Shown here: positions 1 through 64,000 of the stretch, one piece after another
Layout of the letters: each line of letters begins with the position of its first letter
Numbering within the stretch: the stretch's first letter is position 1
NCBI GenBank assembly: GCA_963727445.1
Contig: CAVSGI010000021.1
Location: 693,975-757,974, forward strand
Length of the DNA: 64,000 nucleotides
DNA from: an uncultured delta proteobacterium
GTDB lineage: Bacteria; Myxococcota_A; Polyangia; Polyangiales; B10-G4
Reading direction: 5' to 3'
The notes under the pieces: model-generated
Database searches by the model: none
What the model was told of the DNA's origin: nothing
What the model saw: only the letters and a program-made list of their open reading frames with translations
Made by a program: the position numbers and the translations under genes

Positions 1-2680
<2,680 letters not shown>

Positions 2681-2876
2681 TTCTAAGGTGCGTATTCGAA
2701 AACTTTCGAGATCAGGGTTGGTAGCAGGAGCCCCCTTCAAAGGGGATTTCCGCTCGACTCTGAACCAACAAACGGCTCAGGGTGGTCGACAAAAGGCGCA
2801 GCGCGGCGAAGCCGCGTGAAGCTGGATTGGCGACCGAAGTCGACTTGTCGACGCGAGGACAATGCTTCCAAGGATC

Positions 2877-2992
2877 TCCGGTGGTAATGTCGGAGGGGCC
2901 ATACCCGATCCCATCTCGAACTCGGAAGTCAAGCCCTCCAGAGCCGATGGTACTGCGCGGGCAGCTGCGTGGGAGAGTAGGACGCCGCCGGG
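2877..2992 (+). rRNA. rrf: 5S rRNA
   Basis: CCGGTGG...ACCCGATCCCATCTCGAACTCGGAAGTCAAG...GCCGATGGTACT...GGGAGAGTAGGACGCCGCCGG; the ends pair; lies downstream of 23S. Confidence 0.97.
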
Positions 2993-3002
2993 TTAATTTT
3001 CG

Positions 3003-3034
3003 AAGCCCCGTCTCGAAAGAGACGGGGCTTTTCT
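3003..3034 (+). terminator. Rho-independent terminator of the rrn operon
   Basis: Perfect 12-bp stem AAGCCCCGTCTC-GAAA-GAGACGGGGCTT followed by TTCT; GNRA loop. Confidence 0.9.
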
Positions 3035-3055
3035 ATTCCGTCGGCGCCCTTCGAA

Positions 3056-3829
3056 TCAGCGGATCTCGAGCTCGAGCTCGGTGATCACGACCCGGTCGTC
3101 GCAGCTGTCCCGCATGAGGCGCACCTCCACCCGAGCCGTGGTGGGCTCCGGCAGGCGCGCAACGAACCACTCGGTCGCCGGGGCGCAACCGGCGCCGTGA
3201 GCGTCGCCGTCGGCGTCCCACAGAACGTCGGTCGTGTAGGTGGGCGTGCTGTTGTCGAAGACGTCCTCCACCGCGTCGTTGCCGGTCTCGCAGGTCCAGG
3301 CGTCGCCGACGAGAGGCGGGGGTGGGTTGCCGTTGTCACAGGGACAGCAGTTGTCGCAGCCGGGGGTCGAGGATTTCATCAAGCCAGCGGCGAAGGTCCA
3401 CAGGTGCTGTCGAGGTGGCTCGGTGGTGATCGAGACCCCATCGACGTAGACCTCGTCGAGCGTGGTGCCTGCCGGCGAAAACGCGTCGGAGCTCTGGCCC
3501 TGAAGGCCCCGGACCCGGCCGCGCAGCTCCCGCCAGGGGCTCACCGTCGGCGGGATCAGGATGGAAGTGGCCAGCGAGTCGCACGTGCGCATGGACCCCT
3601 CGCAGGCGACCGCGAAGTCGGCGGGCGAAAAGCCTTCGGGGCACGGATCGCGTCCCGCGACCCACGAATAGAGCGGTACGAAGGGGCCCGGTCCATTGGC
3701 GTCGGCGTCGACACCGGTCGTCGCGTCCATCCGTCCCGAATCCGGGTTCCCCTCCGCGGGGTCGTCCAGCAAGAGCCCGCAGCCTGACAAGAAACAACCG
3801 ATCGCCAACAAGGCCGCTCTCGCCGACAC
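3056..3829 (-). CDS. Cys-containing lipoprotein with a domain resembling an uncharacterised sponge-expanded protein family
   Basis: Lipobox FLSG-C; motifs YVDGVSIT..PRQHLWTFAAG, CPC, CETG, LWD, WF..LP.PTT..VEVR. Confidence 0.75.
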   Translation of the reverse strand: MSARAALLAIGCFLSGCGLLLDDPAEGNPDSGRMDATTGVDADANGPGPFVPLYSWVAGRDPCPEGFSPADFAVACEGSMRTCDSLATSILIPPTVSPWRELRGRVRGLQGQSSDAFSPAGTTLDEVYVDGVSITTEPPRQHLWTFAAGLMKSSTPGCDNCCPCDNGNPPPPLVGDAWTCETGNDAVEDVFDNSTPTYTTDVLWDADGDAHGAGCAPATEWFVARLPEPTTARVEVRLMRDSCDDRVVITELELEIR

Positions 3830-3866
3830 AACGCCCCATGATGCCGCAATTGGTCGTGTCGCGGCT

Positions 3867-4829
3867 TCAGTCGGCCCGTGCGGGGAGGCGAAGTCGAAAC
3901 TCCTCGCTCGGGCCGGTCCGCTCGCCGTAGTGGTTGTCGTTGATCATCACGAAGTCGCCGGCGTCGATGGCGAGACCTTCGAGGTTCGGATCGCCTTCGA
4001 GGGCACCGCCGAGATCCACCACCAGCTCGGGAACGATGGGGGCGGCGCCGGGTGCTTCTGGGACGACGAAGCGAAGGATGCGCATCACCTCGTAGTGGCG
4101 CTCGATCGCGAACACTTCGATGTTCGTGCCCTGGGCTCGGCAGGCGAGGGCGCTGATCTTGCCCGTGGCGGTGCTGAGCTCGACGTCGTAGCCCGACCAT
4201 TGCCCCGAGGTGAGGTCGCCGCGGGCGAGGGCGGTGGTGCAGATGCCATCGTCGCGCGTGAGCTTCGGTTCCACCGCCGCGATCACCGTTTCGCCGACTG
4301 CGCAGAGCCCCTCGATCCCCTTGTTCTCCGCCGGGGACACGGAAAGGACCGCATAGGGGAGCTCGATCCGGGAGGTGACGCGGGCGGTCGCGCCCGGCAG
4401 CGCCCCGGAGACTTCGACCAGGTACACGTGATCCGAAGGTCGGTCGTCGTCCATGGACTCGGTGCCAATCGCGAAGCGCCGGCCACCCAGGTGAGCGATG
4501 GATTCGGCGTCGGCTTCTTCGGGAAAGCCCTCCAGCGGGATCACCGCTTCGACGCGTCCGTCGCGAAGCGCCACCAGGAACGGGCTCCGTTCGGGCACCG
4601 CCCAGAGCATTCCTTCGTCGTCGATGGTGAGCCCGGAGAGACCGTCGACGGAGAGGTCGAGCACGGTGCGTCGCGGCTCGCTCTCCGCGGTCGGGGGCGG
4701 CTGAGTCGAGGGCAGCTCGGTCGAGGCGTGGCCATCGGAGGGCGTGGAAGTGGCTTGCGTCGGAGTCGCGCCGCCGCAAGCCGAGAGCGAGAGGGCAGAC
4801 ACAAGAGCCACCAGGATGCGTGTGTGCAC
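3867..4829 (-). CDS. Lipoprotein, probable beta-propeller (SdiA-regulated / esterase-like phytase fold)
   Basis: GTG start VHTRILVALVSALSLSA-C (lipobox); repeated blade motifs LSGLT, ESIA, IEGL, ISAL, LEGL. Confidence 0.65.
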   Translation of the reverse strand: MHTRILVALVSALSLSACGGATPTQATSTPSDGHASTELPSTQPPPTAESEPRRTVLDLSVDGLSGLTIDDEGMLWAVPERSPFLVALRDGRVEAVIPLEGFPEEADAESIAHLGGRRFAIGTESMDDDRPSDHVYLVEVSGALPGATARVTSRIELPYAVLSVSPAENKGIEGLCAVGETVIAAVEPKLTRDDGICTTALARGDLTSGQWSGYDVELSTATGKISALACRAQGTNIEVFAIERHYEVMRILRFVVPEAPGAAPIVPELVVDLGGALEGDPNLEGLAIDAGDFVMINDNHYGERTGPSEEFRLRLPARAD

Positions 4830-4876
4830 GGCGTGCTGGTAACACCCGCCGGCGCGCGCCGGCAAGCGGGTCGCGC

Positions 4877-6631
4877 TCAATGCGAGATGGCGGTTTGCGC
4901 CGCGGGGATGTCGCGGGTCGAGGCGCGGTGCTGGTGCCCGCGGATCCGCCCGCGGAGCACGTCCACCACGATGGGCGTCTCCAGCTCGAAGACGTACCCC
5001 GTCCGATCGATGTCGACTTCGCCCGAGAAGCCCTCGACTTGGACCGGGATGCGGATCGACATCGGGCGATGCCCGAGCCGGCGGTGGCGACGGTGCTTCA
5101 GGATGAAGGAGAACAGGCGTAGCGCTCGGTGGTTGTGGAGCCGGTGGCAGCCGAGGGAGGCACGGCGCCAGATGCTCGTGTAGTCGCCGCTGCCGTGGGT
5201 GCGAATGCCCTCGTCGCTCCCCAGCTCGAAGGAGCCATCGGCTCGGCGGGTGAAGCGCCGATGGTAGGCGGCGACCAGCCCGTAGGCCGACGCATATCCG
5301 GGGCCCACCAGGTCCTGGTTGATCTCGCTGATGAGCTCGCCCTCGAGGGTGCGCCGGGTCTGCATCACGAGCGCCGAGGGGGGAACGTCGTCGGGGGGGA
5401 GCCACACCGGTGCGCTGACGATCTGTGCCCACGCGCGACGGCCGACCGGCGACTCTTTGTAGCGCCAGATGCTTCGGCCGTTCTGACGCAAGAGGCGCCA
5501 GCCGCCGATGGTCGTGCCGTAACGCGCCATCGGAACCCGCCGGCCTCCGAGCTCCACGAAGAGGGTGAGCGTCGGCCGATGCTCGATGGGCTGCTCGCGC
5601 GGGGTGCCGTCCTCCTCGTAGGGGAAGTCGTACCAGACGTCACCGCGGTCGATCACCACCGAGATGTCGAGCTCCGTCGCCCTCTGGTACTCGGGGAGCG
5701 CGACGCCGCGGATCGCCACCGTGCAGCTCCCGGTCGGGTCGCCGACCTGCTCGAGGAAGCGGCGTGCTCCCGCGGTGGTGGAAAGGCCGAAGGCGCGTTC
5801 GATCTGCGTCGCGATCTCCACCTCCAGATTGCGCACCGTCTGGTGGTGCCCGTCGCGGTCGCGATAGGTCGCCGGACCCTCGTTCCGATCCGCGCCGCTT
5901 CCGTCTTCGATCACGCCGAGATCGAGCATCGCGCGCTCGGTCAGGGCGCGGACGAGAGCGCGACGCTCGAGCTCGAGGGGCGCCGCCTTCAGGGCCGTGA
6001 GCGTTGGCCCGGTGAGGCTCCCCCGTGCGTAGATGCGGTGGCGTCGTTCGAACTCCGCGAGGGCTGCGCGCATTCGGGGATCGAGCGCCCCGTTGGGTCG
6101 CCACCGGTAATGACCGTCGCAGACCAGGCGCTCTTGAATGGCGCGGATTGCGGCCCGGTCGGCGGCGTTGATCGCGGCGGGATCGGGCTCCTCGTCCTCT
6201 TCCAGATCGAGGCCGTCCCACGAACGGATCCTGTCGAGCCCGGCCTCGTCGTAGCAGTCCGCCCTTCGGACGTGCTCGAATCGTCGCGCCAGTACCGCGA
6301 GGGTGGGCACGATCCCGTAGAGCTCGAGGTAGCCATCGCGCTGGGCGCGACGACCGTGGTGGTCGTCCGGCCAGGCCTCGTTGGCGAGCGCGCGATAGGT
6401 CGCCTGGTAGTGGTTGGGTCTTCGCGTGCGTCCGTTGGGACCACCGAGCCCATCCGCGAGGATGTCCGGGACCCAATCGTTACCGAGCTCGACGACCATG
6501 AGGCCGCGCGCTTCGGCGTCATCGACGGTGATCAGGTCCTCGACGTCGCCCCGAACGAAGAACGGCACCCGGGCGTCGTTCGCGGCCCGAGCTTCGGGGC
6601 GCACGCAGAGCGCGCGCCCCGACTGACTCAC
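4877..6631 (-). CDS. L,D-transpeptidase (YkuD) family protein with peptidoglycan-binding domain
   Basis: Catalytic motif IRTHGS..ASLGCHRL; P.W.PP motif; PG_binding-like AIQERL..G..D..MRAALAEFERRH..G.L..PT. Confidence 0.85.
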   Translation of the reverse strand: MSQSGRALCVRPEARAANDARVPFFVRGDVEDLITVDDAEARGLMVVELGNDWVPDILADGLGGPNGRTRRPNHYQATYRALANEAWPDDHHGRRAQRDGYLELYGIVPTLAVLARRFEHVRRADCYDEAGLDRIRSWDGLDLEEDEEPDPAAINAADRAAIRAIQERLVCDGHYRWRPNGALDPRMRAALAEFERRHRIYARGSLTGPTLTALKAAPLELERRALVRALTERAMLDLGVIEDGSGADRNEGPATYRDRDGHHQTVRNLEVEIATQIERAFGLSTTAGARRFLEQVGDPTGSCTVAIRGVALPEYQRATELDISVVIDRGDVWYDFPYEEDGTPREQPIEHRPTLTLFVELGGRRVPMARYGTTIGGWRLLRQNGRSIWRYKESPVGRRAWAQIVSAPVWLPPDDVPPSALVMQTRRTLEGELISEINQDLVGPGYASAYGLVAAYHRRFTRRADGSFELGSDEGIRTHGSGDYTSIWRRASLGCHRLHNHRALRLFSFILKHRRHRRLGHRPMSIRIPVQVEGFSGEVDIDRTGYVFELETPIVVDVLRGRIRGHQHRASTRDIPAAQTAISH

Positions 6632-6870
6632 TCGGGCGTAGGGCCCAGGTCTTCGTCGTCGCCTCCCATGTCGTCGCTGCCGTCGTCACCCATGTCACCC
6701 ATGTCATCGTTGGATTCGACGGGCTCGGCGGTGTTGACGGTCTCGTCGCCGGTGGAAGTGGTGGTGGTGTCCTCTTCCGCCGCGGGCTCCGCGCTGCCGC
6801 CGCACGCCGCTGCGCCGATGAGGCCACCCGCCAGTAGTGCAGACAGGAACATCTCACGATCGATCTTCAT
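6628..6870 (-). CDS. Small acidic lipoprotein (80 aa)
   Basis: GGAGGA RBS, MKIDREMFLSALLAGGLIGAAA-C, D/E/T/G-rich tail; its stop overlaps the start of the L,D-transpeptidase ORF (GTGA). Confidence 0.75.
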   Translation of the reverse strand: MKIDREMFLSALLAGGLIGAAACGGSAEPAAEEDTTTTSTGDETVNTAEPVESNDDMGDMGDDGSDDMGGDDEDLGPTPE

Positions 6871-6933
6871 TGCGAATCCTCCCGGCCCGTGGGGCCGCCC
6901 TACGATGAGGGCCCGCCATTCTATCGCCGCCAC

Positions 6934-8136
6934 CTACGACATCAATCCCAATCGTTCGGCGGTGCGCCTCGCCACGGCGGCATCGGAGAAGGGAACGGGC
7001 CCGCTGCCCAGGTGCTGGACCGCTTCGTGCCCGCGACCTGCGATCACCACCACGTCGTCCTCCGTTGCGGCCGTCATCGCGGCCTCGATGGCCGTTTGCC
7101 GGTCCGGCTCCTCTTTCCACGTGCTCTGCCCACGCGCGCCACGTCTCACCATCAGAGCGATGGCGACGGGGTCCTCACTGCGCGGATTGTCGGTGGTGAG
7201 CAGGACCTGGTCCGCGAGACGGTCCGCCACCGCGCCCATCACCTCCCGTTTCCCCTGGTCGCGGTCCCCGCCGCACCCGAAGACGCAGAACAGCTGGCCG
7301 CCGGCGGACTCGGCGAGAGGGCGGGCCGCCGAGAGCGTGCGCTCGAGGGCGTCCGGGGTGTGTGCGTAATCGACGAGCACCAGGGGGCGGCGAGTGATGG
7401 GCTCGAAGCGACCGGGTACGCCTGCGAAGCGAGACAGCCCTCTGCGGATGGCGTCGGGAGGGAGCCCCAGCGCATCGGCAGCGATGGCGGCAGCGATCGC
7501 GTTGTCGATCTGGAAGGGACCCGGGATCGACAGCGTCAGTTCGGAGCCCAGCGCGCTCGCCAGGAGGCCTTCGAGCATCGCGCGGGTCCCTTCACGGGTG
7601 GCGTGAAGCTCCCTGGCACAGAGCCAGGTCGGGATTTCCGCCGTGGCGTCGCCCACCGCGAAGCCGCGCATCGCGACGTGTGGCGGCAGCGTCTCGGCGA
7701 CGAGCGCGCACGCCGGGTCGGCGGCGTTGAGGACCGCGACGCCTCCCTTCGGCAGCGCGAAGAAGAGGCGGGCCTTGGCCGCGAGATAGGCCTCGGGCGA
7801 CCCATGCCGGTCGAGATGATCTCGGGAGAGATTCGTGAAGACGGCGACATCGGGAGGCCATCGGGTGGCGAAGCCGCCGGCGAGGGCGCGCGAGGTGGTC
7901 TCCACCGCGAGGATGCCCGCGCCTTCGTTCACGGCGCGTTCAGCGAAGGCGCGAAACGCGCTCATCGATCCGTCGTAGTCGACGGTCTCGCCCCCCACCG
8001 ACGCGCCCAGCGTCGTCACGTGGGCGGGAACCTCGCCCGCGGCCTCGACGATCGACGCGATCATCCGCGTCGTGCTCGTCTTGCCGTTCGTCCCCGTCAC
8101 ACAGACGGTGCGAAGCGACTGTCGCAGCGCATCCAT
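6934..8136 (-). CDS. MurE-like Mur ligase lacking the N-terminal domain
   Basis: P-loop GTNGKTSTT near residue 15; TNLSRDHLD, DYAHTPDAL, GCGGDRD..KR, DNPR, GRGHE. Confidence 0.9.
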   Translation of the reverse strand: MDALRQSLRTVCVTGTNGKTSTTRMIASIVEAAGEVPAHVTTLGASVGGETVDYDGSMSAFRAFAERAVNEGAGILAVETTSRALAGGFATRWPPDVAVFTNLSRDHLDRHGSPEAYLAAKARLFFALPKGGVAVLNAADPACALVAETLPPHVAMRGFAVGDATAEIPTWLCARELHATREGTRAMLEGLLASALGSELTLSIPGPFQIDNAIAAAIAADALGLPPDAIRRGLSRFAGVPGRFEPITRRPLVLVDYAHTPDALERTLSAARPLAESAGGQLFCVFGCGGDRDQGKREVMGAVADRLADQVLLTTDNPRSEDPVAIALMVRRGARGQSTWKEEPDRQTAIEAAMTAATEDDVVVIAGRGHEAVQHLGSGPVPFSDAAVARRTAERLGLMS

Positions 8137-8281
8137 CGCCCGAGACTAGAGCACATCTGTCGCCACGGAGTCGCAGTGGCGCTGGAATCCTTCGGATTTG
8201 GGGCGTCTCCCCGTGAGCAGGATCACCCTGTCGTGCGGCGCGTGGGCGTCGCACGAGGTTCGCGGCATACTTTCGGCGCTC

Positions 8282-10723
8282 GTGGATCCCCTGAAGAAAC
8301 GTATCGCGGCCGCGGTGGCGGTCGGCGTGCCGCTCGTGCTCGGTGCGGCGGCGTGGTTCTGGTGGATCCCGAACGTCGTCGAGTCGCGCGCGGAGGCGGC
8401 GATCGCGTCGCGTCTCGGGATGCGCGGCCAGGTCGGGGACGTCGACATGCGGCTGCGCGGGGCGGTGCTCGAGGACGTGGCGATCTCGGGTGAAGCCGGC
8501 GGCGTCCAGATCCGGATCGAAGAGGTCGGCGTTCGCATCGGGCTGCTCGCGGCTCTCTTCGAGGGCGCGGCTGCGCTCGAAGAGGTGCAGGCACGCGGCG
8601 CGCAGGTGGAGGTCGACCTCACGGACCCGGGACTCGAGGAGAGCCTCGCCGCGCTTCGCGCCGCGCGCGCTCGGGGCGCCGCGCGCGCCGCCGATGATGC
8701 ACCCGGCGAGCACGCTGCGGACGAAGACGGCGGCGGCTTCACCCTCGGCGCGGTCGGGGTGAACGTCACAATCGACGATCGCGAAGGACGTCTTCTGACC
8801 CTGCGCGGCGGACGCGCGCGCGTGGAGGGCCACGAGATCGAGGGCGACCTCGCCGCCATCACCGTCGGCGCCGAGCCCTACGACACGCTGAGCGCGGACG
8901 TGGTGGCGCTCAGCGCGTCGCGCGGCGAAGAGGGCTTGCGGATCTCGGCCCTGACCATCGGCTCCGGCAACGTCTCCTGGGCCTTCCGAGAGGCGCCCGA
9001 CGATGAAAATACTGAGGAAAATGCCCCACGGCCGACGCTGAGGCGATTGGGCGCTGCCCTCGCCACGCTCCGCGGCCCGAGCGAGGAAACACCTGAGGAG
9101 CCCAGCGACGGCCCCGGCTGGCTCGCGCGTCTCGAAGACGGCGCTCACATCGAGGTGTCGGACATCGACGTGCGCACCCGGACTGCGGGCGGCGGTGAGG
9201 AGTTGGTGATGGCCGATCTCGAGGCCAGCCTCGACAAGCTCGATGCGCACCGCGTGCGTGCGCGCGGCTCGGGCGTACCGGGTGAACGCGGCACCCTCGC
9301 GTGGGATCTCACCGTCGCCCCCGTGGACCTGCGGGCGCAGGGCTCGCTCGAGTTCGAGGACGTGCCCCTCGCCCTGGTCGCCCCACTCGTCCCGGACATC
9401 CCCTTCTATCAGCCCGAGCGGAGCCTGCTCAGCGGTGCGCTCCAGGTCGACGGCGAGGGTGCGGATCGCATCGGGCTTCGCGGTCGGGTCGCGGTGGAGG
9501 ACGCGGCGCTCTTCTCGTCACGGATCGCGCCCGATCCGGTGGGCGGGCTGTCGGTGGTCATCGAAGGCGAGGGCGCCTTCCTTCCCCCGAGCCGTCGCCT
9601 CGAGATCGAACGCGCGACGATTCGCATGGGCGAAGCGGAGGTGATCATCCAGGGCGCGCTCGAGCGGACCGAGGAGCGCTACCTCGTCGACGCGACCGCG
9701 ACCCTGCCACCCACCAACTGCTCGGATGCCGTGGGCGCGATCCCAGAGGACCTGCTCGGCGAGCTCTCCACCTTCAGCCTGAGCGGCCTCATCGGCGGCC
9801 GGGTGCGGGCGCACGTCGACTCCGAGGCCCTCGACGACCTGACCCTCGACATCGACGTCTCCGACGGCTGCATCTTCGAGACCGTTCCTCCGATGGCGGA
9901 TCTCGCGCGCGTCGCCGGTCCCTTCCTTCATCGGGTGCACGAGCCGGATGGGAGCTGGTTCGAGATGACCACCGGGCCCGGGAGCGGAAACTGGTCGTCG
10001 ATCTATCGAATCAGCCCCTACCTCGTCCACGCGGTGCTGGCGCACGAGGACGCGAGCTTCTTTTCCCACAGCGGCTTCGCGCCGTGGGCGATCCGCAAGG
10101 CGCTCGCCAAGAATCTCTCCGAGGGGCGCTTCGTTCAGGGCGCGAGCACCATCAGCATGCAGCTCGCGAAGAACCTCTTCTTGCATCGCGAGAAGTACCT
10201 GGCGCGCAAGGTTCAGGAGGTGCTCTTGACCTGGTGGCTGGAGAAGGCGCTCGACAAGCCGCAGATCCTCGAGCTCTATCTCAACATCATCGAGTACGGC
10301 ACGTCGCTCTACGGGATCACCGAGGCGTCGAATCGCTACTTCGGCGTCGAGCCCGAGGACCTGACCCCTGCACAGAGCGCCTTCCTCGCGTCGGTGCTGC
10401 CGAACCCCAAGCTCTACTACGGGCAGTACGAGCGGAACGAGCTGAGCGAGAGCATGAGGAACCGGATGCGACGGCTCCTCACGCACATGCACGCGCGCGG
10501 TCGCATCGACCAGGCCGCCCTCGACTACGGCCTCGCCGAGCTCGACACCTTCCGCTTCTATCGAGAGGGTGATCCGCTGCCCACGCCGCCCCAAGTCACC
10601 GGCTCCACCGGCCCGCTCCCCTTCGCGACCACGACCACCACGGGGTGGGCCGACGGCTGGGAGCAGTACGCCGACGAAGCCTTCGAGGCGGCGTGGGAGT
10701 CGATGACGCCCGAGCAGCTCTGA
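8282..10723 (+). CDS. Monofunctional peptidoglycan glycosyltransferase (GT51) with N-terminal TM and long AsmA-like beta region
   Basis: EDASFFSHSG, GASTISMQLAKN, RKVQE, KPQILELYLN motifs; no transpeptidase domain. Start GTG 8282 is a choice; the ORF is open from 8198. Confidence 0.88.
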   Translation: MDPLKKRIAAAVAVGVPLVLGAAAWFWWIPNVVESRAEAAIASRLGMRGQVGDVDMRLRGAVLEDVAISGEAGGVQIRIEEVGVRIGLLAALFEGAAALEEVQARGAQVEVDLTDPGLEESLAALRAARARGAARAADDAPGEHAADEDGGGFTLGAVGVNVTIDDREGRLLTLRGGRARVEGHEIEGDLAAITVGAEPYDTLSADVVALSASRGEEGLRISALTIGSGNVSWAFREAPDDENTEENAPRPTLRRLGAALATLRGPSEETPEEPSDGPGWLARLEDGAHIEVSDIDVRTRTAGGGEELVMADLEASLDKLDAHRVRARGSGVPGERGTLAWDLTVAPVDLRAQGSLEFEDVPLALVAPLVPDIPFYQPERSLLSGALQVDGEGADRIGLRGRVAVEDAALFSSRIAPDPVGGLSVVIEGEGAFLPPSRRLEIERATIRMGEAEVIIQGALERTEERYLVDATATLPPTNCSDAVGAIPEDLLGELSTFSLSGLIGGRVRAHVDSEALDDLTLDIDVSDGCIFETVPPMADLARVAGPFLHRVHEPDGSWFEMTTGPGSGNWSSIYRISPYLVHAVLAHEDASFFSHSGFAPWAIRKALAKNLSEGRFVQGASTISMQLAKNLFLHREKYLARKVQEVLLTWWLEKALDKPQILELYLNIIEYGTSLYGITEASNRYFGVEPEDLTPAQSAFLASVLPNPKLYYGQYERNELSESMRNRMRRLLTHMHARGRIDQAALDYGLAELDTFRFYREGDPLPTPPQVTGSTGPLPFATTTTTGWADGWEQYADEAFEAAWESMTPEQL

Positions 10724-10753
10724 GCGCGCGCATCGCTGGGCCGGTGCGGCCGG

Positions 10754-12691
<1,938 letters not shown>

Positions 12692-12782
12692 GATCGCGTC
12701 TCCTCGTGGGTGGGCACACGGGGTAACAGAAGATCGCGGCCCTCGAAAAGGGCCCTTCCGAAATTGCAGGACGCTGCCGCGC

Positions 12783-13226
12783 TCAGCGGGTGACGCTGAC
12801 CTTCGACACCAGCCAGTCATCCCCGCGTCTGCGGAAGTCGAAGTTCGCGTTGACCATCCCGAGTTGACTGTTGATCACCCGCACGTGCAGGTGTGCGTGG
12901 TCCCCTTCGACCTCGATGTTCTCGCCCAGGATCCGCAGGTCCTGACCCATGAAGCGGCGCATCGATTCGCGTGCTCGCGTCCGGAGCGTTTCGTCGTCCT
13001 CGTAGAGGTCGCTCCGGCCCATCACGTAGACCTCGACCGGCTGACGGCTGGTGTCCACCCAGGACAGGGCGGCGTCGATCTTGTCGGAGCTCACCTCTCC
13101 CGTGACCGAGTCGAGAAAGACCTGAATGCGCTCGGCGTCGGTGACCACCAGGTAGTCCACGATCATCCACACGCACGCGGCCAAGAGCGCGCCTGCCAGG
13201 GCGAGACCGAGGGTGCGACGCTTCAC
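12783..13226 (-). CDS. Membrane-anchored hypothetical protein, possible NTF2/SnoaL-like fold
   Basis: N-terminal TM; C-terminal IEVEGDHA..F.RRGDDWLV pattern. Confidence 0.6.
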   Translation of the reverse strand: MKRRTLGLALAGALLAACVWMIVDYLVVTDAERIQVFLDSVTGEVSSDKIDAALSWVDTSRQPVEVYVMGRSDLYEDDETLRTRARESMRRFMGQDLRILGENIEVEGDHAHLHVRVINSQLGMVNANFDFRRRGDDWLVSKVSVTR

Positions 13227-13251
13227 CGCGCCATCGTACAGTAGAGCCGTC

Positions 13252-13770
13252 ATGCGCCGCGACGCCCTCGAAGCCCTCCGGCAGAAGTACCGCGAGATGC
13301 GGCGCCTCCGACAGGAGGACGCCGCGGGCACCGCCGGCGATCCGCGCGCGGAGATGGCGGCGCTGGCATGGCGTTTCCCCGGCGCGCTCCGCCAGATCGA
13401 TCGACTGAGCTCGCCGGAGATCGACGCCCGCCTCGTCGCCCTCGAGGCCGCGGTCCTGGGCGGCGAGGCGCCGCGTTGGGCGCTTTGGGAGATCGCCTAT
13501 CACGGTCGGATGCGCGCGACCCTTCGCGTCAAGCGTGTGGTGCGCGGCGCCGCGGACGCGGAGGCCCTCGCGCTCGCCACCGAGGCGTGGGGACGTGAAG
13601 CGGACGAGCCGCGGGAGGCGATGACCGAAGAGCGGCTCCGCGCCATCCGCGCCCCCGAGGACGGCCGTCTCAACAAGTCGGTGCTCGCGGCCGTAGCCGA
13701 TGAGCACGGGGTCAGCGTCGAAGAGATCCACGCGGCGCTCTTCGTCGCCGTCTGCGTCGAGTCGGAGTGA
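13252..13770 (+). CDS. Hypothetical helical protein
   Basis: Protein-like ORF with high-GC codon usage that fills the gap between neighbouring genes. Confidence 0.6.
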   Translation: MRRDALEALRQKYREMRRLRQEDAAGTAGDPRAEMAALAWRFPGALRQIDRLSSPEIDARLVALEAAVLGGEAPRWALWEIAYHGRMRATLRVKRVVRGAADAEALALATEAWGREADEPREAMTEERLRAIRAPEDGRLNKSVLAAVADEHGVSVEEIHAALFVAVCVESE

Positions 13771-13775
13771 GAGGC

Positions 13776-15008
13776 TCAGCGCCGCCGGCGGCGGCGGCGA
13801 ATGACGAGGGCGAGGCCGGCGGCGAGGAGAACGCCGGGCGCGCCCGCGTAGCGGAGGTCGCTGATGGTGGCGCCGCGTGCGTCGGCGCTGACGGGCGTGA
13901 CGTCGATCACGTGGAAGCGCGGGACGTCGTCGCCGCCCGGGAAGTCGAACTCCGGATCGACGGTCATGTCCTCGGGCGCCATCGTCGTGAAGAAGCGGGT
14001 CACGTAGGCGTTGCGGTCGAGGATGGCCTGGGCCTCGATGTCGGTGACGCCGCCCTGCAACGTGTCCGTGGGCGCCGCGTACTCGGTGACGAAGGCGCGC
14101 CCGCCGGCGTCGGAGATCGCGCGGGCGACCTCCACCGGATAGGTGGTCTGCGCCGTCACCGAGAAGTCGGGCCGGATGGCGTCGTAGTCGGGCTCGGTCG
14201 ACAGGTACGCGCCATCGGGCGCTGCGCGGTCCGGGCCGAAGGCGAGGACCATGACATCGAGGAGCGGCACCGAGGCGATCGCGGTGATGCGGAGCGGGAC
14301 GCAGGGCTTCTGGCCGGTGTAGGTGAGGACCACCGGATCGAGCGTGCCGGTGCCGACACCGACCGGCTCGTACTTGAACGCGACGAAGAGGTGCCCTTCG
14401 CTCACGTAGTCGCCGATGAGCGTCGCGGCCTCGTCGGGGACGTCGTAACCGTTGAGGCTCAGCCACTCGATCAGCTGATCGGAGGTGTCGCCCGAGATGG
14501 TCGCGGTCTCGTAGTCGCCGACGCGCGACGCGTCCCAGACCATCACGCCGTCCACGTCCATGGTGCCGTCCGCGAAACCCGCGCCGCCACGCGCGGAAGG
14601 CGCCGCATCGTACGCCGCTCCGCATCCGGCGCCGCCGCCGCCACCGCGGCTCGCGCCGGTCGCGCGATTCACGAAGCGGAACTGCGGGTTCGTCTGACCG
14701 TCGAGCTGATCGAAGGTCGCGGCGTCCGCGATACCCACCTCTGGCAGCCCGAGCACCGGGATGATCCACGAGAAACCGACCGGCGCGTTGCCGTCGTATC
14801 GGATCTGGACGTAGGCGCGGATGGTGCCGTCCTCGTGCTTTTCGAAGATCACCCGCTCCGCCGCCTGGACCACTGGCTGTGGCCCGCTCCCGCCTCCGTC
14901 GCAGAAGAAACCGCCGCAAGCCTCGGCGGGGGTGGGCAGACTCGCCCAGACGAGGCCTGCCACCAGGCCGGATGCGGCAAAAAGCCAGATCTTCGAGCTC
15001 GACACCAT
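13776..15008 (-). CDS. DUF2330 domain protein with C-terminal TM/Arg-rich anchor
   Basis: Signal ..AEA-CGGFFC, QAAERVIF, YVQIRYDG..FSWIIPV, WLSLNGY, PLRITAI, FVTEYA; GGAGG RBS. Confidence 0.85.
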   Translation of the reverse strand: MVSSSKIWLFAASGLVAGLVWASLPTPAEACGGFFCDGGGSGPQPVVQAAERVIFEKHEDGTIRAYVQIRYDGNAPVGFSWIIPVLGLPEVGIADAATFDQLDGQTNPQFRFVNRATGASRGGGGGAGCGAAYDAAPSARGGAGFADGTMDVDGVMVWDASRVGDYETATISGDTSDQLIEWLSLNGYDVPDEAATLIGDYVSEGHLFVAFKYEPVGVGTGTLDPVVLTYTGQKPCVPLRITAIASVPLLDVMVLAFGPDRAAPDGAYLSTEPDYDAIRPDFSVTAQTTYPVEVARAISDAGGRAFVTEYAAPTDTLQGGVTDIEAQAILDRNAYVTRFFTTMAPEDMTVDPEFDFPGGDDVPRFHVIDVTPVSADARGATISDLRYAGAPGVLLAAGLALVIRRRRRRR

Positions 15009-15024
15009 CGCTCCTCCAAACCCA

Positions 15025-15044
15025 GCTGTGCCAGATGGCACAGC
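15025..15044. promoter_or_regulatory. Perfect inverted repeat in the divergent DUF2330/PEGA intergenic region (operator or 5'UTR hairpin)
   Basis: GCTGTGCCA-GA-TGGCACAGC. Confidence 0.45.
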
Positions 15045-15187
15045 CTACCCACAAGCATATCAACAACCGTGCCGTTCTGGATCAAGGCCCTGAAAATCCG
15101 TTCAATGAGGCTCGAAGGCGCCTCGGGCGAATACGCGAGGGCAAGGACCCGTCCACCTGCCACCCCAATGCTTGAACTGACGCGCCC

Positions 15188-17539
15188 TTGGGTTCTACAA
15201 GGTGCGACACGGAGGTCCCTTTGGCTCGCTCGCACTCTTCGGCCCGCGCCTCGTTTGCGCTCTCGTTGCTGGTGTTCGCCGCTGGCTTCGTCGCCGCTCC
15301 CGCGGAGGCGCAGAGGCCAATCCCGGTCAACATCGAGTCGACTCCGCCAGGCGCGACCGTTCACCTCGACACCGACACAGGGCCGGTGCTCGGGACGACG
15401 CCGCTCCGCAACGTGCGGATCCCGCGCGGCTCGCACACGCTGATCTTCAAACTCGACAACCACGAAGAGGCGCGTCTGTCGGTGAACATTCGCCGCCGTC
15501 GCGAGACCTTCCGCGCCGTCCTCAATCCGCTGGCGACGGTGGTGATCAGCGCCGGCAATGCCGCTGCGAACAGCGCCGCCGTGCGCATCGACGGCCAACC
15601 CCTGGGCAACATCCCCTTCCGTCAAACGGTGCAACCCGGGCGGCATCTGATCCAGGTGGGGCGCGAGGGGTATGTGACCTTCTCGCAGTGGGTCGACCTC
15701 ACGGGTGGTCAGGTCTTCAGCCTGCCCGTGCTCCTCGAGCCCGAGGCGCCGACCACCGGCTCGCTCCTGGTCGCGTCCGACATCAGCGGTGTGCCCATCT
15801 ACGTCGACGGCGAGCAGCAAGGGACGACGCCGACGGTGATCGAGAACGTCGCCGTGGGCCGGCGGACCATCGAGCTGCGACCGCCGGGGGGCGAGCCGCG
15901 CACCGAGATCGTGGTGATCCAGGCAGGCCAGCGCGCGACGCTGAACGTCGAGCTGCGCGCGGGCCCCGCGGCGGTGGGAAGCCTGCGCGTCATCGCCAAC
16001 GTCCCCGGAGCGGTGATCAGCCTCGACGGGGAAGCGCTCGGCGAAGCGCCGGTCTCGAAGAACGACGTGAGCCCCGGTGATCACATCCTCGAAGCCAGCG
16101 CCAACGGCTTTCAGGACCTGCAGCAGCCGGTCACCATCGAGAGCGGCCGCCAGCAGGTGGTCTCCCTCCGCCTCGAGCGGGATGCCCGCGAGGCCGGGGA
16201 CATCATCGTGCGGACATCGGTGGGCTCGGCGGTGATCACGATCGACGGCGAGGAGCGCGGCAATCCGCCCGTGGTCGTGGACGCGCCGCCCGCCGGCACC
16301 CACGCCGTCGTCATCGTCGCCGACGGCTACGAGGACTTCCGCACGACGTGCGAGACCAGCCCGGGGAACAACTGCGAGATCGAGGCGCGGATGCGTCCGC
16401 GCGGCACGCCGGTGCACGTCGTGAGCAACGTGCGGGGTGCGCGGCTCACCGTCGACGGCCAGGTGGTCGGCCCGGTCCCCTACGAGGGCAACCTGCCCGT
16501 GGGACAGCATCGCATCGAGGTGCAGGCGCCCGGCTATCACAGCCACGTGGAAGAGGTGAACCTGCTCGCCAGCTCCGAGCCGCGCGAGTTCAACATCGCC
16601 CTCGCCGCCGAAGGCGATCTCTCGGATGAGGAGCGCGCGGAGCGGCGTCAGCAGCGCGAGGCCGAGTACACGGCGGCCAGCACCCACGCCGCGGCCGTGC
16701 TCCCCTCGGACCTCGCCGTCCTCGACATCGCCGCCGGCTTCCCCTACCTCGCCGAGCTCCGTCTCAACGTCGGCATCCTCGATTGGCTCGAGGGCGGCTT
16801 CGGGGTGCGGACCTTCGGGCGCCTCACCGAGTTCGAGGGGCGCATCAAGGCCGCGGTGAGGCCCATCCGGCAGCTCTCCATCGGCATCCAGATGCGGGTC
16901 GGCGGCGGTCTGGGCCCCGATCAGGGCATCGCTCAGGACGAGCAGTGGGAGGAGCAGTGCCTCGAAGGCGACACGCCGACCGATCCGGAGTTCGTCGCGA
17001 GCGGGCGGAGCAGTGCGTGCCCGGCCACCGGCACCGCCATGCCCGGGACCAACGTCCAGACGGCGTCCCACTCCACGAACACGCTCTTCCTCTCGATGGA
17101 GGCCATCGGCACGCTGCACTTCAGCGACGCTGGCGCCTTCAGCCTGTGGCTGGGCTTCGACGTGATCAGCGACAGCTACCACTACCTGGGGAGCGATTCG
17201 AGCTGCCTGCTCTACAGCGGGTACGGAGACGAGCTCATCACGCAGATGTACGACAGCGCCATGGGTACACCAACCGCCGCGAACCTGGCGTGCTCCATGA
17301 AGGACGACTTCGTCAAGGACATCACCGACCTCTCGAATCGTCCCGGCCCGCGCCAGGACATCGGCCGCCTCCGCCTCGGCGGCTCGCTCGACCTCGTCCT
17401 CAGCCGTCACTGGAACGTCTGGGCGGTCCTCGAAGGCATCCTCGCCGGTGACAAGCGGCGCGTCCTCGGCGACGTCTTCGGCCTCGGCGGGACCGACACC
17501 CAGCTCTATTTCCAGCTCGGTCTCTCCTACAAGTTCTGA
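15188..17539 (+). CDS. Multi-PEGA domain outer-membrane protein with C-terminal beta-barrel
   Basis: Signal ..AEA-Q; about six PEGA repeats (S.P.GA.V..DG...G.TP...G.H); ends GLSYKF (C-terminal aromatic residue). Start uncertain. Confidence 0.85.
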   Translation: MGSTRCDTEVPLARSHSSARASFALSLLVFAAGFVAAPAEAQRPIPVNIESTPPGATVHLDTDTGPVLGTTPLRNVRIPRGSHTLIFKLDNHEEARLSVNIRRRRETFRAVLNPLATVVISAGNAAANSAAVRIDGQPLGNIPFRQTVQPGRHLIQVGREGYVTFSQWVDLTGGQVFSLPVLLEPEAPTTGSLLVASDISGVPIYVDGEQQGTTPTVIENVAVGRRTIELRPPGGEPRTEIVVIQAGQRATLNVELRAGPAAVGSLRVIANVPGAVISLDGEALGEAPVSKNDVSPGDHILEASANGFQDLQQPVTIESGRQQVVSLRLERDAREAGDIIVRTSVGSAVITIDGEERGNPPVVVDAPPAGTHAVVIVADGYEDFRTTCETSPGNNCEIEARMRPRGTPVHVVSNVRGARLTVDGQVVGPVPYEGNLPVGQHRIEVQAPGYHSHVEEVNLLASSEPREFNIALAAEGDLSDEERAERRQQREAEYTAASTHAAAVLPSDLAVLDIAAGFPYLAELRLNVGILDWLEGGFGVRTFGRLTEFEGRIKAAVRPIRQLSIGIQMRVGGGLGPDQGIAQDEQWEEQCLEGDTPTDPEFVASGRSSACPATGTAMPGTNVQTASHSTNTLFLSMEAIGTLHFSDAGAFSLWLGFDVISDSYHYLGSDSSCLLYSGYGDELITQMYDSAMGTPTAANLACSMKDDFVKDITDLSNRPGPRQDIGRLRLGGSLDLVLSRHWNVWAVLEGILAGDKRRVLGDVFGLGGTDTQLYFQLGLSYKF

Positions 17540-17598
17540 CAGGCCCTCGAGCCGCGGGCGGTGGTCGCCCCGAAGGCGGCCGTGCTAGCGTCACGAGG

Positions 17599-18600
17599 GT
17601 GAGGTCGCTCGCGCCCTTGATGTTCGTGGCGCTCTTCGGGGCGAGCTCCGTCAGCGCGCAGGACTCTCAGAGCGAAGAGACGACGAGCGTGGAGCCACTG
17701 GTCCTGCGTCCCACGCCCGAGCTTCGGAGGCTCTCGGGGCGGGTGGCCCACACGATTCACCGCCGCACGGGTGCGCGGGTGATCCTCGGCGAGGAGCCGC
17801 CGCCGGAGCTCCTCGAGGCCGTCCCCGCGCGGCACGTGGCCATCGCCCGGCGCGAGGACAACCCCGCCGAGATCCGCGTCGTCTTCGGAGGCGAGGAGGG
17901 GATCAGCTACGGCACGACCGTCTTCCTGACGCGTCTGTCGGGGGACGCAGCCGAGCGCGCCATCGCCCTCGCGATCGAGGCGCTCGAAGACGCGGCCCGC
18001 GACGGGCCTCCGCCCGACACCGCGGAGCACGGCTCGGCCTGGGTCACGCGCTATACGTTGATCACGCCCCTGCCGCGGCCAGAGCCCGTGGAGGCCATCG
18101 CCAAGCCGACGATCTTTCTGCGCCTCCTGCTCGGCTACTCGCCCACGCGGGGTCAGGTGTTGATCGGTCCTGGCGCGGGCCTCGGCCTCTGCGTCGGGCC
18201 GCACTGCGTGGTGCTCGAAGGTGATCTGCCGCTCGTCCCGAGCGAGACCACCGCCAACGACGGCGCCACCGTCTCCTATCGCCCGGTCAACGTGAGCGTC
18301 CGCGGTCAGTTCCGTCCCAAGTGGAGCGACACCTGGATCCCCGGTATCTCGATCGGATTCGTGACGCGCATCGGCAATGCCTCGATCGTCGACACCGACA
18401 TCAGCCAGACCGTGTCGAACCTCGGGATCCGCGGCACGGTGGAGCTCGCGTGGCGCTTCATCCCGCGCTTCGAGTTCGTCGTCGAAGCCGGCATGGACGT
18501 CGCGATCAGCCGCGCGCAGTTCGTGCGCTACGGTGAGGTCGTGGCCCTCGAGGATTTCTGGACGCCATGGTTCGTCACCTCTTTCAGGCTTCGCCCATGA
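17599..18600 (+). CDS. Secreted protein with probable C-terminal outer-membrane beta-barrel
   Basis: Signal peptide, Pro-rich linker, amphipathic beta-strands; directly upstream of the ECF sigma gene (ATGA overlap). Confidence 0.65.
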   Translation: MRSLAPLMFVALFGASSVSAQDSQSEETTSVEPLVLRPTPELRRLSGRVAHTIHRRTGARVILGEEPPPELLEAVPARHVAIARREDNPAEIRVVFGGEEGISYGTTVFLTRLSGDAAERAIALAIEALEDAARDGPPPDTAEHGSAWVTRYTLITPLPRPEPVEAIAKPTIFLRLLLGYSPTRGQVLIGPGAGLGLCVGPHCVVLEGDLPLVPSETTANDGATVSYRPVNVSVRGQFRPKWSDTWIPGISIGFVTRIGNASIVDTDISQTVSNLGIRGTVELAWRFIPRFEFVVEAGMDVAISRAQFVRYGEVVALEDFWTPWFVTSFRLRP

Positions 18601-19268
18601 GCCGCTTCCGAATGAAGAGGGTCGTCGTTGGAAAGGAGGGGGCTCCGGAGCGACTCAGGTCTGTGGGACAGGGCGCGCGGGTGGTGACGATCGCCAAGAA
18701 TGCGGAAATCGAAGATGAATTCGAGAACTTGCGCCTTGCCGGGGCGGGGGACGAGAGCGCCGTGCGCTGGCTCTTTCGCACGCATCTCGGCCTCATCCAT
18801 CGGACCTGTGCCCGGATCCTCGGCCCGAGCGATCCCGAGCTCGAGGACGTGGTGCAGAAGGTCTTCCTCGCTGCGCTCGAGGCCGCGCACCGCTTCGACG
18901 GCCGCTCGAAGGTCTCCACCTGGTTGGTGGGTATCGCCACGCGCCGGGCGCTCGACCAGGCGCGGGCGCGCTATCGGCAGAACCGGTGGCGGACGATGAA
19001 GGAGACGGTCGGCCTCGGGCGTGCGGCGGCGCGGCCGGACACCCGTCACCACGCCCTCAGGGAGGCGCACGACGCGCTCGCGCAGCTCACGCCGGACCAG
19101 CGCACGGTGTTCGTGCTGAACGCGGTCGAGGGCTACACGTTCAAGGAGATTCAGGAGATGACCGGGGTCGGCATCTCCACGTTGCACGCGCGCCTCAAGG
19201 CTGCGCGCAAACGCCTCGACGCATTGATGGCCGAGGCCGACGGAGGAAACGATGGATCGGCCGCCTAG
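18597..19268 (+). CDS. ECF RNA polymerase sigma-70 factor
   Basis: [19 protein letters not shown] (region 2), [14 protein letters not shown]...RL..AR (region 4). Start uncertain. Confidence 0.92.
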
Positions 19269-20736
19269 CGGGAGCGACCGCGTCGCCGCTCTCCTCGAGA
19301 GCGAGCCCGAGCTCGACGAGCTCACGCGCTTGCGTATGGAGAAGAACCTCCTGTCGGCGGTGGAGGCAGGCGAGCACCTGGCGATCGACGATGAGGAGAG
19401 GGCGGGCGCCGAGCGTCCTTCGCCCGGGCGCCGCGTGCGCGGTGGTCTCGTCGTGGCGGCGGTGATCGCAGCGGCCGCGGCGGTGGCCTTCGTGGTGCTG
19501 GGCGATGCCGCCGACGGCGCGCACCCCGAGGTCGCCCGGAGCGAGCACGCGAGCTTCCTCCGCTATCACGAGGGCGAGACCGCGGAGCGCGGTGAGCTGG
19601 CCGCTGGCCACGCCCTGTCGACCGAAACGGGCGAGCGCTTCGAGGTGCGCATGGGCGCGGCACGCGTGGACGTGACCCCCACCTCCGAGGTGCACTTCGC
19701 GCGCCTCGACGCCCAGCGGGTGGAGGTCGAGCTCACCCGCGGCGCGGTGGAGGTCGAGCTTCACCCTGCGCGGCGCGGCGATCAGACCCTGCGCGTCACC
19801 ACGAGTCGCGCCTTCGTCGACGTGGTCGGCACCGTCTTCCGCGTCTCCATCGACGATGGTGACACCCTGGTCTCCACGGTCGAGGGCACGGTGCGCGTGA
19901 CCCCGCGAGACGGCGGGGACGTCCGGCTGGTGCGGGGCGGGGAGGAGACGCGGGTGGGGGCGTCGACGGTGGCGGCGCAGATGGAAATGGAGACAGAGAC
20001 GGGGAGGACGGGGACGGGAGCGGGAACGGGAACGGGAACGGGAACGGGAACGGGAACGGGCACGGGAACGGGAACGGGAACGGGAACGGGAACGGGAGCG
20101 GGGACGGGAACGGGAGCGGGAGCGGGCACGGGCACGGGCACGGGCACGGGAACGGGAACGGGAACGGAGACGGGAACGGGAACGGGAACGGGAACGGGAA
20201 CGGGAACGGGAACGGGAACGGGAACGGAGACGGGAACGGGAACGGGAACGGAGACGGGAACGGGAACGGGCATGGGAGCGGGCACGGGCGCGGGAGAGGA
20301 GGCGGAGGCCGACTCCGCCGCGGCGACCCTCGCTTCACCTCCGACCGTTCAATCTCGCTTCGATGCTGCCGAGGCGCGCCTCGATGCCAGTGATCACATC
20401 ACCGGACGTCGCATCCTCGGCCGGATCGCCATGAACACACACGTTGCGGCGCACCGCGTGCGCGCGCACACGTTGATCGCCGAGTCCTTCACGGCGCAGC
20501 ACCGCTATCGCGAAGCGGCGATGGCCTACGCGCAGGCGGTGGCCGCCGGTGGCGATTCGGTGGCCGCGCAGAACGCGCTCTTCGCCCAGGGCCGCCTCTA
20601 CGAGCGCCAGATGCACGACCGCGCCGCGGCCGCCGATGCCTACCGGCGCTACCTCGAGCTCGCTCCGGGCGGCGCCCACGCCGACCACATCCACCGCGCG
20701 CTCTGTCGCATGGGATACGAGGAACACTGTCAATGA
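19252..20736 (+). CDS. FecR-type anti-sigma factor with (Thr-Gly)n linker and C-terminal TPR
   Basis: N-terminal cytoplasmic segment, TM, FecR motif [27 protein letters not shown]. Confidence 0.88.
20008..20295 (+). repeat. In-frame hexanucleotide microsatellite (GGAACG)n with variants
   Basis: About 290 bp of GGAACG/GGCACG/GGAGCG/GAGACG units encoding (TG)n. Confidence 0.97.
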
Positions 20737-21944
20737 GAGCGCTCGCCGTCGGCTTCGCGGTTCTTCTCACCGCATGCACCCGCATCATCCTCCTCGAGGG
20801 GGACAGCGGCCTCCGCCCGCGCGACGCCTCGGTCGACGCCGTGATCGTCGACGGAAGCACGGACGTCGGTCGCGACGGAGGGCCCGACACCGGCGTCATG
20901 CTCCCGACCGGGAAGTGCTCGGAGTCGAGCCAGGTCGATCTGCTCTTCATCGTCGACAATTCCAACTCCATGACCGAAGAGCAGGCGCAGCTGGCCGCCC
21001 AGCTTCCGAGCTTCGTCGAGACGCTTCGCAATCCGCCCGACAGCGACGGCGACGGGGAGGCGGACTTTCCTCCGATCGACGACCTGCACGTCGGCGTCGT
21101 CACCAGCGACATGGGCACGGGCGGCTTCCTGGTGCCGACCTGCAGCGAGCCCAACTTCGGCGACGACGGCGTTCTGCGCACCACGGGCAACACCGCCATC
21201 ATGGGTTGCAGCGCCACCTATCCGCCCTTCCTGAATTACACTGCCGGTGACGACCCGGCGGCCTTCGCGGCCGAGGTGGGCTGCGTGGCGGTGGCGGGCA
21301 CCGGCGGCTGCGGATTCGAGCAGCAGCTCGAAGCGGCGCTCAAGGCGGTGACGCCGAGCACTTCGGACATCACGTTCGCGATGGGCACCACCGGCCACGC
21401 TGACGGCGCGAACGCCGGCTTTCTGCGGCCGGCGTCCATGCTGGGCGTCATCCTCGTGACCGATGAGGAGGACTGCTCCGCGCTGGATCCCGAGCTCTTC
21501 GACCCGAGCACCGCGGTCTACACCGGCGACCTCAACCTCCGCTGCTTCAGCTATCCCGGCGCCGTTCATCCCATCGATCGATACATCGATGGGTTCCGCG
21601 CCCTGCGGAGTGACCGCCCGGACCTCTTCACCTTCGTGGCCATCGCCGGCGTGCCGGCGGACCTCGCGCCTGCGGCGGTCACCGACCCCGACGAGATGGA
21701 CGCCATCCTGGCGGACCCGCGCATGGCCGAGGAGATCGACCCGGAGATGCCGACGCGTCTCAGGCCTTCGTGCGACGAGCCGGGCATCGGCTTGGCGTTT
21801 CCTCCGCGGAGGCTGGTGGGCGTCGCCCGAGCCTTTCCCGGGCAATCTGTCGTCGCCAGCATTTGCCAGCGGGACTGGACCGTACCCGTTCAGACGATCA
21901 GCGACACGGTCGGTCGAAGAGCTTGCACCTCTTACCTCCGGTGA
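20733..21944 (+). CDS. Myxobacterial Cys-containing vWA-like lipoprotein
   Basis: Lipobox LLTA-C; MIDAS-like [42 protein letters not shown]. Confidence 0.8.
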
Positions 21945-21990
21945 TCTCTCGCTTGAGCGGTCGGCAAGAGTCGCGGTAGCGTCCACGCCC

Positions 21991-22281
21991 ATGGGGAGCG
22001 CCCGGAGTAGCGATGTCGAAGGCATGAAGGTCTTCGCCCAGGCCGGGCGAGAGATCGGCGTGGTGATGGGTCTCGACGTCGACCTGAGTGACTTCACCAT
22101 TCGCACGATGGAGATCAAGCTCCGGCGCGAGATCCTCGAGTCCCTGAAGATGAAGGTCCCGCTGATGGGGACACAGACCATCCACCTCCCTGTCGAGCAC
22201 GTCGAAGCGATCGGCGACACGGTGGTGCTGTCGACGACCGTCGAGGAGCTGTCGGCTCTCGATCTCGGCGAGGAAGGATGA
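21991..22281 (+). CDS. PRC-barrel domain protein
   Basis: GMKV...GREIG.V..L.VD; LPVEHVEAIGDTVVL. Confidence 0.8.
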   Translation: MGSARSSDVEGMKVFAQAGREIGVVMGLDVDLSDFTIRTMEIKLRREILESLKMKVPLMGTQTIHLPVEHVEAIGDTVVLSTTVEELSALDLGEEG

Positions 22282-22285
22282 GGCG

Positions 22286-22936
22286 ATGATCGAGGGGAAC
22301 TTCATCGTGCTCGAAGGCGTCGACGGCGCCGGGACGACTACCCACACCAAGCTCCTCGCCAATGGGCTGGGCGACCGGGGGTTGCCGGTGCACATCACAC
22401 GCGAGCCCAGCGACGGGCCGGTGGGCATGCTCCTGCGGCAGATACTCACCGGGCGGATCATCGTACCCGGCATGCAAGGCGGACGGCCGCCCAACTGGAC
22501 GACCATGGCGCTGCTCTTCGCCGCCGACCGCACCGATCATTGCGAGTCGGAGATCGTTCCCAATCTGATGGACGGCGTGACGGTGGTCAGCGATCGCTTC
22601 GACTACTCCTCGGTGGCGTATCAGTCCATCACCGGAGGTGGGGGCGACGAAGTCGTGAACTGGGTGGCCACCCTCAACAAGCACGCGCGCCGGCCGGATC
22701 TCACCATCGTCCTCGACGTCCCGCCGGAGGTGGCGGCGAAGCGCCGGCTCACCCGGACCGCCGGTCGAGAGATGTACGATGATGGGGAGCTGCAGGAGGC
22801 TCTCGCCTCGTTCTACTCGAGCATCGAGACGCACTTCCCGGACGACATGATCGTCCACGTCGACGCGGACCGAGACGTCGAGGTCGTCGCCGCCGAGATC
22901 ATGCGGCACGTCCGGAGGCTCCGAAACGAGGACTGA
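22286..22936 (+). CDS. tmk: Thymidylate kinase
   Basis: EGVDGAGTTT P-loop, TREP, LLFAADR, DRF..SS.AYQ, PDLTIVLD. Confidence 0.96.
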   Translation: MIEGNFIVLEGVDGAGTTTHTKLLANGLGDRGLPVHITREPSDGPVGMLLRQILTGRIIVPGMQGGRPPNWTTMALLFAADRTDHCESEIVPNLMDGVTVVSDRFDYSSVAYQSITGGGGDEVVNWVATLNKHARRPDLTIVLDVPPEVAAKRRLTRTAGREMYDDGELQEALASFYSSIETHFPDDMIVHVDADRDVEVVAAEIMRHVRRLRNED

Positions 22937-22999
22937 GGGCCGCGCGCCGGCACCGCCGGTAATTTCGAATCGGCTGGCGATGCGCCCTACACCAACGGC

Positions 23000-23464
23000 A
23001 TGCGCATCACGATCCTCAGCGCCTTGACCCTTCTCCTCTCGGGTTGCGGGGGCGGAACGGCGCAGACGACTCCCGAGCGCGCCGAGGCGCCAGCGCCCGA
23101 GCCCGCGCCCGCGGAGGCGCCGCCGCCTCCTCCTTCGGTGGAGGGACAGATTTCGCGGGCCTCGCTGAACGTCGTTCTCGACGCCGGCCTCGGCCGCTTC
23201 CTCCAGGGCGTCGTCACCGAGCCCCACCTCGAAGACGGACACTTCGTGGGCTTCCGACTGGTGAGCCTCTACCCCGACGACGAGCGGATGCGGTCGGTCG
23301 ATCTCGTCCCCGGTGACGTCGTCACCAAGGTCAACGGTCAGCCCATCGAGCGGCCCGAGCAGGCGATGCGCGTCTGGAGCTCGCTGCGGGTCGCGAGCGA
23401 GCTCCTCGTCGACTACCAACGCGACGGCGAGGAGCGCCAGCTGCGCTTCGCCATCGTCGACTGA
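23000..23464 (+). CDS. Lipoprotein with stand-alone GspC-like PDZ domain
   Basis: Lipobox LLSG-C; GFRL...L.PGDVVTKVNG.PI. Confidence 0.75.
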   Translation: MRITILSALTLLLSGCGGGTAQTTPERAEAPAPEPAPAEAPPPPPSVEGQISRASLNVVLDAGLGRFLQGVVTEPHLEDGHFVGFRLVSLYPDDERMRSVDLVPGDVVTKVNGQPIERPEQAMRVWSSLRVASELLVDYQRDGEERQLRFAIVD

Positions 23465-23475
23465 GCGGTCGCGCC

Positions 23476-24537
23476 TCAGAGGCCGAGGGCGGTCGACAAG
23501 AGGGCCAGTCCCTCCTCCACCACGTCGTCGTCCTTGGTCCAGCCGACGCGGAACGATGAGCGCTCGGCGCCGAAGAACTCTCCCGGTGCCACGATCAAGC
23601 CGTGGGCTCGTGCCGCCTCTTCCACCCGGGGCCGCACGTCCACGTCCGATGCGATTCGCACGAAGCCGCAGAAGCCGGCGGGCGGTTTGATCCACGACAG
23701 CGCGTCGTGTCTCCCGACCCATGCATCCACCCGTGACGCGCCCTCTCCGACGAAGGCGTCGGCGCGGGCGTCCAGGGCTTCGCTCGCCTCGAGGGCGGCG
23801 AGGCCGATCGCCGTGTGCGGGCTGCCGGTCTGACCGGTGACGTGCCTCATCGCGGTCGCCGCGGGTCCCGTGAGGAACGCTGGCGGACCGAGGAGCCAGC
23901 CGGCGCGCGCCCAGCCCATGCCCCAGCGCTTGGTGAGGCTCGAGGCGGCGAGCACGCGCTCGCCCAGGCGGCGCGCGGTTCGGGGCGGCCCTTCGGCGAA
24001 GGCGGCGTAGACCTCGTCGACGAAGAGCCAGACGCCCTGGGCGGCGCAGAGGTCGTGAATGCGTCGAAGGGTCGGTTCGGGGATGGGGAGGCCGCTCGGA
24101 TTGTGGGGGCTGCTCAGGAGGACCATCTTGGTCCGCTCGCTCATCCGGGCCTCGATCTCGACGGGATCGAGCGCAAAGGCACGCGCGAAGGGCCGCTCCA
24201 CGTGCGTCACCACCGCGCCGAGGCCCGCTGGGATCGCGTGCAGCGGCTCGTACGTGGGCGTCTCGACGATCACCTCGTCGCCTGGCGCGAGGATCGCCGC
24301 GCAGGCGAGCCACAGCGCGTTCGATACACCGAGAGTGGGCAGGACCTCTTCCTTCGCGACGCCGAAACGCGCGGCCAGCCGTTCGCGAAAGGCATACCAG
24401 GTGCCGAAGTCCGAGAGTGCGATCTCGCCCAGGCTCGAAGCGTCCAGATCCGGCGTCCCGCTCGACGCGAGATCGAAGCGGGTGATCCGCGGGTAGAGCT
24501 GGTGCGCCCAGCGCAGGTAGCGGAGGTCGGCGAGCAT
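23476..24537 (-). CDS. PLP-dependent aminotransferase class I/II
   Basis: SPHNPSG, VDEVY, SLTK..G...R.GW. Confidence 0.9.
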   Translation of the reverse strand: MLADLRYLRWAHQLYPRITRFDLASSGTPDLDASSLGEIALSDFGTWYAFRERLAARFGVAKEEVLPTLGVSNALWLACAAILAPGDEVIVETPTYEPLHAIPAGLGAVVTHVERPFARAFALDPVEIEARMSERTKMVLLSSPHNPSGLPIPEPTLRRIHDLCAAQGVWLFVDEVYAAFAEGPPRTARRLGERVLAASSLTKRWGMGWARAGWLLGPPAFLTGPAATAMRHVTGQTGSPHTAIGLAALEASEALDARADAFVGEGASRVDAWVGRHDALSWIKPPAGFCGFVRIASDVDVRPRVEEAARAHGLIVAPGEFFGAERSSFRVGWTKDDDVVEEGLALLSTALGL

Positions 24538-24538
24538 C

Positions 24539-25669
24539 TCAGTCGGCGAGCGAGAGGATGCGCATCCCGACCTCGCCCTCGACCTCCACCAGCTCGCCGG
24601 TGGCGACGGCCTGACCGTTGGCGCGCAGGGTCACGCGCTCCCCGATCCCGCGGCCGGTCGCGAGCACCTCGCCCACCGCCAGAGAGGCGACCTCCGCGAG
24701 CGGCAGCGTGAACCGTGCGATCTCGATCGACACTTCGAGAGGCACGTCGTTTGCCCGGCTCGTCGCGTCCGTCTTGGTCTGCGGCTCCATCTTCGTCCCC
24801 TCCTTTGCGCCGGGCGCGAGCCCGACCTCGATCTTCGTGATCCGGAGCGCCTCCGGCGCGAGCGCACACCGCACCCTGAACGCATGGCCGCCAGCGAGGC
24901 GCGCGCGCACCTCGCCCGCGAAAGCGCCATTCGCCGCGGGGCGCAGCCACGACTCGTCGAGGAGCAGCGCGTCGCCCGGGCGGAGCCCGCGCAGCTCGTG
25001 ATCCGCGATCGTTCCCCAGGCGGCTTCCACCAACGCCGTCAGCGGAAGCGCGAGGAGGGCTGCGCTCACGGGCGCGGCGGCTGTCGTCCTGAGCGCGGCG
25101 TCGAGGGCGCGCTCCGGCAGCCACATCCGCGCGAGTCCGCGCGCCTCGCCCAACCACACGCTCGCCGGCAGGACCACCGCGCCCGCGTCGCCGAGCGCGC
25201 CGGCCAGCGTGCCGGCCGAGGTCGCCACACCGCGGACCACGAAGGGCAGCCCGGCCGCGCTCACCGTCCGTGCGGCGACGTAGGCGAGGGCGCCTCGCTC
25301 CACGTCGCTGAGCGGGCCGACCGGGACGGCGGGGTCGTCGCCTTCGCCGCCGAGCGCGCGATCACACACCAGCGCGGCCATGCGCGGGTCGAGCTCGAGC
25401 GCTGCGCGGGCGCCGAGCCCACCCCCCGCGTGCTCTAGCACGATCGCCGCCAGCGGATCGGCGAGGGCGCTGGCGAGCCCGCCCGGCGGGCAGTGCTCCA
25501 GCGGCGCGAGCTCGAAGGACACCGTCGTCCCCAGGAGCTCAAAGAGCGCCTGCTCCGGAAGTCGCGCCGAGGGCATGGCCCGCGCGACCCGCCGGAGCGG
25601 GGACAGACGCGCCCGCGCCACCCGCGGGATCCGCTCCCAGGGAAAGGGCCGAGGCTCGGACGGGGTCAT
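24539..25669 (-). CDS. sctQ: SctQ / FliM-FliN family type III secretion C-ring protein
   Basis: Two SpoA domains: L.PGD.LL, and C-terminal DVPLEVSIEIAR..L...L.VGEVL...GELVEVEGEVGMRI. Confidence 0.82.
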   Translation of the reverse strand: MTPSEPRPFPWERIPRVARARLSPLRRVARAMPSARLPEQALFELLGTTVSFELAPLEHCPPGGLASALADPLAAIVLEHAGGGLGARAALELDPRMAALVCDRALGGEGDDPAVPVGPLSDVERGALAYVAARTVSAAGLPFVVRGVATSAGTLAGALGDAGAVVLPASVWLGEARGLARMWLPERALDAALRTTAAAPVSAALLALPLTALVEAAWGTIADHELRGLRPGDALLLDESWLRPAANGAFAGEVRARLAGGHAFRVRCALAPEALRITKIEVGLAPGAKEGTKMEPQTKTDATSRANDVPLEVSIEIARFTLPLAEVASLAVGEVLATGRGIGERVTLRANGQAVATGELVEVEGEVGMRILSLAD

Positions 25670-25761
25670 GACGGCGTCTGTATCATGGCGGGGCAGGCGG
25701 CGAAATCGTGCTGCGCATCCTCGGCTTGCCAGCGCTGGCTCGCAAACCCAAGCTCCCGGCC

Positions 25762-26730
25762 GTGGTGGACGACGCCCGCACGCAGAGATTCTCGCGCTTC
25801 GCCTGGGGGCTGCTCGCGTACACGGTCGTGGTGATCCTCTGGGGCGCGTTCGTGCGCGCGACCGGCTCGGGCGCTGGCTGCGGCGAGCACTGGCCGCTGT
25901 GCAACGGCGAGGTGATCCCACGCTCGCCCGCGGTGGAGACCCTGGTCGAGCTCACGCACCGGATCACCAGCGGGCTGAGCTGGGCGCTGGCGGCGGTGGC
26001 GGTCCTGTGGTCGCGACGGGTGCATCCGGCGGGCGCGCCGGCGCGCCGCGCGGCGGGCTGGACGCTCTTGTTCATGACCACCGAGGGGCTGGTGGGCGCG
26101 GCACTGGTGCTGCGCGCGCTGGTGGCCGAGAACGCGAGCGCCGAGCGCGGCTTCTGGATGGCCGTACACCTGGTGAACACCTTCCTGCTCCTCGCCTCCA
26201 TGACCCTCCTCGCGTGGCAGGCATCTGGACGGCGGCGAGTGCACGTGATGCGGCGCGGCTGGCCCATCTACGGCGCCCTCCTCGCGGTGATCTTCGTCGG
26301 GGTGAGCGGCGCGATCACCGCGCTCGGCGACACGCTCTTTCCCGCGCGCTCGCTGTCGCAAGGGCTGGCGCAGGATCTCGCCCCTTCGGCACACCTCTTC
26401 GTCCAGCTCCGCGTCTTTCATCCGCTCATCGGATTGGCCGCTGGCGCGGCGGTGCTCTTCGGCGTGGGCTACCTCTATGCGACGCGCCCCTCGCCGTCGG
26501 TACGCCGCCTCTGTGTGGGGATCTTCCTGCTCTTCTCGTTGCAGGTCGGGCTCGGCTTCCTCAACGTGGCGCTCCTCGCGCCGGTGTGGCTGCAAATCGT
26601 GCATCTGCTCGTCGCCGACCTCGTGTGGATCTCGCTGGTGCTTCTCGCCGCCGCGGGCGTCCGTGAACGCGAGGCCTCAGTCCAGGCTGACCCGCACGCC
26701 CAGCTCGCGCTCGACGGTCGCAGCGAGTGA
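25762..26730 (+). CDS. ctaA: Heme A synthase (COX15/CtaA)
   Basis: GAFVRATGSGAGC..WPLC; ELTHR; conserved TM His residues; IVHL. Confidence 0.9.
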   Translation: MVDDARTQRFSRFAWGLLAYTVVVILWGAFVRATGSGAGCGEHWPLCNGEVIPRSPAVETLVELTHRITSGLSWALAAVAVLWSRRVHPAGAPARRAAGWTLLFMTTEGLVGAALVLRALVAENASAERGFWMAVHLVNTFLLLASMTLLAWQASGRRRVHVMRRGWPIYGALLAVIFVGVSGAITALGDTLFPARSLSQGLAQDLAPSAHLFVQLRVFHPLIGLAAGAAVLFGVGYLYATRPSPSVRRLCVGIFLLFSLQVGLGFLNVALLAPVWLQIVHLLVADLVWISLVLLAAAGVREREASVQADPHAQLALDGRSE

Positions 26731-27309
26731 CGCCGCCTCGGCGTGCGTCAGGCTCTCGGGGCTGAGCGCGACCTCGAGATCGTCTTCGAGGAGAGAGAGA
26801 CGCACGTCCACGGCGCCGCGCGCACCGAGGTCGAGCTTCATCCGGAGCGCATGGCCATCCGCGCCCTGCCTGCCGATGGAGACGGAGGTCACCATGCTGT
26901 CGGCCATCGCAGCGAGCTCGGCGAGGGCCTGCGCCGTGGGATCGGTCGGCGTCACGGACTGCGAGGAGAGCGGAGCCAGGTGGGCGCCGAAGCTGCCTTC
27001 TCCGAGCACCGGCGGCGGCGGCGAAAAGGCTGCGAGCGCGCTCGCGTCGTCATCCTCCGCGAGGGCCGCGCGCTCGTCGCCATCGCTCTCGCGCTCGGGA
27101 TTCGGATCCGGCTGAGGCCGCTCGAGGTGCGCCTCTCCCTTCGCCTCGAGGGGGATGGGTCCGTGGTCGGCCCCGGCCTCGGGGCGCGAGAGCCCTTCGA
27201 GTGCACGGAGAAAGGCGGAGCGTCCGCGCCGCGAGGTGCGCGGCCTGTGGCGATCGCCGGCAGCAGCGGGGGGATGGGCGGGGGCGCGCGGAGGAATTGT
27301 CCTGGCCAT
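26677..27309 (-). CDS. FliK/SctP-like length-control protein
   Basis: Pro/Ala low-complexity N-terminus; C-terminal LRMKLD.GARGAVDVRL..LEVAL..L..ELGVRV (Flg_hook/T3S4-like); same strand as, and upstream of, sctQ. Confidence 0.55.
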   Translation of the reverse strand: MARTIPPRAPAHPPAAAGDRHRPRTSRRGRSAFLRALEGLSRPEAGADHGPIPLEAKGEAHLERPQPDPNPERESDGDERAALAEDDDASALAAFSPPPPVLGEGSFGAHLAPLSSQSVTPTDPTAQALAELAAMADSMVTSVSIGRQGADGHALRMKLDLGARGAVDVRLSLLEDDLEVALSPESLTHAEAASLAATVERELGVRVSLD

Positions 27310-27387
27310 GCGCCCTTATCGAGGCGCCGGACGGGCGGTTGCGTGATCGTCCACAAAGACGGCCTTTGTGTTGTTATCCTCCCCGCC

Positions 27388-28536
<1,149 letters not shown>

Positions 28537-28665
28537 AGCGGATCTCGTGAACGCTCCATGCGCTCTGGACTTGCCCGGCGCGCCCTTTGCGCCTAGTGGA
28601 CCTTCCCGTGGCGGTCCTTGACCGCGTTGCCGGTGCCTGTAATAAAGCGCCGCAATATCGGTGAT

Positions 28666-29577
28666 GTGGCAGTGACGACCTCCAACGATCAGGCGCTCGA
28701 CGTTCGTCCCTCCAGGGGGGCGCTCTCGACCCTGCGCGAGCTCGTCTCCCTCACCAAGCCGCGCATCACCCTGATGGTGGTCCTCACCGCCGCCGGTGGG
28801 ATGTGGCTGGCGCCCGGCCATGCGTCGGTGGTGACGGTGCTGGTCGCCCTGGGCGCGCTGGCGCAGGTGGTGGCTGGCGCCAACACGCTCAACTGCTGGC
28901 TCGAGCGGGACACCGATCGGCTGATGCGTCGAACGGCGGTGCGTCCGCTCCCAGCGAAGCGTCTTTCGCCGACCCCGGCGCTGCTCTTCGGCCTCGCGTT
29001 GGGGCTCTCTTCAGTGCCCATCCTCTGGTACTGGGTCAACCCGCTCACCGCGCTCCTCGGCGCCGTCTCGCTGGTGATCTACGTCTGCGTCTACACGCCG
29101 ATGAAGCAGCTCAGCTGGACCGCGCTCCTGGTCGGCGCGGTGCCCGGCGCCATGCCGCCGCTCATGGGATGGACCGCGGTGACCGGCTCCATCGACGCGC
29201 CGGGGCTGGTGCTCTTCGGCGTCCTCTTCATCTGGCAGATCCCGCACTTCCTCGCGATCGCCACCTTCCGCCGCAAGGAGTACGAGGCGGCGGGGCTCGT
29301 GGTGCTGCCCTCCGTGCACGGGGATCGCGCGGCGCGCTGGCACAGCGTCTTCTGGACGGCGCTCCTTCTGCCGCTGTCGCTGATGCTCACCTTGCTCGGG
29401 GTGGCGGGGTGGTTCTACTTCGCCGCGGCGCTGATCATGGGCGGGCACTACCTTCTCATGTCGGTGCGCGCCGTCCGGAGCCCCGCGGGCGAGACCTCGT
29501 GGTCGAAGGCGGTCTTCTTTTCGTCTCTCGCGTATCTGCCGGTCGTCTTCGCCGTGCTGATGGCCGACGCGGGCTGA
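28666..29577 (+). CDS. ctaB: Protoheme IX farnesyltransferase (heme O synthase)
   Basis: LTKPRIT, N..LERD.D..M.RT..RPLP, YTPMK, GA.PGA.PPL.GW, WQIPHF. Confidence 0.96.
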   Translation: MAVTTSNDQALDVRPSRGALSTLRELVSLTKPRITLMVVLTAAGGMWLAPGHASVVTVLVALGALAQVVAGANTLNCWLERDTDRLMRRTAVRPLPAKRLSPTPALLFGLALGLSSVPILWYWVNPLTALLGAVSLVIYVCVYTPMKQLSWTALLVGAVPGAMPPLMGWTAVTGSIDAPGLVLFGVLFIWQIPHFLAIATFRRKEYEAAGLVVLPSVHGDRAARWHSVFWTALLLPLSLMLTLLGVAGWFYFAAALIMGGHYLLMSVRAVRSPAGETSWSKAVFFSSLAYLPVVFAVLMADAG

Positions 29578-29616
29578 GGCCGTCGCTTGCGTTTGCGTGG
29601 AGCAGCCTCGAGCCTG

Positions 29617-30168
29617 ATGGCGGTGCTGCTCCTCGTCGTCCTCGGCTGCCACGACCAGGAAGAGCTCCCGGTGCTGGGCGAGATGCCCGCGTTCGACTTC
29701 GTCGATCAGGACGGCGAGCACTTCACCCAGGCGGAGGTCGAGGGCAAGGTGGTGATCGCGACCTTTCTCTTCACGCGCTGCGTGACGATCTGCCCGATCC
29801 TGTCTCAGCGAACGGCCGAGATGCAGGAGCGCCTCTCGGGGGAGGGCGACGCCGTGCACTTCCTCTCGTTCAGCGTCGACCCCGAGCACGACACCCCCGA
29901 GCGCCTGCGCGAACACGGCGAGCGCTACCACGCCGACTTCGATCGTTGGACCTTCCTCACCGGCGACATCGACGCGGTGAACGAGGTCGTCGTGCGCGGC
30001 TTCAAGCTCGCCATGGGCGAGCCTCAGCCGGGCCCGGGAGACACCATCGAGGTCATGCACTCTCCGCGCTTCGTCCTCGTCGATCGCCAGGGGCGCATCC
30101 GCGGCTACTACGAGAGCAATGAAGCGGGGATGCGCGAGCTGGAGCAGGCGGTGCGGTCGCTGCTCTGA
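29617..30168 (+). CDS. SCO1/SenC copper chaperone lipoprotein
   Basis: FTRCVTICP (CxxxC), SVDPEHDTP, HS..FVLVD..G.IRG. Confidence 0.93.
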   Translation: MAVLLLVVLGCHDQEELPVLGEMPAFDFVDQDGEHFTQAEVEGKVVIATFLFTRCVTICPILSQRTAEMQERLSGEGDAVHFLSFSVDPEHDTPERLREHGERYHADFDRWTFLTGDIDAVNEVVVRGFKLAMGEPQPGPGDTIEVMHSPRFVLVDRQGRIRGYYESNEAGMRELEQAVRSLL

Positions 30169-30233
30169 GGCTCGGCGCCGCGGCCGGCCTGGACCGCCGA
30201 GCAATTCCGCTTCACTTGATGTAGACCGGCGCC

Positions 30234-31172
30234 ATGCGTCCACATCGAACCCTCCTCCTCGTCGTGATGCTCGGCTGCGGCGGACAGAGCGCCGACTCGC
30301 AGGCGGTCGCCCCCGCCGCCGTTTCGACCACGAGCGCCTCGGGCGACGTGGATGACGGGCAGCGGATCCTGCTCTTCCGGCCCCACGCCGTCGGCGACCG
30401 CAACGAGGGCACGCTGAGGGCTCGGAGTCAGACCGTGACGCGCGTCACCGTCGACGGAGAGGTCGTGAGCAGCGACGTCGAGAGGCTCGACATCACCCTG
30501 GTCGCCGAGATGGTCGTGCAAGAGGTCAACGGGCGAGGAAAGCCCACACGGACCGAGTACACGGTTCGACGGTGTACGACCGCCGGCGAGCCGCCGCGCG
30601 AGCTGCTCCCGCCGGGCGCGGTCTTCGTCGTCACGGCCGCGGAGCCACCGGCGGACGGCTCGATCACCCTCGTCGATGGCGAGCTCTCGGAGGACCAGCG
30701 GAAGCGGCTCGACCTGGTCGTCTCCACGCATGCCTCGACCGTGACCGACGACGACATCTTCGGAACGGCGGAGCCGCGTGGCGTCGGCGATTCGTGGGCG
30801 ATCGACAGTTCGGTCGCGGCGCAGGACCTCTCCCGAATCGCGACCCTCTCCTTCACCTCCGACGAGCTGTCGGGAGCCACGACCTTCCGGGGCACCGAGG
30901 AAGTGGAGGGGGTTTCGTGTCAGATCGTCGAGGCGGCGATGCACGGAGAGGGCTTCGAGATCACGGGACTCCCCGACGGAGCCGTGGTGCAGGACGCTTC
31001 CCTCGACCTCGAGCTGAGCGCAGATCTCCCCGTCGACACCACCATGCCTCGCCTCCGCTCCGCGAAGCACATGCACATGCAGATGACCGTCGACATCCCC
31101 ACCGAGGACGGGCGGACCGCGGTCACGACCGTGGACAACGAGAACGTGTCTACGCAGGAGATGCAGCCCTAA
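30234..31172 (+). CDS. Hypothetical lipoprotein (beta-rich)
   Basis: Lipobox MLG-C; GVGDSW motif; coding-like codon usage. Confidence 0.65.
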   Translation: MRPHRTLLLVVMLGCGGQSADSQAVAPAAVSTTSASGDVDDGQRILLFRPHAVGDRNEGTLRARSQTVTRVTVDGEVVSSDVERLDITLVAEMVVQEVNGRGKPTRTEYTVRRCTTAGEPPRELLPPGAVFVVTAAEPPADGSITLVDGELSEDQRKRLDLVVSTHASTVTDDDIFGTAEPRGVGDSWAIDSSVAAQDLSRIATLSFTSDELSGATTFRGTEEVEGVSCQIVEAAMHGEGFEITGLPDGAVVQDASLDLELSADLPVDTTMPRLRSAKHMHMQMTVDIPTEDGRTAVTTVDNENVSTQEMQP

Positions 31173-31176
31173 CCGC

Positions 31177-33132
31177 TCAGTCCGGGTCGCACACGCCGTC
31201 GCAGAAGGACGTGATCGTTCCGTCGTGAAGGTAGCTCGAGAGCTGCTCGCGGAGCGCGGTGAGCGCGATGGCGTTCGTGTGCGTGCCGTTGTCGGGCGGG
31301 AGGCGTGTGCCGGGCAGGAGCGGGTCGGCGCCCATGTCGTACATCACCTGGCCGGAGCGCAAACCGTCGCCATACGCGGTGGTCGGTACCTCGTAGGGCT
31401 CGTAGGGTGACGGCGTGACGTGCGAGAGGCCGGCGACCCTGGCCAGGTAGTCGCTCGAGAGGTTGTTCACGTAGCTGTCGTTCAGCACGGTCTGCAGGAG
31501 CAGCTGCTTGTCGGGCGAGCCGGGGAGCGGCTCGTTCAGGATCAGCGGAGCGAAGGTCGCGCCGTCCGCGAGATCCCACAGATGCGCGCTCATCGCGAGG
31601 AGGATGTCCCGGCCTCGCTTGTCCGTGTAGGTCGAGTTCAGGACCAGGTTGAACCCCGCGAACGCGAAGGAGCGCGAGATGAGCGTCGGCCAGTGCGTGC
31701 CGCCGATGACGAAGGCGAAGCGACCGATGTCGGGGGTGAGCGCGGCGAAGACCGAGCCGTTGACCGCCCCGCCGCTCACGCCGAGATAGCGGAGGTCCGT
31801 GGTGTCGATCTTCCGTACGCCGCCGACGTTCCACTCGGCGAGCTCACCGCAATCGCCCTTCATGTTCCGGCTGAGCGTGATGAAGTTCACCATCGCCTGC
31901 ATGAGGCGCTCGGGGATCTCGACGAGGCGGGACAGGTCGTCGACCTCCTCGAAGAGCGTCGTGATGTCGAGGTGGCTCAGGCCCCAGTAATCGGTACCGA
32001 TGGCGGCCATGCCCATCTCTTCGAAGACCGTCGATATCGGGTGCTCGAGGCCGATGCCGCCTTCGCCCTCGTCGACCGAGAGGTTGGGCGCCTCTCCGAG
32101 GAGGCCGTGGCCGAAGATCGCCACCGGGACCGGGCCGGCCGCCTCGGCGGCGCTGACCGGAACGATGGCGACGAAGCGCGCCTGCCCCATCCCTTGGAAC
32201 TCCGGAAGGCCGTCCGCGCCCCGAACGATGCGCGCCCCCGGCTCCTCGCTCTCGGCGTAGAGCGGCACCTCGAAGGTGCCGGAGAAGCGCCGGTAGATGA
32301 CGCTCGAGCCGAAGTCTTCTTCGGAGGTCTCGACCGTGCACGTGGTCCCGCGTTCACCGATGCGGGAGAGCGCGTCGTCGCGCATGGCGAGGAGGTCCCG
32401 GCGGATGCCGTCGAGGGTGCCGGTGCGGAAGTCCCATGCCTCGATGAGCGTCGCACGTTCGATCCCGGCGTCCGCGAGGATGGCGAAGACCTCGTCGAAG
32501 GTCGCGCGCCGCGCCTCGAGCTCGTCCGTGCTCGTCGTCGTGCCGTCCCGGAGGGCGGCGAAGTACGAGGATGGCGGGACGGGCGCGCCATCCTCGTAGG
32601 TGAGCGCGCGGATGGCGACGACGTAGCGGTGGTCCTCGGCGAGCGGTCGGATCGGGCGCAGATAGAGCGTGGTCTGTGCGGGATCGCCGCCGGGCCACTC
32701 GTCGATCTCCGCGATGTGAGCGACGCGCTCGCCGGTGTCGGCGTCGAGGAGCACGGTGGGCGAGTCGGGCGCGAGGCTCCGCGCGATGTCTGTCTCGGAG
32801 GCGAGGACGCTCGTGTCGAGCGCGCCGCCGTCCACCACGGTCGCGATCGGGGTGTGGACGCTGAATCCGTCGAAGCGATTGTAAGGAGCAGGATCCACGC
32901 CATTGCCCATGCGATCGCGCAGCATGGCTTCGGGTGGGATCTCGATGCGCCGGCCGGTGCTGGTGTCCGAATCATCGACGAGGTAGCGGCTCGAGGGGTA
33001 GGGCGCCATGCAGCTGCCCGGATTGAGGTTCTCGCACTCGGGCCGCGAGACGTCGATGGCGGGTACGGGCGCGTCGCCGCCACACGCCATCAGGCCGAGG
33101 AGCAAGCAGCAAGGTGCCGAGACCGTCCGCAT
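31177..33132 (-). CDS. Lipoprotein alpha/beta hydrolase (extracellular lipase-like)
   Basis: LMA-C lipobox; PYPS..Y, DGFS, IFGHGL, nucleophile elbow G-V-S-G-G, C-terminal His. Confidence 0.75.
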   Translation of the reverse strand: MRTVSAPCCLLLGLMACGGDAPVPAIDVSRPECENLNPGSCMAPYPSSRYLVDDSDTSTGRRIEIPPEAMLRDRMGNGVDPAPYNRFDGFSVHTPIATVVDGGALDTSVLASETDIARSLAPDSPTVLLDADTGERVAHIAEIDEWPGGDPAQTTLYLRPIRPLAEDHRYVVAIRALTYEDGAPVPPSSYFAALRDGTTTSTDELEARRATFDEVFAILADAGIERATLIEAWDFRTGTLDGIRRDLLAMRDDALSRIGERGTTCTVETSEEDFGSSVIYRRFSGTFEVPLYAESEEPGARIVRGADGLPEFQGMGQARFVAIVPVSAAEAAGPVPVAIFGHGLLGEAPNLSVDEGEGGIGLEHPISTVFEEMGMAAIGTDYWGLSHLDITTLFEEVDDLSRLVEIPERLMQAMVNFITLSRNMKGDCGELAEWNVGGVRKIDTTDLRYLGVSGGAVNGSVFAALTPDIGRFAFVIGGTHWPTLISRSFAFAGFNLVLNSTYTDKRGRDILLAMSAHLWDLADGATFAPLILNEPLPGSPDKQLLLQTVLNDSYVNNLSSDYLARVAGLSHVTPSPYEPYEVPTTAYGDGLRSGQVMYDMGADPLLPGTRLPPDNGTHTNAIALTALREQLSSYLHDGTITSFCDGVCDPD

Positions 33133-33191
33133 CGCGGCCAAGCTACGCGGCTCCCGGGTCGCGTGCCACCCGGCGCGGCGCGGCAGATGCG

Positions 33192-34232
33192 TCAATCTCC
33201 TCGCGCCAGCTCCGACACCACCCGCGTGAGCCCCAAAGTCGCTCGCGCCAGCCGCTCGTAGTCGAGCTCCTCGGGGAGGTCGGTGGGCTCGTGGTAGTGC
33301 GGGTTTCGGAAGAGCGCGGTGTCGGTGATCATGATCGCCCTGTAGCCCGACTGCCAGAAGGACCAGTGATCGGACCAGTCGACGCCAGGGATGCTGGCTG
33401 GGAGGGCGGCGCCCTCCGAGGGCAGGGCGGTGTCCTCGCGGAAGGTCGCGACCGAGCGATGCAGCAGATCGCGGGAGCTCACGTCCGAGACGAAGCCGAG
33501 GAAGTTGCCGGTGTCCGGAAAGAAGAGGCTCAGGGGAAAGGGATAGCGCTGGGTGTCGGCCTCGTCGCGAAAGTACGCCATCGTCTCCAGGCTGAGCATG
33601 GCGACCACGTCGGCGTTCTGCGCCGACAGGGCGCGCGCATGAACCAGGCTGCCCATGTGCTCTGACTGAAACCAGGGCGGCTCCTCGTTGACGAAGGCGA
33701 CGAAACGGAGGGTGCGCGCGGGGGACCGTCCCGAGAAGGCGCGCGCGAGGGCCAGGAGCACCGCGACGCCGGAGGCGTTGTCGTCGGCGCCCGGGGTGCC
33801 GGGCGCAGAGTCGTAGTGCGCGCCCACCACCACCATCTCCCCCGCCCGCGCGTCGCCTTCGACCTCGACCCAGAGGTTTTCGACCTCGTCGCCGCTCACG
33901 TCGTAGCGCTCTCGTTGCACGTCGTAGCCCTGCGCTTCGAAGGCCTGGGTGACCCAGTCCCGCGCGGCCACCAGGGCCTCGGGGTGAAGGAGGTTCCGCT
34001 CGCCAATCTCCTCTGAGAGCGTCCGGACATCCGCCTCGAGGGCAGCCGCGAGGGCGCGCTCTTCGTCGGTCGCCGCCGGAATGGGCCCCGAAAAAGAGTC
34101 GCCCGGCAGCCACAGGGCGTAAGCGACCGCGAGGAACAGGCCGACGAAGAACGAGACGTAGAACGCGATGCGGATGCGGAGCCAGCGGCGCGCCCGTGCA
34201 TCACGCGCCGGATCTGGGTTCTCCTCCGTCAC
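33192..34232 (-). CDS. M28 family metallopeptidase
   Basis: GAHYDS, GADDNASG, NEEPP, SDH, YH..TD. Confidence 0.92.
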   Translation of the reverse strand: MTEENPDPARDARARRWLRIRIAFYVSFFVGLFLAVAYALWLPGDSFSGPIPAATDEERALAAALEADVRTLSEEIGERNLLHPEALVAARDWVTQAFEAQGYDVQRERYDVSGDEVENLWVEVEGDARAGEMVVVGAHYDSAPGTPGADDNASGVAVLLALARAFSGRSPARTLRFVAFVNEEPPWFQSEHMGSLVHARALSAQNADVVAMLSLETMAYFRDEADTQRYPFPLSLFFPDTGNFLGFVSDVSSRDLLHRSVATFREDTALPSEGAALPASIPGVDWSDHWSFWQSGYRAIMITDTALFRNPHYHEPTDLPEELDYERLARATLGLTRVVSELARGD

Positions 34233-35084
34233 CTATTGGCAGGTGCGGGCGCGGGCGATCTCGCGGAGCTTGGTGCGGGCGCGGGCGACGAAGGTCGAGC
34301 GGCGGAAGTTGCGGATCAGGGTGTTCAGGACGTCGCGCGCCTCGTCGCACTGATTGAGCGCGAAGAAAGCGTTCCCCATGTCCCAGAGGGTCTCGTCCAC
34401 CGCGTCTTCGCGCGGATAGTCGCTGATGATCTTGCGGAACTCCTGGATGGCGTTCGCCGGTCGCTCCTGTCGGAGGTAACTCTTGCCGATCCAGTACAGG
34501 GCGTTGTCCGCCTGGTCGTCGCGCGGGTAGCGCGTGACGTAGGCGCGGAAGAGCGCCCGCGACAGTCCGAACTCGTTCTGCTGATAAGCGCGATATCCCG
34601 CCGCGTAGTGCTCGTCCTTGTCCGAAGGGATCTCGCTCTCGTCGAGCTGGACGTCCACGCCCGCACGCCGCGCGAGCTTCTCGATCTGATTGTCGAGCTC
34701 CTGCCGCTGGCTCGCGATCGCCTGATCGCGGGCGGCGATCTCCTGGCGCAAGGTGGCGATCTCGCCCTCGAGCACGCCGATCTGCTCCCGCAGATGCTCG
34801 ACCTCGAGACCCAGGTCGGCGCTGTTGCGGGTGACGACCTTGGTGGCCTTCTGCAGCACCTCTTCGAGGCGGGCGACCTGCGACTTGGCGCGGTTCACCT
34901 CGTCGGTCAGCTCCTGGCGCTCTCGCGTGATGCCTTCCTCGAGGCTCGACAGCCGCTGCTCGTGGTCCTCGGTGGTCTCCTCGAGCTCGACGCCCTGAGT
35001 GCGCGTCGTCCACAGAAAGCAGCCGCTCAAGCCGATGCTGAGCGCGGCGAGGAGCGTCGCCTTGGCGGTGCGGGTGTGGATCAC
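34233..35084 (-). CDS. cpoB: Tol-Pal associated CpoB/YbgF (coiled coil + TPR) lipoprotein
   Basis: Coiled coil, then ADNALYWIGKSY TPRs; directly downstream of a pal-like gene. Confidence 0.85.
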   Translation of the reverse strand: MIHTRTAKATLLAALSIGLSGCFLWTTRTQGVELEETTEDHEQRLSSLEEGITRERQELTDEVNRAKSQVARLEEVLQKATKVVTRNSADLGLEVEHLREQIGVLEGEIATLRQEIAARDQAIASQRQELDNQIEKLARRAGVDVQLDESEIPSDKDEHYAAGYRAYQQNEFGLSRALFRAYVTRYPRDDQADNALYWIGKSYLRQERPANAIQEFRKIISDYPREDAVDETLWDMGNAFFALNQCDEARDVLNTLIRNFRRSTFVARARTKLREIARARTCQ

Positions 35085-35719
35085 CGGCCGGTGAACTCCA
35101 CTTTCCGATCGCGGGCCCAGCTGCTCTCGTCGCTGCCGCTCGCCATCTCCTCACCCATGGAGGAGGAGGTGACCGAGCCGGAGTCGAGGCCGAGGGACAC
35201 CATGTAGTTCGCGACGGCGCGCGCGCGGCGATCGCCGAGCGCGAGGTTGTACTCCTCGGTGCCGCGCGGATCGCAGTGACCGGTGACGTGCACGCCGCTC
35301 ATGTTCCGCTCCTGCATGCAGCTCACGTTGGTCTGGATGGCGTTGCGCGCAGCGCTGTCGAGCTCGTCGGCGTCGAAAGCGAAGTACACCGGGGTGAGAC
35401 TGCAGCCGGGGCCGGTGTCCGGGGGCGGCAGATCGGACTGGGTCTGCGCCGGAGCGACGCAGCGGTTGTTGCGACACTCCTGACCACCGGGGCAGTCCGA
35501 GGCGGACTCGCAGAACCCGGAGATCGGCTCACAAGCGCCTGCGCTACAGGCCTGGCCGGTCGGGCAATCCGCGTCGGTCCGACACATCTGGCACTGCCCG
35601 TTCACGCAGTACTCGCCCTCGTGGCAGTCCTCGTCGTTGTCGCATTTGGGGTAGGTCGGCCCGCACCCCGCCCCGAGGGCGACAAGTGCGGCTGTGGAGA
35701 GCATCAGCAATCGCTTCAT
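35081..35719 (-). CDS. pal: Pal/OmpA-family lipoprotein with Cys-rich N-terminal repeats
   Basis: VYFAFD, GHCDPRGTEEYNLALGDRRA, S.GEE, ..DRK; three C..D.DC....C....C repeats. Confidence 0.88.
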   Translation of the reverse strand: MKRLLMLSTAALVALGAGCGPTYPKCDNDEDCHEGEYCVNGQCQMCRTDADCPTGQACSAGACEPISGFCESASDCPGGQECRNNRCVAPAQTQSDLPPPDTGPGCSLTPVYFAFDADELDSAARNAIQTNVSCMQERNMSGVHVTGHCDPRGTEEYNLALGDRRARAVANYMVSLGLDSGSVTSSSMGEEMASGSDESSWARDRKVEFTGR

Positions 35720-35954
35720 GATTGGTCTTTCCCCCGAGGGCGGTTTCCCCGCTGTTTCCGCGGCCTGTGGGTCGGTCCCTGGGGCGCGTACAGCGTGCGG
35801 TTAGCGCCTGAACCCGCCTTCTGTCAACGACCGATGCGAGGGACCGCATTCCAAAGTGGGCGAAACCCGGGGCCTCGCCTCGCGTCGAGGCACGGCTTGG
35901 CACGAATCATGGTTCGGAGTGCCCGAAATTCTTTGGTTTGCACCGAGTCCGCCC

Positions 35955-35970
35955 TGGCGTCAGAGTTGCA
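35955..35970 (+). promoter_or_regulatory. Candidate sigma-54 promoter (-24/-12)
   Basis: TGGCGTC-AGAG-TTGCA, exact GG-N10-GC spacing, ~115 bp upstream of the vWA gene; a second near-match TTGGCACGAATCATGG at 35897-35912. Confidence 0.55.
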
Positions 35971-36085
35971 TCGGCGGCATCCGTAGCGGCCTCGCTTCTC
36001 GCCGGGGGGGTTCGCTTGCGGTGGGCGGGAGTGGCCGCCTACATTGGCTCGAACGGCGGGTTGTCGGCAGGTGAGGAGTTCCTTC

Positions 36086-38336
36086 ATGGCTTGTGTTCGA
36101 TTTTGGGGGGCAGGCAGCTCCCCTCACGGCCCTCTCGGGTTCGTGGCGACCCTGGTCGTCGTCGCGCTCGGCGTGATCCACGCCGGTTGCGGAGACGATG
36201 GGGGAAGGACGACAGACACCGGATCGACCTCGGCCGACTCCGGCATGAGGATGGTGCGCTGCGGCGCCGGCGACGACGTCGACAACGACTACATCAGCTC
36301 CATGGACGAGGGCTCGGGCGACGCAGACGGCGACGGCACCCCCAACGCCGAGGACACCGACTCCGATGGCGACGGGATCCCCGACGCGACCGAGGCGGGT
36401 GACATGGACTGCACCACACCGCCGGTCGACACCGATGGGGACGGGACCCCCGACTTCCTCGACACCGATGCGAATGGGGACGGGATCGCCGGACGCCGAT
36501 CAGTCCGACACGGACCTCGACATGGACGGGACCCCCGACGCGCTCGACCCGGACGTGGACGGCGACGGCATCTCGAACGTCGACGAGTTCGGCGATGGTT
36601 CCGAGGCGCGGTCGACACCGACGGTGACGGGACCCCCGACGTCTTCGATCTCGACTCCGATGGCGACACCATCAGCGATGCCCAGGAAGGCACGCTCGAT
36701 CCCGACGGCGACGGCATCCCGAACTACCTCGACACCGACTCGGATGGCGACACCATCGACGACGCGGTCGAGGCCGGCGACGGCGACATCAACACGCCTC
36801 CCGCGGTCTGTGCGAACGAGATCAACCCCGTCACCGGCGAGGTCATGGGCGATGCCTATGCGGATTACGTCGACGCCGACAGCGACAACGACGGCCTCTC
36901 CGACGGGATGGAGGTGGCGCTCGGCACCGACGTCTGCAACGTCGACTCCGACGGTGACGGCCTGAGCGACCTGGCGGAGTGGGCGTACGAGAGCGTCAAC
37001 TGCCCCGACGGCATGACCGGCGTGGACTGCGGCTGCGCCACCAGCGCCGGCTGCACCATCCCCGACGAGCACTTCTACGTGGTCCTCCCCTACCTCGGCG
37101 ATCCGCAGGAACGAGACCTCGACTTCGGCACCACCATCCGCGTGGCCGACGTCTTCTTCATCACGGACACCACCGGCTCGATGGGCGGCACGCTGAGCAG
37201 CGTGAAGTCGACGGTCGGCCGTCCGGGCACGGGTCTCATCGATCGCATCGCCGAGACGATCCCCGAAGCGTGGTTCGGCGGCGGGCAGCACGACGACTTC
37301 CCCTTCGGCTCCTACGGCGGCGGCTCGGACGAGCCCTTCATCCTGGCGATCGGTCAGACCCCCCCGGATCTGCCCGGCATGCCGGCCGGCTCCGGCCGCA
37401 CCGCGGTGGCGACCGCCTTCAACGCCATGATGCTTCACGGCGGTGGCGACGGCCCCGAGTCGCAGACCGAGGCGCTCTATCAGATCATCACCGGTGAGGG
37501 CGGGATGTGGACCGGCTCCGGCGGCGTCTACACCATGCGTCGCTACGCCGGCGATTGCCTCGACACCGGCTATGGCGCGCCCTGCTTCCGCGAGGCCGCG
37601 CTGCCGATCCTCGTCCACTTCAGCGACATCTGCGCGCACGAGGGTCCGCCGGGCGAGTCCTCGAGCTGCAACCCCTACACCGGCATCACCCCGGCGCCCC
37701 ACACCTGGGCGCAGATGATCGACGCGATGAACACCCGCGGCGCGAAGTACGTCGGCATCGCGACCCGCACCACGACCACGCCCTGCTCGATGACCGTCGG
37801 CTCGTCGGGCACCGATCCCTGCTTCTTCATGAAGCGCACGGCGGAGGAGACGGGAACCGTCGACCTCGACGGCAACGCCCTGGTCTACAACCTCCCCGGG
37901 GGCGGCTCGGACCTCACCTTCGTGGACACGGTGGTGGGCGCCATCGAGACGATCGCGACCCGCGTACCCCTCGACGTCGACACCGCGCTCCGCGACGACC
38001 CCTCGGACGCCGACGGGGTGGACGCCACCCGCTTCATCAAGCGCCGCCAGCCGTCCTGCTCGGCCATGCCCCCGGCCGACCCCTGCTGGTGGCCCCCGAT
38101 GGGCCTCGACCCCGCCGATGCGGTGGCGGCCATCGATTCCTCGACCTTCTTCGGGGTGATTCCGGGAACTACGGGTACAATTCCGTATCACGTTCCAAAA
38201 CGACTTCTTCGAGGGTGGAACCACTGCGAAGGTCTTCGTCGCGTACATCGACGTGCGCGGCGGCGGCTCGGCGGTGCTCGACACTCGTCAGGTATTCATC
38301 GTGGTGCCGGCATCCAGCGCTGGCTTGCCCATTTGA
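36086..38336 (+). CDS. Lipoprotein with DxDxDG Ca-binding repeats and integrin-beta-like vWA domain (copy 1; apparent frameshifts at ~36490, ~36608, ~38173)
   Basis: GAGGAG RBS; HAG-C lipobox; many D.DGDG repeats; DVFFITDTTGSM; GGDGPESQTEAL; the reconstructed C-terminus aligns with copy 2. Confidence 0.82.
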
Positions 38337-38373
38337 TTCGTCTCCTTCTTATCCGGCCGGGAGGGTCTCGCTC

Positions 38374-40085
38374 ATGAAGTTCGCAGTTTCAGTTTCCACC
38401 CTCGCCATCGCCTTCGCGATGGCGTGCAGCTCGAGCCCCCGCAGCATGCGGACTGGTGACGGAGGGACGGATTCCGGACCCGTCACCTGTGATCTGACCG
38501 ACACCGACGGCGACGGGATCCCCGACGCGGTGGAATCCGATGGAGACCCGGACGGGGACGGCATCCCCAGCTTCCAGGATGACGACTCGGATGGCGACGG
38601 GATCCCCGACTCGGAAGAGGCCGGCGCAGGCAACCCCTGCACGCCCGCCGACACCGACATGGACGGCACCCCCGACTTCGTCGACACCGATTCGGACAAC
38701 GACGGCCTGACCGATGACGAAGAGGTGATGCTGGGGACCAACCCGCTGCAGCAGGACTCGGACGGCGACGGCATCCCCGACGTGGTCGAGGTCCGCGGGA
38801 GCATGACCGACCCCACCGATCCCGCGAGCCGCATTCCGGACACCGACTTCTTCGTCGTCCTTCCCTACCTCGGTGACGAGCAGAACCGCACCCTGCGCTT
38901 CGGCACCAACATCGAGGTCGCGGACGTCTTCTTCCTCGTCGACATGACCGGGTCGATGCAGGGCGAGCGCACCAACCTGATCAACGGTCTGGTCGACGTG
39001 ATCATCCCGGGTGTTCAGGCGGCGATTCCGAACGTGCAGTTCGGTGCCGGCGGCATGGACGACTACCCGGTCAGTGGCTACGGCGGCGGCAACGACCAGC
39101 CGTTCTACCTTCTGCGGGAGATCGCGCCCGGTGACCAGGACATCGGCGGCTGGAGCATCAGCGCCGGCCCGACCACGTGTCCGAGCAATCCGGCGACGAA
39201 GGACATCGGCATGATCACCGGGTCCGGCAACGGCGTTCCGGACATCCTCGAGGCGGTTCAGGGGCTTCCCTGCCACGGCGGCTCCGACGGCCCCGAGTCC
39301 TACGTCCCGGCGATGTGGGCGACGGCGACCGGTGGCGGGCTCGACTGGGGCACGGGCTCGGTCCCACCGCAGAGCTGCCCGTCGATCCCCGACGAGATGG
39401 GAACCCGCCGCGGCTATCCCTGCTTCCGCCCCGGCGCGCTGCCCATCGTCGTCCTCTTCGGCGACTACTCCTTCCACAACGGTCCGGGGGGCTCGGAGCC
39501 CCTGACACCGCGCTTCCCATGGCGCCGACCTATGCCGAGACCGTCAGCGCGCTCACCGGCATCGGTGCGCGCGTGGTCGGCATCTTCTCGGGCACCGGCG
39601 GTCTCATCAGCGACTACCAGACCGTGGCCACCGACACCGGCTCGGTCCGCGCCGACGGCTCGCCCCTGGTCTTCACCATCTCGGGTGACGGCACCGGTCT
39701 CGACAGCACCGTGGTCGACGCCATCGCCGAGCTCGTCGGCGGAACGCCCCAGGACGTGTCGACCCGCACCGAGAACGTCCCGGGTAACCCGGACGACTTC
39801 GACGCCACCATGTTCATCAAGTCGATCACGCCGCTCGAGGGCTACCAGGACGGCGTCGCCGGCGCGGGTTACACGTCGAAGGACGAGACGACCTTCTACG
39901 GCGTCATCCCCGGCACCGACGTCGACTTCGACATCCTCTTCTGGAACGACGTGCGCATGCCGGCGTCGGTCAGCGAGGTCTTCGTCGCCAAGATCATCGT
40001 GGTGGGCAACGGGGTCGCCGACCTCGACTCTCGCAACGTCTACATCCTCGTTCCGCGAGAGGGCAGCGGCCCGATCCTGATCTGA
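38374..40085 (+). CDS. Lipoprotein with DxDxDG repeats and integrin-beta-like vWA domain (copy 2; apparent frameshift at ~39500)
   Basis: MKFAVS..AMA-C; DVFFLVDMTGSM; GGSDGPES; PCFRPGALPI; paralogous to copy 1. Confidence 0.85.
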
Positions 40086-40114
40086 GGGCACCGCCCCCAT
40101 CCGGGGCGAACGTG

Positions 40115-40144
40115 AAGAAGGGCGGCCCGCGGGTCGCCCTTTTT
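40115..40144. terminator. Probable bidirectional intrinsic terminator
   Basis: AAGAAGGGCGGCC-CGCG-GGTCGCCCTTTTT between convergent genes. Confidence 0.75.
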
Positions 40145-40161
40145 CGTGGCCGCGCCGCGTC

Positions 40162-41736
<1,575 letters not shown>

Positions 41737-41759
41737 TGATCGGATAATATTCCGAATTC

Positions 41760-42536
41760 GTGCGCCTCGCAGCTTCCATTGCCTTCCTCCTGACGGTGGT
41801 CACGTCTGTTCAGGCACAGGCACAGACCAGTGACACCGCCCTCGCCCGCCAACTCTTCGAGCAGGGGATCGAGCTCGCCGACCAGGAAAACTGGGAGCAA
41901 GCGGCCGATCGCTTTCGTCGCTCCCTCGAGCTTCGGCCCTCCCCGATCGTGGCTTACAACCTCGGTTCCGCGCTCCAGGAGCTCGGCCGCCTGGTGGAGG
42001 CGTCGGAGGCGTTTCGACGCGCGATCCGGGGTCCGGGCGCGCCGCCCGACCTGGTCAGCGCGGCCCAACAGTCGCTGAACGAGATCGAGCCGCGCATCGG
42101 TTCGCTCCAGATCGAGATCACCGGCGCGCGCGAGGGCGTGGAGATCTACGTCGACGAACGCCAGCTGCCGGCTCAGGCGATCGGTGTGAGCGCTCCCATC
42201 GATCCCGGAGAGCGTCAGGTCCGCGCCCTCAGAGATGGCGAGGAGATCGCCGCTGCAACGGTGGAGATCGGCGAAGGGGCGAGTGAAGAGATCGTCCTCG
42301 ACATCCCGGAGCCAGTGGTCGACGACTCGGGAGAGACGGTGGCGCAGCCGAGCCCCGTCTTCACGAACACCACCACCGACGAGGAGAGCGGAAGCTCTCC
42401 GTGGCTCTGGGTGGGGATCGGTGCGGGTGTGCTCGCCGCCGCCGCGGTCGCCGTGATCCTCGTGCTCGTTCTGACGAGCGGCGGGGTCGAGGATCCGGTC
42501 AGCGGAAACCTCTCGCCAGCCGTGGTGGAGTTCTGA
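41760..42536 (+). CDS. Secreted TPR + PEGA-like protein with C-terminal hydrophobic segment
   Basis: Signal AQA; ARQLFEQG..A...F..S..L.P.P..AYNLG TPR; VD...IDPG PEGA-like segment. Confidence 0.82.
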   Translation: MRLAASIAFLLTVVTSVQAQAQTSDTALARQLFEQGIELADQENWEQAADRFRRSLELRPSPIVAYNLGSALQELGRLVEASEAFRRAIRGPGAPPDLVSAAQQSLNEIEPRIGSLQIEITGAREGVEIYVDERQLPAQAIGVSAPIDPGERQVRALRDGEEIAAATVEIGEGASEEIVLDIPEPVVDDSGETVAQPSPVFTNTTTDEESGSSPWLWVGIGAGVLAAAAVAVILVLVLTSGGVEDPVSGNLSPAVVEF

Positions 42537-44746
42537 TGGGCCGTATGTCCAGAGCTCGCCTCTGCTTCATCGGGTTGCTGGTCGTGGCCAGCGCCTGCTC
42601 CGACGCCGATCCGCGAACGGAGATCATCGTCGCCGTCGACACCGACCTGGTGATCCCGGGCGAGCTCGACGCGGTGCGCATCGAGATGTTGGGCCCGAGC
42701 GGCCAGGTGCGCCGTTCGATGGGGCTGCTCAGCGGGACGGATTCGCTCCCTGCGACCGTCGGCATGGTTCACACCGGCGGGCCGCTGGGGCCGGTACAGG
42801 TCACGGTGGTGGGACAGCGCGGCGGCTCGGACGTCGTCGAACGCGAGGCGTCCGTGTCTTTCGTCCAGGGGCGCACGCTCATCCTGCGGATCCTGCTCGC
42901 CCGTGAGTGCATCGGGGTGACCTGTCCGGCGATGCAGACCTGCGCGCCTGGCGGCTGTCGCTCCGTGAACGTCCCCGCGTCGGAGCTCGAGAGCTACGAC
43001 GGATCCATCGGCCGTGCCGATGCCGGGGGCGACGGTGGATGCCCCTCCTCCACCGAGACCTGCAACGGGATGGACGACGACTGCGACGGCACGACGGACG
43101 AGGGCTTCGACCTGATGACCGACGATGACAACTGCGGGGCCTGCGGCAACGCGTGTCCGGCGTCGCCGACCCACGGCTCCTCCTCGTGCACCGCAGGGAG
43201 CTGTGTTCTCAGCTGCGACATGGGCTACGCCGACTGCGACATGGACGCCGATACCGGATGCGAGGCGCTCCTGTCGACGGCGGCCACCTGCGGCGACTGC
43301 GGAACCGTCTGCGAGGACCCGAGCCCGCTATGCGACGGTAACCCCACCGACGGCTACTCCTGCGTTTCGTCCTGCCCCGCCGGGACCACCGAGTGCGGAA
43401 CGGCGTGCGTCAACCTCATGACCGACCCGAGCAACTGCGGCAGCTGCGACATGACCTGCTCCGCCGGCGGCCACGCCTCGGGGAGCTGTGACGCCGGAAG
43501 CTGCGGCATGGTCTGCGACGCCGATTGGGAAGACTGTGACGGCGACATGACCAACGGCTGCGAGACGTCGCTCACGACACTGATGAACTGCGGCTCTTGC
43601 GGAACGGTCTGCTCGCTCACCAACGGGATGGAGTCGTGTGCGACCGGCAGCTGCACCCTCGTGGGCTGCGACATGGGCTTCGACGACTGCGACAGCGACA
43701 TGACCAACGGCTGCGAGACCAACGTGGCCAGCGGCGTGATGAACTGCGGGATGTGCGGCAACGCCTGCCCCGCCTCCCCGGCCAACGCGTCGCCGGTCTG
43801 CGCCATGGGCAGCTGCGACATCACGTGTGATGCGGGCTTCGGCGATTGCAACACGATGGCGGGCGACGGATGCGAACAGTCCTTCGCAGACACCGCGAAT
43901 TGCGGGGCTTGTGGCAACGCATGCAGCGGTACCACGCCGGTGTGCGGCGGCTCGGCGGGCTCCTACCTCTGCGTGGAGTCGTGCACGGCTCCGAGCATGA
44001 TCTGTGGGACCGTGTGTACCGACGTCGTCACCGACGCCTCGAACTGCGGCTCCTGTGGGATGGTCTGCTCGTCGGCGATGAACGCGAGCGCCAACTGCAT
44101 GAGCAGCAGCTGTGGCATCACCTGCGACGCGGGCTTCGGCGACTGCAACACGATGACGGGGGACGGTTGCGAGACCGACCTCACGACCGTCACCAACTGC
44201 GGCACCTGCGGTACCCCCTGCAGCCCCAGCAATGCGACGGGATCGTGCTCCACGGGCAGCTGCGCCATCGGCACCTGCAATGTCGGTTTCCTCGACTGCG
44301 ACATGGACGTCACCACCGGCTGCGAGCAGTCGTCGAACGACATGAACAACTGCGGCGCCTGCGGCGCCATCTGCCCCGCTGCTCCCCCGAACACCACCTC
44401 GTCGACCTGCAGCATGAGCGCCTGCCGCCTGGTCTGCACCTCGGGCTTCGGCAACTGCGACGGAGATGCCACCAACGGCTGCGAAGCGCCTCTCACCACG
44501 CTCACGGACTGCGGCTCCTGCGGCAACGCGTGCACCCTGGCGAACGCCACCACCTCCTGCGCGACGGGCACCTGCGAGCTCTCCACGTGCAACCCCGGCT
44601 TCGGCAACTGCGACGGGAACGCCGGCAACGGCTGCGAGGTCGACCTCAGCAGCGACCGCCGCCACTGCGGGGTGTGCGACATGAACTGCGGCGGCGGCAA
44701 CCGCTGCTGCAGCGGCGTGTGCATGCCCGGCGGCTCCTGCCCCTGA
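42536..44746 (+). CDS. Large Cys-rich repeat lipoprotein (MopE-like metal-binding motif plus Stig1-like NCG.CG repeats)
   Basis: ASA-C lipobox; ETCNGMDDDCDG; repeated C.GF.DCD....GCE......NCG.CG..C; TGATG overlap with the upstream gene. Confidence 0.85.
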   Translation: MGRMSRARLCFIGLLVVASACSDADPRTEIIVAVDTDLVIPGELDAVRIEMLGPSGQVRRSMGLLSGTDSLPATVGMVHTGGPLGPVQVTVVGQRGGSDVVEREASVSFVQGRTLILRILLARECIGVTCPAMQTCAPGGCRSVNVPASELESYDGSIGRADAGGDGGCPSSTETCNGMDDDCDGTTDEGFDLMTDDDNCGACGNACPASPTHGSSSCTAGSCVLSCDMGYADCDMDADTGCEALLSTAATCGDCGTVCEDPSPLCDGNPTDGYSCVSSCPAGTTECGTACVNLMTDPSNCGSCDMTCSAGGHASGSCDAGSCGMVCDADWEDCDGDMTNGCETSLTTLMNCGSCGTVCSLTNGMESCATGSCTLVGCDMGFDDCDSDMTNGCETNVASGVMNCGMCGNACPASPANASPVCAMGSCDITCDAGFGDCNTMAGDGCEQSFADTANCGACGNACSGTTPVCGGSAGSYLCVESCTAPSMICGTVCTDVVTDASNCGSCGMVCSSAMNASANCMSSSCGITCDAGFGDCNTMTGDGCETDLTTVTNCGTCGTPCSPSNATGSCSTGSCAIGTCNVGFLDCDMDVTTGCEQSSNDMNNCGACGAICPAAPPNTTSSTCSMSACRLVCTSGFGNCDGDATNGCEAPLTTLTDCGSCGNACTLANATTSCATGTCELSTCNPGFGNCDGNAGNGCEVDLSSDRRHCGVCDMNCGGGNRCCSGVCMPGGSCP

Positions 44747-44770
44747 GCGGGCGCGCTGCGCCCTGATTCC

Positions 44771-44998
44771 CTGCGCGCCCTGCGCCGCCGCTCCGCTCCG
44801 GCGACGCCGCCTGCGCTGCGCGTCGCCTCCGGGCGCTGCGCGCCCTGCGCCGCCGCTCCGCTCCGGCGGCGCCGAGCCTTCTCCTAGACGTCTAGACCAC
44901 TCCCGGCTCGACGCCGCCTGCGCTGCGCGTCGCCTCCGGGCGCTGCGCGCCCTGCGCCGCCGCTCCGCTCCGGCGGCGCCGAGCCTTCTCCTAGACGT
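44771..44998. repeat. Intergenic REP/MITE-like tandem repeat
   Basis: 90-bp direct repeat at 44802-44891 and 44909-44998, plus a third partial copy at 44771-44803; internal hairpins; CTAG at 44884, 44892, 44991. Confidence 0.9.
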
Positions 44999-45515
44999 GC
45001 AGCATGTACCAGATCACTACGCCGGTGATGCTGACGTAGACCCAGATGGGCCAGAGGATCTTCGTGATCTTCTTGTGGGTGGAGAAGCGCTTCTTCCACG
45101 CGAAGTAGAAGGCGCTCAGGGCCATGGGGACGACGGCCACGGACAACAGCACGTGGCTGGCCAGGATGATCAGGTACGGAGTGCGGAAGGCGCCCTCGTA
45201 GTGGGTGTCGCCGTGCACGTAGTGATAGGCGACGTATCCGACCAGGAAGAGGGAAGAGCTGACGAAGGCGGCCACCATGAGATGGCGGTGGACGTCGATC
45301 TTCCGCTGCTTGATGGCGACGTAGGCGCTGATCAGGAGCACGGTCGACAGGGCGTTCCAGCCCGCGTTGATGGCGGGCATGAAGGAGAGATCGAGCCCCC
45401 CGTCCGCGCCGCGCCGGATCAGCAGAAGCCAGGCGAGGAGCGCCAGCGCCGCGGTGGAGACGACGGCGTTGAAGACGAAGAAGCGCCGATCGGAGGTGGG
45501 TCCAGCGGTCGCCAT
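44991..45515 (-). CDS. DUF420 membrane protein (CtaM/YozB-like)
   Basis: PAINA..N, H..LM..AF..S..FL..Y, IL.SH..LS, H.K....WP.W.YVS.TG. Confidence 0.9.
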   Translation of the reverse strand: MATAGPTSDRRFFVFNAVVSTAALALLAWLLLIRRGADGGLDLSFMPAINAGWNALSTVLLISAYVAIKQRKIDVHRHLMVAAFVSSSLFLVGYVAYHYVHGDTHYEGAFRTPYLIILASHVLLSVAVVPMALSAFYFAWKKRFSTHKKITKILWPIWVYVSITGVVIWYMLHV

Positions 45516-45577
45516 GGGCCCAGGTTTAGGGCCACCCGGTGACCGATGCCACCCGAGCGTGTTAAAAGCACCTCGTC

Positions 45578-46783
45578 ATGACTGCTCCCGACCTCGCCAA
45601 GCGCCTCTCCCGCGTCAAGCCCTCCGCCACCGTCGCCATCGCCACCAAAGCCAAGGAGCTCAAGGCCTCCGGCGTCGACGTGCTCTCCTTCAGCGTGGGC
45701 GAGCCGGATTTCGAACCACCCGCCCACATCCTCGAGGCGGCCAAGGCCTCCATCGATCGCGGCGCCTCCAAGTACACGGCGACCCGCGGGATCGTCGAGC
45801 TACGCGAGGCCATCGCCGCCGACAGCGCGGCCCGGCGCGGGGGTCAGAAACACACCCCGGCGGAGATCGTCGTCTCCGTCGGCGCCAAGCACACGCTCTT
45901 CAACCTCGCCCTCGCCCTCTACGAGGAAGGTGACGAGGTGGTCATCCCCGCCCCCTACTGGGTCAGCTATCCCGAGCAGGTGCGCCTCGCCGGCGCCGAG
46001 CCGGTGATCGTCGACGCCCGTCCCGAGGACGGCTACAAGCTCTCCCCCGAGGCCCTCGAGGGCGCCATCACGCCGAAGACCAAGGGGGTGATCCTCTGCT
46101 CGCCGTCGAACCCGACGGGCGCGGCCTACGCGCCCGACGCGCTCTCCGCCATCGCCGACGTCTTGAAGAAGCACGACGTGTGGGTCGTCGTCGACGAGAT
46201 CTACGCGCGCCTCGTCTACGGCGACTTCCAGCAGAAGTCCCTGCTCGAGCTCGCGCCCGAGCTGCGCGAGCGCCTCGTCATCGTGGATGGCGTCAGCAAG
46301 ACCTTCGCCATGACCGGCTGGCGCATCGGCTGGATGCTCGCGCCCGAGCACCTGGCCAAGGCGTGCGACAAGATCCAGAGCCAGTCGACCACCAATCCCT
46401 CCGCGGTCTCGCAGTACGCCGCCATCGCCGCCCTGACGGGCCCGCAGGAGCCGATCGAAGAGATGCGCAAGGCATTCGAGACGCGCAGGGCTCGCATCGT
46501 CGGGGGCCTCAACGCCATCGACGGCATCCGCTGCGGCACGCCCGACGGCGCGTTCTATGCGTTCGTCGACGTGCGCGAGATCGTCGGCAAGCGTGCGGCG
46601 GGGGTCGTGCTCGAAGACGATGTCGCCATCGCCAACTATCTCCTCGACGAGGCGCGCTGCGCCGTCGTGCCCGGCACCGCCTTCGGCGCGCCCGGTCACC
46701 TGCGCATCAGCTACGCGGCGTCCGAGGAGCAGATCGACGAGGGGCTTCGCCGGATCGGCGCCGCCGTCGGCAAGCTCGCCTGA
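45578..46783 (+). CDS. aspC: Aspartate aminotransferase (class I)
   Basis: GEPDF, GAKH, PYWVSY, SPSNPTG, DEIY, SKTFAMTGWRIG. Confidence 0.93.
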   Translation: MTAPDLAKRLSRVKPSATVAIATKAKELKASGVDVLSFSVGEPDFEPPAHILEAAKASIDRGASKYTATRGIVELREAIAADSAARRGGQKHTPAEIVVSVGAKHTLFNLALALYEEGDEVVIPAPYWVSYPEQVRLAGAEPVIVDARPEDGYKLSPEALEGAITPKTKGVILCSPSNPTGAAYAPDALSAIADVLKKHDVWVVVDEIYARLVYGDFQQKSLLELAPELRERLVIVDGVSKTFAMTGWRIGWMLAPEHLAKACDKIQSQSTTNPSAVSQYAAIAALTGPQEPIEEMRKAFETRRARIVGGLNAIDGIRCGTPDGAFYAFVDVREIVGKRAAGVVLEDDVAIANYLLDEARCAVVPGTAFGAPGHLRISYAASEEQIDEGLRRIGAAVGKLA

Positions 46784-48161
46784 GCGGCAGCCAGGCCAGC
46801 ACCGCGAAGAGCAGCCAGGGCAGGGGCGCGCGCCCCTGTCCGCTGGACGACCGACAGCCGCAGCCGCCGTCTTCCATCGGAGGCGCGCCCGCGTCCGCCG
46901 CCGGCATACCGGAGTCCACCGGCGGGATCTCGGCGTCCGACATCGACATCGCCCCGAATCCCGTGCCTGTCAGGCGCAGGACGACGGTGCTCTCGTCCGG
47001 GTCGTTGGTGTCGAGGATCACGACGCCGCTCGCTGGCCCGTTCATCTCCGGGCTGAAGGTGACGGTGAAGCTCTCCATGCCGCCCGGAGGCACGCTCAGG
47101 CTCGTCGCGTCGGCGCCGAAGGGCCCGGAAGGCATCCGGAGGCTCACTTCCAGATCGGCCTCGCCCACGTTGTCTATGGTCAGCGTGCGCTCGCCGAATT
47201 CGCCCACGGCGACCTCTCCCAGATCGTAGGCGTTGGCCGACATGCGGATGTCGGGGAGGGGGACGTGGGTGAAGTGGTCGTCGAAGATCACGTCGACGGT
47301 GCGATCCGCGACCATGATCGGGATCTCGACCAGCGGAAAGTCGCGCCGGGTTCCGGCGAAGGAGAGGTAGAGGACCGGGGCGACGTTCACGACCGCGTCG
47401 AAGCCGAGGACGCCTTCCGGATGGACGGCGAGGTCTTTGGCCGCGCCGAACATGATCGCACCCGGATCGGGGCTCGCGACGGTGAAGGCGTTTTCCATGG
47501 TGATGGGGCTCGCGTCGCTCACCACGATCTGCACGGTCTCGTAGGACACCGCGAGATCGCCCTGCACCGTGATCGCGATGCCACCGCCCACGCCGGGCAC
47601 CGAGATGAGCCCGCCGAGCGCGTCGTAGCGCACGACCTGCACGGGGTCGGTGGAGTCCATGACCGACAGGGGTCTGTCGGAAGGCGGCAGGAGATAGGGA
47701 TCGAAGAAGTCCTCGGCGGCGGCGCGGAGGTCTTCGGGGATGCCGGGCACTGGGATGTCGCCTTCCCAGCGGTAGCGGATCCCCGCCACGTCGATGTCGA
47801 AGCGCAGCTGGACCGCGAGCTCGAGCCCGTAGTTGATGGCGAGCCTGCCGGTGCCGGGACGACCCGGAGCGCTCACGGTGAGGGCCGCGGGCCACTCGGT
47901 GACGATGTCTCCATCCATGTCCACCTCGGTCGAGCCACCGAAGGACAGGACGAAGCGCAGCTGGATCGGAGCACCCGGAGGCTGCCAGCCGGTGTCCACC
48001 ATCACGTCGTCGAAAGCGGCGTTGCGATAGCGCCATTCGGCGGGGGTCCCGTCGATGAAACAGCCGACGGACGCCGGATCACAGGCCGGCTGCGCTTCCA
48101 CGCGGCGCGCCACCACAAACGTCAGGCAGATCACCATCGCGCTCAGAGAGGTCCACCGCAT
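46707..48161 (-). CDS. Secreted MYXO-CTERM protein with ASH/choice-of-anchor-D Ig-like domain
   Basis: Signal peptide; LTIDNVG.ADL..F...VPPG...VTFSP...TNDPD...LTGTG; GGCGC + TM + Arg tail. Confidence 0.85.
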   Translation of the reverse strand: MRWTSLSAMVICLTFVVARRVEAQPACDPASVGCFIDGTPAEWRYRNAAFDDVMVDTGWQPPGAPIQLRFVLSFGGSTEVDMDGDIVTEWPAALTVSAPGRPGTGRLAINYGLELAVQLRFDIDVAGIRYRWEGDIPVPGIPEDLRAAAEDFFDPYLLPPSDRPLSVMDSTDPVQVVRYDALGGLISVPGVGGGIAITVQGDLAVSYETVQIVVSDASPITMENAFTVASPDPGAIMFGAAKDLAVHPEGVLGFDAVVNVAPVLYLSFAGTRRDFPLVEIPIMVADRTVDVIFDDHFTHVPLPDIRMSANAYDLGEVAVGEFGERTLTIDNVGEADLEVSLRMPSGPFGADATSLSVPPGGMESFTVTFSPEMNGPASGVVILDTNDPDESTVVLRLTGTGFGAMSMSDAEIPPVDSGMPAADAGAPPMEDGGCGCRSSSGQGRAPLPWLLFAVLAWLPLRRACRRRRRSGEAPRRSAPRTPRS

Positions 48162-48206
48162 CCTCTGAGCTTAGCAAGGGGCGGCGCGCCCGATAAGATG
48201 CGCGCC

Positions 48207-49079
48207 ATGCTTCGGGGCGACACCTGTGGCCGGGCCTTGCTGGCGGGGATGATCTTCGCCTGCGCCTGCGGTGACGACGCCACGGTGCCGCCGCTCCCGA
48301 TCATGGCTCCACCCTCCGAGGCTCCTGCCGAAGCGCTGCCGCCCGGGCCCGCGGCGGAGGGCTACCGCGTGGTCGACGTGAACGAGACGGGGACGATCTT
48401 CGGACGCGTTCGCTACCGGGGCGTGCGCCCGGGGCTCGCCCCCTTCGACGTCCCGCGACAGAACGATGTCTGCGGCTTCGGCCAGCCGAGCCCGGTCTTC
48501 TCCGCCACACCCGCTGGCGGGTTTGCCGACGTGGTGGTCTGGGTGGACGTCGAGGAGGGCGAAGCGCCGCCGGCACCCGAAGCACCGATGCTGATCGACC
48601 AGGTGGACTGCCGCTACGTCCCGCACGTGAGCACGGCGCACCGCGGCGAGCGCATCCTCTTCCGAAACGCCGATCCCGTGCTGCACAACGTCCACGCCGA
48701 GTGGCTCGACGACGGAACGTGGTTCAACGTCGGCGAGCCGCGCGAGGGTGACGCCGTGATCCAGGCGCCGCAGCGCACCGGCATCGTGCGCTTGACCGAC
48801 GGCGCCGGGCATCCGTGGATGCTCGCCTTCATCCACGTCTTCGATCACCCATATCACGCGGTGACCGACGCGGAAGGTGCCTTCCGAATCGAGGGCGTGC
48901 CGGTGGGGACCCACCGCGTGCGCCTCTGGCACGCTGGCCTGGACAGGCTCGGGTGGTCGTCGGGTCGACCGATGTACGGGCCTCCCCTCGAGGCCGAGGC
49001 CGAGGTCGAGATCGCCCCAGGGGCCGAAGTGGAGCTGAGCCTGGCTCTGTCCATGCCGGAGCCGGCTGCGGAGGGCTGA
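48207..49079 (+). CDS. Lipoprotein with cupredoxin-like and carboxypeptidase-regulatory-like domains
   Basis: DQVDCRYVPHV, N.DPVLHNVH, HPWM, HPY.AVTD..G.F.I..VP.G. Confidence 0.82.
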   Translation: MLRGDTCGRALLAGMIFACACGDDATVPPLPIMAPPSEAPAEALPPGPAAEGYRVVDVNETGTIFGRVRYRGVRPGLAPFDVPRQNDVCGFGQPSPVFSATPAGGFADVVVWVDVEEGEAPPAPEAPMLIDQVDCRYVPHVSTAHRGERILFRNADPVLHNVHAEWLDDGTWFNVGEPREGDAVIQAPQRTGIVRLTDGAGHPWMLAFIHVFDHPYHAVTDAEGAFRIEGVPVGTHRVRLWHAGLDRLGWSSGRPMYGPPLEAEAEVEIAPGAEVELSLALSMPEPAAEG

Positions 49080-49113
49080 TCGCCCGGGCCGCGCAGGCCA
49101 TGGGCCCCAAAAA

Positions 49114-50220
49114 TCACTCGCCTTCCGCGGTCCTTGGCGGGTCCGAGAGGCTTCGATCGAGCTCGGCCAGGGAGGCGCGCTCCTTCTCGTCCTGCTTCGC
49201 CTCCTCCTCCTTCTGGCGGGCGGCGAGCAGGCGCTCTCCGAAGACGATGCTCGCGCGCGCCAGCATGCACGCGCCGAGGACCATCACCAGGAGCCGGAGC
49301 GGCGCCCGCGGCGCGAAACCAGCGGAAGCGAGGAGCAGCAGCGCGCTCCCCGCCTGGACGTGCGCGCCCTCCCGGGTCACGAGGGCCGTGACCGCGACAC
49401 CGATCGCGACCGCCAGGTGAAGGATGTAGACGCTCGGTGCCCCTTCGACGAAGAGATCACCACCGACCATGCCGTAGACGATGATGCCGAAGTCGCCGTG
49501 TACGAGGCTCTTGGCGATGACGCCGCCGGCAATCACGAGCCCCGCGCTGACCCCGCCGGCGACGATCGCCACGATGGCGCGGGTGCCCGTCCGGGGGCGC
49601 GGCACGATGGCGGTGGCGGCGCTGAAGGGAACGAGGAGCCAGGCCAGCTCACCGGCGCGCTCGAAGGTCACCTTCACGGTGTGACCGATGGCGGTGTGGA
49701 CGAAGACCTCGACGTTCGCGAGCGCCATCGCCGCGAAGGAGAGGAAGCAGCCGCCCCCGAGGAGCATCGTGGCGATTCGAAGCCCACCCGGACCGGGCCT
49801 GCGCGCGGCGGTGGTGCTGGTGAGGATGGTGAGGACGTAGCCGGCGCCGACGGCGAAGACGATCAGGTAGGCCCAGCGGCGCGCCAGGAACTCGGGCGGC
49901 AGGATGGTGGCGACGGCGACGATCGGAAGGAAGATGCCTCCGAAGCCTGCGAGCCCGAGTCCGCGGGCGATCCGTCCCTGCCTCGGTGCGCTGAGGAAGT
50001 GGGCGAGGGAGGCGGCGAGGGCCACGAAGCCGGCGACGGCGGCGAGGTTCTTGGGGAGCTGTCCCCAGCGGACGACCTCCAACAGGCCCCCGTGGTCGAC
50101 GCTGCCCGTGAGCGTCGGGACCACCCCGTGATTGAGGAGCAGGTCGACGATGGCGGCCGCAGCGGCGAGGACGCCCAACAGGGGTGGGCCCGCCAGGACC
50201 GCAGAGGGGATGGGCGACGG
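49114..50220 (-). CDS. Polytopic membrane protein, 5' end cut at the junction
   Basis: About 10 hydrophobic segments; frame continues upstream as PSPIPSAVLAGPPLLG to ~50220, then runs into unrelated SDR sequence. Confidence 0.7.
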   Translation of the reverse strand, partial: PSPIPSAVLAGPPLLGVLAAAAAIVDLLLNHGVVPTLTGSVDHGGLLEVVRWGQLPKNLAAVAGFVALAASLAHFLSAPRQGRIARGLGLAGFGGIFLPIVAVATILPPEFLARRWAYLIVFAVGAGYVLTILTSTTAARRPGPGGLRIATMLLGGGCFLSFAAMALANVEVFVHTAIGHTVKVTFERAGELAWLLVPFSAATAIVPRPRTGTRAIVAIVAGGVSAGLVIAGGVIAKSLVHGDFGIIVYGMVGGDLFVEGAPSVYILHLAVAIGVAVTALVTREGAHVQAGSALLLLASAGFAPRAPLRLLVMVLGACMLARASIVFGERLLAARQKEEEAKQDEKERASLAELDRSLSDPPRTAEGE

Positions 50221-50499
50221 TGACCTCGAAGATCGGCTTCAGAAGAATGACGCCAGCGGCGTTGACGAGGTAGTCGCACTCGCCCGCGGCCTCGACGACG
50301 CGATCGCGGGCGGCGGGATCGGCAAGGTCCGCGACGATGGTATCGCATCCCTCCGGGACGCCGCCTTCAGACGATCCGCATCGATGTCGACAGCCAGAAC
50401 GGACACGCCCTCTCGCGCCAGGCGCGTCGGCGACGGCGCGGCCAATGCCGCTCGCCGCTCCCGTGACGACTCCGCGCTTCCGCTGAGCCGTGGCGACAT
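50218..50499 (-). pseudogene. SDR oxidoreductase, N-terminal ~95 aa only (truncated at the junction, frameshifted)
   Basis: VVTGAASGIG..VA, DLAD, LVNAAG..KPIFEVT, then an abrupt end; no YxxxK motif. Confidence 0.8.
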
Positions 50500-50851
50500 T
50501 TATCGCCAAAACCCCACCTCCCATTTGCCCCGGCCGTGCTTCGGCCGGTGGCCACTATTCCCTTGTCGGCACTATATTGAAACGTTGCCGCCCGCCGCAA
50601 GCCCCGGCGAAAACCGAGACTGACCTTCCCTTCCGCGCTGCCAGAAAATGGACCTACCGCGAAGATTCAACATAACTATCTGATATAATTGCTATTTTTG
50701 CCTACTCAGCGGCAAAATGACGGATGGCGCCGAGTGCCTGCCTTGCGGGTGAAACTGGCCGTCGATATAGTTGGAAACGATGCCAATCGTGCTCGAACCA
50801 AGGCATCGGGAGGCCTACCAGGGCCACGGGGAGAGTCCCTCAAGGGGTTCC

Positions 50852-51910
50852 ATGGCGTCGTTCAAGTGTAGCCGTCATCGCGGGTGACGGCATCGGCAAG
50901 GAAGTCGTCCCCGAGGGCCAGCGCATCGTCGACGCCGCGGGCAACGCGAAGGGCACGCGATCGCCTTCGAGCCGTTCGACTGGGGTTGCGAACTCTACGA
51001 GCGCACCGGGCGGATGATGCCCGAGGACGGGCTGGCGCAGATCGCCGGCCACGACGCGATCTTCCTCGGCGCGATCGGCTGGCCGACCGTGCCGGACCCG
51101 GTGTCGCTGTGGGAACTGCTGATGCCGATCCGCCGCGACTTCCACCAATACGTCAATGTCCGCCCGGTGCGGCTGTTCAAGGGCGTTCCGTCGCCCCTCG
51201 CCGGCAAGGAGCCCGGTCGATCGACATCCTGATCATCCGCGAGAACAACGAGGGCGAATATTCCGAGATCGGCGGGCGGCTCTATACGGGCACCGACCAC
51301 GAAATCGCGCTTCAGCAAGCGGTCTTCACGCGCTTCGGCACCGACCGGATCATGCAATATGCCTTCGCCCTCGCCGCCGAAGCGGCCGCGCCGCAAGCTG
51401 ACGTCGGCGACGAAGTCGAACGGCATCATCCACACCATGCCGTTCTGGGACGAGCGGTTCCGCGCCATGGCGAAAAACTATCCGCAAGTCGCGACCGAGC
51501 AGTACCACATCGACATCCTGGCCGCGCATTTCGTGCTGCGGCCGGAGAGCTTCGACGTGGTGGTGGGGAGCAACCTCTTCGGCGACATCCTCTCCGACCT
51601 CGGGCCCGCGGTGACCGGCACGATCGGCATCGCGCCGTCCGCCAACATCAATCCCGAGCGGCGCTTCCCCTCGATGTTCGAGCCGGTGCACGGCTCGGCG
51701 CCGGACATCGCCGGCAAGAACATCGCCAATCCGATGGGCCAGATCTGGTCGGGCGCGATGATGCTGGAGCATCTCGGCGCCACAAGGCAGCCGCCACGGA
51801 TCGTCAAGGCGATCGAGCGGGTGCTGGCGGGCGGCGCGGTGATGACCCGCGACATGGGCGGCACGGCCTCGACGCAGGCGTTGGGGCAGGCCGTCCTTGA
51901 CGCGCTGTGA
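50852..51910 (+). CDS. ttuC: Tartrate dehydrogenase / D-malate dehydrogenase (decarboxylating), multiple apparent indels
   Basis: GDGIGKEV, IFLGAIG.P.VPD, RENNEGEYS, TKSNGI..MPFWD, NLFGDILSDL, SMFEPVHGSAPDIAG. Confidence 0.88.
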
Positions 51911-51975
51911 GGAGCCGAAGACGCGGCACGGCTGCCGCGGGAGCCGATGCGCAAACGAGATTGAGGGAGGAGCAC

Positions 51976-52845
51976 GTGGCCGAATTCCGTTTGTCGACAC
52001 CCATTTCCATCTCCACGACCTGCAGAATCCGAACGCTCCAATACTCCTGGCTGGAATGGGACGCGGTTCATCCGTTGCTCGGCAACATCGACGCCATCAA
52101 GCCGATGCACTACTGGATCGAGGACTACATCGCCGAGATCCGCTTCGCGAACGTGCCGAAGGCGGTCCATGTCCAGGCGGCGCTCGGCACGCCCGACCCG
52201 GTCGAGGAGACCAAGTGGCTCCAGGCGATCGCCGACACGACCGGCTATCCGCAGGGCATCGTCGCCGAGTGCACCTGCAGGACGACGACGTCGACGAAGT
52301 GATCGAGCGGCACATGGAGTACGCCAACGTGCGCGGCGTCCGCGACTTCGGCCGCGGCGACTATCTCGTCGACCCGGCGTGGCAGGGCGGCTTCAAGATG
52401 CTCGGCGCAAGCACAACCTCGTCTCCTGCCTCGACACGCGGCTCGAGCACTTCGCGAAGATCGTCAAGCTCGCGGCGATGGCGCCGGACAGGTGATCTGC
52501 GTCGACCACTGCGCCTTCCCGCGGGAGCGCTCGACGACTACTTCCAGATGTGGCGCGCCGGCATGAAGGAGCTCGCCAAGGTCGACGACGTCTGGATGAA
52601 GATCTCCGGCCTCGGCATGAGCGATCCGCACTGGACGGTCGACAGCTTCCGACCCTGGGTGCTCGGCTCGATCGAGACCTTCGGCGTCGAGGCAAGGTCG
52701 TGTTCGGCACCAACTGGCCGGTCGACCGCATGTTCTGCTCCTACCCGGACGTCATCAACGCCTACGCCGAGATCATCAAGGGCTTCAGCAGGACGAGCAG
52801 ACCGCGATGTTCTCCGGCAACGCCGAGAGGCTGTTCCGGATATGA
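51976..52845 (+). CDS. Amidohydrolase_2 family (lactonase-like), frameshifted
   Basis: DTHFHL, AVHVQA, VDHC, KISGLGM, FGTNWPVD, NAERLF; GGAGG RBS. Confidence 0.82.
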
Positions 52846-53340
52846 CCGCGCACGAGGGCGGAGATGAACTGCCGCCGGCGAGCGTCACCGGCACGCACCA
52901 TGTCGGCATGAAGCGTCGCCGACCTCGACGCGGCGCTGGAGTTCTGGGAAGGGTTTCTCGGCCATCCGGCGCGCTGGCGCACGGTGCTCGACAAGCCCTA
53001 TCTCGGCCGCCACGTCGGCTATCCGGGAGTGGTGCATGGATGCAGCCTTCGTCGACCTGCCCGGCGGTGGCGTCGTCGAGCTGCTCGAGTACAGGCCGAA
53101 GACAAGAAGCCCCTCCCCGACGCCACCGCCAATCCCGGCAACGTCCACATCTGCCTGTCGGTCTAGGACTGCGGCGCGGCCTGGAAGCGCGCGGTCGCCT
53201 ACGGCGCGAGGCCGATCGTCGCGGACGGGCCGGTCGAGGTGACCGACGGGCCGAACAAGGGCGCGCGGGCCGCCTATCTCCGCATCCACGACGGCATCAC
53301 GCTGGAGTTTCTCCAGCCGCCGCCGAACGCGGGAGCATGA
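52842..53340 (+). CDS. VOC/glyoxalase family protein, frameshifted, with in-frame TAG at ~53164
   Basis: HHVG..VADLD.AL.FW, VELLEY, HICL.V, Y.R..DGITLE. Confidence 0.8.
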
Positions 53341-53341
53341 G

Positions 53342-53670
53342 ATGATCAAGCGGGTCAGCCTGGTCCGCCGCAAGCCCGACTGGACGCACGAGGCCTTCAT
53401 CGCGCACTGGATGGGGCCGCATGCGGACATCGTCGAAGCAGCTCCCGGGGCTCCGCGGCCTGCGCTTCGGCCCGGTGACGCAGTGGACGCCGGAGACGCG
53501 GCTACTGGGACGGGATCGGCGAGATCTGGTTCGACAGCATCGAGGCGGCCGAACGCCGCGTTTGCCGCCGAACCGCACGCCAGCCGCCTGATGGCGGACC
53601 GCGAGCTCTTCCTCGGCGAGGCGCAGGCTGCTTCGTCGAGGAGCACACGGCCGTGACGCCGCCGGTCTGA
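53342..53670 (+). CDS. EthD family protein, frameshifted
   Basis: MIKRVSLVRRKP..THEAF..HW..H; WDGIGEIWFD. Confidence 0.8.
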
Positions 53671-53700
53671 TGCGGCGTTGCCAGGGAGGATTTGAGAACG

Positions 53701-54474
53701 ATGGCGTTACAATCTGGCAGTCGGGCCTCGAAGGCAAGGGCGTGCTGGTCACGGGCGCGGCGGGCGGCATCGGCCGCGCGGTCGCGGTCGCCTTCGCGGC
53801 GGCGGGCGCCGGGTGTGCCTGGTCGACCTGAACCAGGAGGCGGTCGACGCGGCGATGGCGGAGTGCGAAGGCGGCCCGCATCTCGCGATCGGCATCGACC
53901 TTCGGCAAGTCGCCGAGCTGCCCGGACTGCTCGACAAGCGCCGAGAGCGACTTCGGCCGGCTCGACGTGCTGGCCTGCGTCGCGCGGCGCGCTCGTCCGG
54001 CGCTACACGGTCGACGAGGTGACCGAGGAGGACTGGGACTTCCAGCACGACGTCAACCTCAAGGCGGTGTTCTTCCTCAATCAGGCCGCCGGCAAGCTCT
54101 TCAAGGCGCAGGGCCGCGGCGGGCGCATCATCAACTTCACCTCGCAGGGCTGGTGGAGCGGCGGCTTCGGCGGTTCGGTCGTCTATGCCGCCAGCAAGGG
54201 CGGCGTCGTCTCGATGACCCGCGGCCTCGCGCGCAGCTACGCCAAGGACAAGATCACCGTCAACGCGGTCGTCGCCCGGCGCGGCCGACACGGCGATGAT
54301 GCGCAGCGGCATGACCGAGGAGCAGCTCGCCGCGCAGGTCACGCCAGATCCCGCTCGGCTACATGGCCGCGCCCGACCGACCTCGCCGGGACCGTCCTGT
54401 TCCTCGCCTCCGACCACGCCAGCTACATCACCGGCGCGACGATCAACGTCAGCGGCGGCTGGCTGATGTACTGA
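53701..54474 (+). CDS. SDR oxidoreductase, frameshifted
   Basis: VTGAAGGIG, VNLK, Y.ASK, ITVNAV, ITGATINVSGG. Confidence 0.85.
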   Translation: MALQSGSRASKARACWSRARRAASAARSRSPSRRRAPGVPGRPEPGGGRRGDGGVRRRPASRDRHRPSASRRAARTARQAPRATSAGSTCWPASRGALVRRYTVDEVTEEDWDFQHDVNLKAVFFLNQAAGKLFKAQGRGGRIINFTSQGWWSGGFGGSVVYAASKGGVVSMTRGLARSYAKDKITVNAVVARRGRHGDDAQRHDRGAARRAGHARSRSATWPRPTDLAGTVLFLASDHASYITGATINVSGGWLMY

Positions 54475-54499
54475 GCCTCGCGCGAGAGGGACAATGTCA

Positions 54500-55279
54500 A
54501 TGGCAGGCGAATTCTCCGGCAAGGTCGCGGCCGTCACCGGCGCCGCGCGCGGCATCGGCGACGCGATCGCGGAGCGCTTCCTCGAAGAGGGCGCGAGGGT
54601 CTTCTCCCTCGATCTCGGCGAGCCGGAGAACCGCGCGACGGCGTCACCTATCTCAACGCCGACGTGTCGGATCCGGAGAGCGTCGCGGCGGCGTTCGCGG
54701 CGATCGACGAGGCGGCGGGCCGGATCGACGTGCTCGTCAACAATGCCGGCGTCCAGCGGGTCGATCTCGCCGAGAACATGCCGATCGAGGACTGGCTGCT
54801 GGTGCATCAACACGCACCTCACCGGCATGTACCTGTGCTGCGCCGAGGCCATCCGGCGCATGCGGGCGCGCGGCAAGGGCGGCGCCATCGTCTGCATCGC
54901 CTCGGCGGCGGGCATCGTCGGCATTCCGGGGCGCGGTCCCTACGGCGCGGCCAAGGCCGGCATCGAGAGCCTGACGCGGGTCTACGCCAACGAAGCGGCC
55001 GCGGCCAACATCCGCGTCAACGCGGTGGCGCCCGGCTCGACCCGCACCAAGCTGATCGAGCAAGGCATCCGCGACGGCTCGATCCGGTCCGAATGGCAGA
55101 TCGAGCGCGTCCCGATGCGCCGACTGGCCGAGCCGCGCGAGATCGCCGACCCCGTCGTGTATCTCGCCAGCGACAAGGCCAGCTACATCACCGGCCAGAC
55201 GCTCGTGGTCGATGGCGGCTGGACCGTGCAGGGCATGGTGCACTTCGCGGACTGGCTGAAGCCCGAGCGCGCCGACTGA
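54500..55279 (+). CDS. SDR oxidoreductase, frameshifted
   Basis: VTGAARGIG, LVNNAG, YGAAK, IRVNAVAPG, ITGQTLVVDGG. Confidence 0.88.
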   Translation: MAGEFSGKVAAVTGAARGIGDAIAERFLEEGARVFSLDLGEPENRATASPISTPTCRIRRASRRRSRRSTRRRAGSTCSSTMPASSGSISPRTCRSRTGCWCINTHLTGMYLCCAEAIRRMRARGKGGAIVCIASAAGIVGIPGRGPYGAAKAGIESLTRVYANEAAAANIRVNAVAPGSTRTKLIEQGIRDGSIRSEWQIERVPMRRLAEPREIADPVVYLASDKASYITGQTLVVDGGWTVQGMVHFADWLKPERAD

Positions 55280-55282
55280 CGC

Positions 55283-56822
55283 ATGACCGCGCACCGCCTC
55301 CCCCCGCCGCGCTTCAACATGGCGCGCTACTGCATCGGGCGCGCGGCGACGGCCGACCCGGACAAGGTGGCGCTGACCGTCGTTTCCGATGTCGACGCGC
55401 CGCTGTCGGCGGCGGAACGGTGGACCTTCGGCGAACTCGACGAGACGGTCCGGCGGATCGCGGCGGGCCTGCTCGCCGAGGGTCTCGCGCCCGGCGACCG
55501 GCTGCTGGTCCGGCTCCCGAACGGCAGCGACTATGCGCTCGTGTTCTTCGGTGCGATTGCGGCGGGGATCGTTCCGGTCCGCGACGTCGCCTCAGCTCAC
55601 GGCGAAGAAGCGGCATTCCTGATCGAAAATTCCGGTGCGGCGGCCGATGGCGGCGATCGGCGAGTCATCGTCGCCGGATCGCACCGCACGATCGACGGCG
55701 ACGGCGCTGGCGCGGATCAAGGCGGCCGCTCCCCTCCCCGACTACGCCGACACCGCCGCCGACGATCCGGCATTCATGATCTACACGTCGGGCACGAGCC
55801 AGACAGCCGAAGGGCGTGCTGCACGCCCAGCGCAGCGCCTGGGGGCGGCGGCCGATCTACGCCGACTGGTACGGGATCACCGGCGACGACGTCGTGCTCC
55901 ACGCCGGCGCGTTCAACTGGAGCTTCACGCTCGGCGCCGGGCTGACCGACCCGTGGGCGAACGGGGCGAGCGCGGTTCTCTACAACGGGCCGCGCGACGT
56001 CTCGGTGTGGCCGCAGCTGATCGCCGCCACCGGCGCGACGCTGTTTGCCGCCGTGCCGTCGCTCTACCGGCAGATTCTGAAATACTGCGACCTCGACGCC
56101 GTCCGATCTCGCCACGCTCCGCCACGGGCTGGCTGCCGGCGAAGCGCTGAACCCGACGATCCTCGCCGACTGGCGGAAGGCGACCGGCCTCGAAATCTAC
56201 GAGGCGTTCGGCATGAGCGAGTGCTCGACGTTCATCTCGACCCGGCCGGGCACGCCGATCCAGCCGGGCAGTCCCGGCAAACCACAGACGGGACGCGTGA
56301 TCGCGATCCTGCCGGTCGAGGACGGAGACGACGCCGCTGGCCACCGGCGAGATCGGGCTGCTGGCCATCCACCGCAGCCGAGCCCGGCCTGATGCTCGGC
56401 TACTGGCGGCTGCCGGAGGAAGACGCGCGCACGACGCGCGGCGACTGGTTCGTCGGCGGCGACCTCGCGCAGCATCGACGCGGACGGCTACGTCTGGCCG
56501 GCGGGACGCGCCGACGATGTCATGAACGCAGGCGGGTTTCGCGTTTCGCCGCTCGAAGTCGAGGCGGCGATTGCCGGCCATCCCAGCCGTCGCCGACGTG
56601 GCGGTCGCGGAGCGGGCGGTGCGGCCCGATGTCAAGGTCATCGCGGCGTATGTGGTGCCGCGGCCGGGCGCGACGGCCGATGCCGACGCCATTCTCGCTT
56701 TTGCGGCGACCCACCTTGCCGCCTACAAGCGGCCGCGCCAGATCATCTTCGTCGACGCGCTGCCGCGCTCCGCAAACGGCAAGATTCTCCGCCGCGCGCT
56801 GGCGCAAGCGGAGGCGGTGTGA
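55283..56822 (+). CDS. AMP-dependent acyl-CoA synthetase, frameshifted
   Basis: [36 protein letters not shown]. Confidence 0.88.
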
Positions 56823-56843
56823 ATGGAAACCGTGATGCGGAAA

Positions 56844-57080
56844 TCAGCCCTCGAGCGTGATCGTCGGTTCGCCGGTCTTCACCTCGTCGCCCGTGGCGAT
56901 CTTGATCTCGACCACTTTGCCGGCAAACGGCGACGGTACTTCGACCTGGGTCTTGTCGGTTTCGGCGACGAAGAGCGCCTGGCCTTCGGTGATCGTGTCG
57001 TCGACCTTCACGAGCAGTTCGACGATGACGACCTCATCGACCGCGTCCCCGACCTTCGGCATTTTCAGCGTAGTGCGCAC
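56844..57080 (-). CDS. Free-standing lipoyl (biotin/lipoyl attachment) domain protein
   Basis: LKMPKVG...VGD-like..[15 protein letters not shown]; 78 aa, then stop. Confidence 0.88.
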
Positions 57081-57185
57081 GAATTGAACTCCTTGATGCG
57101 GTCGTTGCCGCTGCCGTGGCCAGCGAATACTAGGCCGGCATGAGGGAGCGCGTCAATACCAATTGACGCACTCAGCGCGCAATTC

Positions 57186-57201
57186 CGGTACGCGCCTTGC
57201 G
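57186..57201 (+). promoter_or_regulatory. Candidate sigma-54 promoter upstream of E1-beta
   Basis: CGGTACG-CGCC-TTGC, GG-N10-GC, ~110 bp before the start. Confidence 0.45.
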
Positions 57202-57308
57202 CGACGATTGCAGCTGGACGCGCGCCCTCGGCGCGGCGCGAGCAGCGGTCAAACGGGACTGCAAGCTCGTTCTTGTCACCAATCTCAGACATTCAGGGAG
57301 GGAACTCA

Positions 57309-58316
57309 GTGGCATTGATACGAATGCGTCAGGCGGTGATGAAGGCGCTGGACGACGCCTTGGCGGAGGATCCTTCGGTGATCGTTATGGGGGAGGACAT
57401 CGCGGCGGCGGGGGCCCGTTCAAGGTGACGGAAGGTCTCCTGGAGAAGCACGGTCCCGACCGGGTGATCGACACGCCGATCTCGGAGATGGGGTTTCTGG
57501 GCGCGGCGGTGGGTGCGGCGGTGTGCGGCATGAAGCCGGTGGCGGAGATGATGTTCGTCGAGTTCACCGGGGTGGCGCTGGACGCGCTGACGACGGAAGC
57601 GGCGACGATGCGCTATCTGTCGCGCGGCCAGTTCACGGTGCCGATGGTGATGCGCGCCTCGGCCGGGGCCGGCCAGGGCTTCGGCTGCCAGCACTCGCAG
57701 ATGCTCGACCACTGGTTCCGGGGGACGCCGGGCTTGAAGGTGTGCGTGCCGAGCGGCTCGCGCACGGCCTACGGGCTCCTGCGCTCGGCGATCGAGGACC
57801 CGGACCCGGTGGTGGTTCTGGAGCCGCGCGTGCTCTACGGCGAGCGCGAGGAGTTCGACGGCGATCCGGCCTACCGGGTGCCGCTCGGCAAGGCGGAGAT
57901 CGTGGCCGAGGGCAAGGACGTGACGGTGCTGACGGCGGGGCGATGGTGCGGGTGGTGCAGCGACGCCGCCGCAATGACCAAGGCCAGCGTCGAGGTGATC
58001 GACCTGTTGTCGCTGTGGCCGTGGGACGAGGAGACGGTGACGAAGTCGGTCGGCAAGACCGGGCGTCTGGTGACGGTGGAGGAAGCGCCGGCCGGAACCG
58101 GCTGGGGCGGCCACGATGGTGTCGACCATCCTCGGCACCTCGTTCGGCGCGTTGAAGGCGCCGCCGCACCGCATCACGCTCCCCGATGCGCCGATCCCCT
58201 ACAACGGCACGCTGGAAGCGCGCTATCTCCCCAATCCCGAGTATGTCGCCGCGCAGATCGACGCGCTGGTCACGACCGGCCAGGCGCCGCAGGCCTGGTG
58301 GAAGGAAGCATCATGA
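57309..58316 (+). CDS. 2-oxoacid/acetoin dehydrogenase E1 beta subunit, frameshifted
   Basis: GEDI..GG.FKVT.GL, RVIDTPISE, QHSQ, DPDPVV, EVIDL, KTGRLVTVEE. Confidence 0.9.
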
Positions 58317-59317
58317 ACACGCTGATCAACTCCGAACGTTCCCACCGCCCGCCGCGCCGCGCTCGACCGACCGGGTGGAGCAGCTGAAGCGGATGATGGA
58401 GATCCGCGCCGTGGAGGAGCGCATCCAGAAGCTCTTCGCCGACGGCCAGGTGCGCGGCAGCACGCATCTGTGCAGCGGCCAGGAGGCGGTCTCGGTCGGC
58501 ATCGCCCGCGAGATCGACCCGGACGACGTGGTCACCTGCACCTACCGCGGCCACGGCCACGCGCTGGCGCTGGGGGCGAACCCGGTGCAGGTGCTGGGCG
58601 AGATCTGCGGCCGCACCGTCGGCTGCGCCGGCGGGCCTCGGCGGCTCGATGCACCTGATGGAGGCCTCGGTCGGCCTGCTGCCGACCTTCGCCATCGTCG
58701 GGGCCGGGTTGCCGGTCGCCTGCGGGGCGGCGATGGCGGCGCGCGCGCGGGGCACCGACCGGGTGGCGGTGGCGATCTTCGGCGATGGCTCGACCAACAT
58801 CGGCGCCTTCCATGAATCGCTGAACTTCGCCGCGATCCGCAAGCTGCCGATCGTGTTCATCTGCGAGAACAACCTCTACGGCGAGTACTCGCGCATCAAC
58901 CTGACGACGCCGGTGACCGACATCGCGGTCCGCGCCATCGAGCTACGCCATGCCCGGCGTCATCGTCGACGGGCAGGACGTCGACGCGGTCGCCAAGGCC
59001 GTGGCCGAGGCCGTCGCCCGGGCCCGACAAGGGGGACGGTCCCTCGCTTCTGGAGATGAAGACCTACCGCTACTCCGGCCACTCGCGCTCCGACCCCGCG
59101 ACCTACCGGCCGGCGGGCGAGCTCGACGCAATGGCTGGAGCGCGACCCGATCGACATCTTCGCCAAACGTCTCGTCGAGGAGAAGGCGATCGCAAACGAC
59201 GACGTCGCCAGCCTCCGCGCCGAGATGGTCGCCTACGTCGATCACGGCGCCGACGAAGCCCTCGCCGCCCCCGAACCGGCCCAGATCGAGATCCTCTCCC
59301 ACGTCACCGCGGCCTCA
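58313..59317 (+). CDS. 2-oxoacid/acetoin dehydrogenase E1 alpha subunit, frameshifted (end approximate)
   Basis: H..GQEA, YRGHGH, GGSMH, TPP motif GDG..N.G.FHE...ENN, TYRYSGHS..DP..YR. Confidence 0.9.
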
Positions 59318-59334
59318 CACGGCGGAGATACCAG

Positions 59335-59622
59335 ATGGAATTTCTGGTCGAAATAGAGGTCCGCTGGCCGCCTGACGGCGATCCGAAGCGACGGGACGCG
59401 TTGATCGCCGCCGAGGCCAAGCGGGCGAAGGAACTGGCGGGCGCAGGCATCATCAAACGCGTCTGGCGCGTGCCGGGCGAATGGAAGAATGTCGGCCTGT
59501 GGGAGGCGCCGGACGCGACCGCGGTGCACGAGGCGATTACGTCGCTGCCGTTCTTTCCGTGGCTGAGCGTTAAGGTTCGGCCTATGGCGGAGCACCCCAA
59601 CGATCCGCGGGCGAAGGCGTGA
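59335..59622 (+). CDS. Muconolactone delta-isomerase (CatC)-like protein
   Basis: MEFLV...E..RA.EL...G...WRVPG...N...W......H....LP.FPW..V.V.P...HP. Confidence 0.85.
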   Translation: MEFLVEIEVRWPPDGDPKRRDALIAAEAKRAKELAGAGIIKRVWRVPGEWKNVGLWEAPDATAVHEAITSLPFFPWLSVKVRPMAEHPNDPRAKA

Positions 59623-59674
59623 CCGCCGCTCCGCGCCCACGTTCGTGGCGCGCGCGGCCAAAGGCGACAGAAAA

Positions 59675-60529
59675 ATGGTGATCCCACCGCGGCGGCGTTC
59701 CTGTCTCACGGTTCCCGCCGTCTCGGAGAAAATGACGGCCAAGGCGCTGGCGCTGGCGGCCGACGAAATCGTCCTCGATCTCGAGGACGGTGTCGCCGCC
59801 GCCGACAAGGCCGCGGCGCGCCGGAATGCCGTGATGCTGCTGCGGCACGACGCCTGGCGGGCGCGCACTGTCGCCGTCCGCGTCAACGCCATCGGCTCGC
59901 CGTGGTGGGAGGAGGACCTCGCGGCGATCGCCGCGGTCGACCATCCCGGTCTGACGCTCGTCATTCCGAAGGTGGAGGGCGCCGACGATCTCGGCGCCAT
60001 CCGGCGCCAGCTCGGCGAGGCCCCGTCGACCCGGATCGGCCTTCAGGCGTTGATCGAAACCGCCGCCGGCATCGCCAACGTCGTCGACATCGCCGGTGCC
60101 GGCGAGGGCCTGCAGTCGCTCATCGTTGGCTACGCCGATCTTGCCTCTTCGCTTGGCCGGCCGGCGGGCGCGGCGCAATCCTGGCAGACGGTGCAGGACA
60201 TGGTCGTGATCGCGGCGCGCGCCAACGATCTCCAGCCGATCGACGGGCCGCACTTCCAGATCAAGGCCGACGACTCGCTGCGCCGCGAAAGCGAACGCGC
60301 CCGCGATCAGGGGTTCGACGGCAAATGGGCGATCCACCCCTCGCATATCGAGCCGATTAACGCGGCCTTCACGCCGAGCGACGATGAGATTGCCGAAGCG
60401 CGGGCGCTGCTCGCTCATCTCGGCGGCGGCGGCCGCGCCGGCGCCAGCGCCCACGACGGGCGCATGGTCGACGAAGCGATGCGGCTTGCCGCCGTTCGCG
60501 TCCTGGCTCGCGCCGGCATCGAGGAGTAG
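59675..60529 (+). CDS. CitE/Mcl-like CoA-ester lyase (HpcH family)
   Basis: RS.L.VP, LDLEDGV, VRVN, PKVE, LIET, G.ADL, IDGP, GFDGKWAIHP, GRMVD. Confidence 0.92.
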   Translation: MVIPPRRRSCLTVPAVSEKMTAKALALAADEIVLDLEDGVAAADKAAARRNAVMLLRHDAWRARTVAVRVNAIGSPWWEEDLAAIAAVDHPGLTLVIPKVEGADDLGAIRRQLGEAPSTRIGLQALIETAAGIANVVDIAGAGEGLQSLIVGYADLASSLGRPAGAAQSWQTVQDMVVIAARANDLQPIDGPHFQIKADDSLRRESERARDQGFDGKWAIHPSHIEPINAAFTPSDDEIAEARALLAHLGGGGRAGASAHDGRMVDEAMRLAAVRVLARAGIEE

Positions 60530-60535
60530 ATCCGC

Positions 60536-61547
60536 ATGAGCGACAACGCCATCATCGTCGGCGGACCGTATTTCGACGACCTGGCGATCGGCGACCGTTT
60601 TCGAATCCGCGCCGGGCGTGACGCTGACCGATGGGCTCGCCGCCGCGCATCTCGCCATCGTCGGCGGCCGCATGCGGATCGCCGTCGATCGCCGGTTGTC
60701 GCGGCGATGAGCGGCGCGGGCGCGCCGCTGGCGCCGCCGGCGCTGGTTTGGGATGTCTCCATCGGCCAGTCGACGCTGGTTACCGGGCGCGCCATCGCCA
60801 ACCTGTTCTATCGCGGCCTGGTGTTCCGGAAATTTCCCGCCATCGGCGACACGCTGACGCACGCGCACCGAGATCGTCGGCCTCCGCGCGCTCGCCGCCA
60901 AGCCGGGTCGTCCGCCGCGCGGGCTGGTGGTGATGCGCATCGTCACCACCGACGAACGCGGCGCGGTCGTGCTCGACTATCACCGCTGCGCCATGCTGCC
61001 GGCGCGCGCGCCGGTCGAACGCGTCCGCGTCCGGCGAACTCGAGCCGCCGCCGCCGGACCTGACGCCCGCGACGTTCGAGCCGGTCGTCGGAGCATGGAA
61101 CCTCGACGCGTTCCGCAACGACGTTTCGGGGCCGCATTTCGGCGATATCCGCACCGGAACGGTGTTCCGGGTGGATGCCGGCGACGTCGTCAGCTCGGCG
61201 CCCGAGCTGGCGCGCATGACGCTGAACCTCGCCGCCGTCCACCACGATCGCAGTGCCGCGCGCGACGGGCGGCGTCTGGTCTATGGCGGCCACACCATCG
61301 GCATTGCGGCCGGCCATGTCAGCCGCGCGCTGCCGGGTCTGGTGACCATCCTCGGCTGGCAGAGCTGCGACCACACCGGACCGGTTCACGAGGGCGACAC
61401 GCTCACCACCGAAATCCACGTCGAGCGCTGCGAAGAGCGCGCGCGATCGGCGGGCTGGTGCATCTGCGCGCGCTGGTCCGCGCCCGCGGCGAGGACGACG
61501 CCGAAAGCGACGTGCTCGACTGGCGGCTCATCGGGCTGATGGCATGA
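60536..61547 (+). CDS. Double hot-dog MaoC-family hydratase (mesaconyl-CoA hydratase-like), frameshifted
   Basis: GPYFDDL..G, IGQST...IANL.Y, LN.A..H.D, RLVYGGH, CDH.GPV.EGDT. Confidence 0.8.
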
Positions 61548-62790
61548 GCGCGGCATTCTCGCAGGGCTCAGCGTCGTCGAGGGATCGGCTTTCGTCGCCG
61601 CGCCGCTCGGCGGCATGACGCTCGCCCAGCTCGGCGCCGACGTCATCCGCTTCGATCCCATCGGCGGCGGGCTCGACGCCGGCCGCTGGCCGCTCGACCG
61701 CGACGGCAACAGCCTCTTCTGGGCCGGCCTCAACAAGGGCAAGCGCTCCATCCAGCGTCGATTTCCGCGCGCCCGGAGGGCCAGGAGATCCTCACCGCGC
61801 TGATCACGCGCGGCGGCGCGGAGCACGGCATTTTCCTCACCAACTTCCCGGCGCGCGGCTGGCTCGACTACGAGAAGCTGAAATCGCCGGCGCGCCGACC
61901 TCGATCATGGTGGCGCTCACCGGCAACGCCGACGGATCGAGCGAGGTCGACTATACGGTCCAGCCGGCGACCGGCTTTCCCGAGATGACGGGGCCGCGCG
62001 GCGCGGACGAGCCGACCAACAGCGTCCTGCCCGCTTGGGACATCGCCATGGGCAACCTCGCCGCGGTCGGGATTCTCGCGGCCGAACGCCACCGGCGTCT
62101 GTCCGGCGAGGGCGCAGCTCGTGCGCCTGGCGCTCTCCGATGTCGCGCTTGCTACGGTCGCCAATCTCGGACGCCTCGCCGAGGCCGAGCTCGGGCTGCC
62201 CGCGCCACAGAAGGACGGCAACTATCTCTACGGCGCGTTCGGCCGCGATTTCCGCACCCGCGACGACCGCCGCGTGATGGTGGTGGGGCTGACCGACCGG
62301 CAATGGCGCGTCGCTGAAAACCGCGACCGGCATCGAGGCCGCCGTCGCCGAACTGGCGTCGGAGAGCGGTGTCGACCTCGAGGCGAGGGCGGCGCGGTAC
62401 GCCGCCCGCGATCGTCTGGCGGCACTGCTGGAGCCATGGTTCGCCGGGCGCACCTTCGCCGAGGTGCGAGGCAGCGCTAACCGACGGCCGGCGTCGCCTG
62501 GGGGCCGTACCGGACGCTTCGACGATCTCGTCCGCAACGATCCGCGCGCGTCCGCCGCCAACCCGATGTTTGCGCCGAGGACCCACGCCGGCGGCGCGAC
62601 CTATTTGACGCCCTCTTCGCCGCTCGATTTTTCCACCGTGCCGCGCGTGCCGCCGCTGGCGGCGCCACGCCTCGGCGAACACACCGACGAAATTCTCGCC
62701 GACCTTCTCAGGCTTTCTTCTTCCGAGATCGGGCGCCTGCACGACCGGAGGATCGTGGCCGGGCCGTCTTCTTCGCCTTCTTCGCGCTAG
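61544..62790 (+). CDS. mct: Mesaconyl-CoA C1-C4 CoA transferase (2-methylfumaryl-CoA isomerase), class III CoA transferase, frameshifted
   Basis: GIL.GL.VVEGSAFVAAPLGGMTLAQLGADVIRFDPIGGGLD..RWP..SLFWAGLNKGKRSI, VDYTV, PAWD, GNYLYGAFG.DF; closely resembles Chloroflexus Mct as I recall it. Confidence 0.85.
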
Positions 62791-63604
62791 CCGCTTTCTT
62801 GCGGCCGGGGGTGAGGCCGTAGTGCGCCAGCAGCGCCGCGTCGGGATCGTAGCGATAGCTGCGTGAGGTGAGGCCGCCGTCGACGGCGAGCGACTGGCCG
62901 GTGATGAACGAGGCCTCGTCGGAGAGCAGCCACGCCACCGCCGCGGCGACTTCGCTCGGCTGCCCGATGCGCTCCAGCGGATGGATGATCGACATCTCGC
63001 GTTCGGCGACCGCCGGATCGGGGCTCTCGCGGATAACCTGCTGGACCAGCGGCGTCGCGATGGCGCCGGGCGCCACTGCGTTGGCGCGGATGCCGACCGG
63101 ACCGTATTCGACCGCGATGTAGCGGGTGAGGGCGTCGATGCCCGCCTTGGCGACGTCGTAGGCGGCCCACATGTTGAAGGCGGCGCGGCCGTGGACCGAC
63201 GAGGTGTTGACGATGGCGCCCGTCCGGCGCTGGCGCACCCAGGTGGAGATCGCTTCCGACGATCCCCAGAAGTGCGACATCAGGTTGACCGCGATGACCC
63301 GGTCGACTTCGTTCTGCCGCGGCTCGTGCAGGTTGCCCATCACGGCGATGCCGACGTTGTTCACCCATCCGCCGAGCGGCGCCAGGGTCTCTGCCTTTTC
63401 GCGCGCCGCCGCGAGCACCGTGCGGTCGGAGGCGTCGCCCTCGATGACCGCGTTCCTGCGGCCCAGCGCCTTGCGCGCGCTCGCCGCGCCCTTCGGGTCG
63501 AGCTCGATCCCCACCGTCCGCCAGCCGTCGGCGGCGAGGCGCTCGGCGATCGCCCGCCCAATTCCGCTCCCGCAGCCCGTCACCACCACGCTTTTTGCAG
63601 CCAT
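62708..63604 (-). CDS. SDR oxidoreductase
   Basis: VTGCGSGIG, VNN.G, YDVAK, IRANAVAPG, ITGQSLAVDGG; GGAG RBS; basic tail overlaps the 3' end of mct. Confidence 0.92.
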   Translation of the reverse strand: MAAKSVVVTGCGSGIGRAIAERLAADGWRTVGIELDPKGAASARKALGRRNAVIEGDASDRTVLAAAREKAETLAPLGGWVNNVGIAVMGNLHEPRQNEVDRVIAVNLMSHFWGSSEAISTWVRQRRTGAIVNTSSVHGRAAFNMWAAYDVAKAGIDALTRYIAVEYGPVGIRANAVAPGAIATPLVQQVIRESPDPAVAEREMSIIHPLERIGQPSEVAAAVAWLLSDEASFITGQSLAVDGGLTSRSYRYDPDAALLAHYGLTPGRKKAASAKKAKKTARPRSSGRAGARSRKKKA

Positions 63605-63673
63605 TTGTCTCCTCCCGGATCCGGATTTTAGCGGCGCTCGTCGCACACTACACGATCTTGTTTCGCGGCCGAA

Positions 63674-63713
63674 ATCATACGTTTGACCTGCACATCGATA
63701 TCATACGTTTGAC
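63674..63713. promoter_or_regulatory. Tandem operator-like boxes in a divergent promoter
   Basis: ATCATACGTTTGAC at 63674-63687 and 63700-63713; core TCATACGTTTGA is one mismatch from a palindrome. Confidence 0.65.
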
Positions 63714-63824
63714 TTCGCGGGAAACGCTGATATTTTTGACTGTCAGCCAACAGGCTGGGCGAGACAACGGTTTGACGCTCGAAGGCGCCATCGCCAGCCG
63801 ACAACACGAAGGACGGGAGGAAAG

Positions 63825-64000
63825 ATGAAGAGACTCCGACAAATTGGAGCGTCCGTCGCCAAAAGCCGGACTCAATCGCCGCGATCTCATGACACGGGCG
63901 GCTGCGGTCGGCTGCGACTGCGGCACTCGGGACCGGGTTGCTCGGCGCCAGCGCGTTCCAGCGCGCCGTCGCCGCCGGATACGATCCCAAGAAATACGCC
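63825..64000 (+). CDS. 5' end of a Tat-exported protein, probably an ABC substrate-binding protein (partial, frameshifted)
   Basis: GGGAGG RBS; LNRRDL twin-arginine motif; A-x-A cleavage, then GYDPKKYA. Confidence 0.55.
   Translation, partial: MKRLRQIGASVAKSRTQSPRSHDTGGCGRLRLRHSGPGCSAPARSSAPSPPDTIPRNT

Follow-up and report, generated by a model that had tools for sequence, protein, structure and literature searches.

The 64,000-nucleotide stretch of DNA analysed here (the window), from an uncultured bacterium of the phylum Myxococcota, encodes a small lipoprotein that raises a question about the history of an animal protein family. A first-pass annotation had proposed that this protein, beyond its lipobox, carries the domain of a large secreted family of demosponges such as Amphimedon, and that the sharing could reflect transfer between kingdoms. 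Here we ask whether the likeness is real, whether the window protein is itself the link between bacteria and sponges, in which direction the domain is likely to have moved, and what its role could be.

The gene (3056..3829, minus strand, read from 3829 to 3056; GTG start, TGA stop) encodes 257 amino acids, in which the lipobox and all of the quoted motifs are found in the quoted order. Its N-terminus has the charged N-region, hydrophobic stretch and cysteine-bearing lipobox (L-S-G-C) of a signal peptide II (residues 1-17, 3779..3829, minus strand), and it is highly probable from these features that the product is a lipoprotein, with Cys17 as the predicted lipidated residue. The lipobox cysteine is aligned across most full-length bacterial relatives, and a lipobox-like cysteine lies within the first 45 residues of 28/44 bacterial-type relatives. 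The signal is followed by an acidic Asp/Gly/Ala/Pro linker of 30 residues (residues 18-47, 3689..3778, minus strand), which differs in length among relatives, many of them carrying a YCDxxxxGGGW module at this position, and then by the sponge-shared domain of 210 amino acids with 10 cysteines (residues 48-257, 3059..3688, minus strand). The public database gene call for window positions 3056-3829 (P0002) begins at Met34 and thereby misses the lipoprotein signal.

The GC content of the gene (0.69) is that of its 758-kb contig, and its GC3 is 0.86. A single-sequence search found eight close homologues at 52-77% identity, and 13 of the 16 differences listed between the gene and sequencing run X1 sit at third codon positions of this frame, a count among listed differences from which three X4 differences in the linker were excluded. 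Host-like composition, homologues and third-position bias together indicate a real gene of this genome. Searches of Pfam, NCBIfam, PDB sequences and the ESM Atlas with the window protein gave no usable match. A relative from another Myxococcota genome locus (L002) shares 65% identity over the C-terminal 170 residues of the window protein, and the same genome as the window holds a second copy of the domain, a paralogue on contig C9 with 39% identity. Four DNA sequencing runs, labelled wetland, soil and salt marsh, match the gene (shares of 0.05-0.14), and no RNA sequencing run was listed as containing it. Since the reads of three DNA runs that were placed on the gene are short pieces, none of which covers it whole, we claim no habitat for it.

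Next to the gene lies a convergent rRNA operon (23S rRNA, 1-2679; 5S rRNA, 2877-2993), which is closed by a terminator-like hairpin (3010..3028, plus strand); 60 bases separate the end of the gene from the 5S rRNA. No sigma-70-like promoter was found for the gene. The co-oriented upstream gene (3867..4829, minus strand; start estimated by eye) likely encodes a second lipoprotein with a phytase-like propeller; it is not kept beside homologues of the window gene, and no conservation was seen when the gene neighbourhoods of the window gene, the paralogue and L002 were compared. In two genomes the domain gene adjoins yajC-secD-like genes, named by eye. We also observed several other proteins in these surroundings. 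A 610-aa probable lipoprotein with beta-helix-like repeats and a weak NosD match directly precedes the paralogue (L001:8402-10234, minus strand). Three proteins have no NCBIfam match: an exported protein of 421 aa that ends in a membrane anchor and an Arg-rich tail (window 13776-15041, minus strand); a 584-aa protein near murE-like and transglycosylase genes (window 4877-6631, minus strand), whose SxGCxR-like motif we take to recall L,D-transpeptidases; and a 709-aa repeat protein (L002:2490-4619, plus strand), the repeats of which presumably recall those of the major vault protein.

The proposed likeness to demosponge proteins was borne out. Two Halichondria panicea proteins (LOC135347143 and LOC135351229) match the window domain, with 34% identity over 193 aa (pairwise E 5e-26) and 36% over 154 aa (E 3e-25), and an uncharacterized Dysidea avara protein does so with 35% over 166 aa. 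When a database of 5.8 billion sequences was searched with the single sequence, the 51 matches comprised the gene itself, eight bacterial-type lipoproteins and 42 animal-type secreted proteins (31-40% identity, E 2e-22 to 3e-12). Given the pairwise E values to named sponge proteins and these 42 matches, the likeness lies far above chance; it is significant over the whole domain, and homology with the sponge family is virtually certain. When the C-terminal 171 residues served as query in an exhaustive search, 2,426 protein clusters matched at E 0.001 or better, and the best 150 of them were 41 bacterial-type and 109 animal-type clusters, these labels being assigned by profile score, amino-acid composition and features, with few rows bearing species names. 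The three species names on the 240 rows listed by two profile searches all belong to demosponges (two Halichondria panicea, one Dysidea avara), and these two species represent distant demosponge lineages. Amphimedon itself is absent by name from all search listings. The window protein and the sponge family have the whole domain, its motifs and its predicted fold in common at 34-36% identity. They differ in that the window protein has a lipobox where the sponge family has a plain signal and collagen or coiled-coil tails, lacks the YCDxxxxGGGW module and two extra cysteine pairs of the sponge forms, and belongs to a separate bacterial clade.

Relatives of the domain are also encoded by 404 stretches of metagenome contigs. 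From the best 80 of these, 79 loci were retained, 76 of which have a GC content below 0.52 and sparse coding. At 70 of these 76 eukaryote-type loci at least 85% of the domain lies in one reading frame, a count that, coming from the best 80 of 404 matches, favours unbroken genes. In the low-GC examples printed, a signal peptide often shares the frame of the domain. Neighbours of the low-GC copies include a rhodopsin-family receptor (7tm_1), a WWE and RING protein and a kinase, with Pfam matches in 7 of 12 neighbour frames. Low GC, sparse coding, animal-type neighbours and the single frame identify these copies as genes of animal DNA, most of which have no intron within the domain.

On the bacterial side, the window protein is not the isolated carrier that had been pictured. 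Across the phylum, a profile scan that scored six candidates per genome found the domain in 24 of 401 genomes, in 19 of 255 genera and 12 families; in the window's own class it occurs in 4 of 301 genomes. The bacterial profile recovered it at full length in 3/41 relatives. The domain is a patchy, diverse and so far unnamed family across the phylum Myxococcota, and it did not prove to be a broadly distributed family that is already known, no Pfam or NCBIfam model covering it. Among 30 distinct bacterial genome loci, the domain is C-terminal in 23, follows the YCDxxxxGGGW module in 24 and comes after cysteine/aspartate repeat stalks in 12; other partners include Ig, PKD, P-domain, thrombospondin-3-like and MXAN_6577-like parts. 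No recognised catalytic domain is fused to it in the 13 plus 22 proteins scanned. The nearest named model is NF040941 (GGGWT_bact, a fibrinogen-like YCDxxxxGGGW domain), which matches 18 of the 19 bacterial-type relatives tested directly before the domain, 17 of them over the cut-off. It spans 46 positions only and is absent from the window protein (no NCBIfam match), and neither Pfam nor NCBIfam has a model for the 210-aa domain behind it. The module on its own is common in the phylum, and the two module genes of the window genome are located elsewhere in that genome; the clade of the window protein has lost the module or never had it. The phages, plasmids and viral contigs searched held no relative of the domain. 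Three loci (L021, L022 and L032) encode the domain followed by another copy of the module and, at the C-terminus, a cysteine-containing domain of a different kind.

Three tree analyses agree that the animal-type rows form one clade, apart from a single protein (P0194). The clade comprises 23 of 24 rows with support of 100/95 and, with both named species included, 27 of 28 rows with an SH-aLRT of 96 under a mixture model. For the trees, six duplicate loci and two duplicate proteins were removed, the 271 animal-type domains were reduced to 38 with less than 50% identity, among which both named ones were retained, and 43 further near-duplicate, short or long-branch rows were excluded from two of the analyses. 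The neighbours of the sponge clade are bacterial double-cysteine proteins, which have the same two extra cysteine pairs as the sponge forms. This motif is present in 259 of the 271 animal-type domains, for 267 of which a double-cysteine row is the best bacterial match, and identities between the two groups reach 44-49%. The subtype was found in seven genomes from three families, all of one class that is not the window's and in which the domain occurs in 9 of 107 genomes; no other bacterial subtype in the trees is as close to the sponge genes. The window protein lacks the motif and sits deep within another clade, one of lipoproteins, and a tree uniting this clade with the animal-type rows was rejected (p-AU 0.003). 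The window protein is a distant cousin of the sponge genes, neither donor nor recipient, and the notion that it forms the transfer link itself has to be given up: the bridge to sponges is the double-cysteine subtype of the other class, and the window gene is an unexceptional, outlying representative through which the family came to light.

Two groups of proteins in these trees deserve separate mention. P0194 is a secreted eukaryote-type protein that combines a coiled coil and EGF with the module and the domain. It lies beside the double-cysteine bacteria and not in the sponge clade, a position that may reflect either a separate acquisition or the first branch among the animals. The double-cysteine bacterial proteins P0145, P0060 and P0199 (L134) have a common N-terminus, which in P0145 weakly matches, below the cut-off, the N-terminal part of a Bdellovibrio mosaic adhesive trimer model (E 9e-5; PMC10769870) and suggests fibre-like carriers.

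The phylogeny that the first-pass annotation had recommended for polarising the transfer placed the sponge-type clade beside the double-cysteine bacteria, and its polarity, obtained without an outgroup, favours bacteria by a small margin. Midpoint and MAD roots both lie among bacteria, with the animal stem ranking 37th and MAD scores of 0.232 for the best root and 0.259 for the animal stem. Bacterial rows are more diverse than animal ones (mean path lengths of 1.88 and 1.47), in a comparison that underestimates sponge diversity, since the animal-type sample (the best 150 of 2,426 and the best 120 of 1,399 clusters) is biased to sequences near the queries. Bacterial roots, bacterial diversity and one-frame sponge loci near animal-type genes favour movement from bacterium to sponge, a direction that we consider probable, although an intronless gene could also move from sponge to bacterium. 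The transfer between kingdoms that had been proposed is likely: the family is likely native to the Myxococcota and likely entered a demosponge ancestor in a single event, with expansion in the sponge lineage afterwards.

Other histories would have to explain the same distribution. The domain could have arisen in animals, as a module plus sandwich derived from collagen or fibrinogen C-terminal kin, moved from a sponge lineage into one Myxococcota class, spread, and lost cysteines until it ended in stripped lipoproteins such as the window's. Such a history is unlikely: the unrooted tree does permit a root on the animal stem, animal-type clusters do outnumber bacterial ones among the best 150 listed, the sponge form aligns end to end with a procollagen C-propeptide (see below), bacterial presence is patchy, as in the window's class, and single-exon genes are transferable, but the MAD and midpoint roots and longer bacterial paths point the other way, as do the many architectures in 12 bacterial families, the frequency of the module on its own in the phylum, and a cysteine that is confined to animals (35 of 38 animal rows, none of 76 bacterial rows and not the window protein). 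A still smaller probability attaches to an old domain that is more widespread than sampled, in other phyla, protists and animals, with the observed pattern left by loss and sampling. The phylum scan covered Myxococcota only, most matches lack a species name and P0194 stands apart in the tree, all of which would suit great age; the identities of 44-49% between bacterial and sponge-type domains are nevertheless high for it, all three named eukaryote rows are from demosponges, and the phages, plasmids and viral contigs are without a match. That sponge DNA strayed into a bacterial bin, or bacterial DNA into sponge assemblies, is a negligible prospect even though both sides consist largely of metagenome assemblies, for the window gene has host GC and GC3 on its long bacterial contig beside an rRNA operon, sponge-type copies lie in low-GC, sparsely coding DNA near animal-type genes, and two named sponge proteomes contain the domain.

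AlphaFold2 models of the window domain (pLDDT 92.9) and the Dysidea protein (pLDDT 91.5) have an all-beta core. Foldseek gave no match reaching E 0.001 with either model; a full structural aligner placed both among galactose-binding-like jelly rolls, and a jelly-roll fold is very probable on these models. The best match of the window model is a porphyran-binding module (8xmz; Z 9.0, rmsd 2.8, 119 aligned residues), with best Z values of 9.0 and 8.9 in two listings against an aligner background of 7-8. CBM16 (Z 7.4-7.9), CBM4, CBM22, CBM29 and CBM36 are also among the matches, and so are the protein-binding domains of the Eph, MAM and reelin types. Because Z values of 8-9 barely exceed background and Foldseek E values exceed 0.001, these matches support a common fold and not kinship. 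With the carbohydrate-binding modules (8xmz, CBM16, CBM4, CBM22 and CBM36) the modelled domain shares a beta-sandwich over 115-135 aligned residues at an rmsd of about 3-3.6, but the identity is 7-12%, some 80 extra residues lie in cysteine-rich loops, and no glycoside hydrolase is attached. A single weak match in a viral fold library (8% identity) was dropped.

Over 114 aligned rows, three cysteine pairs co-vary, namely C63-C76 (phi 0.86), C83-C243 (0.91) and C164-C215 (1.0), and C162 and C180 are near-invariant; the remaining C158 and C161 may pair together. The most conserved stretch runs from Gln110 to Trp144 (3400..3502, minus strand) and includes Q110, D115, F117, Y128, D130, G131, R140 and H142; the last hairpin runs from Glu235 to Asp245 (3095..3127, minus strand). 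His142 is invariant (114/114 rows), R237 is present in 113 rows and an acidic residue occupies position 245 in 110, and Q110, D115, Y128, D130, E235 and D241 are conserved in bacterial and animal-type rows alike. From strand order and the C83-C243 link, Q110, D115, D130, H142, E235, R237, D241 and D245 likely form one putative ligand site.

Another structural neighbour of the sponge form is the fibrillar collagen C-terminal domain (COLFI, PF01410), which is classed as a jelly roll. The sponge model, module and sandwich together, aligns end to end with the C-propeptide of procollagen III (4ae2_B; Z 7.8, rmsd 4.1, 170 of 214 residues, model positions 39-303 on chain positions 30-245); this is the match best spanning both parts, 5k31 is matched as well, and Foldseek E values are 0.002-0.006. 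Some sponge members resemble COLFI proteins further in their Gly-X-Y tails (Gly-X-Y stretches occur in 46/363 animal-type proteins), and Pfam COLFI matches 23 of 147 family members. The family could accordingly be read as a remote COLFI relative that serves protein assembly or protein binding, as a chain-joining stalk tip, and not glycan binding. We find this improbable, as the Z of 7.8 is within background, the sequence likeness ends with the module of roughly 55 residues (in relatives the match is limited to about positions 19-71 of the 233 in the profile), and no COLFI entry is found among the top 50 matches of the window's module-less domain at Z cut-offs of 6.0 and 6.4, below which an unlisted family may score. 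Pfam COLFI has no match over the window protein. A trimer prediction for a bacterial protein with module and domain scored 0.01, which weighs neither way. Intelectins and fibrinogen-related domains are the best sequence matches of the family profile (E 3e-9 to 8e-8), by way of the module; the likeness ends about 70 positions in, leaving the full domain uncovered, and neither group is among the 50 structural matches listed for the window and sponge models. Intelectins are also the language-model (ESM Atlas) neighbours of one sponge-type member, but the likeness does not extend past the module, and an intelectin reading of that member was given up for this reason. For placozoan 'intelectins', too, a comparable match limited to the module has been described (PMC6321704). 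A broader proposal, which we hold to be doubtful, is that the architecture of the collagen C-propeptide, with its fibrinogen-like module and jelly roll, exists in predatory Myxococcota in a bacterial version that serves as an adhesin tip, that it was handed to a demosponge ancestor, where it became one of the largest secreted recognition families of these sponges and was re-fused to collagen and coiled-coil tails, and that the same bacterial pool is a candidate source of animal COLFI.

The top structural matches are binding modules, the domain mostly occupies a C-terminal tip position in relatives and it has no recognised catalytic fusion partner in the proteins scanned; for these reasons it is probably a non-catalytic binder, and a glycan is the ligand that we would name, at somewhat below even odds. 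That the domain is a secreted enzyme, in which a jelly-roll scaffold would carry, for instance, polysaccharide lyase, epimerase or hydrolase activity and His142 would be the catalytic residue, is considerably less plausible. The invariant His with Arg and Glu, within a set conserved across kingdoms (Q110, D115, Y128, E235), would also suit an enzyme, jelly-roll enzymes occur in the match list (a Fischerella cyclase at Z 6.9), and earlier transfers to sponges were mostly enzymes according to PMC10176882 and PMC4784904, but the conserved residues may be structural, and stalk tips, tandem copies and collagen or coiled-coil tails suit avidity. Returning to a binding role, the window protein would be exported, lipidated at Cys17 and held out on its acidic linker, with about five disulfides bracing long loops on the predicted beta-sandwich and the conserved polar and acidic set forming a ligand site, possibly with calcium. 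In relatives the domain caps repeat stalks in the manner of an adhesin tip, and it may bind at the cell surface, with glycans on prey, matrix or particles as its most likely ligands. After a single early passage into demosponges the family would have expanded, giving rise to secreted, collagen-tailed, coiled-coil and tandem forms. As a whole, this reading, a lipid-anchored surface protein with a jelly roll that likely binds glycans or similar ligands, from a family whose home is likely the Myxococcota and which likely reached an early demosponge in one transfer, has in our estimate a probability of about 0.5.

In a full-text search, with subscription papers and preprint supplements outside its reach, we found no description of this domain family. 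The accessible parts of PMC6321704, PMC10176882, PMC4557014 and PMC13342648 do not name it, and neither do those of PMC4784904 and its four supplementary files in a term search; those of PMC4784904 and PMC10176882 contain no myxobacterial or fibrinogen/COLFI-like transfer entry. The bacterium-to-sponge transfers that these two papers report, of peptidases and a spherulin in Amphimedon and of mesocyte hydrolases in Spongilla, are events of the same type, with expansion in the sponge, and mostly concern enzymes (PMC4784904, PMC10176882).

In conclusion, we identified a real, unnamed domain family common to Myxococcota and demosponges. Jelly-roll surface binders and bacterium-to-sponge transfer are already known kinds of finding, and this family is probably a new case of both. 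For a large unannotated family of secreted demosponge proteins, the analysis thereby supplies a predicted fold together with a likely role and source, and the partial COLFI and fibrinogen labels on some of its members are seen to arise only via the short module. What was probably transferred, early and out of a predatory phylum into animals, is a surface recognition domain and not an enzyme; if the COLFI link were true, it would also bear on the origin of the collagen C-propeptide. The small bacterial versions are expressible and can be screened for ligands, which makes the role of the sponge family, whether in microbe sorting or in the matrix, open to experimental test.
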